A stretch of DNA of 64,000 bases from Candidatus Amesbacteria bacterium GW2011_GWB1_47_19 (GCA_001002325.1 LCNZ01000007.1:26763-90762), one strand, 5' to 3'; shown: positions 1 through 64,000, counted from the first letter of the stretch. Translations and numbers: made by a program. The notes: generated by a model from the sequence alone, not told the origin.

Positions 1-1
1 T

Positions 2-631
2 GAGACGGCAAAGCTGAGAGTGTTCGGTACCGGGGTGGAGGAGGAGTCGATAGCAGTGTATGACACCCAGATTTCCGATTGGAAGAGGGTGTCGGTAGCC
101 TTTATTGCCGGGGGGGAGAGTGTGACATTGAGCCTGAAGGTGGATAAAATGCAACCCGGAAGTACGGTGTATTGGGACGGGGTGCAGCTGGAACGGGGCA
201 GTATCCCGACTGCATTTGAAAAAGAGACGGAGACGATGATAAGCCAGCCGGTGCGTAACCAGGCAAATGTGCAAATGGTATTGTACGTTTTGGCCCAACA
301 TAAAAAGTATGTGCCGGGATTCGGGACGGAATTTGCGGGAAATGTGCAGCCGAAGGTGATAGAGAAATGGGCATATGACGATGAAGGGGAACCATGGATG
401 AAAGCATCCAAAAAGACGTATCTGACCAAACTGACCCGGTATATGTCCGTGAATGAAATGACGGATGACCTGGTGATCCGGGAGGCTGACGACAACAGTC
501 CGGTGGGTGAAAGCGGGACGACTTTGGACAGCACGGTAAAAATAGGATTGGTGCTGGGGGTGCCATTACTGGCGGAAGCGCTGATTGTCGGATACGTCTG
601 GTATAGTTATAAGAGAAAGGGCCGGAAATAA
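2..631 (+). CDS. Hypothetical surface protein, 5'-partial, C-terminal TM anchor, possible carbohydrate-binding-like domain
   Basis: ORF is open to the window start; the first in-frame start is GTG at 20. C-terminal hydrophobic helix followed by KRKGRK. 'VYWDGVQLE' resembles a CBM-like motif. Confidence 0.4.
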   Translation, partial: ETAKLRVFGTGVEEESIAVYDTQISDWKRVSVAFIAGGESVTLSLKVDKMQPGSTVYWDGVQLERGSIPTAFEKETETMISQPVRNQANVQMVLYVLAQHKKYVPGFGTEFAGNVQPKVIEKWAYDDEGEPWMKASKKTYLTKLTRYMSVNEMTDDLVIREADDNSPVGESGTTLDSTVKIGLVLGVPLLAEALIVGYVWYSYKRKGRK

Positions 632-1212
632 TGGAGTCGATAATTTTTACGGTTGTGATACTGGCGCTGCTGGGCGGGCTGATATATTTGGTGTTTGTCC
701 ATCCTAAGGGAGGCCGGGATGCTTATTTTTATATTGTGGCATTTATCACACTGGCCATATTGTTTTGGGCGGTGACGGATCTGGTACGGGTAGTGTGGGA
801 AATGAAATGGGGGGTGTCCGGTTACTCCTCCGGTTATACATACCCATATCGGGGAGACCAGGGCCTGAGAAGAATTTCGATGCGGCTGTCGACTTTTCTG
901 GTGACGTTTCCGATATGGGCTTTCCACTGGTTTAAAGCCAGCCTGAAACCGGCGGAAAAAATAGACTGGCTGAGCCGGAAGACTTATGCGCTGGTGGTAC
1001 TGGTGCTGACAGCTTTTCTGGTACTGGGTTGCGGGACGGGGCTGGTATACCGGGGAATGAATGCCCTGCTGGGAGTGGAGGCTGCCAATGATAATGTGAT
1101 GGCTTTTCTGGTCCCGTATTCTCTGGCGGGACTGGGAGTGTGGGCGATGCATTATATGGCGTGGAGAGAAGCAAACGGAAAGATTGAAGCCGGGATAACA
1201 GGCAAAGAGTAA
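631..1212 (+). CDS. Polytopic membrane protein, hypothetical
   Basis: 193 aa ORF with several hydrophobic helices; start overlaps the upstream stop. Confidence 0.45.
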   Translation: MESIIFTVVILALLGGLIYLVFVHPKGGRDAYFYIVAFITLAILFWAVTDLVRVVWEMKWGVSGYSSGYTYPYRGDQGLRRISMRLSTFLVTFPIWAFHWFKASLKPAEKIDWLSRKTYALVVLVLTAFLVLGCGTGLVYRGMNALLGVEAANDNVMAFLVPYSLAGLGVWAMHYMAWREANGKIEAGITGKE

Positions 1213-1219
1213 CAGGTCT

Positions 1220-2026
1220 ATGAATCTGATTCAGGTATTGGTGCTGGCGGCGGTGGAAGGGGTGACGGAGTTTTTGCCGGTATCGTCGACCGGTCACTTG
1301 ATTTTGGCGGTGAACGCGGCGGGAATAATGCAATCGGAATTTGTGAAGAGCTTTGAGATTGCCATCCAGCTGGGAGCGATTAGCGCCGTAGTGGTCTTGT
1401 ATTGGCGAAAAATAACGACGGATATGGAGGTATTGAAGAGAGTGGCGGCGGCATTTGTGCCGACGGGAATAGCGGGAATATTGGCGTACCGGTTTGTAAA
1501 ATCTTATTTGCTGGGGAATGCGGGAGTAACAATAGCGGCGCTTTTGATAGGAGGAGCGGGGTTGATAGTATATGAAAAATTCAAAATTCAAAATACTGGC
1601 AAAGCCAGCGCTGCGCGAGCAAAATTCAAATTAAATTCAAATTACAAAATTCAAAACTTGGATTATTGGAAGTGTATAGGGATCGGATTGATGCAGGCGG
1701 TGGCGATGGTGCCGGGAGTGAGCCGGGCGCTGATGACCATCATCGGGGGGGAGGCGATGGGACTGTCGCGCAGGGAAGCGGTGGAGTTTTCGTTTATGCT
1801 GGCTATTCCGACGATGGCGGCGGCTACAGGATGGGATCTGGTGAGAAGTGGGTGGGGGTTTTCCGGCGGGCAGTGGGGACTGCTGGCGGCGGGGTTTTTG
1901 GCGGCGGCGGTAACGGCGGCTGTGACCGTCAAGTGGCTGGTGGCCTGGGTGAAGCAGCAGCACAATCTGGAGATATTCGGATGGTACAGGATAGCGCTGG
2001 CAGGCGGGTGGTGGCTATTTGCCTAA
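1220..2026 (+). CDS. uppP: Undecaprenyl-diphosphatase (UppP/BacA) with in-frame repeat insertion
   Basis: N-terminal 'VEGVTEFLPVSSTGHL' and 'PGVSR' motifs are typical of UppP. A ~25 aa insertion (KFKIQN...) is encoded by the AAATTCAAA repeat. Confidence 0.85.
   Translation: MNLIQVLVLAAVEGVTEFLPVSSTGHLILAVNAAGIMQSEFVKSFEIAIQLGAISAVVVLYWRKITTDMEVLKRVAAAFVPTGIAGILAYRFVKSYLLGNAGVTIAALLIGGAGLIVYEKFKIQNTGKASAARAKFKLNSNYKIQNLDYWKCIGIGLMQAVAMVPGVSRALMTIIGGEAMGLSRREAVEFSFMLAIPTMAAATGWDLVRSGWGFSGGQWGLLAAGFLAAAVTAAVTVKWLVAWVKQQHNLEIFGWYRIALAGGWWLFA
1575..1658. repeat. In-frame AAATTCAAA-type heptad repeat element with GC-rich core (gccagcgctgcgcgagc) inside uppP
   Basis: The sequence aaaattcaaaattcaaaat...gccagcgctgcgcgagc...aaaattcaaattaaattcaaattacaaaattcaaaa is visible directly. 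Confidence 0.8.
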
Positions 2027-2189
2027 CGCTTCGCGGAAAAGAGAACCGATGAAGCGGGCTGTATTGAAGAGGGTGTGGAGCAGGACCTGGACAATGCGGC
2101 CGGCGACATGGGGTAAATTCCGGGAGACGGAGATTTTGATCTTTTCTGACGTAGAGTTTTGGTAATCTGTGGAGTCCATGCGGATGCGG

Positions 2190-2570
2190 TCAGGGCAGGG
2201 TCCGGCTAATCTGGACCGTACCTCCGGTGCGGAGAGTGAAGGTGGCCTGGAGGATGAAGTTTTTGGGACTGACGTCATATACACATTTACCGGAAGAGCA
2301 GGTACCTAGAATCTGGCGGCGGGTGGAACGGGTAGTGCGGCGTTTGGTAAAGAACCCGCCTTCGAAACCCTTGGTAACGGATGCAGCAGTGTCGTAAGTC
2401 AGGGCATAGTTTACTTTGGAAACAGTGGTGAGGCCGGTAAATGCTACATAAATGTAGTGACGGTTGCCCGAAACTGAGAGGGAAATATTGGGGGGGGAGG
2501 CGGCGGAAACGGGGAAAGAAGTTGTGAATAGTAACAGAAAAAGGGAGCACAGGGATACCAGAAGCTTCAT
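2190..2570 (-). CDS. Small secreted protein, hypothetical
   Basis: N-terminal signal peptide MKLLVSLCSLFLLLFTTSFPVSAAS; 126 aa. Confidence 0.5.
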   Translation of the reverse strand: MKLLVSLCSLFLLLFTTSFPVSAASPPNISLSVSGNRHYIYVAFTGLTTVSKVNYALTYDTAASVTKGFEGGFFTKRRTTRSTRRQILGTCSSGKCVYDVSPKNFILQATFTLRTGGTVQISRTLP

Positions 2571-2597
2571 GGATCAAGTTTAGCATATAATTACCAT

Positions 2598-3200
2598 ATG
2601 AAGCCAAGGTGGCGGCAAGCGGTTTTGGGGATTCTGCTGATTGCGGGGATGGTGTTCACAGTATGGGATTACAGGGATTGGAAATGGGAAGAGACACGGA
2701 AGTACGGGCACGGGTATGAAGACCAGCTGGCACCGGCGGTAGCCCTGACCAGGACGTATCAGAATGACCTGGTGCGGGTGAGACTGAAGTATCCGGAAGA
2801 ATGGGAAATAAATGAAATTTCAAATTCTGCCTTGACATTTGAGGAGATGGTGAAGGAGGGGGGAAGGGTGGTGGTGGCACAGTGGCCGGGAAAAATGACC
2901 TTGAGTATAGAAAAAACAACCCGGGGGCTGCCGGATATCGCGGATGAGGAAGTGCGGTTATTGAATAAGGCGGGAGTAAATTTGAGCAAGGAAAGGGAAT
3001 ATATCAGCACCCAGGAGACGAATATGACGGTGTTGACCTGGGAGAAACCAAATGCTGTCCGGCAGCAGGAAGTGATTCAGAGAGGGCTGGCAGAAAAGAA
3101 GGGCAGACTGGCGGTGGCGGAAGCCAAAGTTTCCCAGGCAGACTGGCTGAAATGGGGAAAAACATTTTGGGAAATATACCGCAGTATCATAATTTTCTGA
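2598..3200 (+). CDS. Membrane-anchored hypothetical protein
   Basis: N-terminal TM helix (ILLIAGMVFTVW); 200 aa ORF. Confidence 0.45.
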   Translation: MKPRWRQAVLGILLIAGMVFTVWDYRDWKWEETRKYGHGYEDQLAPAVALTRTYQNDLVRVRLKYPEEWEINEISNSALTFEEMVKEGGRVVVAQWPGKMTLSIEKTTRGLPDIADEEVRLLNKAGVNLSKEREYISTQETNMTVLTWEKPNAVRQQEVIQRGLAEKKGRLAVAEAKVSQADWLKWGKTFWEIYRSIIIF

Positions 3201-3239
3201 GGCTTGTCAGGAAGATCGGTGATTTGTTAATATGCCCTC

Positions 3240-3740
3240 GTGGGTAAGAATATAGTGATAATCGGGGTGATATTGGCCGTCGGTCTGGCGTTGGTGGGAG
3301 GAGGAGTATGGTGGCTGCAGAGAAAAGAATCCGGAGCACCGGGGACGGGGGAAGTAATGAGGGGGCCGGAAATCGTGACTCCGGCGGATGAGTTTGAGCC
3401 GGCAGCGACGCCGGAGTTGTCACCGGTTCCGACGCAAGCCACAGAGATACAGGGAGGGGCGGTGAATATCAAGAAGTTTACAGTTGAGGGGAGCAATTAT
3501 AAATTTTCACCGGCGACGATCAAAGTGAAAAAAGGTGACACGGTACAGCTGACGTTTAAGAGTATGGATGCGATTCACGACTGGAGTTTGGATGTATTTG
3601 ATGCGGCGACAAACCAGATCGGGGAGGGAGAAGAGGAGGAAATTGAGTTTGTGGCGGAAAAAGCAGGTACATTTGAATTTTACTGCTCGGTGGGGAACCA
3701 CAGGCAGATGGGGATGAAGGGGAAGTTTATAGTGGAATGA
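3240..3740 (+). CDS. Cupredoxin (type-1 blue copper) domain protein, membrane-anchored
   Basis: GTG start and N-terminal TM helix. The C-terminal domain has the T1 copper ligand pattern H...C-x4-H-x2-M (HDW...YCSVGNHRQMGM). Confidence 0.6.
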   Translation: MGKNIVIIGVILAVGLALVGGGVWWLQRKESGAPGTGEVMRGPEIVTPADEFEPAATPELSPVPTQATEIQGGAVNIKKFTVEGSNYKFSPATIKVKKGDTVQLTFKSMDAIHDWSLDVFDAATNQIGEGEEEEIEFVAEKAGTFEFYCSVGNHRQMGMKGKFIVE

Positions 3741-3818
3741 TTCGGGGTGCCCATTTCCATCTGCTCGCGAGTAGTTGTTAATAACTTGCGAAGATCGGAT
3801 GGTAGAGTTAAATTGGAG

Positions 3819-4154
3819 ATGGTGGCTAAAAAAGAAAGAAGCGGGTGGTATTGGTGGGTGATTTTAGCAGGAGTAAATGCGCTGGTGGTAGCGGGGGGAT
3901 GGATTTTCCCAGTTAAATTATTGATATTTTTTCTGACGGAAGTTGCGGTAATAATGATATGGGATAAAAGGAAAGATGATGGATGGTGGTTGTTGATGGC
4001 TGGAATAATTGGGCCGGGCGTAGAAGTGGTTGCCATATGTGGTGGTGCATGGAGTTATTCGGTTCCGTTTGTGTTAGGAGTTCCTATCTGGTTGCCATTA
4101 TTGTGGGGCTTATCTGGACTGTTGGCCAGAAGGATGGTTGAGGGACTAAAGTGA
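3819..4154 (+). CDS. Small integral membrane protein, hypothetical
   Basis: Internal ATG at 3819 (MVAKKERSGWYWWVILAG...); three hydrophobic helices. Confidence 0.4.
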   Translation: MVAKKERSGWYWWVILAGVNALVVAGGWIFPVKLLIFFLTEVAVIMIWDKRKDDGWWLLMAGIIGPGVEVVAICGGAWSYSVPFVLGVPIWLPLLWGLSGLLARRMVEGLK

Positions 4155-4169
4155 TGATAAACTTGATAC

Positions 4170-4811
4170 ATGATAGTGGTGAATTTTAAAACGTATAAAC
4201 AGGCGACGGGGTACAAGGCGACTGAGTTGGCACATATTTGCAGAAAAGTACAGCAGGAGACCAAGGTAAGAATTGTGGCGGCTGTGCAAACGGCGGATTT
4301 GAGAAACTGCGTGGAAACGGGAGCGGAATGCTGGGTGCAGCACGTGGACCCGGCGGACCAGGGGGAAAATACGGGGTGGGTGACGGTGGAAGGGGTGGAG
4401 GAAGCAGGCGCCAGAGGGACACTTTTGAACCATTCGGAACATAAGCTGGATAAAGAAGTGCTGGAAAAAACCATGAAACTGATTGCCGGCATGGCGTTTG
4501 AAGTGTGTACCTGCGCGGCTGACCCGGATGAAGCCAGGTGGGCGGCTGAGCTGGAGCCGAATTATGTAGCTTATGAACCACCGGAACTGATAGGGAGTAC
4601 GGAAAAATCGGTGGCTTCCGAGAAATCGGGGACAATCAAACAAATTGTACTCAGTACTCACTGCCCAATACTGATCGGGGCGGGGATACACAGCCCCGAA
4701 GATGTGAAAGCAGGATTGGAAATGGGAGCCAAGGGAATCCTGTTGGCAACGGATATCGTATTGGCGGAAGATCCGGAGTACCAGCTGCGTCAGCTGGCAA
4801 GGGAGTTTTAA
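4170..4811 (+). CDS. tpiA: Triosephosphate isomerase, archaeal-type
   Basis: 'IVVNFKTYKQATG' and 'GTLLNHSEH' match the short (~215 aa) archaeal TIM rather than bacterial TpiA. Confidence 0.75.
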   Translation: MIVVNFKTYKQATGYKATELAHICRKVQQETKVRIVAAVQTADLRNCVETGAECWVQHVDPADQGENTGWVTVEGVEEAGARGTLLNHSEHKLDKEVLEKTMKLIAGMAFEVCTCAADPDEARWAAELEPNYVAYEPPELIGSTEKSVASEKSGTIKQIVLSTHCPILIGAGIHSPEDVKAGLEMGAKGILLATDIVLAEDPEYQLRQLAREF

Positions 4812-4866
4812 TACAAGACCTGTTTAAAGGGCTTGACTTGTGGGCTGTTTAGAATACAATTTGATT

Positions 4867-5106
4867 GTGACTTTCGTATCTATAAGCCAATTAAAGATAA
4901 ATCCGACTAACGTCATCCGGGCGGCGGTTGATTACCCGGTGGCGGTGGAGAACAGAAATAAGGTGGAGGCGTATCTAATCGGGAAAAAATTGTTTGAACG
5001 GATTGAGGCTTATATTGAGGATTATGTGGATAGCCAGGCCGTAAAATCCACCGATTTTTCCAAGGGCAAAAATTTTGAAGAGGCGGCACAGAAATTGGGT
5101 ATATGA
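4867..5106 (+). CDS. Type II antitoxin, Phd/YefM family
   Basis: 'VSISQLKINPTNVIRAAVDYPVAVENRNKVEAYLI' resembles Phd/YefM. GTG at 4867 is the likely start (the ORF is open from 4840). Overlaps the downstream toxin by 4 nt. Confidence 0.6.
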   Translation: MTFVSISQLKINPTNVIRAAVDYPVAVENRNKVEAYLIGKKLFERIEAYIEDYVDSQAVKSTDFSKGKNFEEAAQKLGI

Positions 5107-5369
5107 AAGTGATCATATCTCCCAGGGCGGAAAGGCAGTTGGGAAAATTGCCTAAGATGAAGCAGATAATAGTCGGGACAAAAATAAGATCGGTAGGGGG
5201 GTCAGGAAAGGTCTCCGGTGAAGAACTATTAAGAGGATATAAAAATATTTATAGGGTAAGGATGGGTGATTACAGGATGATATATAGACGGAATATTGAA
5301 GGAATATACATTATATTAATCGGCCATAGAAGGGATATTTATAAGTTGTTGGACAGATGGTTGGGGTAG
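5103..5369 (+). CDS. Type II toxin, RelE/ParE family
   Basis: 88 aa; C-terminal 'YRVRMGDYRMIYRRNIEGIYIILIGHRRDIY' is the RelE/ParE signature. Confidence 0.7.
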   Translation: MKVIISPRAERQLGKLPKMKQIIVGTKIRSVGGSGKVSGEELLRGYKNIYRVRMGDYRMIYRRNIEGIYIILIGHRRDIYKLLDRWLG

Positions 5370-5399
5370 GCTTAATGAGGGGTATATTGTATACTTCGG

Positions 5400-6101
5400 A
5401 TGATGGATAAAAAGACCGTGTTTATTACGGGGGCGAGCAGGGGAATAGGTGCGGCGACGGCTAAGAAATTTTTGGCAGAAGGGTGGCAGGTGGCGGGATT
5501 TTATGTAAATAATCGGGTGGAGGACGGGGAGAACATTAAGTATTACCAGGCGGATGTGTCTGATGAAAGAAGCATTAAAGAGGCTTTCGGGAAAGCCTTT
5601 TTGGATTATAAAAGAGTGGACTGCCTGGTAAACTGTGCCGGCGTGCTGGAGGATAAATACCTGGATGAATATAACAAAGCACTGATGCAGAAAGTGATGG
5701 ATGTCAATGAAGTCGGGGTGTACCTGTGTACCAAAGAAGTAATCGGAAAAATGGAAGAGGGGGCGATAGTGACTATCAGCTCGACAGCCGGGCAGGTTGG
5801 CAGTTCCGATCCGATTTATGCGGCGACAAAAGCGGCGGTGGTGGCGTTTTCCAAAAGTATGGCGGTGATGCTGGCGCCGAAAGTCCGGGTGAACTGCGTA
5901 GCTCCCGGCCTGGCGGATACCGACATGGGAAGATTCGGATGGAGCCAGGGGGAATTTCAGAAAAGGGCGGAGATGATCCCTCTTCGAAAAATTGCCTCGC
6001 CCCAGGATATTGCCAACGGGATTTATTTTCTGGCCAGTGACCAGGCGGCACATATTACCGGAGCCTGCCTGGATATTAACGGAGGATATGTACTTCGATG
6101 A
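5400..6101 (+). CDS. Short-chain dehydrogenase/reductase (FabG-like)
   Basis: 'TGASRGIGAATAKKF' Rossmann motif and SDR catalytic region (YAATKAAV). Confidence 0.8.
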   Translation: MMDKKTVFITGASRGIGAATAKKFLAEGWQVAGFYVNNRVEDGENIKYYQADVSDERSIKEAFGKAFLDYKRVDCLVNCAGVLEDKYLDEYNKALMQKVMDVNEVGVYLCTKEVIGKMEEGAIVTISSTAGQVGSSDPIYAATKAAVVAFSKSMAVMLAPKVRVNCVAPGLADTDMGRFGWSQGEFQKRAEMIPLRKIASPQDIANGIYFLASDQAAHITGACLDINGGYVLR

Positions 6102-6559
6102 TTTATATAGGGGCGGATCACCGGGGATGGGAATTGAAGGCTAAAATCAACAGGTGGCTGAAGGGCAGGGGATATGAGTTTGAAGATCTCGGGGCATATG
6201 AATACAACACGTGGGATGACTTTGCGGATTATGCCATTGATACCGCCCAGAGAGTGACAGCAGGGGGTGAAAAAAACCGGGGAATTCTGGTCTGCGGCAG
6301 CGGGATAGGAATGTGTATTGCCGCCAATAAAGTTAGGGGAATCCGGGCGGGCTTGGGATTTGCGCCGGATCAGGTCCATGCGGCGAGGAAGGATGATAAT
6401 ATCAATATCCTGGTTTTGGCTTCAGACAATACGGATGAACTGGCGGCGCTGGAGCTGGCGGAGAAATTCCTGGAAACGGAATTTGTGGAGTCGGACAATT
6501 ATTTGAGGAGGATTGAAAAGATTTCCAGGTATGAAGGACAACCTGCCGTGGGTAAATAA
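6098..6559 (+). CDS. rpiB: Ribose-5-phosphate isomerase B
   Basis: 'GILVCGSGIGMCIAANK' RpiB/LacAB motif; 153 aa. Confidence 0.8.
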   Translation: MIYIGADHRGWELKAKINRWLKGRGYEFEDLGAYEYNTWDDFADYAIDTAQRVTAGGEKNRGILVCGSGIGMCIAANKVRGIRAGLGFAPDQVHAARKDDNINILVLASDNTDELAALELAEKFLETEFVESDNYLRRIEKISRYEGQPAVGK

Positions 6560-7430
6560 AGCTGAGCTGACCGGGAAAAAAGTGCTGGTAAGAGGAGATC
6601 TGGATGTGGATGATGCGGATAACCCGAGAGCCAATTCAGTAAGACAGATGATTGTTTTTCTGAGACAGAAAGGAGCGGATAAAATAAAGGTAATAGGTCA
6701 CAGTGAGACGAGAGTTCCCCTGATAAACATGTTGAGAAACGAATATGTGGGGGTGGAATTTGACGACAAATTGAGAGATAACGGGGGAGAAAAGCTGAAT
6801 GATGAAAGTTTTGCCAAGAGTTTGGCCGAGGGATGGGAGGTGTATGTCAATGAAGCTTTTGCCACATCCCACCGGCGGCATGCTTCGATTTCGGCCCTGC
6901 CGCAGGTGATGCGCCGGGACGGGAAGGAAGTATATCTGGGTCTGAGGTTTGAGAAAGAAGTAGAAATGCTGTCCGGTATCTGGGAAAAAGCCGGCAGACG
7001 GATACTGGTGATAGGGGGAGTCAAAGTGAGTGACAAGGAGAAGTTTGCCCGGGATTTTAAAGATAAATTTGCCGCAGTGCTGACGGGAGGGATGATCTCC
7101 GGGGTTAAACTGCGCCCGGACGGGCTGGATATCAGCGATGAGGTGATTGCCGGATATGTTCAAGAAATTGCGACAGCGGAAGTGATATTAGCAGCGGGGG
7201 TGATGGGTAAATATGAAGATCCGGGGGCGGAAAAGGGGACGAAAGCCATATTGGAAGCAATAGCCGGAAACCAAAAAGCATATAAGGTTGCCGGGGGGGG
7301 AGATATTGAGATGGCGATATCCAAATACGGATTGACGGATAAATTCAATTGGATTTCGGTAGGGGGGGGAGCCATGCTGGAGTATCTGGGGACGGGAACT
7401 CTGCCCGGGATAGAGGCAGTTTTGAAATAG
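6513..7430 (+). CDS. pgk: Phosphoglycerate kinase (short form)
   Basis: N-terminal 'KKVLVRGDLDV' and C-terminal 'GGGDIEMAISKYGL...ISVGGGAMLEYLGTGTLPGIEAV' match PGK. Only ~300 aa; the start may be 6531. Confidence 0.65.
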   Translation: MKRFPGMKDNLPWVNKAELTGKKVLVRGDLDVDDADNPRANSVRQMIVFLRQKGADKIKVIGHSETRVPLINMLRNEYVGVEFDDKLRDNGGEKLNDESFAKSLAEGWEVYVNEAFATSHRRHASISALPQVMRRDGKEVYLGLRFEKEVEMLSGIWEKAGRRILVIGGVKVSDKEKFARDFKDKFAAVLTGGMISGVKLRPDGLDISDEVIAGYVQEIATAEVILAAGVMGKYEDPGAEKGTKAILEAIAGNQKAYKVAGGGDIEMAISKYGLTDKFNWISVGGGAMLEYLGTGTLPGIEAVLK

Positions 7431-7453
7431 ATACGATGGTGTATATTTAATGT

Positions 7454-8524
7454 ATGGTAAAAGTGGCTGTTAACGGTTTCGGGAGGATCGGGAGACTGGC
7501 TTTAAGGATAGGGTTACTGAAGCATCATAACGAAATGGAATTTGCGGCGATCAATACTTCCGGGTCCATGGAGGTTGAGGGATGGGCGCATCTGGTAATG
7601 CAGGATACGACGTACAGGAGGTTTGAGATAGAGATAGAGATAGAGAAAATGAGATTGGTCAAAGAAACGACAGATGAAGATCCGCTGATCGGGTATCTGG
7701 TGGTGCCGAGCATGAATTTGAGGATACCGGTACTGGCACAGAAAGATCCGGAGAAGCTGCCCTGGGGTAAATACGGGGTGGAGGTGGTGATGGAGTGTAC
7801 CGGGAAGTTTACGGATGAGGATGGGGCGATGAAACACGCCAAGGCCGGAGCAAAAAAAGTGATCATTTCGGCGCCCAGCAAGGGGGGAAACGTGGGGACG
7901 TATGTGATGGGGGTAAATGAAGTAAACGGGAATGTAAAAGCAATTTCCAATGCATCTTGTACGACAAATTGCGTGACGCCAGTGGCGGCGGTGATGCATG
8001 CCAAGTTCGGTATCGCCAAGGCGATGATGACGACGGTGCATGCATATACCGACGACCAGGTGCTTCAGGACGGATCGCATAAAGATCTGCGCCGAGCCAG
8101 GGCAGCAGCGGTTAACATAGTGCCGACTTCCACGGGAGCGGCAATTGCCACAACCGAAGTGATACCTGAATTGAAGGGTCTATTTGACGGGATTTCTCTG
8201 CGGGTACCAGTGGTGACGGGATCAATTTCCGACTTTGTGTTTGTGACAAAAAGAAACGTTACCCGGGAGGAAATAAACGAGGCATTCAAGGAGGCGACGC
8301 AAAATTCCCAATATAAAGGGATTTTGGGGATGTCCGGAACAGACGGAGTGCCGGAACACTTGGTGAGCAGTGACATTATCGGCGGTAGTTACAGTGCAAT
8401 TATTGATCCTGAATTTACCCAGGTGATAGACGGGAATCTGGTGAAAGTACTGGCATGGTATGACAATGAGTGGGGGTATGCCAACCGGCTGGTGGAACAA
8501 ACGATAAGACTGGGCAGTGAATGA
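7454..8524 (+). CDS. gap: Glyceraldehyde-3-phosphate dehydrogenase with in-frame EIEIEIE insertion
   Basis: 'VAVNGFGRIGR', 'SNASCTTNC' (catalytic Cys) and 'WYDNEWGY'. A (GAGATA)n tract encodes EIEIEIE after 'YRRF'. Confidence 0.9.
   Translation: MVKVAVNGFGRIGRLALRIGLLKHHNEMEFAAINTSGSMEVEGWAHLVMQDTTYRRFEIEIEIEKMRLVKETTDEDPLIGYLVVPSMNLRIPVLAQKDPEKLPWGKYGVEVVMECTGKFTDEDGAMKHAKAGAKKVIISAPSKGGNVGTYVMGVNEVNGNVKAISNASCTTNCVTPVAAVMHAKFGIAKAMMTTVHAYTDDQVLQDGSHKDLRRARAAAVNIVPTSTGAAIATTEVIPELKGLFDGISLRVPVVTGSISDFVFVTKRNVTREEINEAFKEATQNSQYKGILGMSGTDGVPEHLVSSDIIGGSYSAIIDPEFTQVIDGNLVKVLAWYDNEWGYANRLVEQTIRLGSE
7625..7645. repeat. (GAGATA)n microsatellite, in frame in gap (encodes EIEIEIE)
   Basis: gagatagagatagagatagag. 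Confidence 0.8.
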
Positions 8525-8985
8525 TTATGGACGGACACAGGACTGACTATTCACAGATAACCGAGAATATTATTATCGGATCGGATTTGTGTCCCGGACC
8601 GGGTTGCCCGGTGCACTCCGAGGAGTTTAAAAACCTGGGAGTTTGTGCGGAAGTGAACCTGGAAATTGAACGTAATGAAAAACCGACGCCGGGAATTGAT
8701 GTGTATTTATGGCTGCCGACCGAAGATAAACAGGCTCCCAACCCTGACCAGCTGGCGATAGGCACGGCGGCAATCAATGAAATGGTTAAGACTAATAAGA
8801 CTATCTATGTGCATTGCCGCAACGGACACGGCAGAAGTCCGACCATGGTGGCGGCATACCTGATCCGGTACAGAAATATGGGTGTTTCGGAGGCGATAGC
8901 TTTAATTAAACAGAAACGCCCTGAAATTCACCCGGAAGAGGTACAGATTAAGGCGCTGGAGGAATTTTATAAAACATGCGCGTAG
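8521..8985 (+). CDS. Dual-specificity protein phosphatase
   Basis: Active-site motif 'VHCRNGHGRSPT' (HCxxGxxRS). Confidence 0.7.
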   Translation: MIMDGHRTDYSQITENIIIGSDLCPGPGCPVHSEEFKNLGVCAEVNLEIERNEKPTPGIDVYLWLPTEDKQAPNPDQLAIGTAAINEMVKTNKTIYVHCRNGHGRSPTMVAAYLIRYRNMGVSEAIALIKQKRPEIHPEEVQIKALEEFYKTCA

Positions 8986-9572
8986 TCCCGGCTATATTGA
9001 CAGATGATCCGCAGAAGCTGGAAGAGCTGCTGATTGAGACAGAAAAAAGCGGGCGCTTTGAGAGGGTGCAGATTGATTTTGTTGACGGTGAGTATACGAC
9101 GAATAAGAGTGTAGGAGTGGAAGACCTGCCCGCCAGCAGGCAGGGAGTAAGAGGATGGGGGTTAAAACTTGATGCGCATTTGATGGTGATACAGAAGAAT
9201 GTACAGTCGTATTTTGAAGCTGCAAAGCAGGCAGGTTTTGAAAGAATAATTGTGCAGATGGAAAGTGTTTCCCGGCCGGAAGACTATACGGCGCTGGCTT
9301 TGGATATACATTCACCGGTGGAAGCGATTGAACCCTATATTGAGAAATTGGAATATGTGGTGGTGATGGGAATCGAGCCGGGGTTCGGAGGACAAAAGTT
9401 TGATCCGAAAACGATGGAGAAGATTAAGAGGCTAGACAGTTTGAGAGAACAGTCAAAGTTTAAGTTCAGGATTTGCGTGGACGGGGGAGTGCAAAAAGAG
9501 CATCTGGCGGATTTGGAGAAAGCGGGAGCGGATGAAGCGGCGGTGGGAGTAAAGAGGGTGCTGGGATGGTAA
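8976..9572 (+). CDS. rpe: Ribulose-phosphate 3-epimerase
   Basis: 'DFVDGEY', 'DAHLMV' and 'GIEPGFGGQKF' match the Rpe fold. Confidence 0.75.
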   Translation: MRVVPAILTDDPQKLEELLIETEKSGRFERVQIDFVDGEYTTNKSVGVEDLPASRQGVRGWGLKLDAHLMVIQKNVQSYFEAAKQAGFERIIVQMESVSRPEDYTALALDIHSPVEAIEPYIEKLEYVVVMGIEPGFGGQKFDPKTMEKIKRLDSLREQSKFKFRICVDGGVQKEHLADLEKAGADEAAVGVKRVLGW

Positions 9573-9586
9573 GATAAATAAAGGCT

Positions 9587-10213
9587 ATGGCAAAGATAAA
9601 AATCGCGGAAAAAATCATCAGGACGGTGGTGTGTCTGGGATATGCCGACGCCAAACCGGATGAAGAGCTGTACCATCAGGCTTTCGCGGTGGGAAAAGCC
9701 CTGGCTACTGCCGGGTATATGGTAGCCAACGGCGGGGGTCCGGGAGTGATGCGGGCGACTACGGAGGGAGCCAAGGAAGCAGGCGGAAGAGTGGTGGGGG
9801 TGACATTTTATCCGAAAGACGTGGAAAACTTTGAAGGCCGGGATGAGCATAATCCGATTGACGAGGAAATTAAGACAAAAAACTATCTGGAGAGAACCCT
9901 GAAACTGCTGGATGTTGGTCAGGCGTACCTGATTTTCAAAGGAGGGACGGGAACGATTTCGGAGTTCGGAATGGCGTGGGGTTTGGCCCGGCTGTATTTC
10001 GGGCATCATAAACCATTGATTTTATACGGGAAGTTCTGGGAGAAAATTATGGCCGCTTTCATGTCCAATATGCGGATGCGGCCGGAGGAGTTTCAGGTAT
10101 ACCGGGTGGTGGACAGCCCGGAGGAAGTGATTGTTTCACTGGAACTTTTTGAGCTGATGCTGCGACACGAGAAACATAAATCCAGCCCGGCGGAAAAACC
10201 GTTTGAAATATAA
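9587..10213 (+). CDS. LOG-family (TIGR00730) Rossmann-fold nucleotide-binding protein
   Basis: 'VANGGGPGVMRATTEGA' and 'GGTGTISEF' motifs. Confidence 0.7.
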   Translation: MAKIKIAEKIIRTVVCLGYADAKPDEELYHQAFAVGKALATAGYMVANGGGPGVMRATTEGAKEAGGRVVGVTFYPKDVENFEGRDEHNPIDEEIKTKNYLERTLKLLDVGQAYLIFKGGTGTISEFGMAWGLARLYFGHHKPLILYGKFWEKIMAAFMSNMRMRPEEFQVYRVVDSPEEVIVSLELFELMLRHEKHKSSPAEKPFEI

Positions 10214-10370
10214 TATGCAGACTTTGATCACACTTTTCTTGGCACCGATAATTGCCTGCAGTTTGTCGATCTCGTTGTCCGGTTCGGGCATTATCTGCAT
10301 ACTCGCCCCGCCAAAAACGAAGATTGTTTTAATTTAAATTTGGGCGGGGCTGCGTAAACTGCCCGAAAAG

Positions 10371-11252
10371 GTGATCCAAAGCCTGCAAAATATGTTTCTC
10401 ACGGGTGAGCAAATAAAAAATTTAGAATTAAAAGCGAATGAAATCCGGAAGGATATTATTAACATGTTGCTGGCGGCAGGCAGCGGGCATTCGGCCGGGC
10501 CGCTGGGGATGGCGGATGTGTTTTCCGCACTGTATTTTTCCGGGGTACTGAATTGGGAGCCTGCAGATCCATGGAAAGCAGATAGAGATAGAGTTATCCT
10601 GTCTAACGGTCATATCTGCCCGGTGTGGTACGCGACGCTGGCGCATACGGGAGCTTTTTCGCACCAACAACTGGTGACTTTGAGAAAACTGGGAAGTCCA
10701 TTGCAAGGGCATCCGCATTACCGGGAGCTGCCGGGAGTGGAAAATACCGGCGGACCGCTGGGGCAGGGATTGTCGCAGGCGATAGGGCAGGCAATGGCGG
10801 CAAAAATGGACGGGGCCGGTTGGCGGGTGTATTGCCTGATGAGTGACGCGGAAATGCAGGAGGGACAAACGTGGGAGGCGGTGATGTTTGCCGGGAAAAA
10901 CAACCTTTTCAACCTGACGGCGATTGTAGACCGGAATAATATCCAGATTGACGGATATACAGAAGAGGTGATGCCGCTGGAACCGTTGGCGGATAAATGG
11001 AGGGCATTTAACTGGACGGTTTTGGAGGTGGACGGGCATAATATCAGGGAAATAACCGACGCAATCGAGAAGGCTAAAACCATCCGGGAAAATCCGACGG
11101 TGATAATTGCACATACGATTCCCGGCAAGGGAGTGGAGTTTATGGAAGGGGATTTTACCTGGCACGGCAAGCCGCCGAAACCGGAAGAGGGAGTAGTAGC
11201 AATAAAACAACTGCGGACACTGTGGGGGAGAATCAAATCCGAGCAGGAATGA
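10371..11252 (+). CDS. Transketolase, N-terminal subunit (split tkt)
   Basis: TPP-binding region 'GHSAGPLGMADV...LSNGH'; 293 aa. Confidence 0.85.
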   Translation: MIQSLQNMFLTGEQIKNLELKANEIRKDIINMLLAAGSGHSAGPLGMADVFSALYFSGVLNWEPADPWKADRDRVILSNGHICPVWYATLAHTGAFSHQQLVTLRKLGSPLQGHPHYRELPGVENTGGPLGQGLSQAIGQAMAAKMDGAGWRVYCLMSDAEMQEGQTWEAVMFAGKNNLFNLTAIVDRNNIQIDGYTEEVMPLEPLADKWRAFNWTVLEVDGHNIREITDAIEKAKTIRENPTVIIAHTIPGKGVEFMEGDFTWHGKPPKPEEGVVAIKQLRTLWGRIKSEQE

Positions 11253-11259
11253 GACTTGT

Positions 11260-12780
11260 TTATCGAGCGAGATTGAGGGGAAGGGTGGTTTCCGGAGGGC
11301 AACCGGTTTTGAGGGTGTAGAGGGTGACGGATTCTTCCGAGCCGTAAGGATTGACGAAGTCCTTGACCGGGGTGAGGAAGCGATTGAAACCGGCCTGATA
11401 ATGGTTTTGACCCAGATAATAAACAGGAATGTCAGAACTCAGGCATTCAGCCTGATCGGGAATCGGCGGGAAAAGCTGGCTGTCCAGGTAGCCGGTTTTG
11501 ATCAGAGGGTCGCGGCGGAAGTAGGCGAAAAGAGCGCTGGGAGGATTGCCGGGATTTAAAAAACTGCCGACGAAAACTTGTTGGTTGGGCGGGGGAAGGG
11601 TTTTGACATATTCCAGAGCCTCCCGGGTGGGATAGCCGGTGAAGCTGCAGCAGATATAAACTTCGATGGCCGAGTTTCTGGTAAACCTGGCCAGAGATTT
11701 AAAATAGGCAGGGGGATTGGTCATTTGGAAAAAAATCATGACTGCTGGCAGCAATAAACCGACTGAGAGAACCGGAAAGCGGGATAGTGCCAGGCCGGAA
11801 TAAACGGGGATGAGAATAAGAAAGGGAGAGAGGTAGCGGGGGGAGACAGTACGGACGGACAGGATTTCCAGAAGCAATGGGGAAAGTAACAGTAACAGTA
11901 AAAGTGAATAGTGACGGGATCGACTTATTAAAGACAACAAAACTCCTAATAAAGCCAGGATGAATATAGTTGGGGAGAGCTGGAAGAAGGCGATATCTAG
12001 ATTAGCGATTAAATTTTGGCCCCATTTAAAAAGGGGAAAGCGGAGCATTTCGGAAACTGACAAGGAATATTGACTGTTGGTGGATAAAAATGAAATCCAG
12101 AATTTAGACTGGAAAAGCAGAGGAAAAAGAAGAATGAGGGTGGTTATTAACAGATAAATTGCAAGAGTAAGACGCCATGCCTTGCGGGGGGAGTTAATCG
12201 TTGCCAGCAAATAGTAAATCGTAATAGGGACGATGAATAATAAAGCAGAGGTTTTGATCCAAAAACCAAAGGCGAATAAGGCGCCCAAAGCGACAGTGTA
12301 TTTGAAATGGGAGGCGGCTATCAGACGCAGTAAAAAATATATTGACCAGATGCCCATGGCGGTAACGGCGGATTCAAACAATGCCTGACGGTCGTAAAAG
12401 AAAAAGAGGGGGGACATGAGATATGAGAGAGCAGAAAAGTGGGCGGCGCGTCTGTTAAAAACCAGAAGCGAAACATAGTAGACACCCAAAAGGGCCGCCA
12501 AACCGGTAAATACTGATATAAGACGGCCGGCAATCAGGGGATCGGGGATGATAGTTTCGGCCAGTCCGTAAATCCAGATGTATAACGGCTGTTTGGCGTC
12601 GTAAAGGGAGTGCCAAGGGACACCCAAATGGATAGCCCGCCAGCCCCAGTCCAGATAACTGGCTTCGTCGTTAAAAATCGGGAGAAGAGTAAGATTGATA
12701 ATGCGAGTGATAGTGAATAGTAATAGTATTGGGATTAGGGGGTGTTTTTTAACCTGAGCCGGGAGCATATAATCAATCAT
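11260..12780 (-). CDS. GT39/ArnT-like integral membrane glycosyltransferase (PMT family)
   Basis: 506 aa with more than 10 TM helices. N-terminal 'INLTLLPIFNDEASYLDWGW' is typical of ArnT/PMT-family transferases. Confidence 0.6.
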   Translation of the reverse strand: MIDYMLPAQVKKHPLIPILLLFTITRIINLTLLPIFNDEASYLDWGWRAIHLGVPWHSLYDAKQPLYIWIYGLAETIIPDPLIAGRLISVFTGLAALLGVYYVSLLVFNRRAAHFSALSYLMSPLFFFYDRQALFESAVTAMGIWSIYFLLRLIAASHFKYTVALGALFAFGFWIKTSALLFIVPITIYYLLATINSPRKAWRLTLAIYLLITTLILLFPLLFQSKFWISFLSTNSQYSLSVSEMLRFPLFKWGQNLIANLDIAFFQLSPTIFILALLGVLLSLISRSRHYSLLLLLLLSPLLLEILSVRTVSPRYLSPFLILIPVYSGLALSRFPVLSVGLLLPAVMIFFQMTNPPAYFKSLARFTRNSAIEVYICCSFTGYPTREALEYVKTLPPPNQQVFVGSFLNPGNPPSALFAYFRRDPLIKTGYLDSQLFPPIPDQAECLSSDIPVYYLGQNHYQAGFNRFLTPVKDFVNPYGSEESVTLYTLKTGCPPETTLPLNLAR

Positions 12781-13818
12781 ATGCCGAAGGGAGTTTTAAA
12801 TCCAAAAGTATTTGAGAAAGATTTGGAGAAGAAAGCTACAAGAGACGGATATGGGCGGGGTTTGATGGAATTGGGGGAGATGAATGAAAAAGTGGTGGTG
12901 CTGACTGGAGATTTGAAGGAGAGTACGCGGGCGGAGGAATTTTTTAAGAAGTATCCGGAAAGAAGCATTGAGTGCGGGGTGGCAGAGCAAAATATGACGG
13001 GAATTGCGGCGGGATTGGCGGCGGCGGGAAAAATTCCGTTTGTGTCTTCGTATGCGGTGTTTTCCCCGGGCAGGGCTTGGGATCAGGTACGCGTTTCGGT
13101 CTGTTATTCCAACCTCAATGTAAAAATCTCCGGAGCACATACCGGGGTATCGGTGGGGCCGGACGGAGCGACGCACCAGGCGTTGGAAGATATTGCCATC
13201 ATGCGGGTACTGCCCAATATGACGGTGGTGGTACCGTGTGATGAGATTGAAACCCGGAAAATGACGCTGGCTGCGGCGTCCTGTCCCGGGCCGGTGTATT
13301 TCCGGTTTGCGAGAGAAAAAACAGCGGTGATTACTACGGAAGAAATGCCATTTGAAATGGGGAGGGCGGAGGTGTATTGGGATTCTGATAATTTTCAATT
13401 TTCAATTTTCAATTTTCAATCAATTTCAAAATTTTCAAATCTCAAAAACCAAATCGCAATAATTGGTTGCGGTCCGTTACTTTATGATTGTTTGGTCGCG
13501 GCGAAGGAACTTCATGGGGAGGGGATAGGGACGATGGTGATCAATAACCATACGGTGAAACCAATGGATGAAAAAACGATTATTGAGGCGGTGGAAAAAT
13601 GCGGGGCGGTGGTGACCGTGGAGGAACATCAGGTGAGCGGGGGGATGGGGTCGGCGGTGGCGGAAGTGCTGGCACGGAATTTACCGACTCCGATGGAATT
13701 TGTAGGGATGCCCGATAAATTCGGGGAATCGGGGGAACCGGGGGAACTGCTGAAAAAATACGGAATGGATGTCGCCTCTATAAAAATGGCCATTAAGAGA
13801 GTATTAGCGAGAAAGTAA
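12781..13818 (+). CDS. Transketolase, C-terminal subunit with in-frame repeat insertion
   Basis: 'KATRDGYGRGLMELGE' and 'VGPDGATHQALEDIAIMR' match TktC. The insertion 'NFQFSIFNFQSISKF' is encoded by an AATTTTC tandem. Confidence 0.85.
   Translation: MPKGVLNPKVFEKDLEKKATRDGYGRGLMELGEMNEKVVVLTGDLKESTRAEEFFKKYPERSIECGVAEQNMTGIAAGLAAAGKIPFVSSYAVFSPGRAWDQVRVSVCYSNLNVKISGAHTGVSVGPDGATHQALEDIAIMRVLPNMTVVVPCDEIETRKMTLAAASCPGPVYFRFAREKTAVITTEEMPFEMGRAEVYWDSDNFQFSIFNFQSISKFSNLKNQIAIIGCGPLLYDCLVAAKELHGEGIGTMVINNHTVKPMDEKTIIEAVEKCGAVVTVEEHQVSGGMGSAVAEVLARNLPTPMEFVGMPDKFGESGEPGELLKKYGMDVASIKMAIKRVLARK
13389..13452. repeat. In-frame AATTTTC tandem repeat element inside the transketolase C-terminal gene
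   Basis: aattttcaattttcaattttcaattttcaatcaatttcaaaattttcaaatctcaaaaaccaaatcgcaataattgg. Confidence 0.8.
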
Positions 13819-13859
13819 GGGGCTTGACAGTAAGTAAGGAATATAATATATTGTAAGAT

Positions 13860-14126
13860 ATGACAGGGTTAGTAACGTTATCCTCTAAAAATCAATTCAC
13901 TTTGCCGGTAGGGATTGTGAGAGAATTGGGCTTGAAGAAAGGCAGTCGGTTATGGACCAAGGTGGACGGGGACACTATAACTATAAAGAAAGCGGGGGAT
14001 ACCTGGGATTCTCTTCAGGGATCTTTAAAAGATACCTCACTGACGAAAGGAAAGTCAGTTTTGGAGATTATTGAGTTAGCCGGAAAAATAGAGAGCAAAA
14101 GATTAGCTAAAAAATATGGGGTATAA
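13860..14126 (+). CDS. AbrB/MazE/SpoVT-family antitoxin
   Basis: SpoVT-AbrB swapped-hairpin signature 'KNQFTLPVGIVRELGLKKGSRL'. Confidence 0.6.
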   Translation: MTGLVTLSSKNQFTLPVGIVRELGLKKGSRLWTKVDGDTITIKKAGDTWDSLQGSLKDTSLTKGKSVLEIIELAGKIESKRLAKKYGV

Positions 14127-14505
14127 ATTCATAGATACTAACGTTTTTATAGAAATATTTGCCAGGAAGGGAATCAATTCTGAAAAATCAATAAAGTTAT
14201 TAAAAGAAAATCGGGATTTGATGACTACGAGTTTGGTGATATCTGAAATTGAATGGGTATTGAGGAGTGCATATCTTCTGGACAGACAAGTTATATCAAA
14301 ATATATCGGCAGTGTTTTGTCATCTGATATTATTATAGAAAATAAAAAAACTTTGATAAATACATTGAACTTTTATGGGGCTAATTTAGCGGATTGGGCT
14401 GATTGTTTAAATATGTTTGGCTTAAAGGAAAAGAATATATCCACGGTTTATTCTTATGATAGGGGATTGAACATATATAAATGGATAAAACGAAGGGAGC
14501 CATAA
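14116..14505 (+). CDS. PIN-domain toxin (VapC-like)
   Basis: 'FIDTNVFIE' N-terminal PIN motif. Overlaps the upstream antitoxin by 11 nt. Confidence 0.6.
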   Translation: MGYKFIDTNVFIEIFARKGINSEKSIKLLKENRDLMTTSLVISEIEWVLRSAYLLDRQVISKYIGSVLSSDIIIENKKTLINTLNFYGANLADWADCLNMFGLKEKNISTVYSYDRGLNIYKWIKRREP

Positions 14506-14515
14506 TCAGGACAGG

Positions 14516-15436
14516 TTATTTGAGTTTATTGATACAATCCAAGTAGTCGGGGGTTTGGGTCCAGCCGCATATACCGTTGGTTTGTTTCTCGCACACAGAG
14601 TGTTTAAGGCAGTTGTACTCTTCTTTGAAAATGCAAATAGAAATGGCAGGTTCGGTACCGGTATCCTGGCAAATTTCACCACTGCAGCCCCCGGTGATGC
14701 AATCCCGTCCACCGGGGGGTTCGGCTTCCTGCGCGGTATCTGATAATTTAATAGTGGAGAGGATTTGGTCGTATAAAGAAAATACTCCGGGATCATCGCT
14801 GTAATATTCAAAAATGTAAAATTTACCGTTATATTGCGTTATATATTTGACGGGTCCGCCCCAAGTATCAGGTTCGGTAGCCAGAAAAACCATATCCCGG
14901 CCATTGCCATAGATGACTTTGAGAGCAGGCTGGCCGTCCAGGGTGGCAGGGGTGATGGAAGTGATATCCTTATCATCGGCCAACTCTATCTGTTGGTAGT
15001 CTGAAAGGTTTTTGACAGGGTCTTTTCCCATGTAATATTGCTGCAGTTTTTTTCTGTCCGTAATTGTCAAATATAATCCACTTAAAGAAAATCCGCCAAC
15101 TGATTTTTCGTGAAAGGAGATTTGATGAGGAAGGGTGGTGCCGGGATCGGATTCTTCCCAGTCGAAATAGTTAGGGGGGATTTTGAGTTCAAAACCAAAA
15201 GCTTCGCTGTTGTATATTTTCCAGTCAGATGAAGGGGCACCTTTCTTTGCTGATTGCTGCGGAGGTGAATTATGCCGATAAAAAAGAATAATAAAGGCGG
15301 AAATAAAAATAGTATAAATGAGCAGGTAAGAAAAGAATTTCTTGGGAACGGGCATAGTTTGAGTATATAATAAGCCGAGAGATTGGTGGTGATAGATAAT
15401 GGCGGTTAAAAAGAGCAACAAAGAAACAAGTGACAA
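14516..15436 (-). CDS. Membrane-anchored extracellular protein with C-terminal Cys-rich domain, hypothetical
   Basis: N-terminal TM helix and a C-terminal cluster of 8 or more Cys (CITGGCSGEIC...CGWTQTPDYLDC). Confidence 0.45.
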   Translation of the reverse strand: MSLVSLLLFLTAIIYHHQSLGLLYTQTMPVPKKFFSYLLIYTIFISAFIILFYRHNSPPQQSAKKGAPSSDWKIYNSEAFGFELKIPPNYFDWEESDPGTTLPHQISFHEKSVGGFSLSGLYLTITDRKKLQQYYMGKDPVKNLSDYQQIELADDKDITSITPATLDGQPALKVIYGNGRDMVFLATEPDTWGGPVKYITQYNGKFYIFEYYSDDPGVFSLYDQILSTIKLSDTAQEAEPPGGRDCITGGCSGEICQDTGTEPAISICIFKEEYNCLKHSVCEKQTNGICGWTQTPDYLDCINKLK

Positions 15437-15644
15437 AATGGCAGAGGTTAAGTGGCCGAAAAAGTCTGAAAAATGGATGAATCTGGGATGGTCGCTCCTT
15501 CTATTGGGAGGACTGGCACATATGCTCCCGGAGCAGATGGCGCCGCTTTTGAAATGGTCGCTGTACGGAATTTCTCTGCAAATGGCGGTGGGAGTGCTGT
15601 CCGTAATCGTGGCGCTGTACTATTTGCTGGGTGAGGAGGAATAA
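15399..15644 (+). CDS. Small membrane protein (MAVKKS... family), paralog of 27600..27830
   Basis: 81 aa with one or two TM helices; N-terminus is similar to the ORF at 27600. Confidence 0.35.
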   Translation: MAVKKSNKETSDKMAEVKWPKKSEKWMNLGWSLLLLGGLAHMLPEQMAPLLKWSLYGISLQMAVGVLSVIVALYYLLGEEE

Positions 15645-15806
15645 CTGTTTTTGTGGCGCATTCGGGGTAAGCGACTGCAGGTGCTCACCTCCCTCTCGTC
15701 CGCTAAGCGGACTCCGCGGACCCGTTGCGCTCCTGTTCGCATACCCCTGCATGCGCAATAAAGGGGACATCTCCATCTGCTCGTTGGGTTGATATAATGC
15801 GGCATT

Positions 15807-16523
15807 ATGGGACAGATTGAAGAATTGCGCAGGGCCATAAATAAAAACGGCTGGCGGGGTATAGGTATGGATATAGATCATACGATTTGCGACTCCGGAC
15901 CTGTTTGGGACGTTCCGATGCAACAGTTATGTGAGAAAGTCGCCCGGGAATGCGGGGTATCCGATGAGGAAATATGGAGACAATGGAGGAACATGAACGA
16001 CGCTATGTACTTGACTACCGGTGGGGTACACCCACGCAAGTATCACCTGATGGCCAGTAAGATAGCTCATGATTACAATTTGGACCCAGGACAGACAAGA
16101 CAGTGGGCAGGAGAAATGAGACGGAAGATATATACGGCAGTTCCTGATTTATATCCCGGAACCCGAGAAACTATAGCTACTCTTAAAGAAGCCGGATTGC
16201 AGCAGGTGTTTGTGACACACGCTCCTCCCGGTCTAAATAAGTTAAGAATGAAGACTTGGGGATTTGAGAATACGCGAGTTTTTTCGGAATCGACTTTAAG
16301 AAAAAAGGATTATCGGGTTTGGGCGCAGGTTATTAGTAGTCTAAATATATTTCCATGGGAGATGGTAGCAGTGGGTGATAGTTGGCCTGGGGATATGCAG
16401 GCGGCTCGCGATGCAGGAATAGAAGCCAGGGTTTGGGTAAAACCGAAATGGGAGATATTGAGGGGGGATTATGCGGGAGAGAAGGTGCCGACTATTGAAC
16501 AAATGTCTACTTTTGGCCTATGA
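15807..16523 (+). CDS. HAD-superfamily hydrolase
   Basis: Motif I 'GMDIDHTI' (DxDxT) and motif IV 'VAVGDSWPGDMQAARDAG'. Confidence 0.6.
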   Translation: MGQIEELRRAINKNGWRGIGMDIDHTICDSGPVWDVPMQQLCEKVARECGVSDEEIWRQWRNMNDAMYLTTGGVHPRKYHLMASKIAHDYNLDPGQTRQWAGEMRRKIYTAVPDLYPGTRETIATLKEAGLQQVFVTHAPPGLNKLRMKTWGFENTRVFSESTLRKKDYRVWAQVISSLNIFPWEMVAVGDSWPGDMQAARDAGIEARVWVKPKWEILRGDYAGEKVPTIEQMSTFGL

Positions 16524-17247
16524 CCAGGGGATGGAGCACGGGCCGACGGATTTCAGTGATGAAAATGTTGATCCGGCGGCAATAGAGAAGATTGCTAAAG
16601 ACGCGGGGGTGTTTACGGGGATAGTATTTCAGGCGGGAATAGCGGAAAAGTACCGGAGTGATCAGCTACCACCCCTGGTGGTGAAACTGAACGGGAAGAC
16701 GGGGTTTCATAAGAAGGAGGAGCCGGTTTCACTGCAGTTGTGCAGTGTGGAAAGGGCGATGGAGTTGGGGGCGACGGCGGTGGGATATACGATTTATGTG
16801 GGGAGCGAGCATGAGGAAGAAATGATGAAGGAATTCGGGAAAATAGTGGAGGAAGCACATGAGAAAGATTTGCCGGTGGTGGCCTGGATGTACCCGCGGG
16901 GTAAACATATTGAGGAGATAGAGAAGAGAGATAGGGATAGAGGAGATAAAAAAGAAATGAATGAAACTATTGCATATGCGGCGAGACTAGGACTGGAGCT
17001 GGGGGCGGATATGGTGAAACTACCGTTTACGGGAGATACCCAAAGTTTTTCCTGGGTGGTAAAGTCTGCCGGAAAAACGCGAGTGGTGGTACAGGGGGGA
17101 GGGAAGAAAGAGGAGGGAGAGTTTCTGGAGGAAGTAAGACAGATAATGGACAGCGGGGCGGCGGGAATGGCGGTGGGGAGGAATGTATGGCAACATCCGG
17201 ATCCGGTGGGGATTGCCAAGAAAGTAGCACAAATAATTTGGGGATGA
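16471..17247 (+). CDS. Fructose-bisphosphate aldolase class I, archaeal DhnA-type
   Basis: 'LLLAYDQGMEHGP' (DHG motif), 'VKLPFTGD' and 'AGMAVGRNVWQ'. Contains a degenerate (GAGATA)-like acidic insertion 'IEEIEKRDRDRGDKK'. Confidence 0.65.
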   Translation: MRERRCRLLNKCLLLAYDQGMEHGPTDFSDENVDPAAIEKIAKDAGVFTGIVFQAGIAEKYRSDQLPPLVVKLNGKTGFHKKEEPVSLQLCSVERAMELGATAVGYTIYVGSEHEEEMMKEFGKIVEEAHEKDLPVVAWMYPRGKHIEEIEKRDRDRGDKKEMNETIAYAARLGLELGADMVKLPFTGDTQSFSWVVKSAGKTRVVVQGGGKKEEGEFLEEVRQIMDSGAAGMAVGRNVWQHPDPVGIAKKVAQIIWG

Positions 17248-17324
17248 CGGGGCTCGGCGTCCGGCTGCGATGCTATTTGCTGGGATACCTGTGCGCCGGA
17301 TTACCAAGATGTTATAAATAATAT

Positions 17325-18311
17325 ATGAAGTATGATGCCATTTCATTAGGGCCGGTGAGGATGGATGTGTTTGTGCAACTGCCGGAAGATGAAGTGACGG
17401 AAATGTGCAGTCTGGACCGGAAACGGTGCATGATAGAGTTGGGGTTTGGGGAAAAAATTGCGGTTAACGGAGTGGAGTTCGCCATTGGCGGGAACGCCGG
17501 GAATTTTGCTGTAGGATTGGCGCGGCTGGGCAGGAAAACCGCACTATTGGGGGCGGTGGGGGACGGATGGACGGATAAGCGGGCGGTGGAAATTTTAGCG
17601 GGCGAGGGAGTGGAGATCAAATATGTGCAGGAGAAACCCGGGCAGATGGGATTCGGGGTGGTGATCGGCTATCTGGGGGAGAGGACAATATTGTCGTATT
17701 ATTCACACTCGGTAAATGAATGGCCGGAGGATCCGGAACTGGATGCGGAGTGGGTGTATATAACCTCGATGGGTAAAGGATATGAACCGTTTTACCAAAA
17801 GGCTGTGGAATGGGCTAAAGTTCACAATGCCAGAATCGGTTTTAATCCCGGGACCAGGCAGATTAAAGCCGGATTGGAACCGTTGCGATATGTATATGCG
17901 GCAACGGAAGTGCTGTTTGTAAATAAGGAAGAGGCGGCAGAAGTACTGGGGATGCAGGACCAGGCGACGGAGGTCAAGGAATTATTGAAGAGACTTCATG
18001 AAACCGGGCCGAAGGTAGTGATAATAACCGACGGTATGGGCGGATCTTTTGCGTATGACGGAAATAAATTTTTGCATACGCCGATTGTGGAGGCACCGGT
18101 GGTGGAGAGAACCGGAGCGGGGGATGCATTCGGGTCGGGATTTTTGGCGGCGCATATGCAGGGGAAACCGATTGCAGAGGCGATGAAATGGGGGACGGTA
18201 AATTCGGCGTCCGTTCTGGGATTCGTCGGGCCACAGGCGGGTCTTTTGAATCCGGAAAAACTGGGAGAGTGGCTGGAAAAGAATAGAGACATAACGGTAA
18301 CGGAGATTTAG
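17325..18311 (+). CDS. PfkB-family carbohydrate kinase (ribokinase/phosphofructokinase-like)
   Basis: 'GGNAGNFAVGLARLG' and 'GAGDAFGSGFLAA' PfkB signatures. Confidence 0.75.
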   Translation: MKYDAISLGPVRMDVFVQLPEDEVTEMCSLDRKRCMIELGFGEKIAVNGVEFAIGGNAGNFAVGLARLGRKTALLGAVGDGWTDKRAVEILAGEGVEIKYVQEKPGQMGFGVVIGYLGERTILSYYSHSVNEWPEDPELDAEWVYITSMGKGYEPFYQKAVEWAKVHNARIGFNPGTRQIKAGLEPLRYVYAATEVLFVNKEEAAEVLGMQDQATEVKELLKRLHETGPKVVIITDGMGGSFAYDGNKFLHTPIVEAPVVERTGAGDAFGSGFLAAHMQGKPIAEAMKWGTVNSASVLGFVGPQAGLLNPEKLGEWLEKNRDITVTEI

Positions 18312-18315
18312 TTGA

Positions 18316-18341
18316 CATCATAGCATTACGATGCTATGATG
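18316..18341. promoter_or_regulatory. Perfect 11-bp-arm palindrome (catcatagcat-tacg-atgctatgatg) next to a TTGACA; putative TA operator/promoter
   Basis: Inverted repeat lies directly upstream of the GTG start of the antitoxin at 18346; the -35-like TTGACA is at 18312. Confidence 0.4.
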
Positions 18342-18345
18342 CAGT

Positions 18346-18597
18346 GTGGACACGATAAGGACGACGATCACCTTACCCGCGGATATCCATGCGGAATGGA
18401 GATGGGAAGCGTTAAAAAAAAGAATAAGCTTAGGGGAGGTGATTTTAGAAAAAACCGGGGTAAAGAGATCTAATAAGTTGCCTTTGGAAAAAAGATTAAA
18501 GAGGGATTATGCCATATTTGATAGAGTATCCAGGAGCGGGGTAAAATTGGATGCTGCAAGGGCAGTTAGAGAAGAAAGGGATAGAGATAATGCTTAA
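18346..18597 (+). CDS. Putative antitoxin (VapB-like)
   Basis: 83 aa basic/acidic small protein immediately upstream of a PIN toxin and overlapping it. Confidence 0.45.
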   Translation: MDTIRTTITLPADIHAEWRWEALKKRISLGEVILEKTGVKRSNKLPLEKRLKRDYAIFDRVSRSGVKLDAARAVREERDRDNA

Positions 18598-19018
18598 GGT
18601 TGTAGTGGATACAAGTGTGGTGCTGAAATGGATTCCCGGGAAGGGTGAAGAACAAGTCGGGGAAGCACGCCAGTTGTACAAATGGATTGTGGACAGAAAG
18701 ATTGAGGCTTGGGCTCCTACTTTTATGTTGGTTGAAGCTTTAAATATCCTGATTAAGAAGAGAAAGGTGGAAAATAAAGATGCAATTGGGGGGATGAAAA
18801 TATTAATGAAGGCGGGAATACGGTTTGAAGATTTTAACACCACAACTATATCAGAAATTGGAAAATTGATGCGAGAGTGGGATGTTTCGGCGTATGATGC
18901 TCTCTTTTTGGAGCAGGCGGGAAGGTTGGGATGTAAGGTGATAACTTATGATGAGAAGTTACTGACGAATAAGAATATGGCAACAAGAATTAAGGATGTG
19001 TTGGTAATGGAGAATTGA
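18590..19018 (+). CDS. PIN-domain toxin VapC
   Basis: 'KVVVDTSVVLKW' and 'SAYDALFLEQA' PIN motifs; ATG at 18590. Confidence 0.65.
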   Translation: MLKVVVDTSVVLKWIPGKGEEQVGEARQLYKWIVDRKIEAWAPTFMLVEALNILIKKRKVENKDAIGGMKILMKAGIRFEDFNTTTISEIGKLMREWDVSAYDALFLEQAGRLGCKVITYDEKLLTNKNMATRIKDVLVMEN

Positions 19019-19072
19019 GAGAAGAGGGGTAAAAGGAACTGGTAATGAGAGAGCCAGGTCTGGTACACTGGG

Positions 19073-20047
19073 ATGGTGGCAAGGATTTTTGTGACCAGGA
19101 TGATTCCGTTTTGGGAAGAAGTGAGCAAACCGCTGGTTGATGCCGGACACGAGGTGGTGATGTATCCGAATCATAAACCGATTACCAGAGAAGAGATAGA
19201 GATAGAGATAGAGAAGGGATACGACGGATTATTAACACTGTTGACGGATAAAATTGATGAGGGGTTGCTGGTGCATGACAAGAGCGGGCAACTAAAGGTA
19301 ATTGCCAACTATGCGGTGGGCTATGACAATATAGACATAGAGGCGTGCAAAAAGCACAACATTAAAGTGGCCAATACCCCCTGTGACGAGGTAAATGAGA
19401 GCGTGGCGGAATTTACCTGGAGCCTGATGCTGGCGCTGACGCGGAGACTGCCCGAGGCGGGGGAGTTTATGCGAAATGCGGCCTACCGGGGGTGGGATCC
19501 GGATATATTTGTGGGGCGGGATATGATGGGAAAAACACTGGGAATCGCAGGCATGGGAAGAATCGGAGGGATGGTGGCCAGGAGAGCTGAAGGATTCGGG
19601 ATGAGGATTGAGTATTACAACAGAAAACCGGTAGAAGGGGTCAATTACGAATATAAAGCCAGACTGGAAGAGTTGCTGGCCCAGTCTGATTTTGTGAGCC
19701 TGCATGTACCATTGACAGCTGAAACCAGGCACTTAATTAATAAAACTAATCTGCATCTATTTAAAAAAACCGCGGTTTTGGTAAACACCGCCCGGGGACC
19801 GGTAGTGGATGAGGTGGAAGTGGGTGAAGCGCTGAGGGCGGGAATGATTGCCGGATACGGGGCGGATGTGTTTGAGAATGAGCCGGACCCGCATCCGGAA
19901 CTGCTGCTGATGGAGAATGTCCTGTTGACCCCTCATATTGCTTCGGCTACGGAGGGGGCAAGGAAAAAAATGGGGGAATTGGCAGTGTTGAACCTGACGG
20001 AGGGACTGGCAGGGAAAGAAATGCCGAATCTAGTAAGAGGATTATAA
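19073..20047 (+). CDS. D-isomer-specific 2-hydroxyacid dehydrogenase (glycerate/hydroxypyruvate reductase-like) with EIEIEIE insertion
   Basis: NAD-binding 'GIAGMGRIGG' and a catalytic-region R...E...H layout. Confidence 0.8.
   Translation: MVARIFVTRMIPFWEEVSKPLVDAGHEVVMYPNHKPITREEIEIEIEKGYDGLLTLLTDKIDEGLLVHDKSGQLKVIANYAVGYDNIDIEACKKHNIKVANTPCDEVNESVAEFTWSLMLALTRRLPEAGEFMRNAAYRGWDPDIFVGRDMMGKTLGIAGMGRIGGMVARRAEGFGMRIEYYNRKPVEGVNYEYKARLEELLAQSDFVSLHVPLTAETRHLINKTNLHLFKKTAVLVNTARGPVVDEVEVGEALRAGMIAGYGADVFENEPDPHPELLLMENVLLTPHIASATEGARKKMGELAVLNLTEGLAGKEMPNLVRGL
19193..19213. repeat. (GAGATA)n in frame (EIEIEIE)
   Basis: gagatagagatagagatagag. Confidence 0.8.
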
Positions 20048-20051
20048 TTGG

Positions 20052-20981
20052 ATGGTGGAAAAGGTTAAGCCGGAGAAAAAGAGGGGGGCCAGGAGCCAGG
20101 AAAAGAAGAAACCGGATGTAAACCGGAAAATGATCGGTTGGGCATTTGCAATTACAGGTATTGTCAGCCTGGGAATGTGGATGGCGGGAGGAGGGGTCAG
20201 GAGAAGTAAAGTGGCCGGATGGGGAGAGGCACTCGAGACTAATGAAATACCGCAGGCCATAGTTACATTAGAGAGGGATTCAGATATCACCGCGAGCCTG
20301 CAAAGGACAGTGGGGGGACTGGCGGGGGAGTATGCCGTGTGGGTTTACCGGTTAAACAGCGGGGAAGTGTACGGAATAAACGAAGATACTCAGATGCCGG
20401 CGGCGTCGATTATGAAAGTTCCGATTATGGCGGCAGTGCTTAAGCAAGTTGAAAACGGAAATTTGGAATTGGAGGACGGATACGTGCGGATGCTGGAGGA
20501 TATGGGGAAGAATTCAGATAATACCGCGCCGGTAATACTGACGCAGGCTATAGGACAGGAAAAAGTAAAGGAATCGGTGCTGGATTTGGGCATGACTGCC
20601 AGCTCATTTGAGGAAAATACCACCACCGCAGCGGATGTGGGCAGGATGTGGGTCAAACTGTATAAGGGAGAGTATTTACGGGAGGAATACTGGCAGAAGA
20701 TGGAGAGTTGGCTGACAGACAGTATTTATGAAGACAGAATACCCGCCGGATTGCCGGTCCGGGACGGGGTGAAAGTAATTCACAAAGTGGGGACCGGTGC
20801 GGGAGTGTGGGCGGACGGGGGAGTGATAGAGTGTAAGAGTGTAAGAGTAGAAGAGTGCAAGTTTGACCCGTTTGTTTTGGTGGTATTGAATAAAGAAACA
20901 AAAAGAGATGAGGCGTTATCTGCCGTGCCGGAGTTGGTAAGAAAGATTTGGGCGTATGAGACAAATGCCCCTGAGGATTGA
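20052..20981 (+). CDS. Class A beta-lactamase-related serine hydrolase, membrane-anchored
   Basis: N-terminal TM helix and an 'ASIMK' SxxK motif. Contains an in-frame AGTGTAAGAGT repeat (ECKSVRVEECKF). Confidence 0.5.
   Translation: MVEKVKPEKKRGARSQEKKKPDVNRKMIGWAFAITGIVSLGMWMAGGGVRRSKVAGWGEALETNEIPQAIVTLERDSDITASLQRTVGGLAGEYAVWVYRLNSGEVYGINEDTQMPAASIMKVPIMAAVLKQVENGNLELEDGYVRMLEDMGKNSDNTAPVILTQAIGQEKVKESVLDLGMTASSFEENTTTAADVGRMWVKLYKGEYLREEYWQKMESWLTDSIYEDRIPAGLPVRDGVKVIHKVGTGAGVWADGGVIECKSVRVEECKFDPFVLVVLNKETKRDEALSAVPELVRKIWAYETNAPED
20829..20860. repeat. AGTGTAAGAGT-family tandem repeat, in frame
   Basis: gagtgtaagagtgtaagagtagaagagtgcaag. Confidence 0.6.
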
Positions 20982-20993
20982 TATAATTCGGGA

Positions 20994-21818
20994 ATGAACG
21001 GACATACGCCGTTTTTTTCGGTGGTGATACCCACCCTTAACGAGGAGAAATATTTGCCGCGGCTCCTCCGGGATTTGGATAGGCAGATAGATAAGGATTT
21101 TGAAGCGTTTGTGGTCGACGGCAGGTCTGAGGACAAAACAGTAGAGAAAGCTAAAAAATATGAGGGGGTTTTGCCGTATCTGGAAATTATGATATCGGAC
21201 ATCAGGAATGTCGGAGCACAAAGAAACAAAGCAGCTAAAGCAGCCAGGGGGAAATTTCTGGTGTTTCTGGATGCGGATGCTCAGATACCGGCAAATTTTT
21301 TGAGCCAAATACATAATTATCTGATCGAAGAGGATCCGAAATGCCGGTTTTTGACGACCTGGGTAAAAGCGGATTCAGAGAGCAGTTCGGAAAAGACCGT
21401 GACGATGTTTATTAATATGCTTTTGGAAATGGCCAAATCCATGGAGAAACCTACGGTATTGGGTTTTAATATGGTGGTTTTGAGGAAAGATTTTGAAAAA
21501 GTAAAAGGATTTAATGAGAAGATTAAAATTGCCGAAGATTTTGACCTGACAAAAAGGCTAACGGATATAGGAGCATCATGGCACTTATTGAAATCTCCCA
21601 GACTGGTCATGTCTCTGAGACGGTTGAGAAGAGAGGGAACACTGGAAAGTGTCAGAAAACTGGTGGTGGGAGTATCCAAGTTTTTACTGGAAGGGCCGAT
21701 AACACAGGAGATATTTGATTATCCGATGGGGGGAAAGGTGGTTGATACGCGCAGCAAGCGAAGGCAGAAGCTGAAAAAAACATTTGAGAAGTATAAGAAA
21801 CTTCTGGACCAGTTTTGA
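20994..21818 (+). CDS. Family 2 glycosyltransferase
   Basis: 'FSVVIPTLNEEKYL' and 'FVVDGRSEDKT' GT2 motifs. Confidence 0.75.
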   Translation: MNGHTPFFSVVIPTLNEEKYLPRLLRDLDRQIDKDFEAFVVDGRSEDKTVEKAKKYEGVLPYLEIMISDIRNVGAQRNKAAKAARGKFLVFLDADAQIPANFLSQIHNYLIEEDPKCRFLTTWVKADSESSSEKTVTMFINMLLEMAKSMEKPTVLGFNMVVLRKDFEKVKGFNEKIKIAEDFDLTKRLTDIGASWHLLKSPRLVMSLRRLRREGTLESVRKLVVGVSKFLLEGPITQEIFDYPMGGKVVDTRSKRRQKLKKTFEKYKKLLDQF

Positions 21819-21824
21819 TACGCG

Positions 21825-22536
21825 TTACCGGACGTCGGGGAGAATGCTGTTTGGTTTTTTTCGGATATAAATGTCGATAAAACTGCGGACATAGGCGAAA
21901 AGGCCCACAGCCAGCCCCCGGCGGAAGCGGCGGCCGGAGAAAACGACCCGGATACGGGGAGTGAATTTGATTTTGGCGATACGGGAGACGCGAAGACTCA
22001 AGTCCACGTCTTCCAGGCTGTTGAGACGGGGATTGAAACCGCCGGATCGGAGATAAATATCCCGGCGAATGGCGAAGTTGAAACCGTTGAGCCAGTAATG
22101 GCCGGCAGCAAGACGCCAGCAGATCATCACAGTAGGCTGGAAGAGACTGAGAACGAGATTCTGACCCGGCCGGAGATCGGTCACCCGGCAAGGTCCGGTG
22201 GCGGCGGAAAAATGCCCGTTATCAAGAGTCCGAATCAGATTGTCGACCCAATCGGGGGGGACGACCGTATCGGCATCGGTCGAGAGGATGGTGTCGCCGG
22301 AAGCGGCGGCGAAACCCGTCCGCCTGGCCGGGCTGCGGCCTTTGGTGCTTTCCGGGATAATTCTCAGACGGAGTTTTTTGGCAAATTTTTTAGCCTGGCG
22401 GACAGTGCCGTCGGTGGAAGCGTTGTCGACAACAATAACCTCGAAGGGCAGGGAAGTGGCTTGCTCACATAGGGATTGCAGACACAAAGGCAAAGTGTGT
22501 TCTTCATTGTATGCCGGAATTACGACTGAAATCATA
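21825..22536 (-). CDS. Family 2 glycosyltransferase
   Basis: 'MISVVIPAYNEEHTL' and 'VIVVDNASTDGT'; internal ATG at 22536 chosen as start. Confidence 0.7.
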
Positions 22537-22563
22537 ATCTGATTATAATAAAATAAAGATGAT

Positions 22564-22830
22564 ATGACATTAAACAGACCGAAAGTGAGCGGAAACGACT
22601 GGCTGGACGCGGTGTTTGTAATGCTAGCGGTTCTGGCAATTTTGCACGCTCCGATGATACTTTTGGACACGCTGATGAAGAGGGATATCAGTCTGGTAAA
22701 TATGTTCGGGATCGTAGGCTGGCAAACGATATGGCCCGGGGTTAACAAGGGTGGGCTGTCTCTGGGGATATCATGGGCAGCTCTTTTGGGGCTGTACCTG
22801 GTAATTTATCGCTGGATGAAGCAGCGTTAG
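22564..22830 (+). CDS. Small membrane protein, hypothetical
   Basis: 88 aa with two TM helices. Confidence 0.35.
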   Translation: MTLNRPKVSGNDWLDAVFVMLAVLAILHAPMILLDTLMKRDISLVNMFGIVGWQTIWPGVNKGGLSLGISWAALLGLYLVIYRWMKQR

Positions 22831-22940
22831 AAGAGAGGCCGGCTGAAGAATTTGACCAGAAGAAGGATAGTACCGACAGCGGAGAGGGCGGAAATGAGAA
22901 TGAGTGTATTTCTGAACGGGGATTTCATGGTGTATTTATT

Positions 22941-25148
22941 TTACCTTTTCCTGGGTTTTTTTCGAGCGGGCGGCTCTTTGGGGGTCTGCGGGGGAGGTGA
23001 CGGGGGGGCGGGGGTGCTGATTTGAACAGAGACGCCGGTGAGAATCCGGTGATCGGGGGGAACGGGGGTGGGTGTTTTGATACCGGAAATGGAGATGTCG
23101 GTGCAGGTTTGTTTGGGTTCGGTCCCCGAGAGGAAATATTCCCATCTGCCGCCGCAGGCTGAGCAAGCCCGCTGGCCGGTAACGGGACAAATCTGAAGCT
23201 TTACCAGATTATCCGGGGGAGAGAAACCGGCAGAAGGGTGATCGGCCAGAATCAGGTCCATTATGCTGCGCCAGATGGGTGAGGCTCCGGTGACTCCAGA
23301 AGCGACATAGCTCATGGGAGTGTTGTCGTTGTTGCCGACCCAGACTGCAACCAGGCGATCGGGAGAAAAACCTATGGTCCAGTTGTCGCGAAGATTGTTG
23401 GTAGTGCCGGTTTTGACTGCAACCTGCTGGCCGGGAATATTCAGTTGGGACCGGGAGCCGAAAGTGGGGGTCCGGGCGGCGTTGTCTGAAAGAATGTCGG
23501 AAATAAGAAAGGCAATGCGGGGATCGAGAACGGGTTCGGGCTCGTAGTCGAATTTTTCCAGCAGACGGCCGCGGGAATCACGGACGGAAAGGATGGGATG
23601 AAGGCTGACTTTCCGGCCGTTATTGGCCAAAACTCCGTAAACAACAGCGAGATCCTGCATGGTAACGTCACCACCTCCCAGCGTCAGCGACAGCCCGTAA
23701 CGGGAAGGGTCGTTCCAGGTGGTAATACCCATTTTTTGGCCCAGGCTGACCATCTCGCTAACCCCGTTGGCGGCCAGAAGTTTAACGGCCGGAACATTGT
23801 ACGAGGAAGCCAGAGCAGTGCGCAGGGAAATCCGGCCATGGAAGCGGCGGTCGTAATTGACGGGTGAATAGGGCTCCTGACCCGGAATCCGGTAAGTTAT
23901 GGGAGAATCGTCAATAGGGCTGGCAGGAGTGAAATTCCGGGAAAAAGCGAGAGCATAATTGACTGGTTTGATAGCCGATCCGGGCTGGCGGACGGATTTG
24001 GTGACGTTTACCTGGCCGTCCCGGGCGAAATCGAAATAATCGTGCGAGCCTACCATGGCCAGAATCTCTCCGGTGTTGGGATTGGTGACCAGGGCGGCCC
24101 CGTTTTCGATATGCAGATAAGTGATTCTGGCTACCTCCTGTGCGACGATATTTTGAGCCTGTTCCTGAAGAGATAAATCCAATGAGGTGATGACGTCTAA
24201 TCCACCCTGTTCCACAAGGGCAGAACCGTATTTTTGGGCTAAGAGGTCTTTGATGTACATGACAAAATGGGGGGCTTTTATGTCCGAGCGGGGGGGCATT
24301 AGGGTGAGCTGAGCTGAAGCCGAAGCCTCGGCCTGTTCCCAGGAGATGAAACCGGCGGAAACCATGTGCCGGAGGACTTCCTGCTGGCGGGTCAGAGCCA
24401 GCTCGGGGTGGGCGCCGAACGGAGAATAAGAGGTGGGGGATGCCGGCAGCCCGGCTAAAAACGCCGCTTCGGGGAGCCCGAGTGCGGAAGAAGGCTTACC
24501 GAAATATGTTTGGGCGGCCTCTTCGATGCCGTAAGTGGCACCGCCGAAACCGACCCGGTTCAGATACATTTCCAATATCTGATCCTTGGAGTAAAGATGC
24601 TCGACGGCGATTGACAGAGTCAGCTCGCGAAGTTTGCGGCGGAGAGTGCGTTCCGGAGAGAGCAGGGCGGTTTTGACAAGCTGCTGGGTGATGGTGGAAC
24701 CACCCTGGATGGACAGAGAACAAGACAAGCGGCTAAGAGCACATTTCAGGTTGTTTAAAGTGAGATTTTTTACCACGGAGCGGAAAATAGCCTGGAGTGA
24801 GAAGCCGGAATGATAATAAAAATCCTTGTCTTCGATGGCTAGTATGGCTTGTTTGATATGTGGTGACAGATCGTCTAATTTAACCAGGGTCCGGTTCTGA
24901 CCGGAATAGATTTTGTATAATTCCACGCCGTTTCTGTCCCGGATGTGGGTGGTCAGGGGTAGGGGGGCCCGGGAGAGGGATGAGGGGGAAGGCAGACCGC
25001 GAAGAATAAAAATGTAAAAAAGTGAAAAAAGACCGGCGGAAAAGAGTATAAGGAGGATGAGGAAGAGACGGAGGCGCCTGAAAGAAAGAAGTGAGAGCAG
25101 ACGAACGTAAGGGAAAAGAAACTTGAGAAATGATTTGAGAGATAACAT
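22941..25148 (-). CDS. Class A penicillin-binding protein (PBP1; transglycosylase/transpeptidase)
   Basis: GT51 motif 'QGGSTITQQLVK'; transpeptidase 'SAIKP' and 'KTGTT'; N-terminal TM helix. Confidence 0.9.
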   Translation of the reverse strand: MLSLKSFLKFLFPYVRLLSLLSFRRLRLFLILLILFSAGLFSLFYIFILRGLPSPSSLSRAPLPLTTHIRDRNGVELYKIYSGQNRTLVKLDDLSPHIKQAILAIEDKDFYYHSGFSLQAIFRSVVKNLTLNNLKCALSRLSCSLSIQGGSTITQQLVKTALLSPERTLRRKLRELTLSIAVEHLYSKDQILEMYLNRVGFGGATYGIEEAAQTYFGKPSSALGLPEAAFLAGLPASPTSYSPFGAHPELALTRQQEVLRHMVSAGFISWEQAEASASAQLTLMPPRSDIKAPHFVMYIKDLLAQKYGSALVEQGGLDVITSLDLSLQEQAQNIVAQEVARITYLHIENGAALVTNPNTGEILAMVGSHDYFDFARDGQVNVTKSVRQPGSAIKPVNYALAFSRNFTPASPIDDSPITYRIPGQEPYSPVNYDRRFHGRISLRTALASSYNVPAVKLLAANGVSEMVSLGQKMGITTWNDPSRYGLSLTLGGGDVTMQDLAVVYGVLANNGRKVSLHPILSVRDSRGRLLEKFDYEPEPVLDPRIAFLISDILSDNAARTPTFGSRSQLNIPGQQVAVKTGTTNNLRDNWTIGFSPDRLVAVWVGNNDNTPMSYVASGVTGASPIWRSIMDLILADHPSAGFSPPDNLVKLQICPVTGQRACSACGGRWEYFLSGTEPKQTCTDISISGIKTPTPVPPDHRILTGVSVQISTPAPPSPPPQTPKEPPARKKPRKR

Positions 25149-25247
25149 TTACATCATAGGCAGGGTAGGTTAATTTTAAAGGGCAGGGAAACCGGTTTGA
25201 TTATATGAAGTATTACCAATTGGGGGCAATACCAAAAATCCTGAGTT

Positions 25248-27557
25248 TTATTGTTTAATAGCTTTTCCGGAAGAGTCGAGGCGGATGACGTCCGGGCCGC
25301 CATAACCACCGGAGCAGTCCAGACAAAGGGCGGTACCCAGGGCGTCAAACAGGACGGCATGATTTTGGGGTTCAATGTTTTGGGGTTCTTCGGCGATCTG
25401 TCTGGCGGTAGCCGGGGCCTGGGTGGATTTATAAATTGAGATGTCCCGGCGGTTTTGGCCGGGGTCCGGAGGAGGGAAGGTACCTTTGAGGAAATACTCA
25501 TAGCGGGGAGAACAGTCAGCCGGTGGCGACTCGGGAGTCCGGTAACCGGAGAGACTGCAGACGGTGGTGCCGGTTACGTCTGCCGGCTGGGGGGGCCAGT
25601 GCTGGGAGTAGTCGGTTAAAGCCCGGGACATGATTTTGTTCCAGATGGGTGAGGCGCCGGTAACCCCAGAAGCGATGTAACTCATGGCGGTATTGTCGTT
25701 GTTACCGACCCAGACGGCAACTTCGATGTCAGGGGTGAAACCGACTGTCCAGTTGTCGCGTTTTTCGTTGGTAGTACCGGTTTTGACCGAAACTTCGGGA
25801 TGGTTTTTTATATTGAGGTATGAGGAAGAGCCGAAGGTAGCCGAACGGGCGCCGTTGTCGTAGAGAATGTGAGAAATGATGAAAGCGGCACCGGAGGAAA
25901 TTACCCGGGTGTTGGGGGGTGATATCTTGACATACGATTTGTGATTGTAGCGAAATGAATTCAAGAGGTTGGTTTTTACTGAGTCTTCGTCTGATAGTTC
26001 GGTTGACGGAACCTGCTCCAGAACCGTGCCGGCCCGGTCCATGACCTTCAGGATGGGGTTTAGGTCTACCCGGGTGCCGGCATTGGCCAGCACACCGTAG
26101 GCGACAGCCAGATCGAGCATGGTGACCTCTCCACCTCCCAGAGCCAGTGAAGGACCAAAAGCCTGGGGGTCTTTGTAGGAAGTAATGCCAAAGGCGGATG
26201 AAGTGGCGACAAAATCCGTGAGACCGGTTAATGTAAGGGCTTTGACGGCGGGAATATTGAAAGAGTTGGCCAGAGCAAAACGAACCTGGGTGGGACCATG
26301 GAATTGGCCGTCGTAGTTGTCGGGACAATAGGGCTTTTGGTTGGCCTGGGAGAAACAAGTGGGCTTGTCGGCCAAAAGTGATGCGGCGGTAAATATTTTG
26401 TGGTCCAATCCCAGGGCATAATGGATGGGTTTGATAGAGGAACCCGGCTGACGGCTGGCAAGAACGACGTTAACATTGCCGTCGATTTGGGTGTCAAAAT
26501 AATCTTTGGAGCCGACCATAGCCAGGATTTCGCCGGTCTTGGGGTGGGTAACCAGAGCCGCACCGTTTGAAACCTTTTCTTTTTTGAGTTTGGCGACTTC
26601 GGAGGCGACTGCGGATTGGGCGAAATCCTGAAGTTCCAGATCCAGGGTGGTGATAACCGTCAAACCATCCTGTTCCACCCGGTCCAGGCCGTATTTTTGA
26701 ATCAGCATATCTTTGACCCAGAGAGAAAAATGGGGGGCATTGAGTGATTCCTGGCGGGAGTAGAGGAGTTCCTGACCTAAGGCCCCGTCATATTCTTGCT
26801 GACTGATGAATTTGTTGTCCAGCATCTGTGACAACACGTGACGCTGGCGGTCTTTGGCACGTTGGGGGGCGGAACCGAAAGGGGAATAATATGAGGGAGC
26901 CTGAGGCAGGCCGGCCAACAGGGCAGATTCGGCCAGAGTCAGTTCGGAAGCGGATTTACCGAAATAAGTCCGGGCGGCACTTTCCAGGCCGTAGGCCGTG
27001 CCACCGTATGGTACCTGGTTGAGATAAAATTCCAGAATCTCATTTTTTGAATAGATAATTTCCACGGCTAAACTGAGCACAAATTCCCGGGCCTTGCGAC
27101 GCAAAGTCCGGTCATCCGAGAGAAGAGCTTTTTTGACCAATTGTTGGGTGATGGTGGAGCCGCCCTGGAGTTTTTGACGGAAGAAAGTGTTTTTTACTGC
27201 CCGTAAAATCCCGCGCAGGGAAAAACCGGAGTGTTTGTAAAAATCCTTGTCTTCAGCGGATAAATGGGCAGCGATGACATATTTGGGCAGAGAGTCCAGT
27301 TTGATGGGCGTGCGGCGCTGGTCTGCAAAAATTTCGTAGATAAGCTGTCCATGACGGTCCAGAAGTTTGGTGGAAGCAGGCGACGGGTGGGAGGATAGGC
27401 GGGTGGGGTTGGGTAACCCCCAGAAAATGTAGAGTGTAAGAGCAAAAAAGCTGGTGAGAAGGAATAAAACCGGAAGTTTCCAATTCCTGAGACGGGGGTG
27501 ATGGATGACTTTTTTTGATCGTGACGGGGACCGCCGGTGTTTACCCTTTTTCTTCAT
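25248..27557 (-). CDS. Class A penicillin-binding protein (second paralog)
   Basis: 'QGGSTITQQLVKK', 'SSIKP' and 'KTGTT'; N-terminal TM helix. Confidence 0.9.
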   Translation of the reverse strand: MKKKGKHRRSPSRSKKVIHHPRLRNWKLPVLFLLTSFFALTLYIFWGLPNPTRLSSHPSPASTKLLDRHGQLIYEIFADQRRTPIKLDSLPKYVIAAHLSAEDKDFYKHSGFSLRGILRAVKNTFFRQKLQGGSTITQQLVKKALLSDDRTLRRKAREFVLSLAVEIIYSKNEILEFYLNQVPYGGTAYGLESAARTYFGKSASELTLAESALLAGLPQAPSYYSPFGSAPQRAKDRQRHVLSQMLDNKFISQQEYDGALGQELLYSRQESLNAPHFSLWVKDMLIQKYGLDRVEQDGLTVITTLDLELQDFAQSAVASEVAKLKKEKVSNGAALVTHPKTGEILAMVGSKDYFDTQIDGNVNVVLASRQPGSSIKPIHYALGLDHKIFTAASLLADKPTCFSQANQKPYCPDNYDGQFHGPTQVRFALANSFNIPAVKALTLTGLTDFVATSSAFGITSYKDPQAFGPSLALGGGEVTMLDLAVAYGVLANAGTRVDLNPILKVMDRAGTVLEQVPSTELSDEDSVKTNLLNSFRYNHKSYVKISPPNTRVISSGAAFIISHILYDNGARSATFGSSSYLNIKNHPEVSVKTGTTNEKRDNWTVGFTPDIEVAVWVGNNDNTAMSYIASGVTGASPIWNKIMSRALTDYSQHWPPQPADVTGTTVCSLSGYRTPESPPADCSPRYEYFLKGTFPPPDPGQNRRDISIYKSTQAPATARQIAEEPQNIEPQNHAVLFDALGTALCLDCSGGYGGPDVIRLDSSGKAIKQ

Positions 27558-27599
27558 GGGTTGAATTATAACCGGAGTGGAGTTATATTAATAATTGTC

Positions 27600-27830
27600 A
27601 TGGCAGTGAAAAAGAGCAAAAAAGTAAGTTTTCCTCAGGCAGAAGTGAAACAGGACACCAAAGTACCGAAGTGGCATATGGAGGAAATGGGGGAGGGCGG
27701 AGAACCATTGGATCCGCAGGAAGAAAAACTGCTGGACTGGATTCTCAAGGCGGTGGTATTTTTTGTGCTGGGCTGGCTGGGCCTGTCGGTACTTCTGGTA
27801 ATCGGGGGCTATTTCCATTTGTGGGGTTGA
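27600..27830 (+). CDS. Small membrane protein (MAVKKS... family)
   Basis: The start 'MAVKKSKKVSFPQAEVK' is paralogous to 15399..15644; C-terminal TM helix. Confidence 0.35.
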   Translation: MAVKKSKKVSFPQAEVKQDTKVPKWHMEEMGEGGEPLDPQEEKLLDWILKAVVFFVLGWLGLSVLLVIGGYFHLWG

Positions 27831-27854
27831 CAACATACGACATACAATTGAAAG

Positions 27855-28103
27855 ATGATCAGGACTCAAGTGTATTTACCAGAAGATGTGCACCGGGACT
27901 TGAAGTTGTTGGCCAAGACTGAAGGGGTGAATTTTTCCACTTTGGTACGGCAAGGAGCAGAAGAAATTATAAAAAAGAAAAAGATCAGGAAGAAGGACTG
28001 GAGGAAATTAGTCGGGGTAATAAAAGGCGGCTCCAGAGATGTATCTTCCAAGATCGACTATTATTTGTACGGAGAAGGCAATCCCAAATGGGCAGGGCGG
28101 TAA
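27855..28103 (+). CDS. Ribbon-helix-helix (CopG-like) antitoxin
   Basis: 'TQVYLPEDVHRDLKLLAKTEGVNFSTLVRQGAEE' matches the RHH fold. Confidence 0.55.
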   Translation: MIRTQVYLPEDVHRDLKLLAKTEGVNFSTLVRQGAEEIIKKKKIRKKDWRKLVGVIKGGSRDVSSKIDYYLYGEGNPKWAGR

Positions 28104-28336
28104 TAGACGCAAATGTCCTGGTAGGGTTGGTGAGAGATAAAGACGCATTGGCGGTGGCTAAAGTGTTTTATGACGGATACCAGGATCTGATAGATATAGA
28201 GATAAAGCTGGAGGAGAAACTGGAGAGACTGGCCTGGAAAATTTTTTTGAAACAGACGAAAAAAGGGACATCATTTGTGGATTGTGCCAACCTGGCGATG
28301 ATGGAAATGTATAAGTTGGATGGGGTAGTGACATAA
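28088..28336 (+). CDS. PIN-domain toxin (VapC, short)
   Basis: 'AVIDANVLVGLV' and 'SFVDCANLAMME'; overlaps the antitoxin. Confidence 0.55.
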   Translation: MGRAVIDANVLVGLVRDKDALAVAKVFYDGYQDLIDIEIKLEEKLERLAWKIFLKQTKKGTSFVDCANLAMMEMYKLDGVVT

Positions 28337-28344
28337 TGTAGAAT

Positions 28345-28833
28345 ATGATGGTGGGAAAAGATTATGAGAATTCCGACTGGTGGAAGTCTGCGGATAATCT
28401 GGTACGGGAACTGATGGCAGAGGCCTATATATTGCTGGAAAGGGAAACGAAGTCTCCGGACGGATTACATGATTATTCGTTTGTGGTGTTTCCGGCGGCT
28501 AAAGCGTATGAAGGTTTTTTGAAAAGAATTTTTTTGGATTTGGGACTGATCGGGAAGTTGCAATATTACGGCGAGCACTTCCGGATCGGCAGAGCCTTGT
28601 CTCCCAGTCTGCCCAAAAGATACCGCTCGGGATGGGTATTCGGAAAGCTGGTCGGGGTATGCGGAGGGGATGAGCTGCCCCTGAAAATGTGGGGAGTATG
28701 GAAAAAAGCCAGGAACAGAATTTTTCACTTTTTTCCCGATCACCGGGAATTTATTAACCTAAATGAAGCTGGAATATTAGTGAACGAAATTGCACAGATA
28801 ATGGATGAGACGCTGGCGGGATGTAAGAGATAG
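28345..28833 (+). CDS. Hypothetical protein with a possible HEPN-like Rx4H motif
   Basis: 162 aa; 'ARNRIFHF' fits R-x4-H; located immediately after a TA pair. Confidence 0.25.
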   Translation: MMVGKDYENSDWWKSADNLVRELMAEAYILLERETKSPDGLHDYSFVVFPAAKAYEGFLKRIFLDLGLIGKLQYYGEHFRIGRALSPSLPKRYRSGWVFGKLVGVCGGDELPLKMWGVWKKARNRIFHFFPDHREFINLNEAGILVNEIAQIMDETLAGCKR

Positions 28834-28911
28834 ATATTCGGGTAATGTTCGTATTCAGATATGCCAAACTTGCCCTTCCTTGACAGCTTGTGGCATACTT
28901 GATCATGCCCC

Positions 28912-29568
28912 ATGAAAAGCTTGCTTATTGGAGAGAGTCCGGCCGGAAGTGAAAGCTCATTCTTTAGGAAGACGTGGGGGACATGGAAAACGGCAGCTGC
29001 GGTGAGTTCGGCGGCGGTGGTGTTCGGGGTAGCTATTCTGGTACTGTCTATTCTGGCGGCAATCAGTCCTTTGAAGGTGTTTCCCCAGACAGATCCGGCG
29101 ACTGAATCCGCTGCTACTGTGCAGATCGAGTACTATTTGCCCTATCCGGGTGTATTACCCGACAGCCCGCTGTACAAATTAAAGATGGTGCGGGACAGAG
29201 TGAAATTATGGATTACCAGAGATGCAACAAAGAGAACTGATCTGGAGCTGTTGTACGCCGATAAGAGGATAAATGCCGCTTTGGCCCTGGCTGACGGGGG
29301 TAAGGAAACGTTGGCAGTAAGTACGGCGACAAAGGCGGAGAAGTATCTGGAGCAAGCAGTGAACCGGGTGTTGGAACAGAATGGGCAGGGAAAAGATGTG
29401 AAGAGCCAGATGATGAAGCTGGAAAAAGCGGCAGCCAAACATGAGGAGCTGTTGAAAAACATCTCTGTCAAGACTTCGGGGCCGGTAAAAGAAGTGGCAG
29501 ATATAACTGCTACGCAGACCCGGATGCTGATGGAGAAATTGGGGCAGGCAATTCTGGAAGCTGAATGA
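28912..29568 (+). CDS. Membrane-anchored hypothetical protein
   Basis: TM helix near the N-terminus followed by a helical soluble domain. Confidence 0.4.
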   Translation: MKSLLIGESPAGSESSFFRKTWGTWKTAAAVSSAAVVFGVAILVLSILAAISPLKVFPQTDPATESAATVQIEYYLPYPGVLPDSPLYKLKMVRDRVKLWITRDATKRTDLELLYADKRINAALALADGGKETLAVSTATKAEKYLEQAVNRVLEQNGQGKDVKSQMMKLEKAAAKHEELLKNISVKTSGPVKEVADITATQTRMLMEKLGQAILEAE

Positions 29569-29605
29569 GCTGGTGGTTGATAGCTTTTGTATTAGTAGTT
29601 AGTAG

Positions 29606-29634
29606 TTGACGCTAGTTATTTAGTGTCCTAATCT
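29606..29634 (+). promoter_or_regulatory. Sigma70-like promoter (TTGACG-17-TAATCT) upstream of nrdR
   Basis: Hexamers with 17-nt spacing, ~40 nt upstream of the nrdR ATG. Confidence 0.35.
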
Positions 29635-29642
29635 AGTTTGTG

Positions 29643-29658
29643 CCCCTAGATATAGGGG
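29643..29658. promoter_or_regulatory. Putative NrdR box (ccCCTAgATATAGGgg)
   Basis: 16-bp element matching the NrdR-box core CwAtATaTwG, placed between the promoter and the nrdR start. Confidence 0.4.
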
Positions 29659-29671
29659 TTTGAAATTTAAT

Positions 29672-30121
29672 ATGAAGTGTCCGTTTTGTGCTGCCAGCGA
29701 TACATCGGTGCTGGAATCCAGAGTAGCGGATGACGGACAGTCACTGCGTCGTCGGCGCGAATGCGCCAACTGCCAAAAGCGCTTTACCACTTTTGAGCGG
29801 GTGGAGGGGCCGACTATTTTCGTCATTAAAAGAGACGGCAGCCGCCAGCCTTTTGACAGGGACAAAATTGTCCATGGAGTGACCAGGTCTTTTGACAAAC
29901 GACCGGTTTCCATTGACCAGGTTAACCATCTGGCTGACGAAGTGGAACGGGAAGTCAGACGCCGGGAGGTGTCGGAAATGTCCAGTAAAGTTATTGGCAA
30001 AATGGTACTAAAAAGACTAAAAAATATTGACAAAGTTGCCTGGCTGCGGTTTGCCAGTGTGTATCTGGAGTTGTCAGATGTGACGGAATTTGAAAAGTTA
30101 TTGGAAAAAGTCGCTGTCTAA
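29672..30121 (+). CDS. nrdR: Transcriptional repressor NrdR
   Basis: 'MKCPFCAASDTSVLESR...CANCQKRFTTFE' zinc ribbon followed by an ATP-cone. Confidence 0.9.
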   Translation: MKCPFCAASDTSVLESRVADDGQSLRRRRECANCQKRFTTFERVEGPTIFVIKRDGSRQPFDRDKIVHGVTRSFDKRPVSIDQVNHLADEVEREVRRREVSEMSSKVIGKMVLKRLKNIDKVAWLRFASVYLELSDVTEFEKLLEKVAV

Positions 30122-30122
30122 T

Positions 30123-32468
30123 ATGCCCAAACTACAATTGCAGGAGGTAAAAAGAGGGAGAGGCCGGCCGCGAATAAAAACCAACGGCCATCTGCACCGG
30201 GGATTGGTATTACCGGAAAAGATCGTGAAACGGGACGGCAGGGTGATGGATTTTGATCCGGGAAAGATTGAGCTGGCAATAGGGAAATGCTTTAACAGCT
30301 TTGGCAAGCAGCCACAATTGGGGCTGGCGGAACTGACAACATTGGTGATGAATGCCATAGCGGCCAAATACAAACAACCTACCGTGGAGCAGGTCCAGGA
30401 TGTGGTGGAAATTGTATTGCAGGCGACGGGAGAATTTGAGGCGGCCAAGCAGTATATTTTATACAGGGCGGAACATGCCAAATTAAGGGAATCCAGACCG
30501 GTCCCGGATGAAGTGCGGGAGTCATTTCTGCAGTCTGATAAATATTTCCCTTCCCAGCTGCAAAAGTTCCAGTTTTTTGATAAGTATTCACGGTTTAACT
30601 ACGCATTGGGGAGAAGGGAAACCTGGGTGGAAACGGTGGACAGGGCGATGGGATTTTTGAAAGAATTGGCAAAGGACAAGCTGCCGGGGGAAGTTTATGA
30701 AAGAATAAAGAAAGGGGTGTTGGAGATGAAGGCGACACCTTCAATGCGGCTACTGGCCATGGCGGGACCGGCGGCCAGAAGAAACAATATCGCTATATAT
30801 AACTGTTCTTATCTGCCGATAGACAGCGTCGACGCTTTTGTCGAACCGATGATCATCTCCATGAACGGATGCGGGGTCGGTTTTTCGGTGGAAGGCAAGT
30901 ATGTGGAAAATTTACCCAGAGTCAAACGGCAGACAGGAAGCCTGCCGCTGACTTTTGTCATACCGGATACGACTGAGGGGTGGGCGGAGTCGCTGAGATT
31001 GGGATTGTCGCTGTGGTTTGAGGGAGGGGATATCCAGTTTGATTACTCGCAATTAAGGCCGGCAGGGGCAATTCTGAGAATCAAGGGCGGGAGGGCGTCC
31101 GGGCCGGAACCACTGCGGCACATGCTGGATTTTGTGAGGGCTAAAGTACTGGCCAGGCAGGGCAGTTTTTTGCGGTCGATTGACGCTCATGATATTGTCT
31201 GCGAAGTGGGCAACGCGGCAGTATCCGGGGGCATGAGGCGGACGGCGATGATCTCGCTTTTTGACTGGGACGATGAAGAAATGCGCAATTGTAAAAACGG
31301 GGACTTTGAGAAGGAAAATTCACAGCGCTGGAATGCGAATAATTCAATGGTGTGGCCGGACCGGGGAACTACCCAATCGGAACTGGTGGCTCAAATGCTG
31401 GAAATGGTTAACGGCGGCAGGGGGGAGCCGGGAATATTTAACCGTCAGGCAGCAAACAGTATGCGGCCGGCGAGACGGGCGGCGGCGGAGTTCGGTTCAA
31501 ATCCGTGCGGGGAAATACTGTTGAGACCGTATGAGTTTTGTAATTTATCAATAGCTATTGCTAGAAAGGAAGATACTTATGAAAGCCTGAAGGATAAAGT
31601 GGAAATGGCAGCCATTATGGGGACAATCCAATCACTGGCAACACATTTCCCGGGGCTGCGGCCGATCTGGAAGCGGAATTGTGAAGAGGAAAGGTTGTTG
31701 GGAGTGGATATCACCGGTCAGATGGACAGTCCGGCGGCGCAGGACGCGGCGGTGCAGAACCGGCTGAGGCAGGTGGCAGTGGAGACAAACCGGAAAATTG
31801 CGGGGATGCTGGGGATAAACGAGGCGGCGGCGGTGACTTGTGTCAAACCGTCCGGAAATTCGTCACAACTGTTTGACTGCGCGTCGGGACTGCATGCCCG
31901 GTGGTCGCGGTATTATGTACGTAATGTCCGGGTGGGAGCTCATACTCCTATATTCCGGGTAATGAAAGATACCGGGGTGCCAATGGATCCGGAAAACGGC
32001 CAAACCGCGGATAACGCCAATACTTGGGTGGCACATTTTCCGGTGAAATCACCGGACAAGGCCGTGGTCCGCAGCCAGCGGACGGCGATACAACAATGCG
32101 AATACTGGCTGCAGAATAAAACTTACTGGACGGAACACAATCCCAGCGTGACCATAACTTACCATCCGCAGGAAGTGATTGAGCTGATCAAGTGGGTGTG
32201 GGAGCATAAAGACCTGATCGGAGGTATGTCGTTTTTACCTGCGTTTGATGCCCAATATGCCCAAATGCCTTTCCAGGAAATAACCCGGGAGGAGTTTGAA
32301 GAACTGGCGGCGAAATTTCCCAATATAGATTTTTCCAAACTCTACCGGTACGAGGAGGAGGACTATACCAAAGCTGCGCAGGAATTGGCGTGTGTGGCAG
32401 GTTCGTGTGAAATTGAGATAGTGCCGACGGGGGTAGGGACGAAGGTGGAAGTAAAGGGAGTAAGTTAA
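30123..32468 (+). CDS. nrdJ: Ribonucleotide reductase class II (adenosylcobalamin-dependent), with N-terminal ATP-cone
   Basis: ATP-cone 'VVKRDGRVMDFDPGKIELAI'; ~780 aa; 'NPCGEI' active-site region; no radical-SAM or class I motifs. Confidence 0.8.
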   Translation: MPKLQLQEVKRGRGRPRIKTNGHLHRGLVLPEKIVKRDGRVMDFDPGKIELAIGKCFNSFGKQPQLGLAELTTLVMNAIAAKYKQPTVEQVQDVVEIVLQATGEFEAAKQYILYRAEHAKLRESRPVPDEVRESFLQSDKYFPSQLQKFQFFDKYSRFNYALGRRETWVETVDRAMGFLKELAKDKLPGEVYERIKKGVLEMKATPSMRLLAMAGPAARRNNIAIYNCSYLPIDSVDAFVEPMIISMNGCGVGFSVEGKYVENLPRVKRQTGSLPLTFVIPDTTEGWAESLRLGLSLWFEGGDIQFDYSQLRPAGAILRIKGGRASGPEPLRHMLDFVRAKVLARQGSFLRSIDAHDIVCEVGNAAVSGGMRRTAMISLFDWDDEEMRNCKNGDFEKENSQRWNANNSMVWPDRGTTQSELVAQMLEMVNGGRGEPGIFNRQAANSMRPARRAAAEFGSNPCGEILLRPYEFCNLSIAIARKEDTYESLKDKVEMAAIMGTIQSLATHFPGLRPIWKRNCEEERLLGVDITGQMDSPAAQDAAVQNRLRQVAVETNRKIAGMLGINEAAAVTCVKPSGNSSQLFDCASGLHARWSRYYVRNVRVGAHTPIFRVMKDTGVPMDPENGQTADNANTWVAHFPVKSPDKAVVRSQRTAIQQCEYWLQNKTYWTEHNPSVTITYHPQEVIELIKWVWEHKDLIGGMSFLPAFDAQYAQMPFQEITREEFEELAAKFPNIDFSKLYRYEEEDYTKAAQELACVAGSCEIEIVPTGVGTKVEVKGVS

Positions 32469-32470
32469 GG

Positions 32471-32689
32471 ATGATTAATAAGGGGAAATACCGGCATGCG
32501 AAATCGGGTAAATTGTACCAGGTACTGGGAGTGGGTAAGGACAGCGAAACATTGAAAGACGTGGTGGTTTATGAGCCGCTTTACGAATCTAAGGTGAGAT
32601 TTTGGGTTCGTCCGGTGGAAATGTGGGAGGAGGAGGTGGAGATTGGAGGAGAGAAGAAAAAGAGATTTGAGAAGATACCAGACACTTGA
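32471..32689 (+). CDS. DUF1653 domain protein
   Basis: 'YRHAKSGKLYQVLGVGKDSETLKDVVVYEPLY...FWVRPVEMW' matches the DUF1653 pattern. Confidence 0.6.
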   Translation: MINKGKYRHAKSGKLYQVLGVGKDSETLKDVVVYEPLYESKVRFWVRPVEMWEEEVEIGGEKKKRFEKIPDT

Positions 32690-32699
32690 TATAAAGTAA

Positions 32700-33215
32700 T
32701 TAGAGAAGGGGGGAGGTGGATTTGGTGCGGAGGTAGGTGATAGTGTCGGTGAGGATACCGGCTCCCAAAAATTCCGAAGATGCCAGTTCCGAGTGAGAAA
32801 GGTAATTTGTAAAAGCCTGTTGATAACCTTCGTCAGGAAAGGGATAAAGTTGATGTTTGGCCGGTTCTATCCAGATGTATTCCGTACCGGGAATTCCCGG
32901 TGTCAGCTGGCCCTGAGCCAGACAAAGGTAAATAATGCGCACCACCTGGACGGAGCGGTCAACCCAATCCAGAAAAGTAGTGACATTGAGAGGTGCGGAT
33001 ACGGTGGTGATGGTCAATCCGGTTTGGGCCATGATTCTTTCACTAAGACTGCCTCTTAAACCTTCCTGGTGTTCGAGCCTGCCTCCCGGCAGGTCATAAA
33101 GAACAGGTGCGCTTCCGGTCTGGGGGAGACGGGTAATCAATACATGCCACTTGGAGTTGATAATAAATGCTTTTTGGACGACGGAGAAAACAGGCTGCAC
33201 AAGAATATTGTACAA
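32700..33215 (-). CDS. NUDIX-like hydrolase (degenerate Nudix box)
   Basis: 'LPGGRLEHQEGLRGSLSERIMAQTGL' approximates GX5EX7REUXEEXGU. Confidence 0.45.
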   Translation of the reverse strand: MYNILVQPVFSVVQKAFIINSKWHVLITRLPQTGSAPVLYDLPGGRLEHQEGLRGSLSERIMAQTGLTITTVSAPLNVTTFLDWVDRSVQVVRIIYLCLAQGQLTPGIPGTEYIWIEPAKHQLYPFPDEGYQQAFTNYLSHSELASSEFLGAGILTDTITYLRTKSTSPLL

Positions 33216-33249
33216 CGAATATGTTTTTGGAGGGAGTTATAATTTGGCC

Positions 33250-33780
33250 ATGGGCAAGATTTATACAAAAAAGGGAGATAAGGGCAGGACAAAAACTTTC
33301 AGAGGGGAAATGGGTAAAAGCGATGCTTTGGCGGAGGCGTTGGGGAGCATTGATGAGGTGAACAGCTGGATAGGAGTGTGCAGACAACAAATTTTCAATT
33401 ACCAATTTTTAAAAATTGATGCTGCATTGAAGAGGATTCAGGGCAATTTATTGACTATCGGGTCGGGGCTGGCGGGGAGCAAATTGAGAATTGGGAGCGG
33501 AGAAGTGAGAAATCTGGAGAAATTAATCGATAAATTAACGGCGGATTTGCCGAAACTGACGAATTTTATTTATCCGGTAGGAGAGCTGCAGGTGGCAAGG
33601 AGTGTCGCTCGCCGATGCGAGCGACGGATCGTTAGTTATTCGTTATTCATTGATCGTGACAAAAAGAAAGTTGATAAAAAAATATTAGTGTACCTGAACA
33701 GACTATCGGATGCGTTGTTTGTTATGGCAAGGTGGGTAAATTACCAGCGGGGGATAGGAGAAGAAGTCTGGCGGGGGTGA
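33250..33780 (+). CDS. ATP:cob(I)alamin adenosyltransferase, PduO-type
   Basis: 'MGKIYTKKGDKGRT' N-terminus is characteristic of PduO/MMAB-type adenosyltransferases; ~176 aa. Confidence 0.7.
   Translation: MGKIYTKKGDKGRTKTFRGEMGKSDALAEALGSIDEVNSWIGVCRQQIFNYQFLKIDAALKRIQGNLLTIGSGLAGSKLRIGSGEVRNLEKLIDKLTADLPKLTNFIYPVGELQVARSVARRCERRIVSYSLFIDRDKKKVDKKILVYLNRLSDALFVMARWVNYQRGIGEEVWRG
33388..33420. repeat. Short AATTTTC-type repeat fragment, in frame
   Basis: acaaattttcaattaccaatttttaaaaattg. Confidence 0.4.
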
Positions 33781-33996
33781 TGATTCTTTGTGTCGACTAC
33801 CTGTTGAAGAAGATATCTGGCATGCATCAGTGAGGCAGTTGTTCGGGCTTGGATGGCCATGTTGGCCAAATAAACAGCTTGTTTTTCGGACATATCAGGT
33901 GTTGATGCCCGATGTAAATCTAGCAATTGCGCAAATCTATCGAGCTCGCTCCACGGTGTGGGCATAAAATTATTTTGATTTTGGTATGATGACAAT

Positions 33997-34530
33997 ATGA
34001 CGGATACACCAGTTCAGAGTCAAGGGCAAAAAGCATTACAAGATCTGGAGGAATTGACAAAAGACCCGGTGCCGGGACTGGTAGAGGATGTGGAAGAATT
34101 TGAGGAGAAACAGGAAGACTGGCAGGCAATGTACAGTGCCGGGGGTAAATTTAAAGAGCAATTGGAGGAGATAAGTAAGAGTGTAAGAGTGGAAGAGCGG
34201 GAGAGTGTAAGTGCGAGTAAAGAGAAAAAGGTGACCGGACTGGAGGAGATACAAGTCAGTCCGGAGGTGGAAAAAAAGCCTGAATTGGCGGGATATATTG
34301 AGGAAATTGAAAAAGATGCGGAGCTGACCGGGCCGGTTATGGATGACTACACCCAACAGATACTGATGACTTCACCGGCACCGGCCAACCCGACAGTAAC
34401 TCTACCCCTGACGGAGGAGCAATTGAAGGCGGGGTTAACGCGGCAGGTGTGGGACAGCATCAGGTGGTTGGCAGAATGGTGTGTGAGGCAGATAAAAATG
34501 CTGCCCGGCAAAGTAAGATACCGTGGGTAG
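33997..34530 (+). CDS. Acidic hypothetical protein (contains in-frame AGTGTAAGAGT repeat)
   Basis: 177 aa, glutamate-rich; repeat at 34174..34224 encodes SKSVRVEERESVSASKEKK. Confidence 0.4.
   Translation: MTDTPVQSQGQKALQDLEELTKDPVPGLVEDVEEFEEKQEDWQAMYSAGGKFKEQLEEISKSVRVEERESVSASKEKKVTGLEEIQVSPEVEKKPELAGYIEEIEKDAELTGPVMDDYTQQILMTSPAPANPTVTLPLTEEQLKAGLTRQVWDSIRWLAEWCVRQIKMLPGKVRYRG
34174..34224. repeat. AGTGTAAGAGT-family repeat, in frame
   Basis: agtaagagtgtaagagtggaagagcgggagagtgtaagtgcgagtaaagag. Confidence 0.55.
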
Positions 34531-34550
34531 AGGTCTGATATGATGAGAGT

Positions 34551-36899
34551 ATGTTACCGGTGAATCTGACGGGGTTGTTGGTCCAGTTGGGAATTTTGGC
34601 GGCGGTGCTGGGAGCACTTGTTGTGCTGGGGATTTTCGGCGGATATGTGGGGATTGCTTTGTATCGGCACAAAGACCGGGAGGAAAAAAGCCTGCAAATG
34701 GTGGTGCTGCAAGTAGCTGTTCCCCGGGACAATGAAATCAAGATTGATGCCATGGAGCAGATATTTTCGAGCTTGTATTCGATCAAGAAAGGAAAGATGG
34801 GATGGTTCGGACTGCTGACATTTTTGCAGGTTCAGCCGCATATTAGCTTTGAGATAGTAGCGCGCAGGGAAGACATAAAATTTTATATCTCGGTGCCGGA
34901 TAAAATGCGGGATCTGGTGGAAAAACAAATCCACGGCGGTTATCCGGGGGCGGAGATAAAAATAGTGGAAGAGCCGACCATTTTTACCGATGAAGGACGG
35001 GTGGAATATGCCTGGATGGTGCTGCGTAATTCGGCGCATTATCCGATGAAAATATTTAAAGACCTGGCGACAGATCCGATGGCCTCCTTAACTTCGGCGA
35101 TGGCGAAAATGGGGGAAGGGGAGGGAGCGCATATCCAGATTCTGATATTTCCGGCCGAAAACAAATGGAAAGGCAAAGGCCGAGCATGGATCGGCAAGAC
35201 CAAGAAGAACGAGGCCAATCCGGAGAAAGCGTCGTACAAGGTTGATCCCAAAGTAATGGAGGCAGTGGACAATAAGATCAGCAAGGCCGGATTTATGACC
35301 ACCATCCGACTGGTAGTGACATCTGCGGATGCGGGGTCGGCTAAGGCACACATGGCAAATCTGAGAGCGGCTTTTGAACAATTTTCCGGAGACCTGAACG
35401 GATTTAAAAGTAAAAAAATAAGAATGAAAGGTAATTTTATGACGGACTTTATTTACCGTTATCAACCAATGGTGTGGTGGGGCAACTGGACGGTTTTAAA
35501 CAGTGAAGAACTGGCGACGATATATCATTTTCCCAACAAAACAATTGAAACCCCGCATATCCATTGGTTGAATGCCAAACGGGCACCGGCACCGCAGCAG
35601 ATTGCGTCTGAAGGCCTGTATATCGGTAAAAGCGTATTTCGGGGAATTACCCGGCCGGTATTTATTACCGATGAAGACCGGGAAAGGCATATGTATATAG
35701 TAGGCCGAACAGGGACGGGAAAAACGGAGTTTTTGAAGACCATGATTTTGCAGGATATCCAGGCGGGAAGGGGTGTGGCAGTTATTGATCCGCATGATCT
35801 GGCTGAGGATCTTTTAGGGTATATTCCACCGGAAAGGGCGGAGGACGTGATCTTTTTTGAACCATCGGATGAACAGTGGCCGATGGGGTTGAACCTGCTG
35901 GAGACACGCAACGAACAGGAAAGGCATATGGCAACCAACGCGGTAATAGGGATGATGTACAAACTGTATGATCCGCATAAAACCGGAATCATTGGACCGA
36001 GATTTGAACACGCTATCAGGAACGCAATGCTGACAGTGATGGATGCTATTCCCGGCGGGACATTTATCGAAGTGGTGCAGACACTGCAGCGGCCGGAATT
36101 CGTACAGGAAATGCTGCCGAGGGTGAAGGACCCGTTGGTGAGGAGGTATTGGACCGACCAGATAGCCCAAACGTCGGAATTTCATAAATCCGAAGTGCTG
36201 GATTATATCGTGTCCAAATTCGGCCGGTTCGTAACCAATAAAACTATCAGAAATATAATCGGACAGTCGGTGTCGGCGTTTGATTTCCGGAAAGTGATGG
36301 ATGAAGGGAGGATTCTGATCGTCAACCTGTCCAAAGGAAAACTGGGGGAGGAGAACAGCAACTTTCTGGGACTGGTGCTGGTGCCCCGGCTGCTGGCGGC
36401 AGCGATGAGCCGGGCGGATATGCCGGAGGCTTCCAGGCGGCCGTTTTATCTGTATGTGGATGAGTTCCAGAACTTTGCCACGCCGGATTTTGCCACCATT
36501 TTGTCCGAGGCCAGGAAATATAAACTGAATCTGACGGTGGCCAACCAATTTACTTCACAAATGGAGGATGAGGTAAAAAATGCGGTATTCGGCAACGTGG
36601 GAACTTTGATTTCGTTCCGGGTGGGGGTGGGAGACGCCAATTACCTGCAGCATGAATACAGCCCGACGTTTAACGAGGCGGATCTGTTAAATATCGAGAG
36701 ATACAATGTATTTATTAAAACGGTGGTGCATAACGAACCGGTACCGCCGTTTACTATGGATGTGACCAAGGATATTGATAAGGAAAGGAAGATGCGCAAT
36801 TCTCAACTGGCGGAGGCGATTAAAGAGTTGTCCCGGCTGAAATACGGGCGGGATGTGAGAATTGTAGAGGCGGAGATAGGAACCAGGTCGAAATTGTAA
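34551..36899 (+). CDS. VirD4/TraG/TraD-like type IV coupling ATPase (T4SS DNA-binding domain protein)
   Basis: N-terminal TM helix; Walker A 'GRTGTGKTEF'; 'LYVDEFQNFATPDFATILSEARKYKLNLTVANQ' matches the TraG/TraD C-terminal region. Confidence 0.6.
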   Translation: MLPVNLTGLLVQLGILAAVLGALVVLGIFGGYVGIALYRHKDREEKSLQMVVLQVAVPRDNEIKIDAMEQIFSSLYSIKKGKMGWFGLLTFLQVQPHISFEIVARREDIKFYISVPDKMRDLVEKQIHGGYPGAEIKIVEEPTIFTDEGRVEYAWMVLRNSAHYPMKIFKDLATDPMASLTSAMAKMGEGEGAHIQILIFPAENKWKGKGRAWIGKTKKNEANPEKASYKVDPKVMEAVDNKISKAGFMTTIRLVVTSADAGSAKAHMANLRAAFEQFSGDLNGFKSKKIRMKGNFMTDFIYRYQPMVWWGNWTVLNSEELATIYHFPNKTIETPHIHWLNAKRAPAPQQIASEGLYIGKSVFRGITRPVFITDEDRERHMYIVGRTGTGKTEFLKTMILQDIQAGRGVAVIDPHDLAEDLLGYIPPERAEDVIFFEPSDEQWPMGLNLLETRNEQERHMATNAVIGMMYKLYDPHKTGIIGPRFEHAIRNAMLTVMDAIPGGTFIEVVQTLQRPEFVQEMLPRVKDPLVRRYWTDQIAQTSEFHKSEVLDYIVSKFGRFVTNKTIRNIIGQSVSAFDFRKVMDEGRILIVNLSKGKLGEENSNFLGLVLVPRLLAAAMSRADMPEASRRPFYLYVDEFQNFATPDFATILSEARKYKLNLTVANQFTSQMEDEVKNAVFGNVGTLISFRVGVGDANYLQHEYSPTFNEADLLNIERYNVFIKTVVHNEPVPPFTMDVTKDIDKERKMRNSQLAEAIKELSRLKYGRDVRIVEAEIGTRSKL

Positions 36900-36944
36900 T
36901 GTAGCTGGAGAGGGGGTAAGGATAAGTAGTAAAATGCGGGGAAC

Positions 36945-37016
36945 GGATCCGTAGCTCAACGGTAGAGCGGCTGTCTTATACACAGTATGTTGGAGGTTCG
37001 AATCCTCCCGGATCCA
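36945..37016 (+). tRNA. tRNA with anticodon TAT (reads AUA; tRNA-Ile(UAU)-like)
   Basis: Cloverleaf folded by hand: acceptor GGATCCG/CGGATCC, D-arm GCTC-AACGGTA-GAGC, anticodon stem GCTGT/ACAGT with loop CTTATAC, T-arm GGAGG-TTCGAAT-CCTCC. CCA is not encoded. Confidence 0.7.
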
Positions 37017-37144
37017 CAGATGCCGGGAGGCAACATTTGTTGTGCCCGGACCGCTTCAGGATGTTGTAGGTCAATCTTGGCCACAGAAGTTTACATCGGT
37101 TGTAAAATGGGCGGATGGCAGGCGGCAAGTTAGAACGATTAATA

Positions 37145-37405
37145 ATGAATTTGGGGGAAGAGTGTGTGAAGAGAAGTTTAAAATCCAGAGGGCTGGCCGT
37201 AGTAAAAGATGGAAAATGGACGCTGACCGACGACGGCAAATTGACTTTTTATCGGGAGCTGATAGAAGAAGAGGCGTCAAGAAGGAAAGTAGAAGTGACC
37301 GAAATTCCGGACTGGATAGCAGATATATTGGCCAGAAAAGCCGGATTTCAAAATGAACAAGAGGTGGCGAATCTGGTTGCAAGAAAATTGAGAGGGGAGA
37401 AGTGA
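37145..37405 (+). CDS. Small hypothetical protein
   Basis: 86 aa ORF from ATG 37145 (MNLGEECVKRSLK...); no recognisable motif. Confidence 0.25.
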   Translation: MNLGEECVKRSLKSRGLAVVKDGKWTLTDDGKLTFYRELIEEEASRRKVEVTEIPDWIADILARKAGFQNEQEVANLVARKLRGEK

Positions 37406-37418
37406 CAGATGCACCGGC

Positions 37419-38294
37419 TTACAGTTCTAGGAGGCGGGTGGTGGATTCGGTGACGTCGACGGTAATGTGGTCCAGATATTTCTGAGTGGAAGAGAGGCGG
37501 CGATGGCCGACGTGTTTGTGGACTATTTCCGGCTCCACGCCGTGCTTCAACTGGTGGGCGATAAAAGTGTGACGCAGATCATTGATTTTGGCATCTTTGA
37601 CACCGGCTTTGTGGAAATAGCGGCCAATGGCGGTGCGGATGTTTCTGACTAACAGCGGGCGTCCGGTTTTGGTAACAAACAGGTGGGGGTCGACGACTTT
37701 GGGGCGGATGGCCAGGTAATTGGTAACGGCTGAAATAGCCGGGCGGTTGAGAAAAATGTCCCGGGCGGGATTGTTTTCCAGAGACTGGATGTGGACTTCG
37801 GCCTTTTTGAGATCATCCACCCGGAGACTGGCCAGCTCCGATATGCGCATACCCGTTTGGAGGAGCAGCTCAATAATGGTGGAGATACGGATATCCAGAC
37901 GGGCGGCGTCGCGGAGGTTTCTGACTTCGGCGGGGGAAAGGAAGCGCGGAGGTTTGGTGTCGTACTTGGGGTGGATCAGGGGATGGGCGGGATTTTCGGT
38001 GACAATATCCTGATTCTGGAGGAATTTAAAAAAGGTTTTCAGAGAATTGATCTTGCGGCTGACGCTCTTTGGAGTGTAGTTTTTTGAGGCCAGATCCTGA
38101 ATGTAGCCTTCCAGATGTTCGGTACGCACGGTCGTAGCCTGGGTAATGCGATGGCTGTCCAGGTGTTTTCGGAGCTGCTGCAGGTCGCTGCCGTAAGCGG
38201 TGGTGGTAGCCGAGGATCGTTTTTGAGTTCGGAGGTGGGCCAGGAACTTCTCCAGGGCAGTCGTAAAACTTACCGGCTGGGGTAAATCTGTCAT
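37419..38294 (-). CDS. Tyrosine site-specific recombinase (XerC/XerD-like integrase)
   Basis: C-terminal catalytic 'RHTFIAHQLKHG...HVGHRRLSSTQKYLDH' (R..HxxR..Y) and an N-terminal SAM-like domain. Confidence 0.8.
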   Translation of the reverse strand: MTDLPQPVSFTTALEKFLAHLRTQKRSSATTTAYGSDLQQLRKHLDSHRITQATTVRTEHLEGYIQDLASKNYTPKSVSRKINSLKTFFKFLQNQDIVTENPAHPLIHPKYDTKPPRFLSPAEVRNLRDAARLDIRISTIIELLLQTGMRISELASLRVDDLKKAEVHIQSLENNPARDIFLNRPAISAVTNYLAIRPKVVDPHLFVTKTGRPLLVRNIRTAIGRYFHKAGVKDAKINDLRHTFIAHQLKHGVEPEIVHKHVGHRRLSSTQKYLDHITVDVTESTTRLLEL

Positions 38295-38378
38295 ATCTTA
38301 AGTCCCATAGTATGAGACTACAGGTCTATTTTACGCTAAATTAAGCTATTGTAAAGAGGGCTGTGGTAAATTAAGACT

Positions 38379-38753
38379 ATGCGTAAATCCGGGTGGAAAG
38401 GATGGATCCTGATAATTCTGGGTTCGGTGACAGCCGTGAGAACGGGGATGAATGTTTACAGACTGTGGCAGAGAGGGGGGAGAGTGGGTGAAACCAGGCA
38501 ACAGCTGGAGGCGGCGAAGGCGGAGAACCGGAGATTGCAGACGAAGCTGGAGGAGGTGCAGACTGATGAATTCGTCGAAAAGGAAGCCCGTGAGAAACTG
38601 GGGTACGGGAGGGAAGGTGAGACGGTTCTTATTTTGCCAAAACAGGATAATGCTCAGGGGCCAGTCATGCCTGCCGGCAGGCAGGTGCTCAGTACTCAGG
38701 AACCGGAAATTCCCAATTGGAGGAAGTGGTGGAAGCTGTATGTGAGGTTATAG
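38379..38753 (+). CDS. Septum formation initiator FtsB/DivIC-like
   Basis: N-terminal TM helix plus coiled coil (QQLEAAKAENRRLQTKLEEVQ) and 'EKEAREKLGY'. Confidence 0.65.
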   Translation: MRKSGWKGWILIILGSVTAVRTGMNVYRLWQRGGRVGETRQQLEAAKAENRRLQTKLEEVQTDEFVEKEAREKLGYGREGETVLILPKQDNAQGPVMPAGRQVLSTQEPEIPNWRKWWKLYVRL

Positions 38754-38775
38754 GGACTAGGTTCTAGGTATTAGG
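38750..38775. repeat. Intergenic TAGGTTCTAGG-type motif (copy 1)
   Basis: tagggactaggttctaggtattagg directly after the ftsB stop. Confidence 0.4.
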
Positions 38776-38791
38776 CATGGGACGCTGAGCG

Positions 38792-38867
38792 TGGTGGCTA
38801 CGGCTGGATTCGGACCAGCGATCCCTTGTTTATGATACAAGTGCTTTAACCACTAAGCTACGTAGCC
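38792..38867 (-). tRNA. tRNA-Met (anticodon CAT), elongator-type, CCA encoded
   Basis: Reverse complement gives GGCTACG-TA-GCTT-AGTGGTTA-AAGC...anticodon loop ATCATAA...T-arm GCTGG-TCCGAAT-CCAGC-CGTAGCC-A-CCA. The 1:72 position is a G-C pair. Confidence 0.8.
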
Positions 38868-39541
38868 AAGGTTTTTGCGAGACCATGTATCTCGCCGAGG
38901 ATTTTATAATAGATTCTGGCTGGCCGTTTAACTCTAATTGATAATGTGCCGTAGTGATCGTTAAAATTTTCAAAATCTTTTTTAAGTGGGTATTTTTTGA
39001 AGCTGGTTTTGGTAAAACTTTCGAGAGGAATTCCTGTTTGACTTGACCAATATTTTTTTACTATACCCTCTCGAATTTTATGAGTTTCGTTGATACCCAC
39101 ATAGCAAGATAATTCTTGCTTAGGTATTCGATAGCTCGATTTGAGCCAATTTATGTATGATTTTATCATTAGGGGATCAGAGTTGCATAGTTCTATTCTT
39201 CTTGCCTTTTTCGTTCCCTCGGACCAGTAGAGGCAAATCCCTGCGATTTTCCTTTCTTTGATTGACAGCCGACGAAACTCTTTTTCTCCATCATGGTTAT
39301 GTTTATTAATGAGTTCCAGCCTTCTCCTTTTCAAGATGAGGGAGTTCTTAAGACGGGCTTTATTTGATGCGGATATTTGGTCTGATTTGAGTTTATCTAC
39401 TTGCTCGGGTGAAAGAATAATATGTCTTGTCCATAGACTGGCAGTGCTTTTGGCCACATTAAGTGCTTTAGCAATATTTCTCACACTTGTTCCAGAAGTT
39501 CTTAATTTAATAGCCTCTATTCGTAAGGAACTCTTTGACAT
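38858..39541 (-). CDS. Free-standing HTH + LAGLIDADG-like homing-endonuclease-like protein (paralog A)
   Basis: N-terminal HTH (RTSGTSVRNIAKALNVAKSTASLW). C-terminal 'IAGICLYWSEG...CNSDPLMIKSYINWL...VGINETH...GTLSIRV'. The NSDP...I...L block resembles the '[17 protein letters not shown]' block of the FtsH intein endonuclease. Its 3' end overlaps the tRNA-Met by ~10 nt. Confidence 0.55.
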   Translation of the reverse strand: MSKSSLRIEAIKLRTSGTSVRNIAKALNVAKSTASLWTRHIILSPEQVDKLKSDQISASNKARLKNSLILKRRRLELINKHNHDGEKEFRRLSIKERKIAGICLYWSEGTKKARRIELCNSDPLMIKSYINWLKSSYRIPKQELSCYVGINETHKIREGIVKKYWSSQTGIPLESFTKTSFKKYPLKKDFENFNDHYGTLSIRVKRPARIYYKILGEIHGLAKTLAT

Positions 39542-39680
39542 CTATAGATATCATATTATTCGGTTTTTGTTTGGTTTGTCAAGAGTACTTTATTATTTAT
39601 TATTGAGCTACGCAGCCTCGAGAGCATTTTACCAAAAATCCGCTTTTGACTGGATGAGATCAGGACGGTTCTTCTAATAA

Positions 39681-40355
39681 CTAGTTATATTTTACTGCCA
39701 TAATTAGTCCTTTTATTTTCCTTAAAAGATCAGTACTTTTGAGAATCCTAATTCTCAATGTCCCAAAATAATTTTCCGGATGGTCATATGTTTTTTTCCA
39801 GGAGGTCTTTTGAAAAAAAGGTTTATAAAATTGGGTATTGGGGATACTAGTAATTTCCGACCAATACTTTTCGATTTCTTCAACCCGATGACTATGAGAT
39901 TCATTTATTCCGACCCTTAATCTGATTAAGTCTTTGGAAACAGATAGGGAATTGATTAACCATTCAATAATAAAGTTGATCATTTCCGGATCAGAATTGG
40001 CAAATCCGGCCATTTTGTCCTTCTTGAATCCCTCCGCCCAATATAAAGCAGTCCCTGCCAGAAGTTTTTCTCTGGCGCTCAGGTTAATTAGCATGTTTTT
40101 CGCTTCTGATCTGATTAGTTTTTCTTTGGTAAGTCTATACGCTTGTTGTTTTAGAGCATAAGAGAGTCTTCTTCCATAGTACGGATCCCTAGAGTTTTTC
40201 TCTAACTGAGATATTTGTTCAGGAGTGAGCTTAATATCTCTGCACCATAAACTGGCTGTACTGGTAGAGACAGCAAGATCCCGTGCAATTTCTTTGATAC
40301 TTTTCCCTTCGGATCTGAGATGCCTGGCTTCAGTCTTTTGTCTGGTTTTTGCCAT
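39681..40355 (-). CDS. Free-standing HTH + LAGLIDADG-like homing-endonuclease-like protein (paralog B)
   Basis: N-terminal HTH (RSEGKSIKEIARDLAVSTSTASLW); 'LLAGTALYWAEGFKK...ANSDPEMINFIIEWL...VGINESH...GTLRIRI'. Clear paralog of 38858..39541. Confidence 0.55.
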   Translation of the reverse strand: MAKTRQKTEARHLRSEGKSIKEIARDLAVSTSTASLWCRDIKLTPEQISQLEKNSRDPYYGRRLSYALKQQAYRLTKEKLIRSEAKNMLINLSAREKLLAGTALYWAEGFKKDKMAGFANSDPEMINFIIEWLINSLSVSKDLIRLRVGINESHSHRVEEIEKYWSEITSIPNTQFYKPFFQKTSWKKTYDHPENYFGTLRIRILKSTDLLRKIKGLIMAVKYN

Positions 40356-40396
40356 GGTAGAACTAACATACCTATTATCAGATATCGTTTTATTAT

Positions 40397-40425
40397 TGTC
40401 AAACCAGCTTCTGGATGATATGATT
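40397..40425 (+). promoter_or_regulatory. Candidate promoter (TTGTCA-17-TATGAT) for the intron-containing tRNA
   Basis: Hexamers with 17-nt spacing, ~25 nt upstream of the tRNA 5' end. Confidence 0.3.
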
Positions 40426-40448
40426 TGTGAGTTCTTTTATAAGGCGCG

Positions 40449-40711
40449 TGCGGGGTAGTGTAGAGCTGCACGGAAGGCTAGTAGTATGGGCCCCGCCGGT
40501 AGTAATACCGGTGCGCAAACTTGGCTATATCGGTGGACATCCTGAGCTTGTCGAAGGACAATACCGAGGCAACCTCGAAAGAGAGAGTCCGTAGAGACTA
40601 CACGCCAAGCACCCCGACGTTATGTCGGGGTGATGATATAGTCCGACTCCCCGAGTAATCGGGGTCAGAATGCATAATCTTCCAGACCGGGCGCGACTCC
40701 CGGCCCCGCAA
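40449..40711 (+). tRNA. tRNA-Met(CAU) (initiator-like acceptor stem) interrupted by a group I intron in the anticodon loop; exons 40449..40479 and 40673..40711
   Basis: Exon 1 reads TGCGGGG-TA-GTGT-AGAGCT-GCAC-G-GAAGG-CT and ends at U33. Exon 2 reads CATAA-TCTTC-CAGA-CCGGG-CGCGACT-CCCGG-CCCCGCA-A. The spliced anticodon loop is CUCAUAA. The acceptor GCGGGG/CCCCGC-A-A matches E. coli tRNA-fMet. Followed by a T-run. Confidence 0.65.
40480..40672 (+). ncRNA. Group I self-splicing intron (193 nt, no ORF) in the tRNA-Met anticodon loop
   Basis: P1: exon GGCU pairs with IGS GGCC (40489-92) with U·G at the splice site. P10: IGS UAUG pairs with the 3' exon start CAUA. P7 strands AGACUA (40595-600) and UAGUC (40639-43) flank the P8 hairpin CCCCGAC-GUUAU-GUCGGGG. 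P9 is CCCCGA-GUAA-UCGGGG with a GNRA loop. The terminal G is at 40672. The core resembles the Tetrahymena intron (GAUAUAGUCGGACC) and the Azoarcus tRNA-Ile intron (GUAGAGACUAGACGG). Confidence 0.65.
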
Positions 40712-40783
40712 CACATTTTTTGATCTTCTTGTATTTCGTGGTATAGTCAATTTCCGCTTTCCGGCTGCGATATAATTCCGGTA

Positions 40784-41083
40784 ATGACCACTGAAATCAG
40801 GTTAAGAAAACTGACAGACGGGCTTCCACAGGGAACCCCGATAAATATCAGCCCCGATTTGCATCGGTTGCATAGGGAGTTACATCAGGCTGCAATCTCA
40901 GAGGAGAAAACGCCATACTCTCAGGAGGCTTTGGTTATTTACTTTGGTTTGCTTACCCAGGCTGAGAAGCATTTTTTTGCGGAGTGGAGCGGACAGGTGT
41001 TAAGTATAGTGCTGGATATATATTGTGAACACAATCCGCCGGGGGCGATAAAGCATCCGATGAAAGATCTCAGGTTGGGGTAG
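40784..41083 (+). CDS. Hypothetical protein
   Basis: 99 aa ORF; no recognisable motif. Confidence 0.3.
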   Translation: MTTEIRLRKLTDGLPQGTPINISPDLHRLHRELHQAAISEEKTPYSQEALVIYFGLLTQAEKHFFAEWSGQVLSIVLDIYCEHNPPGAIKHPMKDLRLG

Positions 41084-41116
41084 AATCGAAGACTAAACCT
41101 ATAGTATAATGTAAGG

Positions 41117-41968
41117 ATGAATCATCATGAGGGGAGGAGGGCTTTCTTGGCATTAGTAGTAACTTCACCTTTCTGGTGTACCATGTTTTACCTGGGTATT
41201 CGTGGTGTGTTGACTATGGAACCGAAGGAGGACGTGCCGGGAAGTGAGCGATCAGGGATGCAAGAGCCGCCAAATGTGGGCGAAGAGGCCATACCTGTAC
41301 CTGATTTGAAGATGAATATTCCCGACGGGTATAGGGGTGAGAGTATCGGGCCCGGAGTTGAGATGTATAAAAACGGACAGGAGTGGGTGCAAGTCGTGGA
41401 TTTGGAGAAGGCTAAGTTGGTGGTGGTTGATTCTGAAAAAGGATGGAAAAAGCCTGATTGGTTTTGGAGTAAATTTAAGAAAAAGTATAAAGGCAGAGCG
41501 ACCAGTTTGTTCGGAGCTGTCCATTATGCCGAAGGCAGGTTACAATTCGGGCTTCGGGACGGAGAAGAGATTTGGAATAGAGAAATTGACAGTGGGCTAG
41601 CCGGACAGAGAATGCTGTCTATTGAAGGAAACTATGCGAAAGTGGGGGGATATGACAAGGATAAACTGGACGGGGATGAAGGTGTGGTTATCGGAGGTGA
41701 AGGGATAGAGAAATCGAACAGGGAATGGAATAAGCGGCGGGCCAGGACGATTTTGACTGCGGATGAGACGGGACGGAAGTTATTGGTGATGGTTTTTGCC
41801 GGTGCGACCAGAGAAGACGTAATCAAGGTACTGAAAAAATGGGGAATTGCCGAGGCGAACGCCATAAATATCCAGGGAGGAACATTTACGGAATTGAGAG
41901 TAAGGGGGAACGAGCTGCTAGGGTATGGTGAGGACGTGACTTTAATGCTGGGTATAGTAGAAAGATAG
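41117..41968 (+). CDS. Membrane-anchored phosphodiester-glycosidase-like (DUF2233) protein
   Basis: N-terminal TM helix. C-terminal 'LLVMVFAGATREDV...AEANAINIQGGTFTEL' resembles the phosphodiester glycosidase 'AxNLDGGGS' region. Confidence 0.4.
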   Translation: MNHHEGRRAFLALVVTSPFWCTMFYLGIRGVLTMEPKEDVPGSERSGMQEPPNVGEEAIPVPDLKMNIPDGYRGESIGPGVEMYKNGQEWVQVVDLEKAKLVVVDSEKGWKKPDWFWSKFKKKYKGRATSLFGAVHYAEGRLQFGLRDGEEIWNREIDSGLAGQRMLSIEGNYAKVGGYDKDKLDGDEGVVIGGEGIEKSNREWNKRRARTILTADETGRKLLVMVFAGATREDVIKVLKKWGIAEANAINIQGGTFTELRVRGNELLGYGEDVTLMLGIVER

Positions 41969-41971
41969 ATT

Positions 41972-42637
41972 ATGATAGAAGATTTATTGAGAACAGAATC
42001 ACGACTGGTAGGGGCTAAATATCTGAAGAGTTTGGAAAAAAGGAGAGTCGATAGGACTATGGCGGGATTATTTACCATACCGGCAATTGCGGCTTTGGGT
42101 CTTGCTATTCCGGTATGGTTGGAAGATGGACAAAATCCAATGGTGGATGCAGGGGGAATGCGTGAGGGGCGATGGGCGCCTTTGTGGAAAGTGAGGACAA
42201 TGATACCCGGAGCGCAAGAATTGGAGTCTAAAATTACAGGAGGCCGGCCGTTACTTGAAGTAAAGAGTGACTGTGACCCAAGGGTAACCAAGACAGGAAG
42301 AGTAATAAGGAAAACTACCCTGGATGAATTACCCCAAGTATTTGCAGTGTGGGCAGGGAAATGTCATTTTGTAGGGCCACGAGTTCCGGCGATTACCGAA
42401 TGGGAATGGATAATAAAGCATGGCAATACCGGAGTTTATCGGGAATATTTAGAGAAGGTCAGAGACGGATTGGGATTCGGGGCGGTCGGTATGTACATGG
42501 CAATAAACCGGGGGATGCAGGATTTTGAACAGAGGCTGGAATTGGATGTTCTCTATTGGGAAAAGGCCAGTGCAGCTGCAGATTGGAGAATACTGGGGGC
42601 AGCAATGTTGGGAATAATTAAGTCCAGAGGAAAGTAG
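41972..42637 (+). CDS. Sugar transferase (polyprenyl-phosphate glycosyl-1-phosphate transferase, WbaP/WcaJ C-terminal-domain type)
   Basis: 'LWKVRTM', 'DPRVTKTGRVIRKTTLDELPQVFAVWAGKCHFVGPR' Bac_transf motif, and an N-terminal TM helix. Confidence 0.75.
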   Translation: MIEDLLRTESRLVGAKYLKSLEKRRVDRTMAGLFTIPAIAALGLAIPVWLEDGQNPMVDAGGMREGRWAPLWKVRTMIPGAQELESKITGGRPLLEVKSDCDPRVTKTGRVIRKTTLDELPQVFAVWAGKCHFVGPRVPAITEWEWIIKHGNTGVYREYLEKVRDGLGFGAVGMYMAINRGMQDFEQRLELDVLYWEKASAAADWRILGAAMLGIIKSRGK

Positions 42638-42696
42638 AGATGTTTGGTTTTAAAGTGAGTCTAAGAAAGATAAAGGAATAGAGATATAATCGGGGT

Positions 42697-43680
42697 ATGA
42701 AGAAAAGGATATTGGCGGGGATGAGGGCGGTGGCGCGACCGCACCTAGGGAATTACCTAGGAGCGGGGAAGGGTATGGTGCAGCTACAAGAGCGGGCAGA
42801 ATATGAAACTTTTTATATGGTGGCAGACCTGCATACTCTGACAACACCCTATGACAAAGACTATTTGGCCGGATTGACCAAAGATGTAGTGATGGATTAT
42901 CTGGCGATGGGGCTGGATCCGGAGAAATCGGTATTGTTTGTACAATCACATGTTCCGCAGCACACGGAACTGGCTTATTTGTTGTCCACAGTGACTACGG
43001 TAGCCAAGATGTCGCACCTGCCGACTTATAAGGAAAAAATCAAAGAATATCCGCAGCATTCCACTATGGCTTTATTGAATTATCCGGTACTGATGGCGGC
43101 GGATATTTTGATTTATAAAGCCGAGAAGGTACCGGTGGGAGTAGACCAGGAACCGCATCTGGAAATAGCCCGGGAAATTGCCCGGAGAATGAACGCCGAT
43201 TACGGGACGGATTTTCCGGAACCAAAAATGTTCGGAACCAAAGGGGCTTACGTACCATCTCTTTTAGGTGAGGGGAAAATGAGCAAATCGGTGGGAGGAA
43301 GTTATATTGCTCTGACGGATGATTTGCAGATGATAAGCGCAAAACTGGCAAAAGCACCTACTGATGCAGGAGGCCCGGGGGAGGTACCAATAACCGGACC
43401 AGTAGCAAATCTGTTTAAATTCTTGGAGTTGTTTTTGCCCAATAGACTGGAGTATTACGGTGAAGCCTACCGGCAGGGGAAATTGAGATATGCGGAATTA
43501 AAGGAGGAATTGGCGCGGGCGATTTATGGGGAAATCAGGCCGATACAGGAGCGCAGAGAACAGTTCAAGTCCAAGTCTGAGATGGTCGATGAAATAATCC
43601 ATGAAGGGGCGAGAAAGGCCAAAGAGGCGGCTGGGAAGACATTGCAGGAAGTGAAGGAGAAAATGGGATTATTGGTGTAA
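42697..43680 (+). CDS. trpS: Tryptophanyl-tRNA synthetase
   Basis: HIGH-type motif 'RPHLGNYLG', 'KMSKS' (KMSKSVGG), ~327 aa. Confidence 0.8.
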   Translation: MKKRILAGMRAVARPHLGNYLGAGKGMVQLQERAEYETFYMVADLHTLTTPYDKDYLAGLTKDVVMDYLAMGLDPEKSVLFVQSHVPQHTELAYLLSTVTTVAKMSHLPTYKEKIKEYPQHSTMALLNYPVLMAADILIYKAEKVPVGVDQEPHLEIAREIARRMNADYGTDFPEPKMFGTKGAYVPSLLGEGKMSKSVGGSYIALTDDLQMISAKLAKAPTDAGGPGEVPITGPVANLFKFLELFLPNRLEYYGEAYRQGKLRYAELKEELARAIYGEIRPIQERREQFKSKSEMVDEIIHEGARKAKEAAGKTLQEVKEKMGLLV

Positions 43681-43702
43681 GGAAAATTGTTATAATTTCC
43701 AA

Positions 43703-44026
43703 ATGATTACGATTGATGATTTTGCAAAAATTGAAATCAGTGTGGGGTTGGTGGTGGAGGCGATGAATCAGGAAGGCAGTGAGAAATTAATTAAGTTAAC
43801 AGTGGATGTAGGTGAGGAAGTACCGCGAATTATCTTTACTGCGGTGAGGGGGTATGGGTATACGCCGGAAGATTTTGCCGGGAAAAAATTTCTGTTTGTA
43901 ACAAACCTGGAACCGAAAAAAATTATGGATAAGGAGAGCCAGGGGATGATATTGGCGGTAGATTCCGAGGGGAAACCATTGTTTGTCAGCGCAGACAGAC
44001 TGCCGGTTGGAAGTAAAGTAAGGTAG
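43703..44026 (+). CDS. tRNA-binding protein (Trbp111/CsaA/EMAP-like OB fold)
   Basis: 'FAKIEISVGLVVEAMNQEGSEKLIKLTVDVGEE' and 'KKFLFVTNLEPKKIM' match the MetRS C-terminal tRNA-binding domain. Confidence 0.7.
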   Translation: MITIDDFAKIEISVGLVVEAMNQEGSEKLIKLTVDVGEEVPRIIFTAVRGYGYTPEDFAGKKFLFVTNLEPKKIMDKESQGMILAVDSEGKPLFVSADRLPVGSKVR

Positions 44027-44058
44027 TTAGGGATTAGGTTTTAGGTTCTAGTGATTAG
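44024..44058. repeat. Intergenic TAGGTTCTAGG-type motif (copy 2)
   Basis: tagttagggattaggttttaggttctagtgattag directly after the stop of the tRNA-binding protein gene. Confidence 0.4.
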
Positions 44059-44182
44059 AAATTGGGAGACTTAGCGATTTGCCAGCTCGGCTTTCATATG
44101 ATTTGGTGCTTAAGGTTTTTATAAATCATGAGAAATCCGGAAAGTGGCGGGGAGGGTTAATTTAGAGTAAAATCTGGCGGTT

Positions 44183-47100
44183 ATGGCTACACTTCGCCAA
44201 GGTCCTACGGGTGGTACTAAGAAAAAGCTACCAGTGAGAGGTTTTATGCTGCAGCTGAACCTGGATTTCCAGAAACTGTTGTGGTTGCTGGTGGTGATAT
44301 TGATGGGATTGTCACTTTTGGAGCTGTGGAATAGCGGTAAGCAGACCAGCCAGGAAGTTCAACTGTCGCAAGCGCTGTCTGATATCAAAGACGGCAAGGT
44401 GGAGAAAGTGGAGATTTTCTCGGAACGGCTGTCGCTGAAATATAAAGACAGCAAAGACCAGTTTTTTTCCCGTAAGGAACCGGGGGAAAGTTTTACTGAG
44501 ATTCTGGAGAGGGCAAAGATCCCCGCAGAAGCTGTGCAGTATGAGATAAAAGATGAAACTTTCGGCCAGTTGATAGCGGCGGTATTGCCCAGCGTAATCG
44601 GGACGGGGGTGGTGCTGTTGGTTCTGTTGTATATGTTCCGGCAAGCCAGGGGTGCCCAGGATTCGGTATTTTCTTTCGGCCAGAGCCGGGCAAAATTGTT
44701 TGACAAGGGCAAACAAAGCGTGAAATTTTCGGACGTAGCCGGGGTGGACGAAGCCAAGAAAGAACTGGAAGAAGTGGTGGACTTTTTGAAAAGTCCGGGT
44801 AAATACCGGGCAGTAGGGGCCAGGACTCCCAAAGGGGCGCTTTTGGTGGGACCGTCGGGGGTGGGAAAGTGCGTGACCGGTGATACCATAATATGGACCA
44901 ATAAGGGATTGATGGAGATAAAAGAGGTCCCGCGTTACTATTATGTTGATACAAAATCGCATCGGGTTTACGGGGCAGGACTGGCTGGTTTTGATACGGA
45001 CAAGGTGATATCAAAGGATGAATTCGCTTCCCATTGGTACAATTTGGGTGAACAAGCAACCGTTAAAGTACAGTTGGCGCAGGGGTTTGATATAGAAGGG
45101 ACTCCCGAGCATCCGGTAGTAGTAATGGCCGGAGATGGCAAGTTACGATTTAGAAAATTACAGGATGTGAAACTGGGGGATTATGCTGCCCTGCAGTTTG
45201 GCAGAGGTATGTTTGGGAACTTACAAATGGTGGATGCAGACACGGCTTATCTGATGGGACTATTAACGGGAGATGGAAATATGAGTCATGCTAGTAGGGT
45301 GGGGTTGACTAATATTGATCCGGAAATAATCTCGTTTTTTGAAAATTATATAAAGAAGAGATATCCGGAGAATGCGATTACAGTGAGACAGCAGTCCTAT
45401 CTGGTGTCCAGTTGGCAATTTAAACGATCTCTTTATGAGATGGGGATGTCTTATCTGTTATCTTTTGATAAGAGTGTGCCGGTGACGATATTACAGGCAT
45501 CGAGAGGAATTCAGATAATGTTTTTGAGGGGTCTGTTTGATACTGACGCCAGTGTGGAGAAGAGCAGGGCGACGATAGAGTATACAACCGTTAGCGAAAA
45601 AATGGCTAAACAGATACAAATGATGCTATTGAATATGGGGGTGGTAGCCTATTTGAATGTCAAAGGAAAAACTGAAAATGGTTATTATCGGCCTGTTTAT
45701 CGTTTGAACATAACCGGGTCCCCGTTCGTGGAATTCAGCAGGCAAATTGGGTTCGGTTTGGTTAGAAAACAACGACTTTTGGAAAGGCATGTGGAGAAAA
45801 TGGGACGAGTGAATACTAATATTGATGTAATTCCCGGAGTCGGAGGGATGATAGAAGAAGCGTGGAGGTTGATTTCCGCTCGTAAGATGAGCAATGAAAA
45901 ACTATCAAAGACGGTTGATAAAGTGAGGAATAGGAATAGGGTTTCCAGACAAACACTAGAGGATTTTGTGGAGTATTCCAGCCAGACGGGAATGGAGATG
46001 CCTGACCTGGAGTATTTGGGAAATTTGTTGGAAGCTAAGCTGTTTTTTTCAAAAGTAGTAGAAAAAACGGAAAATAAGGGTGTGGTTTATGATTTTACCG
46101 TGCCTCAAACACATAGTTTTTTGGGAAACGGATTTGTAAATCATAATACACTGTTGGCCAGGGCGGTGGCGGGAGAAGCGGGAGTACCGTTTTTTTCAAT
46201 GGCAGGATCGGAGTTTATGGAAATGCTGGTGGGGGTGGGAAGTGCCCGGGTGAGGGATTTGTTTAACACAGCTAAAAAAGCAGCCCCGTCAATTATTTTT
46301 ATTGATGAAATTGACGCTATCGGAAGGCAGCGGGGACACGGGTTGATGGGTGGGCACGATGAAAGGGAACAAACATTGAATCAGATACTGGTGGAGATGG
46401 ACGGATTTACGCCTAATGATAATGTGGTGGTGCTGGCGGCAACAAACAGAGGGGATCTGCTGGATCCTGCACTTTTACGGCCCGGCAGGTTTGACCGGCG
46501 GGTGGTGGTGGATATGCCTGACATTGAAGGACGGAAAGCAATTCTGGCAATTTATGCCCGAAATAAACCAATAGCCGAAGGAGTGGATTGGAGTGCGGTG
46601 GCGAGAAGGACAGTCGGGTTTTCCGGAGCGGATCTGGAAAATATGCTGAATGAAGCGGCGATTGGTGTAGCCCGGGAAAACCACAAGACCATGACGATGC
46701 AGGATATCGAGGAAGCAGCTACGAAAGTAAAGCTGGGTCCGCAAAAGAAGCGGATGCAATCCGAGGAGGACCGGAAAATGACGGCTTACCATGAGGTGGG
46801 ACATGCGATTGTGACGTGGGCCCAACCGGGGATGGATCCGGTGCACAGGATATCGATTGTGTCGCGGGGAATGACATTGGGACATACGCTGGTGCCACCG
46901 TCGACGGACAGGGTACATGAGACTAAAAACCGGCTGTTGTCACAGGTGGCCATGATGCTGGGGGGAAGAGCTGCGGAAGAGATGGTTTTTTCCGAGGTCA
47001 CTACCGGTGCGGCTAATGATATTGATAAAGCCACCAGAGTAGCCCGGGATATGGTGATGGAGTACGGCATGAGCAGTCTGGGACCCGTCAATTACGGACC

Positions 47101-47329
47101 GCAGCAGGATATGGTGGAATGGGGACGGACTTATATTGAGCAGCCGCCTATTTCGCAGGAAATGCAGGCAAAGATTGATACGGAAGTAAAAAGAATCATG
47201 GACGAAGGATATCTGAAGGCGGTTGCCATATTAAAAAAATACCGGAAAAGGCTGGATGCCGTATCGCTGAGACTTCTGGAAATTGAAACTATGGACGGGG
47301 ATGAGTTTGAGAAGATCATGAAGGCGTAA
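44183..47329 (+). CDS. ftsH: ATP-dependent zinc metalloprotease FtsH, interrupted by an in-frame intein in the Walker A P-loop
   Basis: N-terminal TM helices, AAA motifs (GPSGVGK|...|[15 protein letters not shown], '[13 protein letters not shown]'), and the Zn-protease 'HEVGHAIV'. At 1048 aa it is too long because a 426-aa insert sits between GK and T of GxxGxGKT. Confidence 0.9.
44870..46147 (+). mobile_element. Intein (426 aa) with LAGLIDADG homing-endonuclease domain, inserted in the FtsH P-loop
   Basis: Begins with Cys1 (CVTGDTIIW) and contains a TxxH block B (GTPEHPV). The two LAGLIDADG motifs are '[12 protein letters not shown]' and '[12 protein letters not shown]'. The intein ends with ...VYDF...GFVNHN followed by the +1 Thr of the extein (TLLARAV). 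Confidence 0.85.
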
Positions 47330-47338
47330 AATAAGAGG

Positions 47339-48262
47339 ATGAACAAATTGTTACTGGTTGACGGGAATGCGGTGCTGCACCGGGCATATTATGCCCTGCC
47401 GGATTGGAGAAACAGATCCGGGGAGGCGACGGCGGGAGTATACGGATTTTTGTCCATGATTTTGAAAGCGATTGAGGAGCTGAAGCCGACGCATCTGGCA
47501 GTAGTGTTTGACTGCCCGGAACCAACCTTCAGACACACCATGTACGTGGGGTATCAGGTGACGCGGGAGAAGGACAGGCAGGTATCGGAAGATATCTGGG
47601 GACAAGTGGAGAAATTGAAGATCGTATTTGAAAAAATGGGGGTTCCGGTATTTGCCGTACCCAGTTTCGAGGCGGATGACGTGATAGGTACTCTGGCGAA
47701 GCAGTCGACGGACGGAGAAGTAATTATTATTACAGGGGACAGGGATCTGATGCAGTTGGTAAATGAAAAAGTGAAACTATTTATGCCGCAAAAAGGTCTT
47801 TCTGATGCGGTGCTGGTCGACGGCGAAAAAGTCATACAAAGACTGGGAGTGCATCCGAAGCAAGTTGTGGACTACAAGGGGCTGATGGGAGACAGCAGTG
47901 ATAATTATCCGGGAGTGGCGGGTATCGGGCCGAAAACCGCGGCGCACCTGCTGGCGGAGCACGGTTCGCTTAAAGATATTTATAAACAAATCACAAATAC
48001 AAAACCGAATGATACGAAGAAACCGAAGATAGTACCCGCTATCACCGACAAATTGATAAAGGGCTATGATGCGGCGATGCTGTCGAAACAATTGGCGACG
48101 ATCAGAACTGACGTGCCGGTGAGTTGGGAGCCGGAAAAGGCTTCGGTTCCGAGTGAAGAAAAAATACTGGCAGTACTGAAGGAATTGGGGTATAAGAGCT
48201 TAGTAAAACGAATCAACCAGAATGAAGAGATTGATGAAAACCAACAAAAATTGTTTGAGTAG
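47339..48262 (+). CDS. 5'-3' exonuclease (stand-alone Pol I-type FEN domain)
   Basis: 'LLLVDGNAVLHRAYYAL' and 'GDSSDNYPGVAGIGPKTAAHLL' (H3TH). Confidence 0.8.
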   Translation: MNKLLLVDGNAVLHRAYYALPDWRNRSGEATAGVYGFLSMILKAIEELKPTHLAVVFDCPEPTFRHTMYVGYQVTREKDRQVSEDIWGQVEKLKIVFEKMGVPVFAVPSFEADDVIGTLAKQSTDGEVIIITGDRDLMQLVNEKVKLFMPQKGLSDAVLVDGEKVIQRLGVHPKQVVDYKGLMGDSSDNYPGVAGIGPKTAAHLLAEHGSLKDIYKQITNTKPNDTKKPKIVPAITDKLIKGYDAAMLSKQLATIRTDVPVSWEPEKASVPSEEKILAVLKELGYKSLVKRINQNEEIDENQQKLFE

Positions 48263-48268
48263 GAAAAT

Positions 48269-49438
48269 ATGAATGTTGCTTTGGTACATGATTACCTGAA
48301 GGAACCCGGGGGGGCGGAAGCGGTACTGATAGCTTTGAAAGAAATCTGGCCGGAAGCACCGGTCTATACGGCGTATAAGTTTCCCCGTTTTTGGGGAAGA
48401 TATAAAACGATGTTGGACAAATGGGTGATACATGAAAGCTGGGGAAAATATTTACCATTCCTGCCGAAGTTACTGAGCCACTACACCATCCTGTCTCCGC
48501 TGTTTTTTGAGAGTTTTGATTTGACGAAATATGACCTGGTAGTGGTTTCGGCTGCCGGCGGATATTTTCCAAACGCTGTGAAAATCGGGCCGAAGACAAA
48601 GCTGGTGACTTATTGCCATACCCCCCCCCGGTTTCTGTACGGATATGATACGGCGACAAAAGAGCGATTTAAGTGGTATTGGAGACCGGTTTCAGAAATT
48701 GCCAACCATATTTTACGGATGGTGGATTTTAAGCTGGCCCAAAGACCGCATTTGTTTATTGCCAATTCGAAAAATGTCAGAAACAGGATAAGGAAGTTTT
48801 ACAGAAGAGAGGCGGAGGTGGTGTATCCCCCGATTGAAATTCAAAATTCAAAAAATAAAAATCAAATCAAAAACAAGCAAAGCTTGCGCTACGCGAATAA
48901 AAATCAAATATTCAAAAGGGATTATTTTGTGATTGTGTCGAGAATTATCGGATCAAAAAATATCGAACTGGCGGTGGAGGCGGCGAACCAGTTTAAGTTT
49001 AAGTTGAAGATAGCAGGGAGACCAATTGGTAAAGGCGGAGATGAGATTGCTGCTAAAATCCGGGGGAAATATACAGAATACCTGGGGGAGGTAAGCGAGG
49101 ACGGAAAGGCAAATTTATTGGCAGGAGCGAAGGCTTTTCTGGCACTGGAAAAAGATGCAGATTTCGGGATGACAGCAGTGGAGCCTCAGGTTTACGGAAC
49201 ACCGGTGATTGCTTTTCGAAACGGGGGATATCTGGAGGCGGTGGAGAAAAATAAAACGGGAATATTTTTTGATGAACTGACCCCGAAAGGACTGTGGAGT
49301 GCTATCGGCCAGTTTAATAAAATGAAGTGGAATAGAAAGTTAATCCAAAATAATGCAGCCAAATTTTCCAAAGAGAGATTTATCCGGGAAATATTAATCC
49401 AAATTAATAATATAAATAAACATGCCGGAATTGCCTGA
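48269..49438 (+). CDS. Family 4 (GT1-fold) glycosyltransferase with in-frame repeat insertion
   Basis: C-terminal 'E.FG...EA...G.PVIA' GT4 motif region (FGMTAVEPQVYGTPVIAF); insertion 'IQNSKNKNQIKNKQSLRYANKNQIFK'. Confidence 0.7.
   Translation: MNVALVHDYLKEPGGAEAVLIALKEIWPEAPVYTAYKFPRFWGRYKTMLDKWVIHESWGKYLPFLPKLLSHYTILSPLFFESFDLTKYDLVVVSAAGGYFPNAVKIGPKTKLVTYCHTPPRFLYGYDTATKERFKWYWRPVSEIANHILRMVDFKLAQRPHLFIANSKNVRNRIRKFYRREAEVVYPPIEIQNSKNKNQIKNKQSLRYANKNQIFKRDYFVIVSRIIGSKNIELAVEAANQFKFKLKIAGRPIGKGGDEIAAKIRGKYTEYLGEVSEDGKANLLAGAKAFLALEKDADFGMTAVEPQVYGTPVIAFRNGGYLEAVEKNKTGIFFDELTPKGLWSAIGQFNKMKWNRKLIQNNAAKFSKERFIREILIQINNINKHAGIA
48835..48918. repeat. AAATTCAAA-type repeat element with GC hairpin core (gcaaagcttgcgctacgcg), in frame in the GT4 gene
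   Basis: attcaaaattcaaaaaataaaaatcaaatcaaaaacaagcaaagcttgcgctacgcgaataaaaatcaaatattcaaaag. Confidence 0.75.
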
Positions 49439-50306
49439 GATCGAGACGATCAGGATGCAGCTGAGAAAAGTTCTGCCGGGAAAAATAATTAATAAAATAG
49501 AGGTGTTGAAGCCGAAATCGTTTCAGGGAAAGAAGGAGCTGGTAGAGGGGAAGAGAGTGGTGGGGGTGAAGAGATTGGCGAAAGTACTGTTGATAGACCT
49601 CGAAGGTGATATAGATATCGCGATACATTTTAAGATGACGGGACAACTCGTCTGGGTACCGGACGATAATTTTCAACATTTAAAAAAAAGGGTGGTGGGG
49701 GGGCATCCCACAGCCGATTTTGTAGGGACATTGCCGAGTAAGCATACGAGGGTGGTATTGCATATGGATTCCGGGACTTTGTATTTTAACGACCAGAGGA
49801 TTTTCGGGTGGGTGAAGGCGGGGACGAAAGAGGAGATTGCTAATATGAAGTTTTTGAAAGAATTGGGGCCGGAGCCCATGAATATTTCTGAGGAAGAATT
49901 CATTAAACTGATAAGTAAACGGAAAAAGCCGGTAAAGCTGGTGTTGATGGATCAGACAGAGATTTCTGGTGTGGGAAATATTTATGCAAACGATGCCTGC
50001 TGGGAAGCAAAAGTTAACCCCCGGCGGCTGGCAAATTCTTTGACCAGGAGGCAATATCAGGATTTATATCGGGGGGTGATTAAGGTCCTGGAAGAGGGGA
50101 TAAAGTACGGGGGAGCGACAGCGGCGGATGCGAAATATATTGATTTGCACGGCTTGGGCGGTCATTATCAGGAGCATTTCCGGGTGTATGACCGGGAAGG
50201 GGAAGAGTGCAGAAGACCTGCCTGCCGGCAGGCAGGTGGAGGAATAATTCACCGGCTGGCTTTGGGGGGAAGAGGGACCTACTTTTGCCCCAAGTGTCAA
50301 ATATAA
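49422..50306 (+). CDS. fpg: Formamidopyrimidine-DNA glycosylase (Fpg/MutM; Nei family)
   Basis: 'MPELPEIETIR' N-terminal catalytic Pro2, H2TH, and a C-terminal zinc finger C-x2-C...C-x2-C. Confidence 0.8.
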   Translation: MPELPEIETIRMQLRKVLPGKIINKIEVLKPKSFQGKKELVEGKRVVGVKRLAKVLLIDLEGDIDIAIHFKMTGQLVWVPDDNFQHLKKRVVGGHPTADFVGTLPSKHTRVVLHMDSGTLYFNDQRIFGWVKAGTKEEIANMKFLKELGPEPMNISEEEFIKLISKRKKPVKLVLMDQTEISGVGNIYANDACWEAKVNPRRLANSLTRRQYQDLYRGVIKVLEEGIKYGGATAADAKYIDLHGLGGHYQEHFRVYDREGEECRRPACRQAGGGIIHRLALGGRGTYFCPKCQI

Positions 50307-50677
50307 ATACGCTGTATGGGCATAAGTTGAGTAAAATGTGATATGATGTGTTCATGGTAGGGGAAGCAGACCGGGAAACCCAGGGGGGTGCGAGGTTAAA
50401 AACAAGAAGGGATATTGCCATGAAGAGGGGGGGTTTGAGTGTTCTTTGGGGAGATTTGGAAGCTGCACAGACGGGACCGTTCGGGATGGAGAATTAGATG
50501 GTAGAAGTCTTACAAGACTTAAGTCGGTTAGAGATGAAGAAACGGCCGGATATGCGTTTCGTCAAATTGAGAGACTTGTTGATAGGGGAATGGGATGGAG
50601 AAGGGCTGTCCAGGTAGCGGATAGATTGACCGAAAAGCAGTTTCAGGCAAAGCGTGAGTAACGGTTATAATTAGCGG

Positions 50678-51652
50678 GTGATAATTACCCAGACTCCACT
50701 GAGAATCAGTTTTGCCGGAGGGGGGACTGATTTTCCGGATTTTTTCAATAAGCATCGGGGCAGAGTGGTGTCCATGGCGGTAGATAAATATATTTATTGC
50801 GTGGTCAAGGAAAGGTTTGATGATTTGATAGTAGTGGGGTATACCAAACGGGAAGTAGTGGAAAAAGTGGCGGAGATTGGGCATGAACTGGTGCGGGAAG
50901 CAATGCGTAAAACCGGGGTGAAGAAGGGAGTGGAAATCACTTTTTTGTCGGATATTCCTTCGGCCGGATCCGGATTGGGGTCATCGTCGGCAGTGACGGT
51001 GGGAGTGTTGAACGCTTTGTATCAATACCGGGGCAAGGCTGTGGAAGCGGTGAAGTTAGCCGAGGAAGCATGCGAAATAGAAATTGAAATTCTGGGGAAA
51101 CCGGTCGGAGTACAGGACCAGTATATTGCGGCCTTCGGGGGGATAAGATACATGGAGTTTTCCGGGCGGGGAGTGAAAGTGTCGGAAGTGGCCGTAAACG
51201 GAGAAACGAAAGACGATTTGGAAAAACAACTGATGGTATTTTATACGGGCCGAACCAGGCAGGCGGAAGAGGTGCTGGCAGAGCAGAAGGAAAATATTTC
51301 CAAAAAGACCAAGCTGCTAAATCAAATGGTCGATCAGGCAGTGAAAGCTAAAGAGTTTTTGGAGCGGGGGAGGATAGAGGATTTGGGGAAACTGTTGAAT
51401 AAGGGGTGGCAGCTAAAAAAACAGATGGCGAGCAGGATCAGTGACCGGGAGATTGACGACAAGTACCGGGCGGCTGTCAAGGCCGGAGCATGGGGCGGGA
51501 AAATATGCGGTGCCGGCGGGGGAGGATTTTTGATGCTTCTGGTACCCGGTAATCGGCGGGATGCCGTCCGGCGGGCGGTGAACGGATGGCGGGAAGTACC
51601 ATTCGGCCCGGCGATGGACGGAAGCAAAGTGATTTTTAACGTGAGAAGATAG
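50678..51652 (+). CDS. GHMP-family sugar kinase (HddA/heptose-7-phosphate kinase-like)
   Basis: 'TPLRISFAGGGTDFPDFF' N-terminus and 'PSAGSGLGSSSAVTV' GHMP motif 2. Confidence 0.7.
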   Translation: MIITQTPLRISFAGGGTDFPDFFNKHRGRVVSMAVDKYIYCVVKERFDDLIVVGYTKREVVEKVAEIGHELVREAMRKTGVKKGVEITFLSDIPSAGSGLGSSSAVTVGVLNALYQYRGKAVEAVKLAEEACEIEIEILGKPVGVQDQYIAAFGGIRYMEFSGRGVKVSEVAVNGETKDDLEKQLMVFYTGRTRQAEEVLAEQKENISKKTKLLNQMVDQAVKAKEFLERGRIEDLGKLLNKGWQLKKQMASRISDREIDDKYRAAVKAGAWGGKICGAGGGGFLMLLVPGNRRDAVRRAVNGWREVPFGPAMDGSKVIFNVRR

Positions 51653-51661
51653 GACAGGATC

Positions 51662-52711
51662 ATGCGGATACTGCAGGTGATATTGAAGAATTTCAGGAAT
51701 TATAAGGAGGCTGAGTTTGAACCGGAAGTAAAGACGGTGGTATACGGATCAAACGGGAGTGGGAAAAGTAACCTGTTGGAGGCCATCTATCTGGCTGCCA
51801 CAGGGAAAAGCTTCAGAGCGGAGAGAGATGACGAGATGATCAGATACGGGGAGAAATTTTCAATTTTAAATTTTCAATTTTTAAATAATTCTCAAATTTT
51901 CAATTTCCAAATCACCTTAACTGACGGGAGTATAGGGGTGACCAGGAAGAAATTTGAAGTGAACGGGATACCCAAGAGGATGGTGGATTTTGCGGGCAGA
52001 CTGAGGGCGGTGCTTTTCGGACCACAGGATATTGAGCTGGTGACGGGAAACCCAAGCGGGAGGAGACGATATCTGGATTTTGTAATTTTTCAGACAGACA
52101 GGGAATACAGAAGATGCCATTTGTCATATGAAAAGGGCTTACGACAAAGGAATAAACTGCTGGATTTTATCAGGGACGGAGCAGCAGGCAGGAACCAGCT
52201 GTTTTTTTGGGACAAATTGCTGATAAAGAACGGGGAGTACATTACTCAAAAAAGAACCGAATATATTGAATTTTTAAATGGTTTCAAAGAGGCAGGGGGG
52301 CAGAGATACAAAGTGGAATATGACAAAAGCCTGATTTCCCAGGTGAGACTGGAGCAGTATGCCCAAGAGGAGATCGCTGCAGGTAATACACTGGTGGGAC
52401 CACATAGGGATGACTTCGTCATTAAAATTCAAAATGATTGGAAGGATGTGAGTAAATATGGATCCCGGGGGGAGCAGAGGATGGCGGTATTGTGGCTGAA
52501 ACTGGGGGAGTTAAAGTTTTTGTCGGAGGATGTACAGCAACCGGTATTGCTGCTTGATGATATTTTTTCGGAATTGGACCACAAACACAGACGTGAGATA
52601 GAGATAGAGATAGAGAGCCTGGTGGAGAAAGGGGGACAGGTGATCATGACTACTGCCGATGAGCATCTGGTGCCGACCGACGGATGGAATATAATTAAAT
52701 TACCAATTTGA
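51662..52711 (+). CDS. recF: DNA replication/repair protein RecF with two in-frame repeat insertions
   Basis: Walker A 'GSNGSGKSNLLEAIY' and signature 'LLDDIFSELD'. Insertions 'FSILNFQFLNNSQIFNFQ' and 'REIEIEIE'. Confidence 0.85.
   Translation: MRILQVILKNFRNYKEAEFEPEVKTVVYGSNGSGKSNLLEAIYLAATGKSFRAERDDEMIRYGEKFSILNFQFLNNSQIFNFQITLTDGSIGVTRKKFEVNGIPKRMVDFAGRLRAVLFGPQDIELVTGNPSGRRRYLDFVIFQTDREYRRCHLSYEKGLRQRNKLLDFIRDGAAGRNQLFFWDKLLIKNGEYITQKRTEYIEFLNGFKEAGGQRYKVEYDKSLISQVRLEQYAQEEIAAGNTLVGPHRDDFVIKIQNDWKDVSKYGSRGEQRMAVLWLKLGELKFLSEDVQQPVLLLDDIFSELDHKHRREIEIEIESLVEKGGQVIMTTADEHLVPTDGWNIIKLPI
51854..51912. repeat. AATTTTC-type repeat element, in frame in recF
   Basis: aaattttcaattttaaattttcaatttttaaataattctcaaattttcaatttccaaa. 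Confidence 0.75.
52595..52617. repeat. (GAGATA)n in frame in recF (EIEIEIE)
   Basis: gagatagagatagagatagagag. Confidence 0.8.
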
Positions 52712-52737
52712 AATATTAAATTTGAAATCAATTTGCA
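52712..52737. repeat. Intergenic AT-rich repeat of the same family (atttgaaat/ttcaattttcaa)
   Basis: aaatattaaatttgaaatcaatttgcaatgattcaattttcaa spans the recF-nnr spacer. Confidence 0.5.
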
Positions 52738-53601
52738 ATGATTCAATTTTCAACAGATCAATTAAAAGAGTTGTGGCAACCAAAAGTTGATTCATATGGG
52801 GAGGATAACGGACAAGTGACAATTATCGGGGGATCAAGACTGTTTCACGGGGCACCGATTCTGGCCCTGAGAGCGGCATCACGGTTGGCGGACATGGTAT
52901 TTTTTGCCTCACCGGAGCCAACATCGGGGGAAGTGGCGGCGAAGATTAAATCCAAACTCTCAAGTTTTATCTGGGTACCATGGGGGGAAGTTGAAGAGTA
53001 TATCAAGAAATCCGACGCAGTACTTATAGGGCCAGGATTGATGCGCTTTAAGCGGGAAGATTCAAGATTTAAGATTCAGGATTTAAGAAAAAGTTTAGAT
53101 GAAGCAGGAACTTTGACCAGGTCTATAACAAAATATTTGTTACAAAAATTTCCTGAAAAACAGTGGGTGATTGACGGGGGGAGTCTGCAAGTGATGGAGG
53201 CGGAGTGGATACCTAAAAATGCCATTTTGACGCCGAACCGGAAGGAGTATGAATCGCTGTTTAAATTTCAATTTTCAATTTCCAATTTTCAAACATTTGC
53301 CCAAAAATATAAATGCGTTATTGTGTATAAAAACCCTGTGAGTTACGTAACTGATGGGGAGATGACTTATGAAATAACCGGAGGTAATGCTGGTTTGACC
53401 AAAGGGGGGACCGGGGATGTACTTGCGGGAGTGACGGCCGGTTTGGCGGCTAAAAACGTACGGATGTTGGCAGCAGGTGCGGCTATCTGGTTGGTGAAAA
53501 AGACAGCCGATATGTTATTTGAGAAGGTGGGATATGCTTATAACGCGGACATGCTGGCGGAGGAAATTTTTGAGACATACCGGCAGTTTGTGGTAGATTG
53601 A
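52738..53601 (+). CDS. NAD(P)H-hydrate dehydratase (YjeF C-terminal / Nnr family) with in-frame repeat insertion
   Basis: 'GGSRLFHGAPILA' and 'GGTGDVLAGV'; insertion 'FKFQFSISNFQTF'. Confidence 0.7.
   Translation: MIQFSTDQLKELWQPKVDSYGEDNGQVTIIGGSRLFHGAPILALRAASRLADMVFFASPEPTSGEVAAKIKSKLSSFIWVPWGEVEEYIKKSDAVLIGPGLMRFKREDSRFKIQDLRKSLDEAGTLTRSITKYLLQKFPEKQWVIDGGSLQVMEAEWIPKNAILTPNRKEYESLFKFQFSISNFQTFAQKYKCVIVYKNPVSYVTDGEMTYEITGGNAGLTKGGTGDVLAGVTAGLAAKNVRMLAAGAAIWLVKKTADMLFEKVGYAYNADMLAEEIFETYRQFVVD
53272..53302. repeat. AATTTTC-type repeat, in frame
   Basis: taaatttcaattttcaatttccaattttcaa. Confidence 0.75.
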
Positions 53602-53608
53602 TGAAGCT

Positions 53609-54964
53609 ATGGAAAATAAGTATGACGTGGTGATTGTGGGGGCCGGCCCGGCAGGAATGTTTTGCGCTTTTGAATTGGTGAAACTCAATAAAAAGCTGAA
53701 GATCGGCCTTTTAGAAGATGGTCCCAGGCTGGAGGGTAGGAATGGGGGGGATGTAATGTCCGGTTTTGGAGGAGCAGGGACATATTCGGACGGGAAGCTC
53801 CAGTTTACTCCGAAACTATCGCATGAGAGAGTGTTTCACCTGATTGAACCGGAGAAATATCAGGATATCCTGGATTATATTGACGGAATATTTATGAACT
53901 TCGGGGTGGAGGCAGTGTCGTATCCGAGAAATCCTGACGAGGTGAAAATGCTGGTCGAAGAAGCGCAGAAAAGGAATATTGAACTGATTGTACGCCGGGC
54001 AAAACATGTGGGAACCGATAACCTGAGAAAGGTAATCGGGAAGTTTGAGAATCATTTGGAACAGTCAGGGGTGGAGTTGGTGACAGATTGCCGGGTGGAG
54101 GATTTGTGGATTGAGGATGGAAAGCTGATGGGAGTGGAGACTAAAAAAAACGGAAAGATCGGAGCCGGTAAGGTGGTATTGGCACCCGGGAGAATAGGCG
54201 CCAGGTGGCTACAGGAACTGGGGGATAAAAGGGGAATCAAATACCAATACGATATGGTGGAAGTGGGAGTGAGGGTAGAATTTCCGGCGGCGGTGATGCA
54301 GAGGTACGCGGAGGCGTTATATGAGATAGTGCTGAAAATTAGGACAAAAACCTATGACGATGTAATGAGAACTTTTTGTACGTGTCCCAAGGGTTTTGTG
54401 GCGGTTGAGGAATACCAGGGTTACGTATGCGTGAACGGTCATTCATATTCCAGCCATGACTCCGAAAATTCCAACTTTGCATTCGTATGTGAAGTTCACT
54501 TGACTGAACCGGTGGAGAACTCGATTGCTTACGCAGAATCTATAGCCAGACTGGCGTCAACAATCGGAGGAGGGAAACCGTTACTGCAGAGACTGGAAGA
54601 TCTGCGCCGGGGAAGAAGAAGTACCTGGTCGAGGCTGAAGAAATCCATTGTAAGACCTTCCCTGACTGATGTGACACCAGGAGATATTTCCATGGCCTTG
54701 CCTCACCGAATAGTGACCAATATCATTGAGGGGTTGGAGAAGCTGGATGAGGTGATGCCCGGGATAAACTCCGGGTCGACGCTTTTATATGCACCGGAAG
54801 TAAAATTCAGGTCTTCCAAGGTTACAACGAAACCGGATATGCAGACCAGTGTTCCGAATGTGTATGTAGCGGGAGATGCTTCGGGACTATCCGGGACAAT
54901 TACGGGAGCAGCTGCGACAGGGATAATGGCGGCGAGGGGGATTGCTGCAAACATGAAGACTTGA
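53609..54964 (+). CDS. FAD-dependent oxidoreductase (COG2509-like)
   Basis: 'YDVVIVGAGPAGMFCA' FAD-binding Rossmann motif; ~450 aa. Confidence 0.6.
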   Translation: MENKYDVVIVGAGPAGMFCAFELVKLNKKLKIGLLEDGPRLEGRNGGDVMSGFGGAGTYSDGKLQFTPKLSHERVFHLIEPEKYQDILDYIDGIFMNFGVEAVSYPRNPDEVKMLVEEAQKRNIELIVRRAKHVGTDNLRKVIGKFENHLEQSGVELVTDCRVEDLWIEDGKLMGVETKKNGKIGAGKVVLAPGRIGARWLQELGDKRGIKYQYDMVEVGVRVEFPAAVMQRYAEALYEIVLKIRTKTYDDVMRTFCTCPKGFVAVEEYQGYVCVNGHSYSSHDSENSNFAFVCEVHLTEPVENSIAYAESIARLASTIGGGKPLLQRLEDLRRGRRSTWSRLKKSIVRPSLTDVTPGDISMALPHRIVTNIIEGLEKLDEVMPGINSGSTLLYAPEVKFRSSKVTTKPDMQTSVPNVYVAGDASGLSGTITGAAATGIMAARGIAANMKT

Positions 54965-54996
54965 CTTTAACAGAATGTATCCTATAATGTGTGTAA

Positions 54997-55338
54997 ATGG
55001 TGGAGGTTGGTGTAGGAGATAAAGTTAGACAGATTCGTGAAGGAGTTAATCCTGACGAAGTTATTTTTAGAGTTGTACGAATTGGTAGAGAAAATATTGG
55101 TGGCCGAAATATGACCGGGGCGGAATTATTATGTAAAAACAAAAGACCAGGAAATCGTATGCTAATTTTTTGTGAGGGTAAATTAAGTCCGAACGGTGGG
55201 AAGGTCCAATTGCCTGGATATCAGGAAATACAACTAACAGACGGAAAGATGATGACTATTAGGTTGGAACTAGTTGAAGAGGAGGAACGTAGAGGGTTGA
55301 GTGCGTGGGTGAGAGGTCATTTCAGAAGATCGGCTTGA
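54997..55338 (+). CDS. Hypothetical protein
   Basis: 113 aa ORF upstream of the Fic gene; no motif recognised. Confidence 0.25.
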   Translation: MVEVGVGDKVRQIREGVNPDEVIFRVVRIGRENIGGRNMTGAELLCKNKRPGNRMLIFCEGKLSPNGGKVQLPGYQEIQLTDGKMMTIRLELVEEEERRGLSAWVRGHFRRSA

Positions 55339-55390
55339 TATTTACCGCAGAATTACCGTAGAATATCCGCAAAGGTTCGGAATCCGGAAT

Positions 55391-56494
55391 ATGTATATTC
55401 CCAAGTACACTATAACCACCGAAGTTCTAAGGAATATCGGGTTGGTGGAGGCGGCAAAAGAGGTGATTGAGAATGCACCGCTAGTGCCTGCCTGGGAAGC
55501 AAAATTCCGGGATGAGGCATTGCTTAAGGCAGCTCATTACGGTACAGCTTTGGAAGGTAACGACCTGACGATGGGAGAAGCAAAACTGATCGTGGAAAGG
55601 GAGCTGGATACGGTCGGACAGGCGCAGGATGCGGGTGTGGTAGCCAGAGAGCGGGACGTTCAGGAAGTGATTAATTACCGGAAGGTAATGGAGTTTTTGG
55701 ATGCGTGTATGGAAACCGCCAGAGGAGAGGGGTTTGAATATACCAATGATTTACTATTGGAGATTCACCGGTTGGTAGTCAACCGGGTGGTGGCCTCTGA
55801 GCAAGCGGGTAAGTTCAGAGAGACCCAGGTGGTATTGCGGAACAGTATTACAGGTGAGGTAGGGTTTCGTCCTCCGAGCGCCCTGGAAGTGCCGTTTCTG
55901 GCAGACGAGTTTTTCCGCTGGCTAAACAGCAGTTTCGGCCGGAGGGAGCATCCGGTGCTCAGGGCGGGAATAGTCCATTATGTGCTGGCGGCGGTGCATC
56001 CTTTTGTGGAAGGTAACGGACGGACAGCGCGGGCTTTTGCCACCCTGGTACTGTTAAAGGAGGGTTATGAAGTGAAGAAATTTTTTGCGCTGGAAGAATA
56101 TTTTGACAAGCATGCCGAGGAATATTTCGGCAGTCTGATGGAAGTGTCAAACCAGGCCTTGAGACTGGAAGACCGGGATTTGACAGTGTGGCTGGAGACG
56201 TTTACCAGGGCACTGGCTTTGGAATTGTCCCGCATCAAGGACCAGGTGCGGGAGTTGTCGCTGGATATAAAAATAAAACAGAAGATGGGTAAGCAGATTG
56301 CCCTGTCTGAACGGCAGATGAAAATAATGGAGTACCTAAACGCTAATGGTGAAATTACCATGGCGGAGGCCAGGGGAGTGCTGGCCATGGTGTCCGAGGA
56401 TACTATCCTGCGGGATCTGAGAGATCTGATGGATAAACGGGTGGTAACTAAAAAAGGATCTACCAAAGCTGCCAAGTACGTAATTAAAAGATAA
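55391..56494 (+). CDS. Fic/DOC-family protein (AMPylase-like) with C-terminal winged HTH
   Basis: Fic motif 'HPFVEGNGRTARA'; N-terminal inhibitory-helix-like 'TALEGN'. Confidence 0.8.
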   Translation: MYIPKYTITTEVLRNIGLVEAAKEVIENAPLVPAWEAKFRDEALLKAAHYGTALEGNDLTMGEAKLIVERELDTVGQAQDAGVVARERDVQEVINYRKVMEFLDACMETARGEGFEYTNDLLLEIHRLVVNRVVASEQAGKFRETQVVLRNSITGEVGFRPPSALEVPFLADEFFRWLNSSFGRREHPVLRAGIVHYVLAAVHPFVEGNGRTARAFATLVLLKEGYEVKKFFALEEYFDKHAEEYFGSLMEVSNQALRLEDRDLTVWLETFTRALALELSRIKDQVRELSLDIKIKQKMGKQIALSERQMKIMEYLNANGEITMAEARGVLAMVSEDTILRDLRDLMDKRVVTKKGSTKAAKYVIKR

Positions 56495-56692
56495 TTTATG
56501 CTCAGTGTAACGCAAATGCTGTTCATGGGGCTGGCCCTGCCCGCACTTTTCGGCCTGTCACTATTGGGTGAAGGATTGTACCAGATGTCACACTATGAAC
56601 GGGGATGGCTGAACCTGATTTTGGGGAGTCTGTTTCTGGGGGTGGTGGCTTTCGGATATTTTTTCCTGAAGGGAATAGTATAATTTAAATCC

Positions 56693-58399
56693 ATGACATT
56701 TCCGGAGCTGGCAGAGTGTTTGGAGGAATTGGAGAAGACGGGATCAAGATTGGAAATGACCAGGTTGCTGGCGGAATTATACAAAAAGGTAACCCCCTAT
56801 GAAGGAAGGCTGGTGGCATACCTAAGCCAGGGAAGACTAGGACCGGCTTACAACAATCCGAATTTCGGAGTGGCGGACAAAATGATGGTACGGGTACTGG
56901 GACCTGAAGCGGAAAAACTGTTTAAGCAATTGGGGGATTTGGGCATGGTGGCGGAAAAACTCAAAGCTCAAAACCCCAAATCCAAATCAAATTCAAAAAT
57001 CAAAATTCAAAAAGTGTACGGGTTACTAAAGGAAATTGCCGGTGAGGGGGGAGCCGGGAGTCAGGAGAAAAAACTGGAATTGATAAAGATTTTACTGTCG
57101 GATTTAGGCCCGTTGGAAGCAAAATACGCGACGAAAATGATATTGGGGAAATTAAGGTCCGGTTTTTCGGATATGACGGTGTTAGACAGCCTGTCGTGGA
57201 TGGTAACCGGGGATAAATCATTAAGAAAGGAAATTGAAAGGGTTTACAATGTCAGAGCGGACTTGGGAGAGGTAGTGCGGTTGGTGAAAGAGGCGGGGAG
57301 CGGTGAGAAAATCAAGAAGCTAGAGGTTGAACCGGTGTGGGGAACACCCGTGCTTGTAGCCAGAGCGGAGCGGGCTAAAACCATAGCCGAGATTTGGAAG
57401 AGGAATGGGGAAAGTGTTGCCGAACACAAGCTGGACGGATTGAGAATTCAGGCGCATGTTTCCAAATCACAGGTGAAATTATTTTCCAGAGGCCTGGAGG
57501 ATGTGACGGCGATGTATCCGGATATTGCAGAAGGATTACTTAAACAAGTCCATACCACATGCATTTTGGACGGGGAGATGATAGCCCTGGACGGCAGAGG
57601 CAGATACCTGCCGTTTCAGGAGACTGCACAGCGGAAACGCAAGTACGGGATTACGGAAATGATACGGAACGTGCCTCTGAAATATTTTGTTTTTGACTTG
57701 TTGATGGCTAACGGTAAAAGTTTGTTGGAGGAGGCAAATAGTGAGAGGTGGAGCAGGCTTGAGAAAATCATAGGGGTCGGAGGTATTGTTAAATTAATTC
57801 CCCGCAGAGTTGTCAAGTCAGAAGCCGAAATCGGGAAATTTTTTGAGGATTCGCTAAGAGAGGGGACGGAGGGAATAATGGTGAAAAGAGCGGAAGGGAG
57901 ATATCAATCCGGATCCAGGGACTTTAATTGGATAAAGTATAAAAAAAGTTATGATGCGAGCGGGATGGCGGATACCATTGATGCGGTAGTGCTGGGTTAT
58001 GATGCTGGGGAGGGTAAACGTTCCGGTTTTGGAATCGGGGGATTTTTGATAGGGGTAAAAGGGGACGGGTCCGATAAATATTTGACAATCGCAAAAATTG
58101 GAACCGGCCTGAAGGATGACGAGTGGAGAGAGCTGAAGAGACGGTGTGAAGAAATTAAACTTTTGGAAAAACCCGACAATTACGAGGTGGGGAAGCAGAT
58201 GGGATGTGATGTCTGGGTCAGGCCGAAAATCGTGGTGGAAATAAAAGCGGATGAAATAACCAAGTCTCCGATGCACACATCCAAACTGGCCCTGAGATTT
58301 CCCAGACTGGTAAGTTTCAGAGATATGAAAATCGAGGATGCGACCAGCATGAAAGAAATTGAGCGGCTATATAAATTACAAAAAGAAGGAGGTGATTGA
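56693..58399 (+). CDS. ATP-dependent DNA ligase (archaeal/eukaryotic-type) with in-frame repeat insertion
   Basis: 'EHKLDGLRIQAHV' KxDG adenylation motif and an OB domain; insertion 'KAQNPKSKSNSKIKIQK'. Confidence 0.8.
   Translation: MTFPELAECLEELEKTGSRLEMTRLLAELYKKVTPYEGRLVAYLSQGRLGPAYNNPNFGVADKMMVRVLGPEAEKLFKQLGDLGMVAEKLKAQNPKSKSNSKIKIQKVYGLLKEIAGEGGAGSQEKKLELIKILLSDLGPLEAKYATKMILGKLRSGFSDMTVLDSLSWMVTGDKSLRKEIERVYNVRADLGEVVRLVKEAGSGEKIKKLEVEPVWGTPVLVARAERAKTIAEIWKRNGESVAEHKLDGLRIQAHVSKSQVKLFSRGLEDVTAMYPDIAEGLLKQVHTTCILDGEMIALDGRGRYLPFQETAQRKRKYGITEMIRNVPLKYFVFDLLMANGKSLLEEANSERWSRLEKIIGVGGIVKLIPRRVVKSEAEIGKFFEDSLREGTEGIMVKRAEGRYQSGSRDFNWIKYKKSYDASGMADTIDAVVLGYDAGEGKRSGFGIGGFLIGVKGDGSDKYLTIAKIGTGLKDDEWRELKRRCEEIKLLEKPDNYEVGKQMGCDVWVRPKIVVEIKADEITKSPMHTSKLALRFPRLVSFRDMKIEDATSMKEIERLYKLQKEGGD
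56958..57013. repeat. AAATTCAAA-type repeat, in frame in the ligase gene
   Basis: aactcaaagctcaaaaccccaaatccaaatcaaattcaaaaatcaaaattcaaaaa. Confidence 0.7.
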
Positions 58400-58421
58400 G
58401 TTGGCAAAAGGAGTGATTAAT

Positions 58422-58742
58422 ATGGAACCAAACTCCGCTGGAGCTTTGTGTTACGCGCCTTTGATCGGCCCGGTGGCAGCAATAGTATTCCTGCTTTTGG
58501 AGAAGAATCAGGCTGTCAGGTGGCATGCGGTACAGGCATTGCTCCTCACGATCGGGATGATGGTGGCGACCTCCGCCCTGAGGATCACCATTTTTCTGGG
58601 AGTGTTTATTCCCATAGTCTGGCTGGCCGGTCTGATAACGCAGCTGGTGCTGGTGATAAAGACTTATCAGGGGCAAAAAATCAGGTTACCGTATCTGGGG
58701 GAGTGGTCGGACAAATTACTGAAAAAAACTAAGAATGTCTGA
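58422..58742 (+). CDS. Small membrane protein (DUF4870-like)
   Basis: ATG at 58422 with an upstream AAGGAG; 'ALCYAPLIGPVAAIVFLLLEKNQAVRWHAVQAL' and two TM helices. Confidence 0.45.
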   Translation: MEPNSAGALCYAPLIGPVAAIVFLLLEKNQAVRWHAVQALLLTIGMMVATSALRITIFLGVFIPIVWLAGLITQLVLVIKTYQGQKIRLPYLGEWSDKLLKKTKNV

Positions 58743-59352
58743 TCCGGCTGGCATGCAGGAAATCATCCGGCAATACGGGGTGTCGGACAGGCGGGTGTTG
58801 GAAGCAATGGCCGGCGTAGACCGGGCTGAGTTTGCGGGAGAGGAAAATAAATCCAGGGCGTACGAAGATACGGCTTTACCGATAGGGCATGATCAGTGGA
58901 TTTCACAACCCTATACTGTTGCCAGGATGCTGGAGCTATTAATTTTCAATTTTCAATTTTCAATTTTCAATTCAAAAGTGTTGGAGATCGGGACGGGGAG
59001 TGGATGGCAGACTGCCTTGCTGGCGAAACTGTTTAAACGGGTGTATTCCATAGAAATTGTGCCAGAGTTGGCCCGGCTGGCAGAAATGAGAATTGAGAAA
59101 TCAGATCTGAGAAATGTCAAAATAAAAATCGGGGACGGGAAGGAAGGCTGGAAGAAGTACGCGCCGTATGAGGCGATCATTTGCGGGGCGGACGCTGAGG
59201 AAGTACCGGGGGCATGGATGGAGCAATTGGCGGCCGGGGGAAGGATTGTGACACCGGTAAGGGGAGTGATGACCAGGGTTACAAAAATTCGAAATCCCAA
59301 AAACTTCAAAACGGAGAAGTTTGAGAATTACGTATTTGTGCCTCTGGTGTAG
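58735..59352 (+). CDS. pcm: Protein-L-isoaspartate O-methyltransferase with in-frame repeat insertion
   Basis: 'ISQPYTVARMLELL' and 'VLEIGTGSGWQTALLA' SAM motif; insertion 'IFNFQFSIFNS'. Confidence 0.8.
   Translation: MSDPAGMQEIIRQYGVSDRRVLEAMAGVDRAEFAGEENKSRAYEDTALPIGHDQWISQPYTVARMLELLIFNFQFSIFNSKVLEIGTGSGWQTALLAKLFKRVYSIEIVPELARLAEMRIEKSDLRNVKIKIGDGKEGWKKYAPYEAIICGADAEEVPGAWMEQLAAGGRIVTPVRGVMTRVTKIRNPKNFKTEKFENYVFVPLV
58940..58977. repeat. (AATTTTC)x4 tandem, in frame in pcm
   Basis: ttaattttcaattttcaattttcaattttcaattcaaa. Confidence 0.8.
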
Positions 59353-59387
59353 GGGATTGAATATTTTCCGGGTTGTGATACAAATGA

Positions 59388-59630
59388 GTGAAGATGTCAA
59401 GATCTTTGGTTGAAGGAGATAAAATGGCAGCCCGGTTAGAAGCTCAGCAGCAGAGGGCAAGGGATTTGTTCAGAAAATTTGGAGGGGAGGGAGATTTTTA
59501 TGAGGTAGCAGCTATTATTGATGGAGGAAACGGAACTTTAGTACAAAAACAATTAATTAATCGGGTGAGAGAGAAATTACTACCTCCAAGTTTCTTATTG
59601 GCGGCACAGGTGAGGGGAATGCTGCATTAG
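59388..59630 (+). CDS. Hypothetical protein
   Basis: 80 aa ORF between pcm and pth. Confidence 0.25.
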   Translation: MKMSRSLVEGDKMAARLEAQQQRARDLFRKFGGEGDFYEVAAIIDGGNGTLVQKQLINRVREKLLPPSFLLAAQVRGMLH

Positions 59631-59669
59631 GCAGAGGTGCGGGTTAAATTGGGAGTGCGGTAAAATGAT

Positions 59670-60224
59670 ATGGTGAAGATAATATTGGGACTGGGTAATC
59701 CGGGGGTGGAATATGCGGGGACGAGGCATAACTGCGGCGTACTGTTGGTAGACCGAATTTTCAATTTACTATTTCGAGGTCAAGGATCTCGCGCTTCGCG
59801 ATCAATTTTCAATGACGGCTATGGGTGGAGGAGAACCAAGGACATTTTTTTGGCTGAGTTTCCGGATCTGGTACTGGTGAAAACCGCAGGGTTGTTTATG
59901 AATGAATCTGGCAAAATGATTCATGACTTAAAATTCAAGAATTATGATTTCGGGAATCTATTTGTTGCGCACGACGACCTCGATATTAAACTGGGAGAAT
60001 ATAAAATTCAGAAGGGGGTGGGGCCGAAGGAACATAACGGGGTTTTGTCGGTGGAGCAAGCGTTGGGGACAAAGGAGTTTTGGAGAGTCAGAATTGGGAT
60101 AGAAAACCGGCAGCTTGCGGTTGATGGGGAAACATATGTATTACAGAGATTTAGCCCGGAAGAAAAGGAAATAATTGAAAGTATGATCGAGAAAGCCGCC
60201 CGGGAATTGACAGCGGGCCTATAA
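59670..60224 (+). CDS. pth: Peptidyl-tRNA hydrolase with in-frame repeat insertion
   Basis: 'ILGLGNPGVEYAGTRHNCG' matches the Pth N-terminus (catalytic His); insertion 'FNLLFRGQGSRASRSIFN'. Confidence 0.8.
   Translation: MVKIILGLGNPGVEYAGTRHNCGVLLVDRIFNLLFRGQGSRASRSIFNDGYGWRRTKDIFLAEFPDLVLVKTAGLFMNESGKMIHDLKFKNYDFGNLFVAHDDLDIKLGEYKIQKGVGPKEHNGVLSVEQALGTKEFWRVRIGIENRQLAVDGETYVLQRFSPEEKEIIESMIEKAARELTAGL
59756..59815. repeat. AATTTTC-type repeat with GC hairpin core (gatctcgcgcttcgcgatc), in frame in pth
   Basis: gaattttcaatttactatttcgaggtcaaggatctcgcgcttcgcgatcaattttcaatg. Confidence 0.75.
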
Positions 60225-60233
60225 TATCCTTAC

Positions 60234-60557
60234 ATGAAACCGGAAGACAGACAGGAATTGATAGATACAGGCAGACAGTTGTCGATGTGGATTACGCCGG
60301 GGGTGTTGCAGGTTAAGGATCAACCTACGGGGAAAGCGGATTGGTATTGGAATAAAATGGCCTGGAAGACATCGGCAGCCCGGGCGTTAGCGTCTGTTAC
60401 CCTGGCTATCGGTTTTTGGGAATTCGGAGTGTGGAATGAGGGTGCGAACTGGGATCCCAATATTTGGATGAGGGGATTGATCGGAATAGGAATTATTACC
60501 GCAATGGACTTTCTGCTAACGACCGGCAAAGTGCTGGGGGTCCAGCTGAGAAAATAA
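60234..60557 (+). CDS. Membrane protein, hypothetical
   Basis: 107 aa with two TM helices. Confidence 0.35.
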   Translation: MKPEDRQELIDTGRQLSMWITPGVLQVKDQPTGKADWYWNKMAWKTSAARALASVTLAIGFWEFGVWNEGANWDPNIWMRGLIGIGIITAMDFLLTTGKVLGVQLRK

Positions 60558-60584
60558 CTACCAGGAATGAAGTAAAATCGGGGA

Positions 60585-60884
60585 GTGAAGTCACTGAGAC
60601 AAATACTGGATGACAAACAGGCAGAGGAGAAGAATAAGTATATTTCCCGGGAATACCAGGATTACGGGTACCGGCTGGCGATGGAACTCGGAGATGAAAA
60701 ACATAAAGCCCTATACATAAAACTGGCTAAAGAAACGGACAGGGCAATATTGGAGTCGGCCAGAAGATATGCCATTGATAGTAATGCAGATAATAAGGGA
60801 GCGCTATTCATGTGGAGGCTGAATAACCTGAGAATAAAAGCGGCTTTGACAAGGCGGCAGAATTTGGGGCATACTAAGGAGTAA
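60585..60884 (+). CDS. Hypothetical protein
   Basis: 99 aa ORF. Confidence 0.3.
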   Translation: MKSLRQILDDKQAEEKNKYISREYQDYGYRLAMELGDEKHKALYIKLAKETDRAILESARRYAIDSNADNKGALFMWRLNNLRIKAALTRRQNLGHTKE

Positions 60885-61438
60885 TGAAGGTCAAGTGGGG
60901 AGAGTGGGGTTACAGGGTTTTTCCGGTGGTGATTCTGCTGTTGCTCCGGGTTTTGCTGGATTTGGGGAAGATCGGGGGATGGGGTTTTTGGCTGGGAAAC
61001 GTGCTGCTGGCTGCTGGCTGGATAATCGGGTGGATGATGGCGGAAGGCGACCACCTGATGTACGCACTGGTTTGCGATCCCAGCAGCCCGACCTGCAGTA
61101 TGGTTCGGACATACATGTCCAAAGGACAATGGCGGATGGCATGGAAAACTCTGGAGGCTACGAAAGCAGAGAGAACAAAGCTGCCGATACGAAATATGCT
61201 GTCGGTGTTGGTGGTGACGGGTGTGGGCCTGTGGGTGATAACGTCCAGTGGCAGTTTTTTGGGTTCCGGAGTCGTATTGGGTTTGTGTACCCGATTGCTT
61301 TTGGATTTGTGGAAAGAAACCGATTATAGGAAATGGTACTGGGTGTTTGCCAGGGAATTTTCGAAGACGGAGCATCGGGGATTGACGGCGGCAGTGGCGG
61401 CGGCAGTGGCGGTACAATTTCTGATGGTGTTAAGATAA
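60884..61438 (+). CDS. Integral membrane protein, hypothetical
   Basis: 184 aa with 4-5 TM helices. Confidence 0.4.
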   Translation: MKVKWGEWGYRVFPVVILLLLRVLLDLGKIGGWGFWLGNVLLAAGWIIGWMMAEGDHLMYALVCDPSSPTCSMVRTYMSKGQWRMAWKTLEATKAERTKLPIRNMLSVLVVTGVGLWVITSSGSFLGSGVVLGLCTRLLLDLWKETDYRKWYWVFAREFSKTEHRGLTAAVAAAVAVQFLMVLR

Positions 61439-61445
61439 TGCGATC

Positions 61446-62201
61446 ATGAGTTTGCTGGGGTTGATTTTGTTCTGGTCTTTTATAGGAAGTGTAGCCAGTT
61501 TTTTGGGTGCTCTGGTGCTGGTGGAAAGAAAGCGTCCGTTTACTCATGCCCAGACACTTTTGATAATTTCATTTGCCGCAGGGGTTTTGCTGGCGACGGT
61601 GTTTTTTGATCTGCTACCGGAAGCAGCGGCATATACCGGGGGAGTGGTCTGGGGCGGGGTGCTGGGAGGAATAATATTCCTGTTCCTGTCGGAAAAGAGT
61701 TTGTTGTGGTTCCACCACCATGAGGAAGAATATGAAGGAGGGGAAGAAACTCCCTGGCTGATTACAGTGGGGGATACAATACATAATTTTATTGACGGGG
61801 TAGTGATAGCCGCGGCATTTATGGTGGCAGTTCCGGTGGGAATTGTGACTTCCCTGGCGGTGGCCGCCCATGAAATACCTCATGAGATTGCGGATTTCGG
61901 GTTGCTGTTGTCCAAGGGGTGGAGTAAGAGAAAAACCATTCTGCTGAATATTGCGAGTGCGGCGTCATCTCTGGTCGGGGCACTGCTGTTGTTTACGTTG
62001 GGGAGCCGGGTGGAAGGGTGGCTGCCGCACCTGCTGTCCTTTTCGGGGGGAATGTTTATTTATTTGGCGTGTTCGGATCTGATTCCGGAATTGCATCATT
62101 GCCATGGGGAAGATTGTGATTTGAAAAAAAACTGGTGGCAAATACCGGCTTTTCTGGGAGGAATATTGGTTGTTTGGACATTGGTTAAGATATTGGAATA
62201 G
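61446..62201 (+). CDS. ZIP-family metal (Zn/Fe) transporter
   Basis: 'HEIPHEIADFGLL' ZIP signature, multiple TM helices, and an 'HHHEEEYEGGE' metal-binding loop. Confidence 0.75.
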   Translation: MSLLGLILFWSFIGSVASFLGALVLVERKRPFTHAQTLLIISFAAGVLLATVFFDLLPEAAAYTGGVVWGGVLGGIIFLFLSEKSLLWFHHHEEEYEGGEETPWLITVGDTIHNFIDGVVIAAAFMVAVPVGIVTSLAVAAHEIPHEIADFGLLLSKGWSKRKTILLNIASAASSLVGALLLFTLGSRVEGWLPHLLSFSGGMFIYLACSDLIPELHHCHGEDCDLKKNWWQIPAFLGGILVVWTLVKILE

Positions 62202-62243
62202 TCATTGATTGCCTCAGCCGGGGTATGTTATACATATCATGCA

Positions 62244-62564
62244 ATGGCGGTGGTACATTTGACAAAAGCGGATTTTGGAGAGAAGACGAAGGGCGGAATG
62301 GCGATGGTGGATTTTTGGGCGGAATGGTGCGGACCATGCAAGATGGCAGCACCGGTGATCGAAGAACTGTCAAAAGAATATGAGGGTAAAGTGATGGTGG
62401 CCAAGGTGGATGTAGACGCAGAGCCGGATCTGGCCGGAAAATTCGGGGTGATGAGTATACCGACGGTGGTGTTACTCAGAGACGGGAAAGAAATCGCCAG
62501 GCAAGTGGGGTTTGCGGGGAAGCCGGGTTATGTGCAGCTTTTACAAAAAGCTGAAGCTGCGTAA
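62244..62564 (+). CDS. trxA: Thioredoxin
   Basis: 'WAEWCGPCK' active site; ~107 aa from ATG 62244. Confidence 0.85.
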   Translation: MAVVHLTKADFGEKTKGGMAMVDFWAEWCGPCKMAAPVIEELSKEYEGKVMVAKVDVDAEPDLAGKFGVMSIPTVVLLRDGKEIARQVGFAGKPGYVQLLQKAEAA

Positions 62565-62566
62565 TC

Positions 62567-63577
62567 TTGAATATGGACAATCTATTTGATGTGATTGTTG
62601 TAGGGAGCGGGCCGGCGGGACTGACGGCGGCGATTTATACATCCCGGGCTGATCTGAAGACGAAGGTGGTAGCCGGAAGCAAGTGGGGAGGACAATTGAT
62701 GCTGACAACCATGGTGGAAAATTATCCGGGATTTCCTGACGGAGTAATGGGACCGGAATTGATGGAGAGAATGCGCAAGCAGGCGGAAAGATTCGGTACA
62801 GTATTTGCGGACAAAGATGTGACAACTGTCGAGACCGGGGAAAAATTCTCCGTAAACATGGGGGGCGAAAAAGTTGAAGGGCGGTCGCTGCTGATTGCTA
62901 CGGGGGCGTTGACCAGGTGGATAGGAGTACCGGGTGAGGAAAAACTGATCGGGCGGGGAGTATCCACCTGTGCTCCGTGCGATGCGGCCTTTTTTAAAGG
63001 CAGAAAAGTGGCAGTAGTCGGAGGGGGAGACGCAGCGATGGAAGAAGCGCTGGTACTGACCAAGTTTGCCGAGGAAATTACCATAATCCACAGGAGAGAC
63101 GAGTTTAAAGCCAGTAAAATCATGCAGGACAGGGTACTAAACCACTTAAAAATTAGCGTGATGTGGAATACCGAGGTGGTCGAAGTATTGGGTGAAAGTA
63201 AAGTTGAGGGAGTGAGGCTGAAATCTCAAATTCCAAATCCCAAATCTCAAACAAATAAAAATTTTCAAAATCCGAAAAAGATCTCTGAGACAGCTTCGGA
63301 AATGGTGTGGGAAATGCAGGTTGACGGGGTGTTTGTAGCCATCGGGCATGCACCGGCATCGGAATTGTTCAAGGGGAAAGCGGAAACGGATGAAAAAGGG
63401 TTTATTTTAAGGGGTAAAAATGAAACTTACCGGACGATGACGAATATCCCGGGAGTGTTTGTGGCCGGGGATGTGCATGACGGAGTGTACAAGCAGGCGG
63501 TTACCGCCGCCGGGTACGGGTGTGAAGCAGCATTGGAAATTGAAAAGTGGTTGGAGGAGAAAGCTGTCACGGGTTGA
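62567..63577 (+). CDS. trxB: Thioredoxin-disulfide reductase with in-frame repeat insertion
   Basis: 'DVIVVGSGPAGLTAAIY', redox 'CAPCD' (CAxC) and NADPH-binding 'VVGGGDAAMEEA'; insertion 'SQIPNPKSQTNKNFQNPKKISETA'. Confidence 0.85.
   Translation: MNMDNLFDVIVVGSGPAGLTAAIYTSRADLKTKVVAGSKWGGQLMLTTMVENYPGFPDGVMGPELMERMRKQAERFGTVFADKDVTTVETGEKFSVNMGGEKVEGRSLLIATGALTRWIGVPGEEKLIGRGVSTCAPCDAAFFKGRKVAVVGGGDAAMEEALVLTKFAEEITIIHRRDEFKASKIMQDRVLNHLKISVMWNTEVVEVLGESKVEGVRLKSQIPNPKSQTNKNFQNPKKISETASEMVWEMQVDGVFVAIGHAPASELFKGKAETDEKGFILRGKNETYRTMTNIPGVFVAGDVHDGVYKQAVTAAGYGCEAALEIEKWLEEKAVTG
63215..63300. repeat. AAATTCAAA/TTTTCAA-type repeat element, in frame in trxB
   Basis: aaatctcaaattccaaatcccaaatctcaaacaaataaaaattttcaaaatccgaaaaagatctctgagacagcttcgga. 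Confidence 0.7.
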
Positions 63578-63611
63578 ATGAGGGGAGGTGTTTGTGTTAT
63601 AAAAAGTGGCT

Positions 63612-64000
63612 ATGGCGACGAGAAGAATTGTCAGAAAAGCGATGGAGTCTGAAGCGGAGCCGGTGATTCGAACACCGGTGATGCTGCAGAAAAGCTTTTG
63701 GGATAAGACCGGGCCTGTGCTGATGGTGGTGATGGTGGTAATGGCATTTGCACTGGGATCTTTGTGGAGTAAGGTCAAGTATCTGGAGAAAGGGGCGACG
63801 GGAAATACCACAGCCAATCAACCGCAGGTTCAACCACCTCCACCTCCGCAGGTTGAAATAACTTTGGATCAGGTTAAAAGCCTGTTTAAAGAGGGAAACA
63901 TCGTTTTCGGAGACAGCAGTAAGAAGGTGTTGTTTGTGGAAATTTCCGATCCCAGCTGTCCCTACTGTCACGCGGCCGGGGGTGTGAATACGGAAATATA
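63612..64000 (+). CDS. DsbA-like thiol:disulfide oxidoreductase (thioredoxin fold), 3'-partial
   Basis: ORF open to the window end; N-terminal TM helix and Pro-rich linker, then 'VLFVEISDPSCPYCH' with a CPYC active site. Confidence 0.55.
   Translation, partial: MATRRIVRKAMESEAEPVIRTPVMLQKSFWDKTGPVLMVVMVVMAFALGSLWSKVKYLEKGATGNTTANQPQVQPPPPPQVEITLDQVKSLFKEGNIVFGDSSKKVLFVEISDPSCPYCHAAGGVNTEI

Follow-up and report, generated by a model that had tools for sequence, protein, structure and literature searches.

The locus studied here raises a simple question: how can a gene for the ATP-dependent membrane protease FtsH from a Candidatus Amesbacteria genome, a member of the Candidate Phyla Radiation (CPR), carry 426 additional amino acids in the middle of its ATP-binding loop? 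The gene lies in a stretch of 64,000 nucleotides (positions 1-64000), which is referred to as the window. The insert is very probably a canonical class 1 intein in which a double-motif LAGLIDADG homing endonuclease is nested, that is, a selfish mobile element residing in the Walker A P-loop of ftsH. Its endonuclease is best explained as functional, or functional until very recently, given the pattern of residue conservation and constraint described below.

The interrupted FtsH

The open reading frame at 44183..47329 (plus strand) encodes an FtsH precursor of 1048 amino acids and is open throughout. The whole protein scores above the equivalog cutoff of the NCBIfam family TIGR01241, FtsH_fam (717 bits versus 600), and the Pfam matches found in the exteins are FtsH_ext, AAA (3e-37), AAA_lid_3 (4e-13), and Peptidase_M41 (1e-62). 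The protein thus holds everything that defines an FtsH: a membrane region at the N terminus, an AAA module that has both Walker motifs (A and B), and an M41 zinc protease domain with the HEVGH motif. The N-extein (aa 1-229, 44183..44869, plus strand) covers the transmembrane and FtsH_ext region together with the beginning of the AAA module and terminates in GPSGVGK. The C-extein (aa 656-1048 plus the stop codon, 46148..47329, plus strand) begins with Thr+1, which is the threonine of Walker A, and contains what is left of the AAA module, together with the AAA lid and the M41 domain with HEVGH.

Once the insert is removed, the two exteins form a full-length FtsH of 622 amino acids. This spliced sequence aligns with the FtsH of Thermotoga (7tdo) without any gap through Walker A (E = 8e-165), reading GPSGVGKTLLA where 7tdo reads GPPGTGKTLLA. 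The only cysteine of the whole precursor is the first residue of the insert, so that the spliced FtsH has none. The same 1048-aa sequence recurs without change on 22 contigs of independent assemblies from Rifle aquifer groundwater metagenomes, which means that the insert is not an assembly artefact. The same protein is already deposited at NCBI for Candidatus Amesbacteria (GW2011_GWB1_47), where it is annotated plainly as FtsH.

Anatomy of the intein

The insert corresponds to precursor residues 230-655 (44870..46147, 426 aa) and sits exactly between the lysine and the threonine of Walker A, where the sequence runs GPSGVGK/CVTGDTIIW...GNGFVNHN/Thr+1. At the DNA level, the reconstituted intein-free site consists of CTTTTGGTGGGACCGTCGGGGGTGGGAAAG directly followed by ACACTGTTGGCCAGGGCGGTGGCGGGAGAA. 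The Hint N half (intein aa 1-118, 44870..45223, plus strand) is matched over aa 1-85 by the NCBIfam model intein_Nterm (32 bits versus a cutoff of 24.5) and is predicted by AlphaFold2 to be all-beta, with a pLDDT of 94-98. It holds block A, with Cys1 (precursor Cys230), and block B, TPEH (T78-P-E-H81). The LAGLIDADG endonuclease domain follows (intein aa 119-300, 45224..45769, plus strand), with LAGLIDADG_3 matching aa 215-294 and with matches by sequence or by fold to PI-PkoII, PI-PfuI, and I-DmoI. Its first motif, block C, is LMGLLTGDG (intein 127-136, with D135) and its second, block E, is LRGLFDTDA (intein 219-227, with D226). A helical accessory domain, visible as helices in the AlphaFold2 model and covered by the whole-chain match to TliVMA (7qss), spans intein aa 301-398 (45770..46063, plus strand). 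The Hint C half (intein aa 399-426, 46064..46147, plus strand) closes the element with block F (D408 and H415) and block G (FVNHN, with H425 and N426, then Thr+1); intein_Cterm matches it over aa 406-426 with about 28 bits, versus a cutoff of 15.6.

Pfam adds matches to LAGLIDADG_3 (E = 5e-20 to 5e-21) and Intein_splicing (E = 5e-13 to 8e-14), and the solved inteins recognized by sequence are PI-PkoII, Mxe GyrA, PI-PfuI, and Pho RadA. The intein signature is far beyond chance. The sequence and structural attributes of a class 1 intein come together here, namely a nucleophilic Cys1, a TxxH block, blocks F and G with His-Asn followed by Thr+1, a Hint fold, and a host protein that is restored by excision; likewise, the two helices carrying one catalytic acidic residue each (D135 and D226) are those of a two-motif monomeric LAGLIDADG enzyme. 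A homology search found no further homologous intein elsewhere in the 64-kb window.

These results bear out the initial annotation of the locus, which had described a 426-aa insert at 44870-46147 in a 1048-aa FtsH and read it as a class 1 intein with a LAGLIDADG endonuclease. Translation places both boundaries to the base; Cys1, TxxH, the two LAGLIDADG motifs, and the terminal HN followed by Thr can be read directly; and the domain models, junction residues, predicted fold, and intein-free orthologues all agree with the assignment. Two of the checks that it had proposed give the same answer: orthologues without the insert read GVGKTLLAR and, like the gap-free alignment with 7tdo, leave the P-loop flanks intact, and the search for intein blocks and domains returns the Pfam and NCBIfam models named above. 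Its remark that the Lys/Thr junction is a favored insertion point also holds, since PMC5050341 calls an insertion at this junction the "classic" P-loop intein insertion.

Predicted fold

The AlphaFold2 model of the intein, computed from a family alignment of 29 sequences, has a mean pLDDT of 93.1 and a pTM of 0.93. It is divided into a Hint N half rich in beta structure (1-118), an endonuclease core of alpha/beta type (119-300), an accessory domain made of five helices (approximately 298-390, with helices at 298-311, 325-337, 343-352, 360-371, and 378-388), and the Hint C half. The accessory domain is predicted to help in DNA binding. When the model is compared with the PDB using Foldseek, the best match is the TliVMA intein 7qss (E = 8e-26, TM 0.73), followed by PI-PfuI, PhoVMA, PI-TkoII (named PI-PkoII in its PDB record), and PI-SceI, all of them inteins that contain a homing endonuclease. 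Only after these do the free-standing enzyme I-DmoI and the mini-inteins appear, each matching its respective sub-domain. The endonuclease fold matches I-DmoI and I-Tsp061I, and the Hint N and C halves match the mini-inteins Mxe GyrA, Ssp DnaB, Mtu RecA, and Pho RadA.

Proposed splicing and homing cycle

Splicing, endonuclease activity, and the DNA target can be proposed by analogy with the established biology of inteins and LAGLIDADG enzymes. Translation would produce a 117-kDa precursor with a broken ATP-binding loop, in which the Hint domain folds and Cys1 carries out an N-S acyl shift at the Lys229-Cys230 bond. Thr+1 would then attack the resulting thioester in a trans-esterification, and cyclization of Asn426 would free the 48-kDa intein. 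A final O-N shift would rebuild the peptide bond between GK and T, yielding an active FtsH of 68.8 kDa. The freed intein, in turn, would act as a site-specific endonuclease, cutting intein-free ftsH across the P-loop codons (...GGNAAR/ACN...), and repair from the intein-bearing copy would allow the element to spread. That the enzyme cleaves the intein-free allele is inferred from the conservation of its residues and from the dN/dS of 0.066 of its domain, both of which are detailed below.

Distribution and relatives of the FtsH intein

One genome of each GTDB species was scanned with motifs taken from the Hint N half, which revealed 97 loci encoding a relative of this intein. Eighty were kept, 79 of them in FtsH at the GK/T site and one in MutS. 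At least 79 species representatives, mainly from the CPR, therefore carry an intein at the P-loop site of FtsH, in a distribution that is broad and patchy. The CPR hosts include Ames-, Davies-, Levy-, Gottesman-, Woese-, Pace-, Shapiro-, Nomura-, Campbell-, Kuenen-, Nealson-, Kaiser-, and Saccharibacteria, and the hosts outside the CPR belong to Acidobacteriota (Pyrinomonadaceae and Blastocatellia), Chlorobiota, Chloroflexia, and Omnitrophota. The 77 FtsH-site alleles that could be cleanly extracted are all 425-438 aa long, and there is no mini-intein among these full-length alleles. C1, T78, H81, D226, D408, H415, H425, and N426 are invariant in all 77, and D135 is present in 76, with Glu in the remaining one. 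At residue 227, the last of motif 2, 59 alleles have Gly and 18 have Ala, the lineage of the window being among the latter.

Two further members of the group depart from this pattern. The FtsH intein of a Vogelbacteria metagenome-assembled genome (L050) contains one in-frame stop, and that of a Chloroflexia one (L057) has lost the ...HN ending, maybe through a frameshift. Either allele may be in decay or may reflect an error of sequencing.

Outside FtsH, the closest sequence relatives are the inteins of PhoH, UvrD-like, MutS, and CobA-like proteins, which share 29-36% identity across all 426 aa (E between 1e-40 and 1e-61), end in ...NG[FL][IV][NS]HN, and are all inserted between GK and Thr or Ser. 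This insertion point is shared by every family member recovered by homology search, Dcd inteins included. In a rough, distance-based, and unbootstrapped neighbor-joining tree, the FtsH inteins form one clade with the UvrD-like, PhoH, MutS, and CobA-like inteins as its nearest neighbors, and the alleles of Acidobacteriota and Chlorobiota are nested among those of Parcubacteria. This nesting suggests transfer between phyla.

Amesbacteria orthologues with and without the intein

The 120 best relatives of the extein are mostly FtsH proteins of 600-650 aa that lack the intein; about 105 have none of any kind. The nearest intein-free ones are approximately 80% identical to the extein of the window, which means that the same aquifer community contains empty targets. 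The same intein is found in P0076, with 87% identity in the extein and 84% in the intein, and in P0184 and P0185, with 74-75% in the extein and 71% in the intein. At the level of orthologous loci, it is present in L006, L007, and L008; in L009, which comes from the same project, and in L010, the GVGK-TLLAR stretch is unbroken. These loci share the gene order TrpRS, tRNA_bind, FtsH, 5'-3' exonuclease, glycosyltransferase, and Fpg, with the exception of the intein-free L010, which has other genes upstream of ftsH. The parallel identities of intein and extein within Amesbacteria (84% versus 87%, and 71% versus 74%) fit a history of mostly vertical inheritance and loss as well as they fit recent homing. 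The intein of the window also differs from its host in composition, with a GC content of 0.42 and a GC3 of 0.44, compared with 0.51 and 0.57 in the extein (nine points lower in GC), and the same offset is seen in four out of four intein-bearing alleles.

A search of JGI metagenomes with the exact 30-mer spanning the reconstituted junction gave no matches. The 23-mer GGACCGTCGGGGGTGGGAAAGAC (window 44849-44871, made of 21 nt upstream of the insertion point and the first 2 nt of the Thr codon) has exact copies in other metagenomes, in three unrelated P-loop genes (L091-L093) whose open reading frames measure 858 aa, 497 aa, and 208 aa, the last one being cut by the end of its contig. These matches carry no information on intein-free alleles of this species, and no such allele was found in the JGI metagenomes with either the junction 30-mer or this 5' half-site 23-mer. 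The identity of the 23-mer in L091-L093 does show that P-loop DNA could offer ectopic targets to an endonuclease of this type.

Two apparent variants among the relatives were considered and rejected. A Daviesbacteria locus (L005), where two genes encode 352 aa and 695 aa, resembled a split or frameshifted intein; the break is a run of N in the scaffold and has no biological meaning. Some close FtsH matches of around 890 aa were likewise candidate carriers of a mini-intein; they contain no Hint sequence and have tandem AAA domains instead. These CPR proteins (P0119, P0158, P0166, P0177, and P0178) represent an FtsH form with two tandem AAA modules ahead of M41.

Other Amesbacteria FtsH proteins (P0112, P0168, and P0172) have a second, unrelated intein site in the sensor-1 region of the AAA module (LAA/SVT...LLHN/TNR). 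The intein found there is 435-448 aa long, starts with Ser, and carries LAGLIDADG motifs. The window gene is empty at this site (around aa 753, VVVLAA/TNRGDLL, nt approximately 46439-46444).

Selection on the intein and alternative explanations

The ratio dN/dS, calculated by the Nei-Gojobori method against the closest allele and with synonymous sites near saturation in most pairs, is 0.075 for the intein, 0.066 for its endonuclease domain, 0.12 for the accessory domain, and 0.04-0.05 for the exteins (0.04 for the C-extein against L006). Values this low throughout indicate purifying selection on the host gene and on every part of the intein. In the comparison between the window and L006, pS is 0.49-0.55 in the endonuclease and accessory domains, below the 0.69-0.70 of the extein. 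This hint of a younger intein leads to no conclusion, since the trend is reversed in the L007/L008 pair and the sites are near saturation.

These values bear most directly on the alternative that the intein is competent for splicing and its endonuclease is no longer active. The element would then be a fixed, vertically inherited passenger that persists only because any inexact loss would ruin the P-loop of an essential gene. The parallel divergence of intein and extein among Amesbacteria speaks for such a passenger, and so do the Ala in place of Gly at the end of motif 2 and the failure of the k-mer searches in JGI metagenomes to find an intein-free allele of the same species; moreover, the homing-cycle model predicts the decay of the endonuclease after fixation (PMC8966425). 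However, selection constrains the endonuclease domain as strongly as the host protein, the two catalytic Asp residues persist throughout the 77 alleles except for one D135E, mini-inteins are missing among them, and relatives with 80% extein identity lack the intein. An inactive endonuclease is thus unlikely, and the intein with an active or very recently active enzyme remains the preferred reading.

A more ambitious proposal takes in the whole family: a single lineage, with an endonuclease directed at P-loop DNA, would have jumped repeatedly among non-orthologous NTPase genes at GK/T or GK/S sites that correspond in structure (FtsH, UvrD, PhoH, MutS, and CobA-like) and, in addition, would have been kept in the FtsH of CPR bacteria as a useful splicing gate on the protease. 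Taken together, this double claim is doubtful and has a small chance of being correct.

The gate has also been considered by itself, as an intein co-opted into a post-translational switch whose splicing depends on temperature, redox state, metal, or substrate and controls FtsH in a reduced CPR genome. The position of the intein within the catalytic P-loop is suggestive in this respect, given that the precursor cannot bind ATP, as are the retention of the element under strong constraint across many CPR lineages and the general argument, made in PMC4760082, that P-loop inteins may be selectively retained. In contrast, the sole cysteine of the precursor is Cys1, which makes an intramolecular disulfide trap impossible, and approximately 105 of the 120 best extein matches manage without any intein. 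A regulatory role of this kind is consequently regarded as improbable.

Finally, a non-splicing insert, either an unexcised domain or a pseudogenising insertion that leaves this copy of ftsH non-functional, is extremely improbable, for nothing specific favors it apart from the room for a second ftsH elsewhere in a genome of which 64 kb are in view, and it is contradicted by the intact splice-site residues, by the 1048 open codons, and by an extein dN/dS that would be unexpected for a dead gene.

Other features of the window

Several other characteristics of the window deserve a mention. Its GC skew is both extreme and uniform, from +0.23 to +0.38 in each 4-kb bin, and persists over the minus-strand genes for penicillin-binding proteins at 22941-27557; a strand asymmetry of this size is far above that of typical bacteria. 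These genes are two adjoining class A paralogues (22941-25148 and 25248-27557, both on the minus strand), each encoding a transglycosylase and a transpeptidase domain. A tRNA-Ile with the anticodon TAT (UAU) is located at 36945-37017 (plus strand), the UAU anticodon being an uncommon way of reading AUA in bacteria. The window also encodes a 782-aa open reading frame without Pfam match at E <= 1e-5 (34551-36899, plus strand) and an ATP-dependent DNA ligase (56693-58399, plus strand) that contains DNA_ligase_A_N, _M, and _C domains and is of the archaeal/eukaryal type, here in a CPR bacterium.

Significance and comparison with known inteins

FtsH is a new host for a well-known kind of intein, one that was already present in sequence databases and has gone unremarked in the searchable literature. 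Full-text searches combining FtsH and intein listed no paper whose title or abstract concerns an intein in this protein, searches on inteins and CPR names gave nothing relevant, and FtsH is absent from the main text of the intein survey PMC4760082. The suggestion in the initial annotation that FtsH is not among the commonly cited hosts is correct for this literature; the rarity it implied was overstated, with at least 79 species carrying the intein and the protein itself already at NCBI.

The FtsH intein is in itself textbook intein biology, and its interest lies in where it is found. With FtsH, an ATP-dependent membrane protease rather than an enzyme of DNA or nucleotide metabolism joins the hosts of inteins, and the allele is widespread in the CPR/Patescibacteria, whose inteins barely figure in the searchable literature. 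The full-length family of 77 alleles constitutes natural material for the study of how P-loop inteins move between unrelated NTPase genes and of splicing as a gate on an essential protease. It is also a source for engineering, as it offers mesophilic, single-cysteine inteins with Cys1 and Thr+1, together with a new LAGLIDADG specificity.

Among the known systems, the best match in fold to the FtsH intein is TliVMA from Thermococcus litoralis (7qss), a P-loop intein of the VMA-b group with a HINT domain, a LAGLIDADG endonuclease, and an accessory domain, whose endonuclease is experimentally active (PMC8966425). Both inteins are inserted in a P-loop, and they have the same three-domain architecture and a similar length (429 versus 426 aa). 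They differ in that TliVMA is hosted by the A subunit of an archaeal V-ATPase, not by a bacterial FtsH, and in sequence, where identity is only approximately 20%. Accessory domains are reported to vary in structure within the VMA-b group (PMC8966425).

The inteins of PhoH, UvrD-like, MutS, and CobA-like proteins occupy the same site, after GK and before Thr or Ser, but they belong to other host genes and fall outside the clade of FtsH inteins. The clustering of inteins in P-loops is the theme of PMC4760082, which lists those of PhoH, UvrD, and LonB. PI-PfuI (Pfu RIR1-1, 1dq3) and PI-TkoII (2cw7) are matched in sequence and fold, and are also class 1 inteins with a double LAGLIDADG motif and an extra DNA-binding domain; in contrast to the FtsH intein, they are archaeal, reside in a ribonucleotide reductase (RNR) and a DNA polymerase, and are inserted outside the P-loop. 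The inteins of archaeal LonB and chloroplast ClpP, listed in PMC4760082, share with the FtsH intein a host that is an ATP-dependent protease, but concern other proteins and other sites, and profile and homology searches gave no sequence relationship between them and the FtsH intein.
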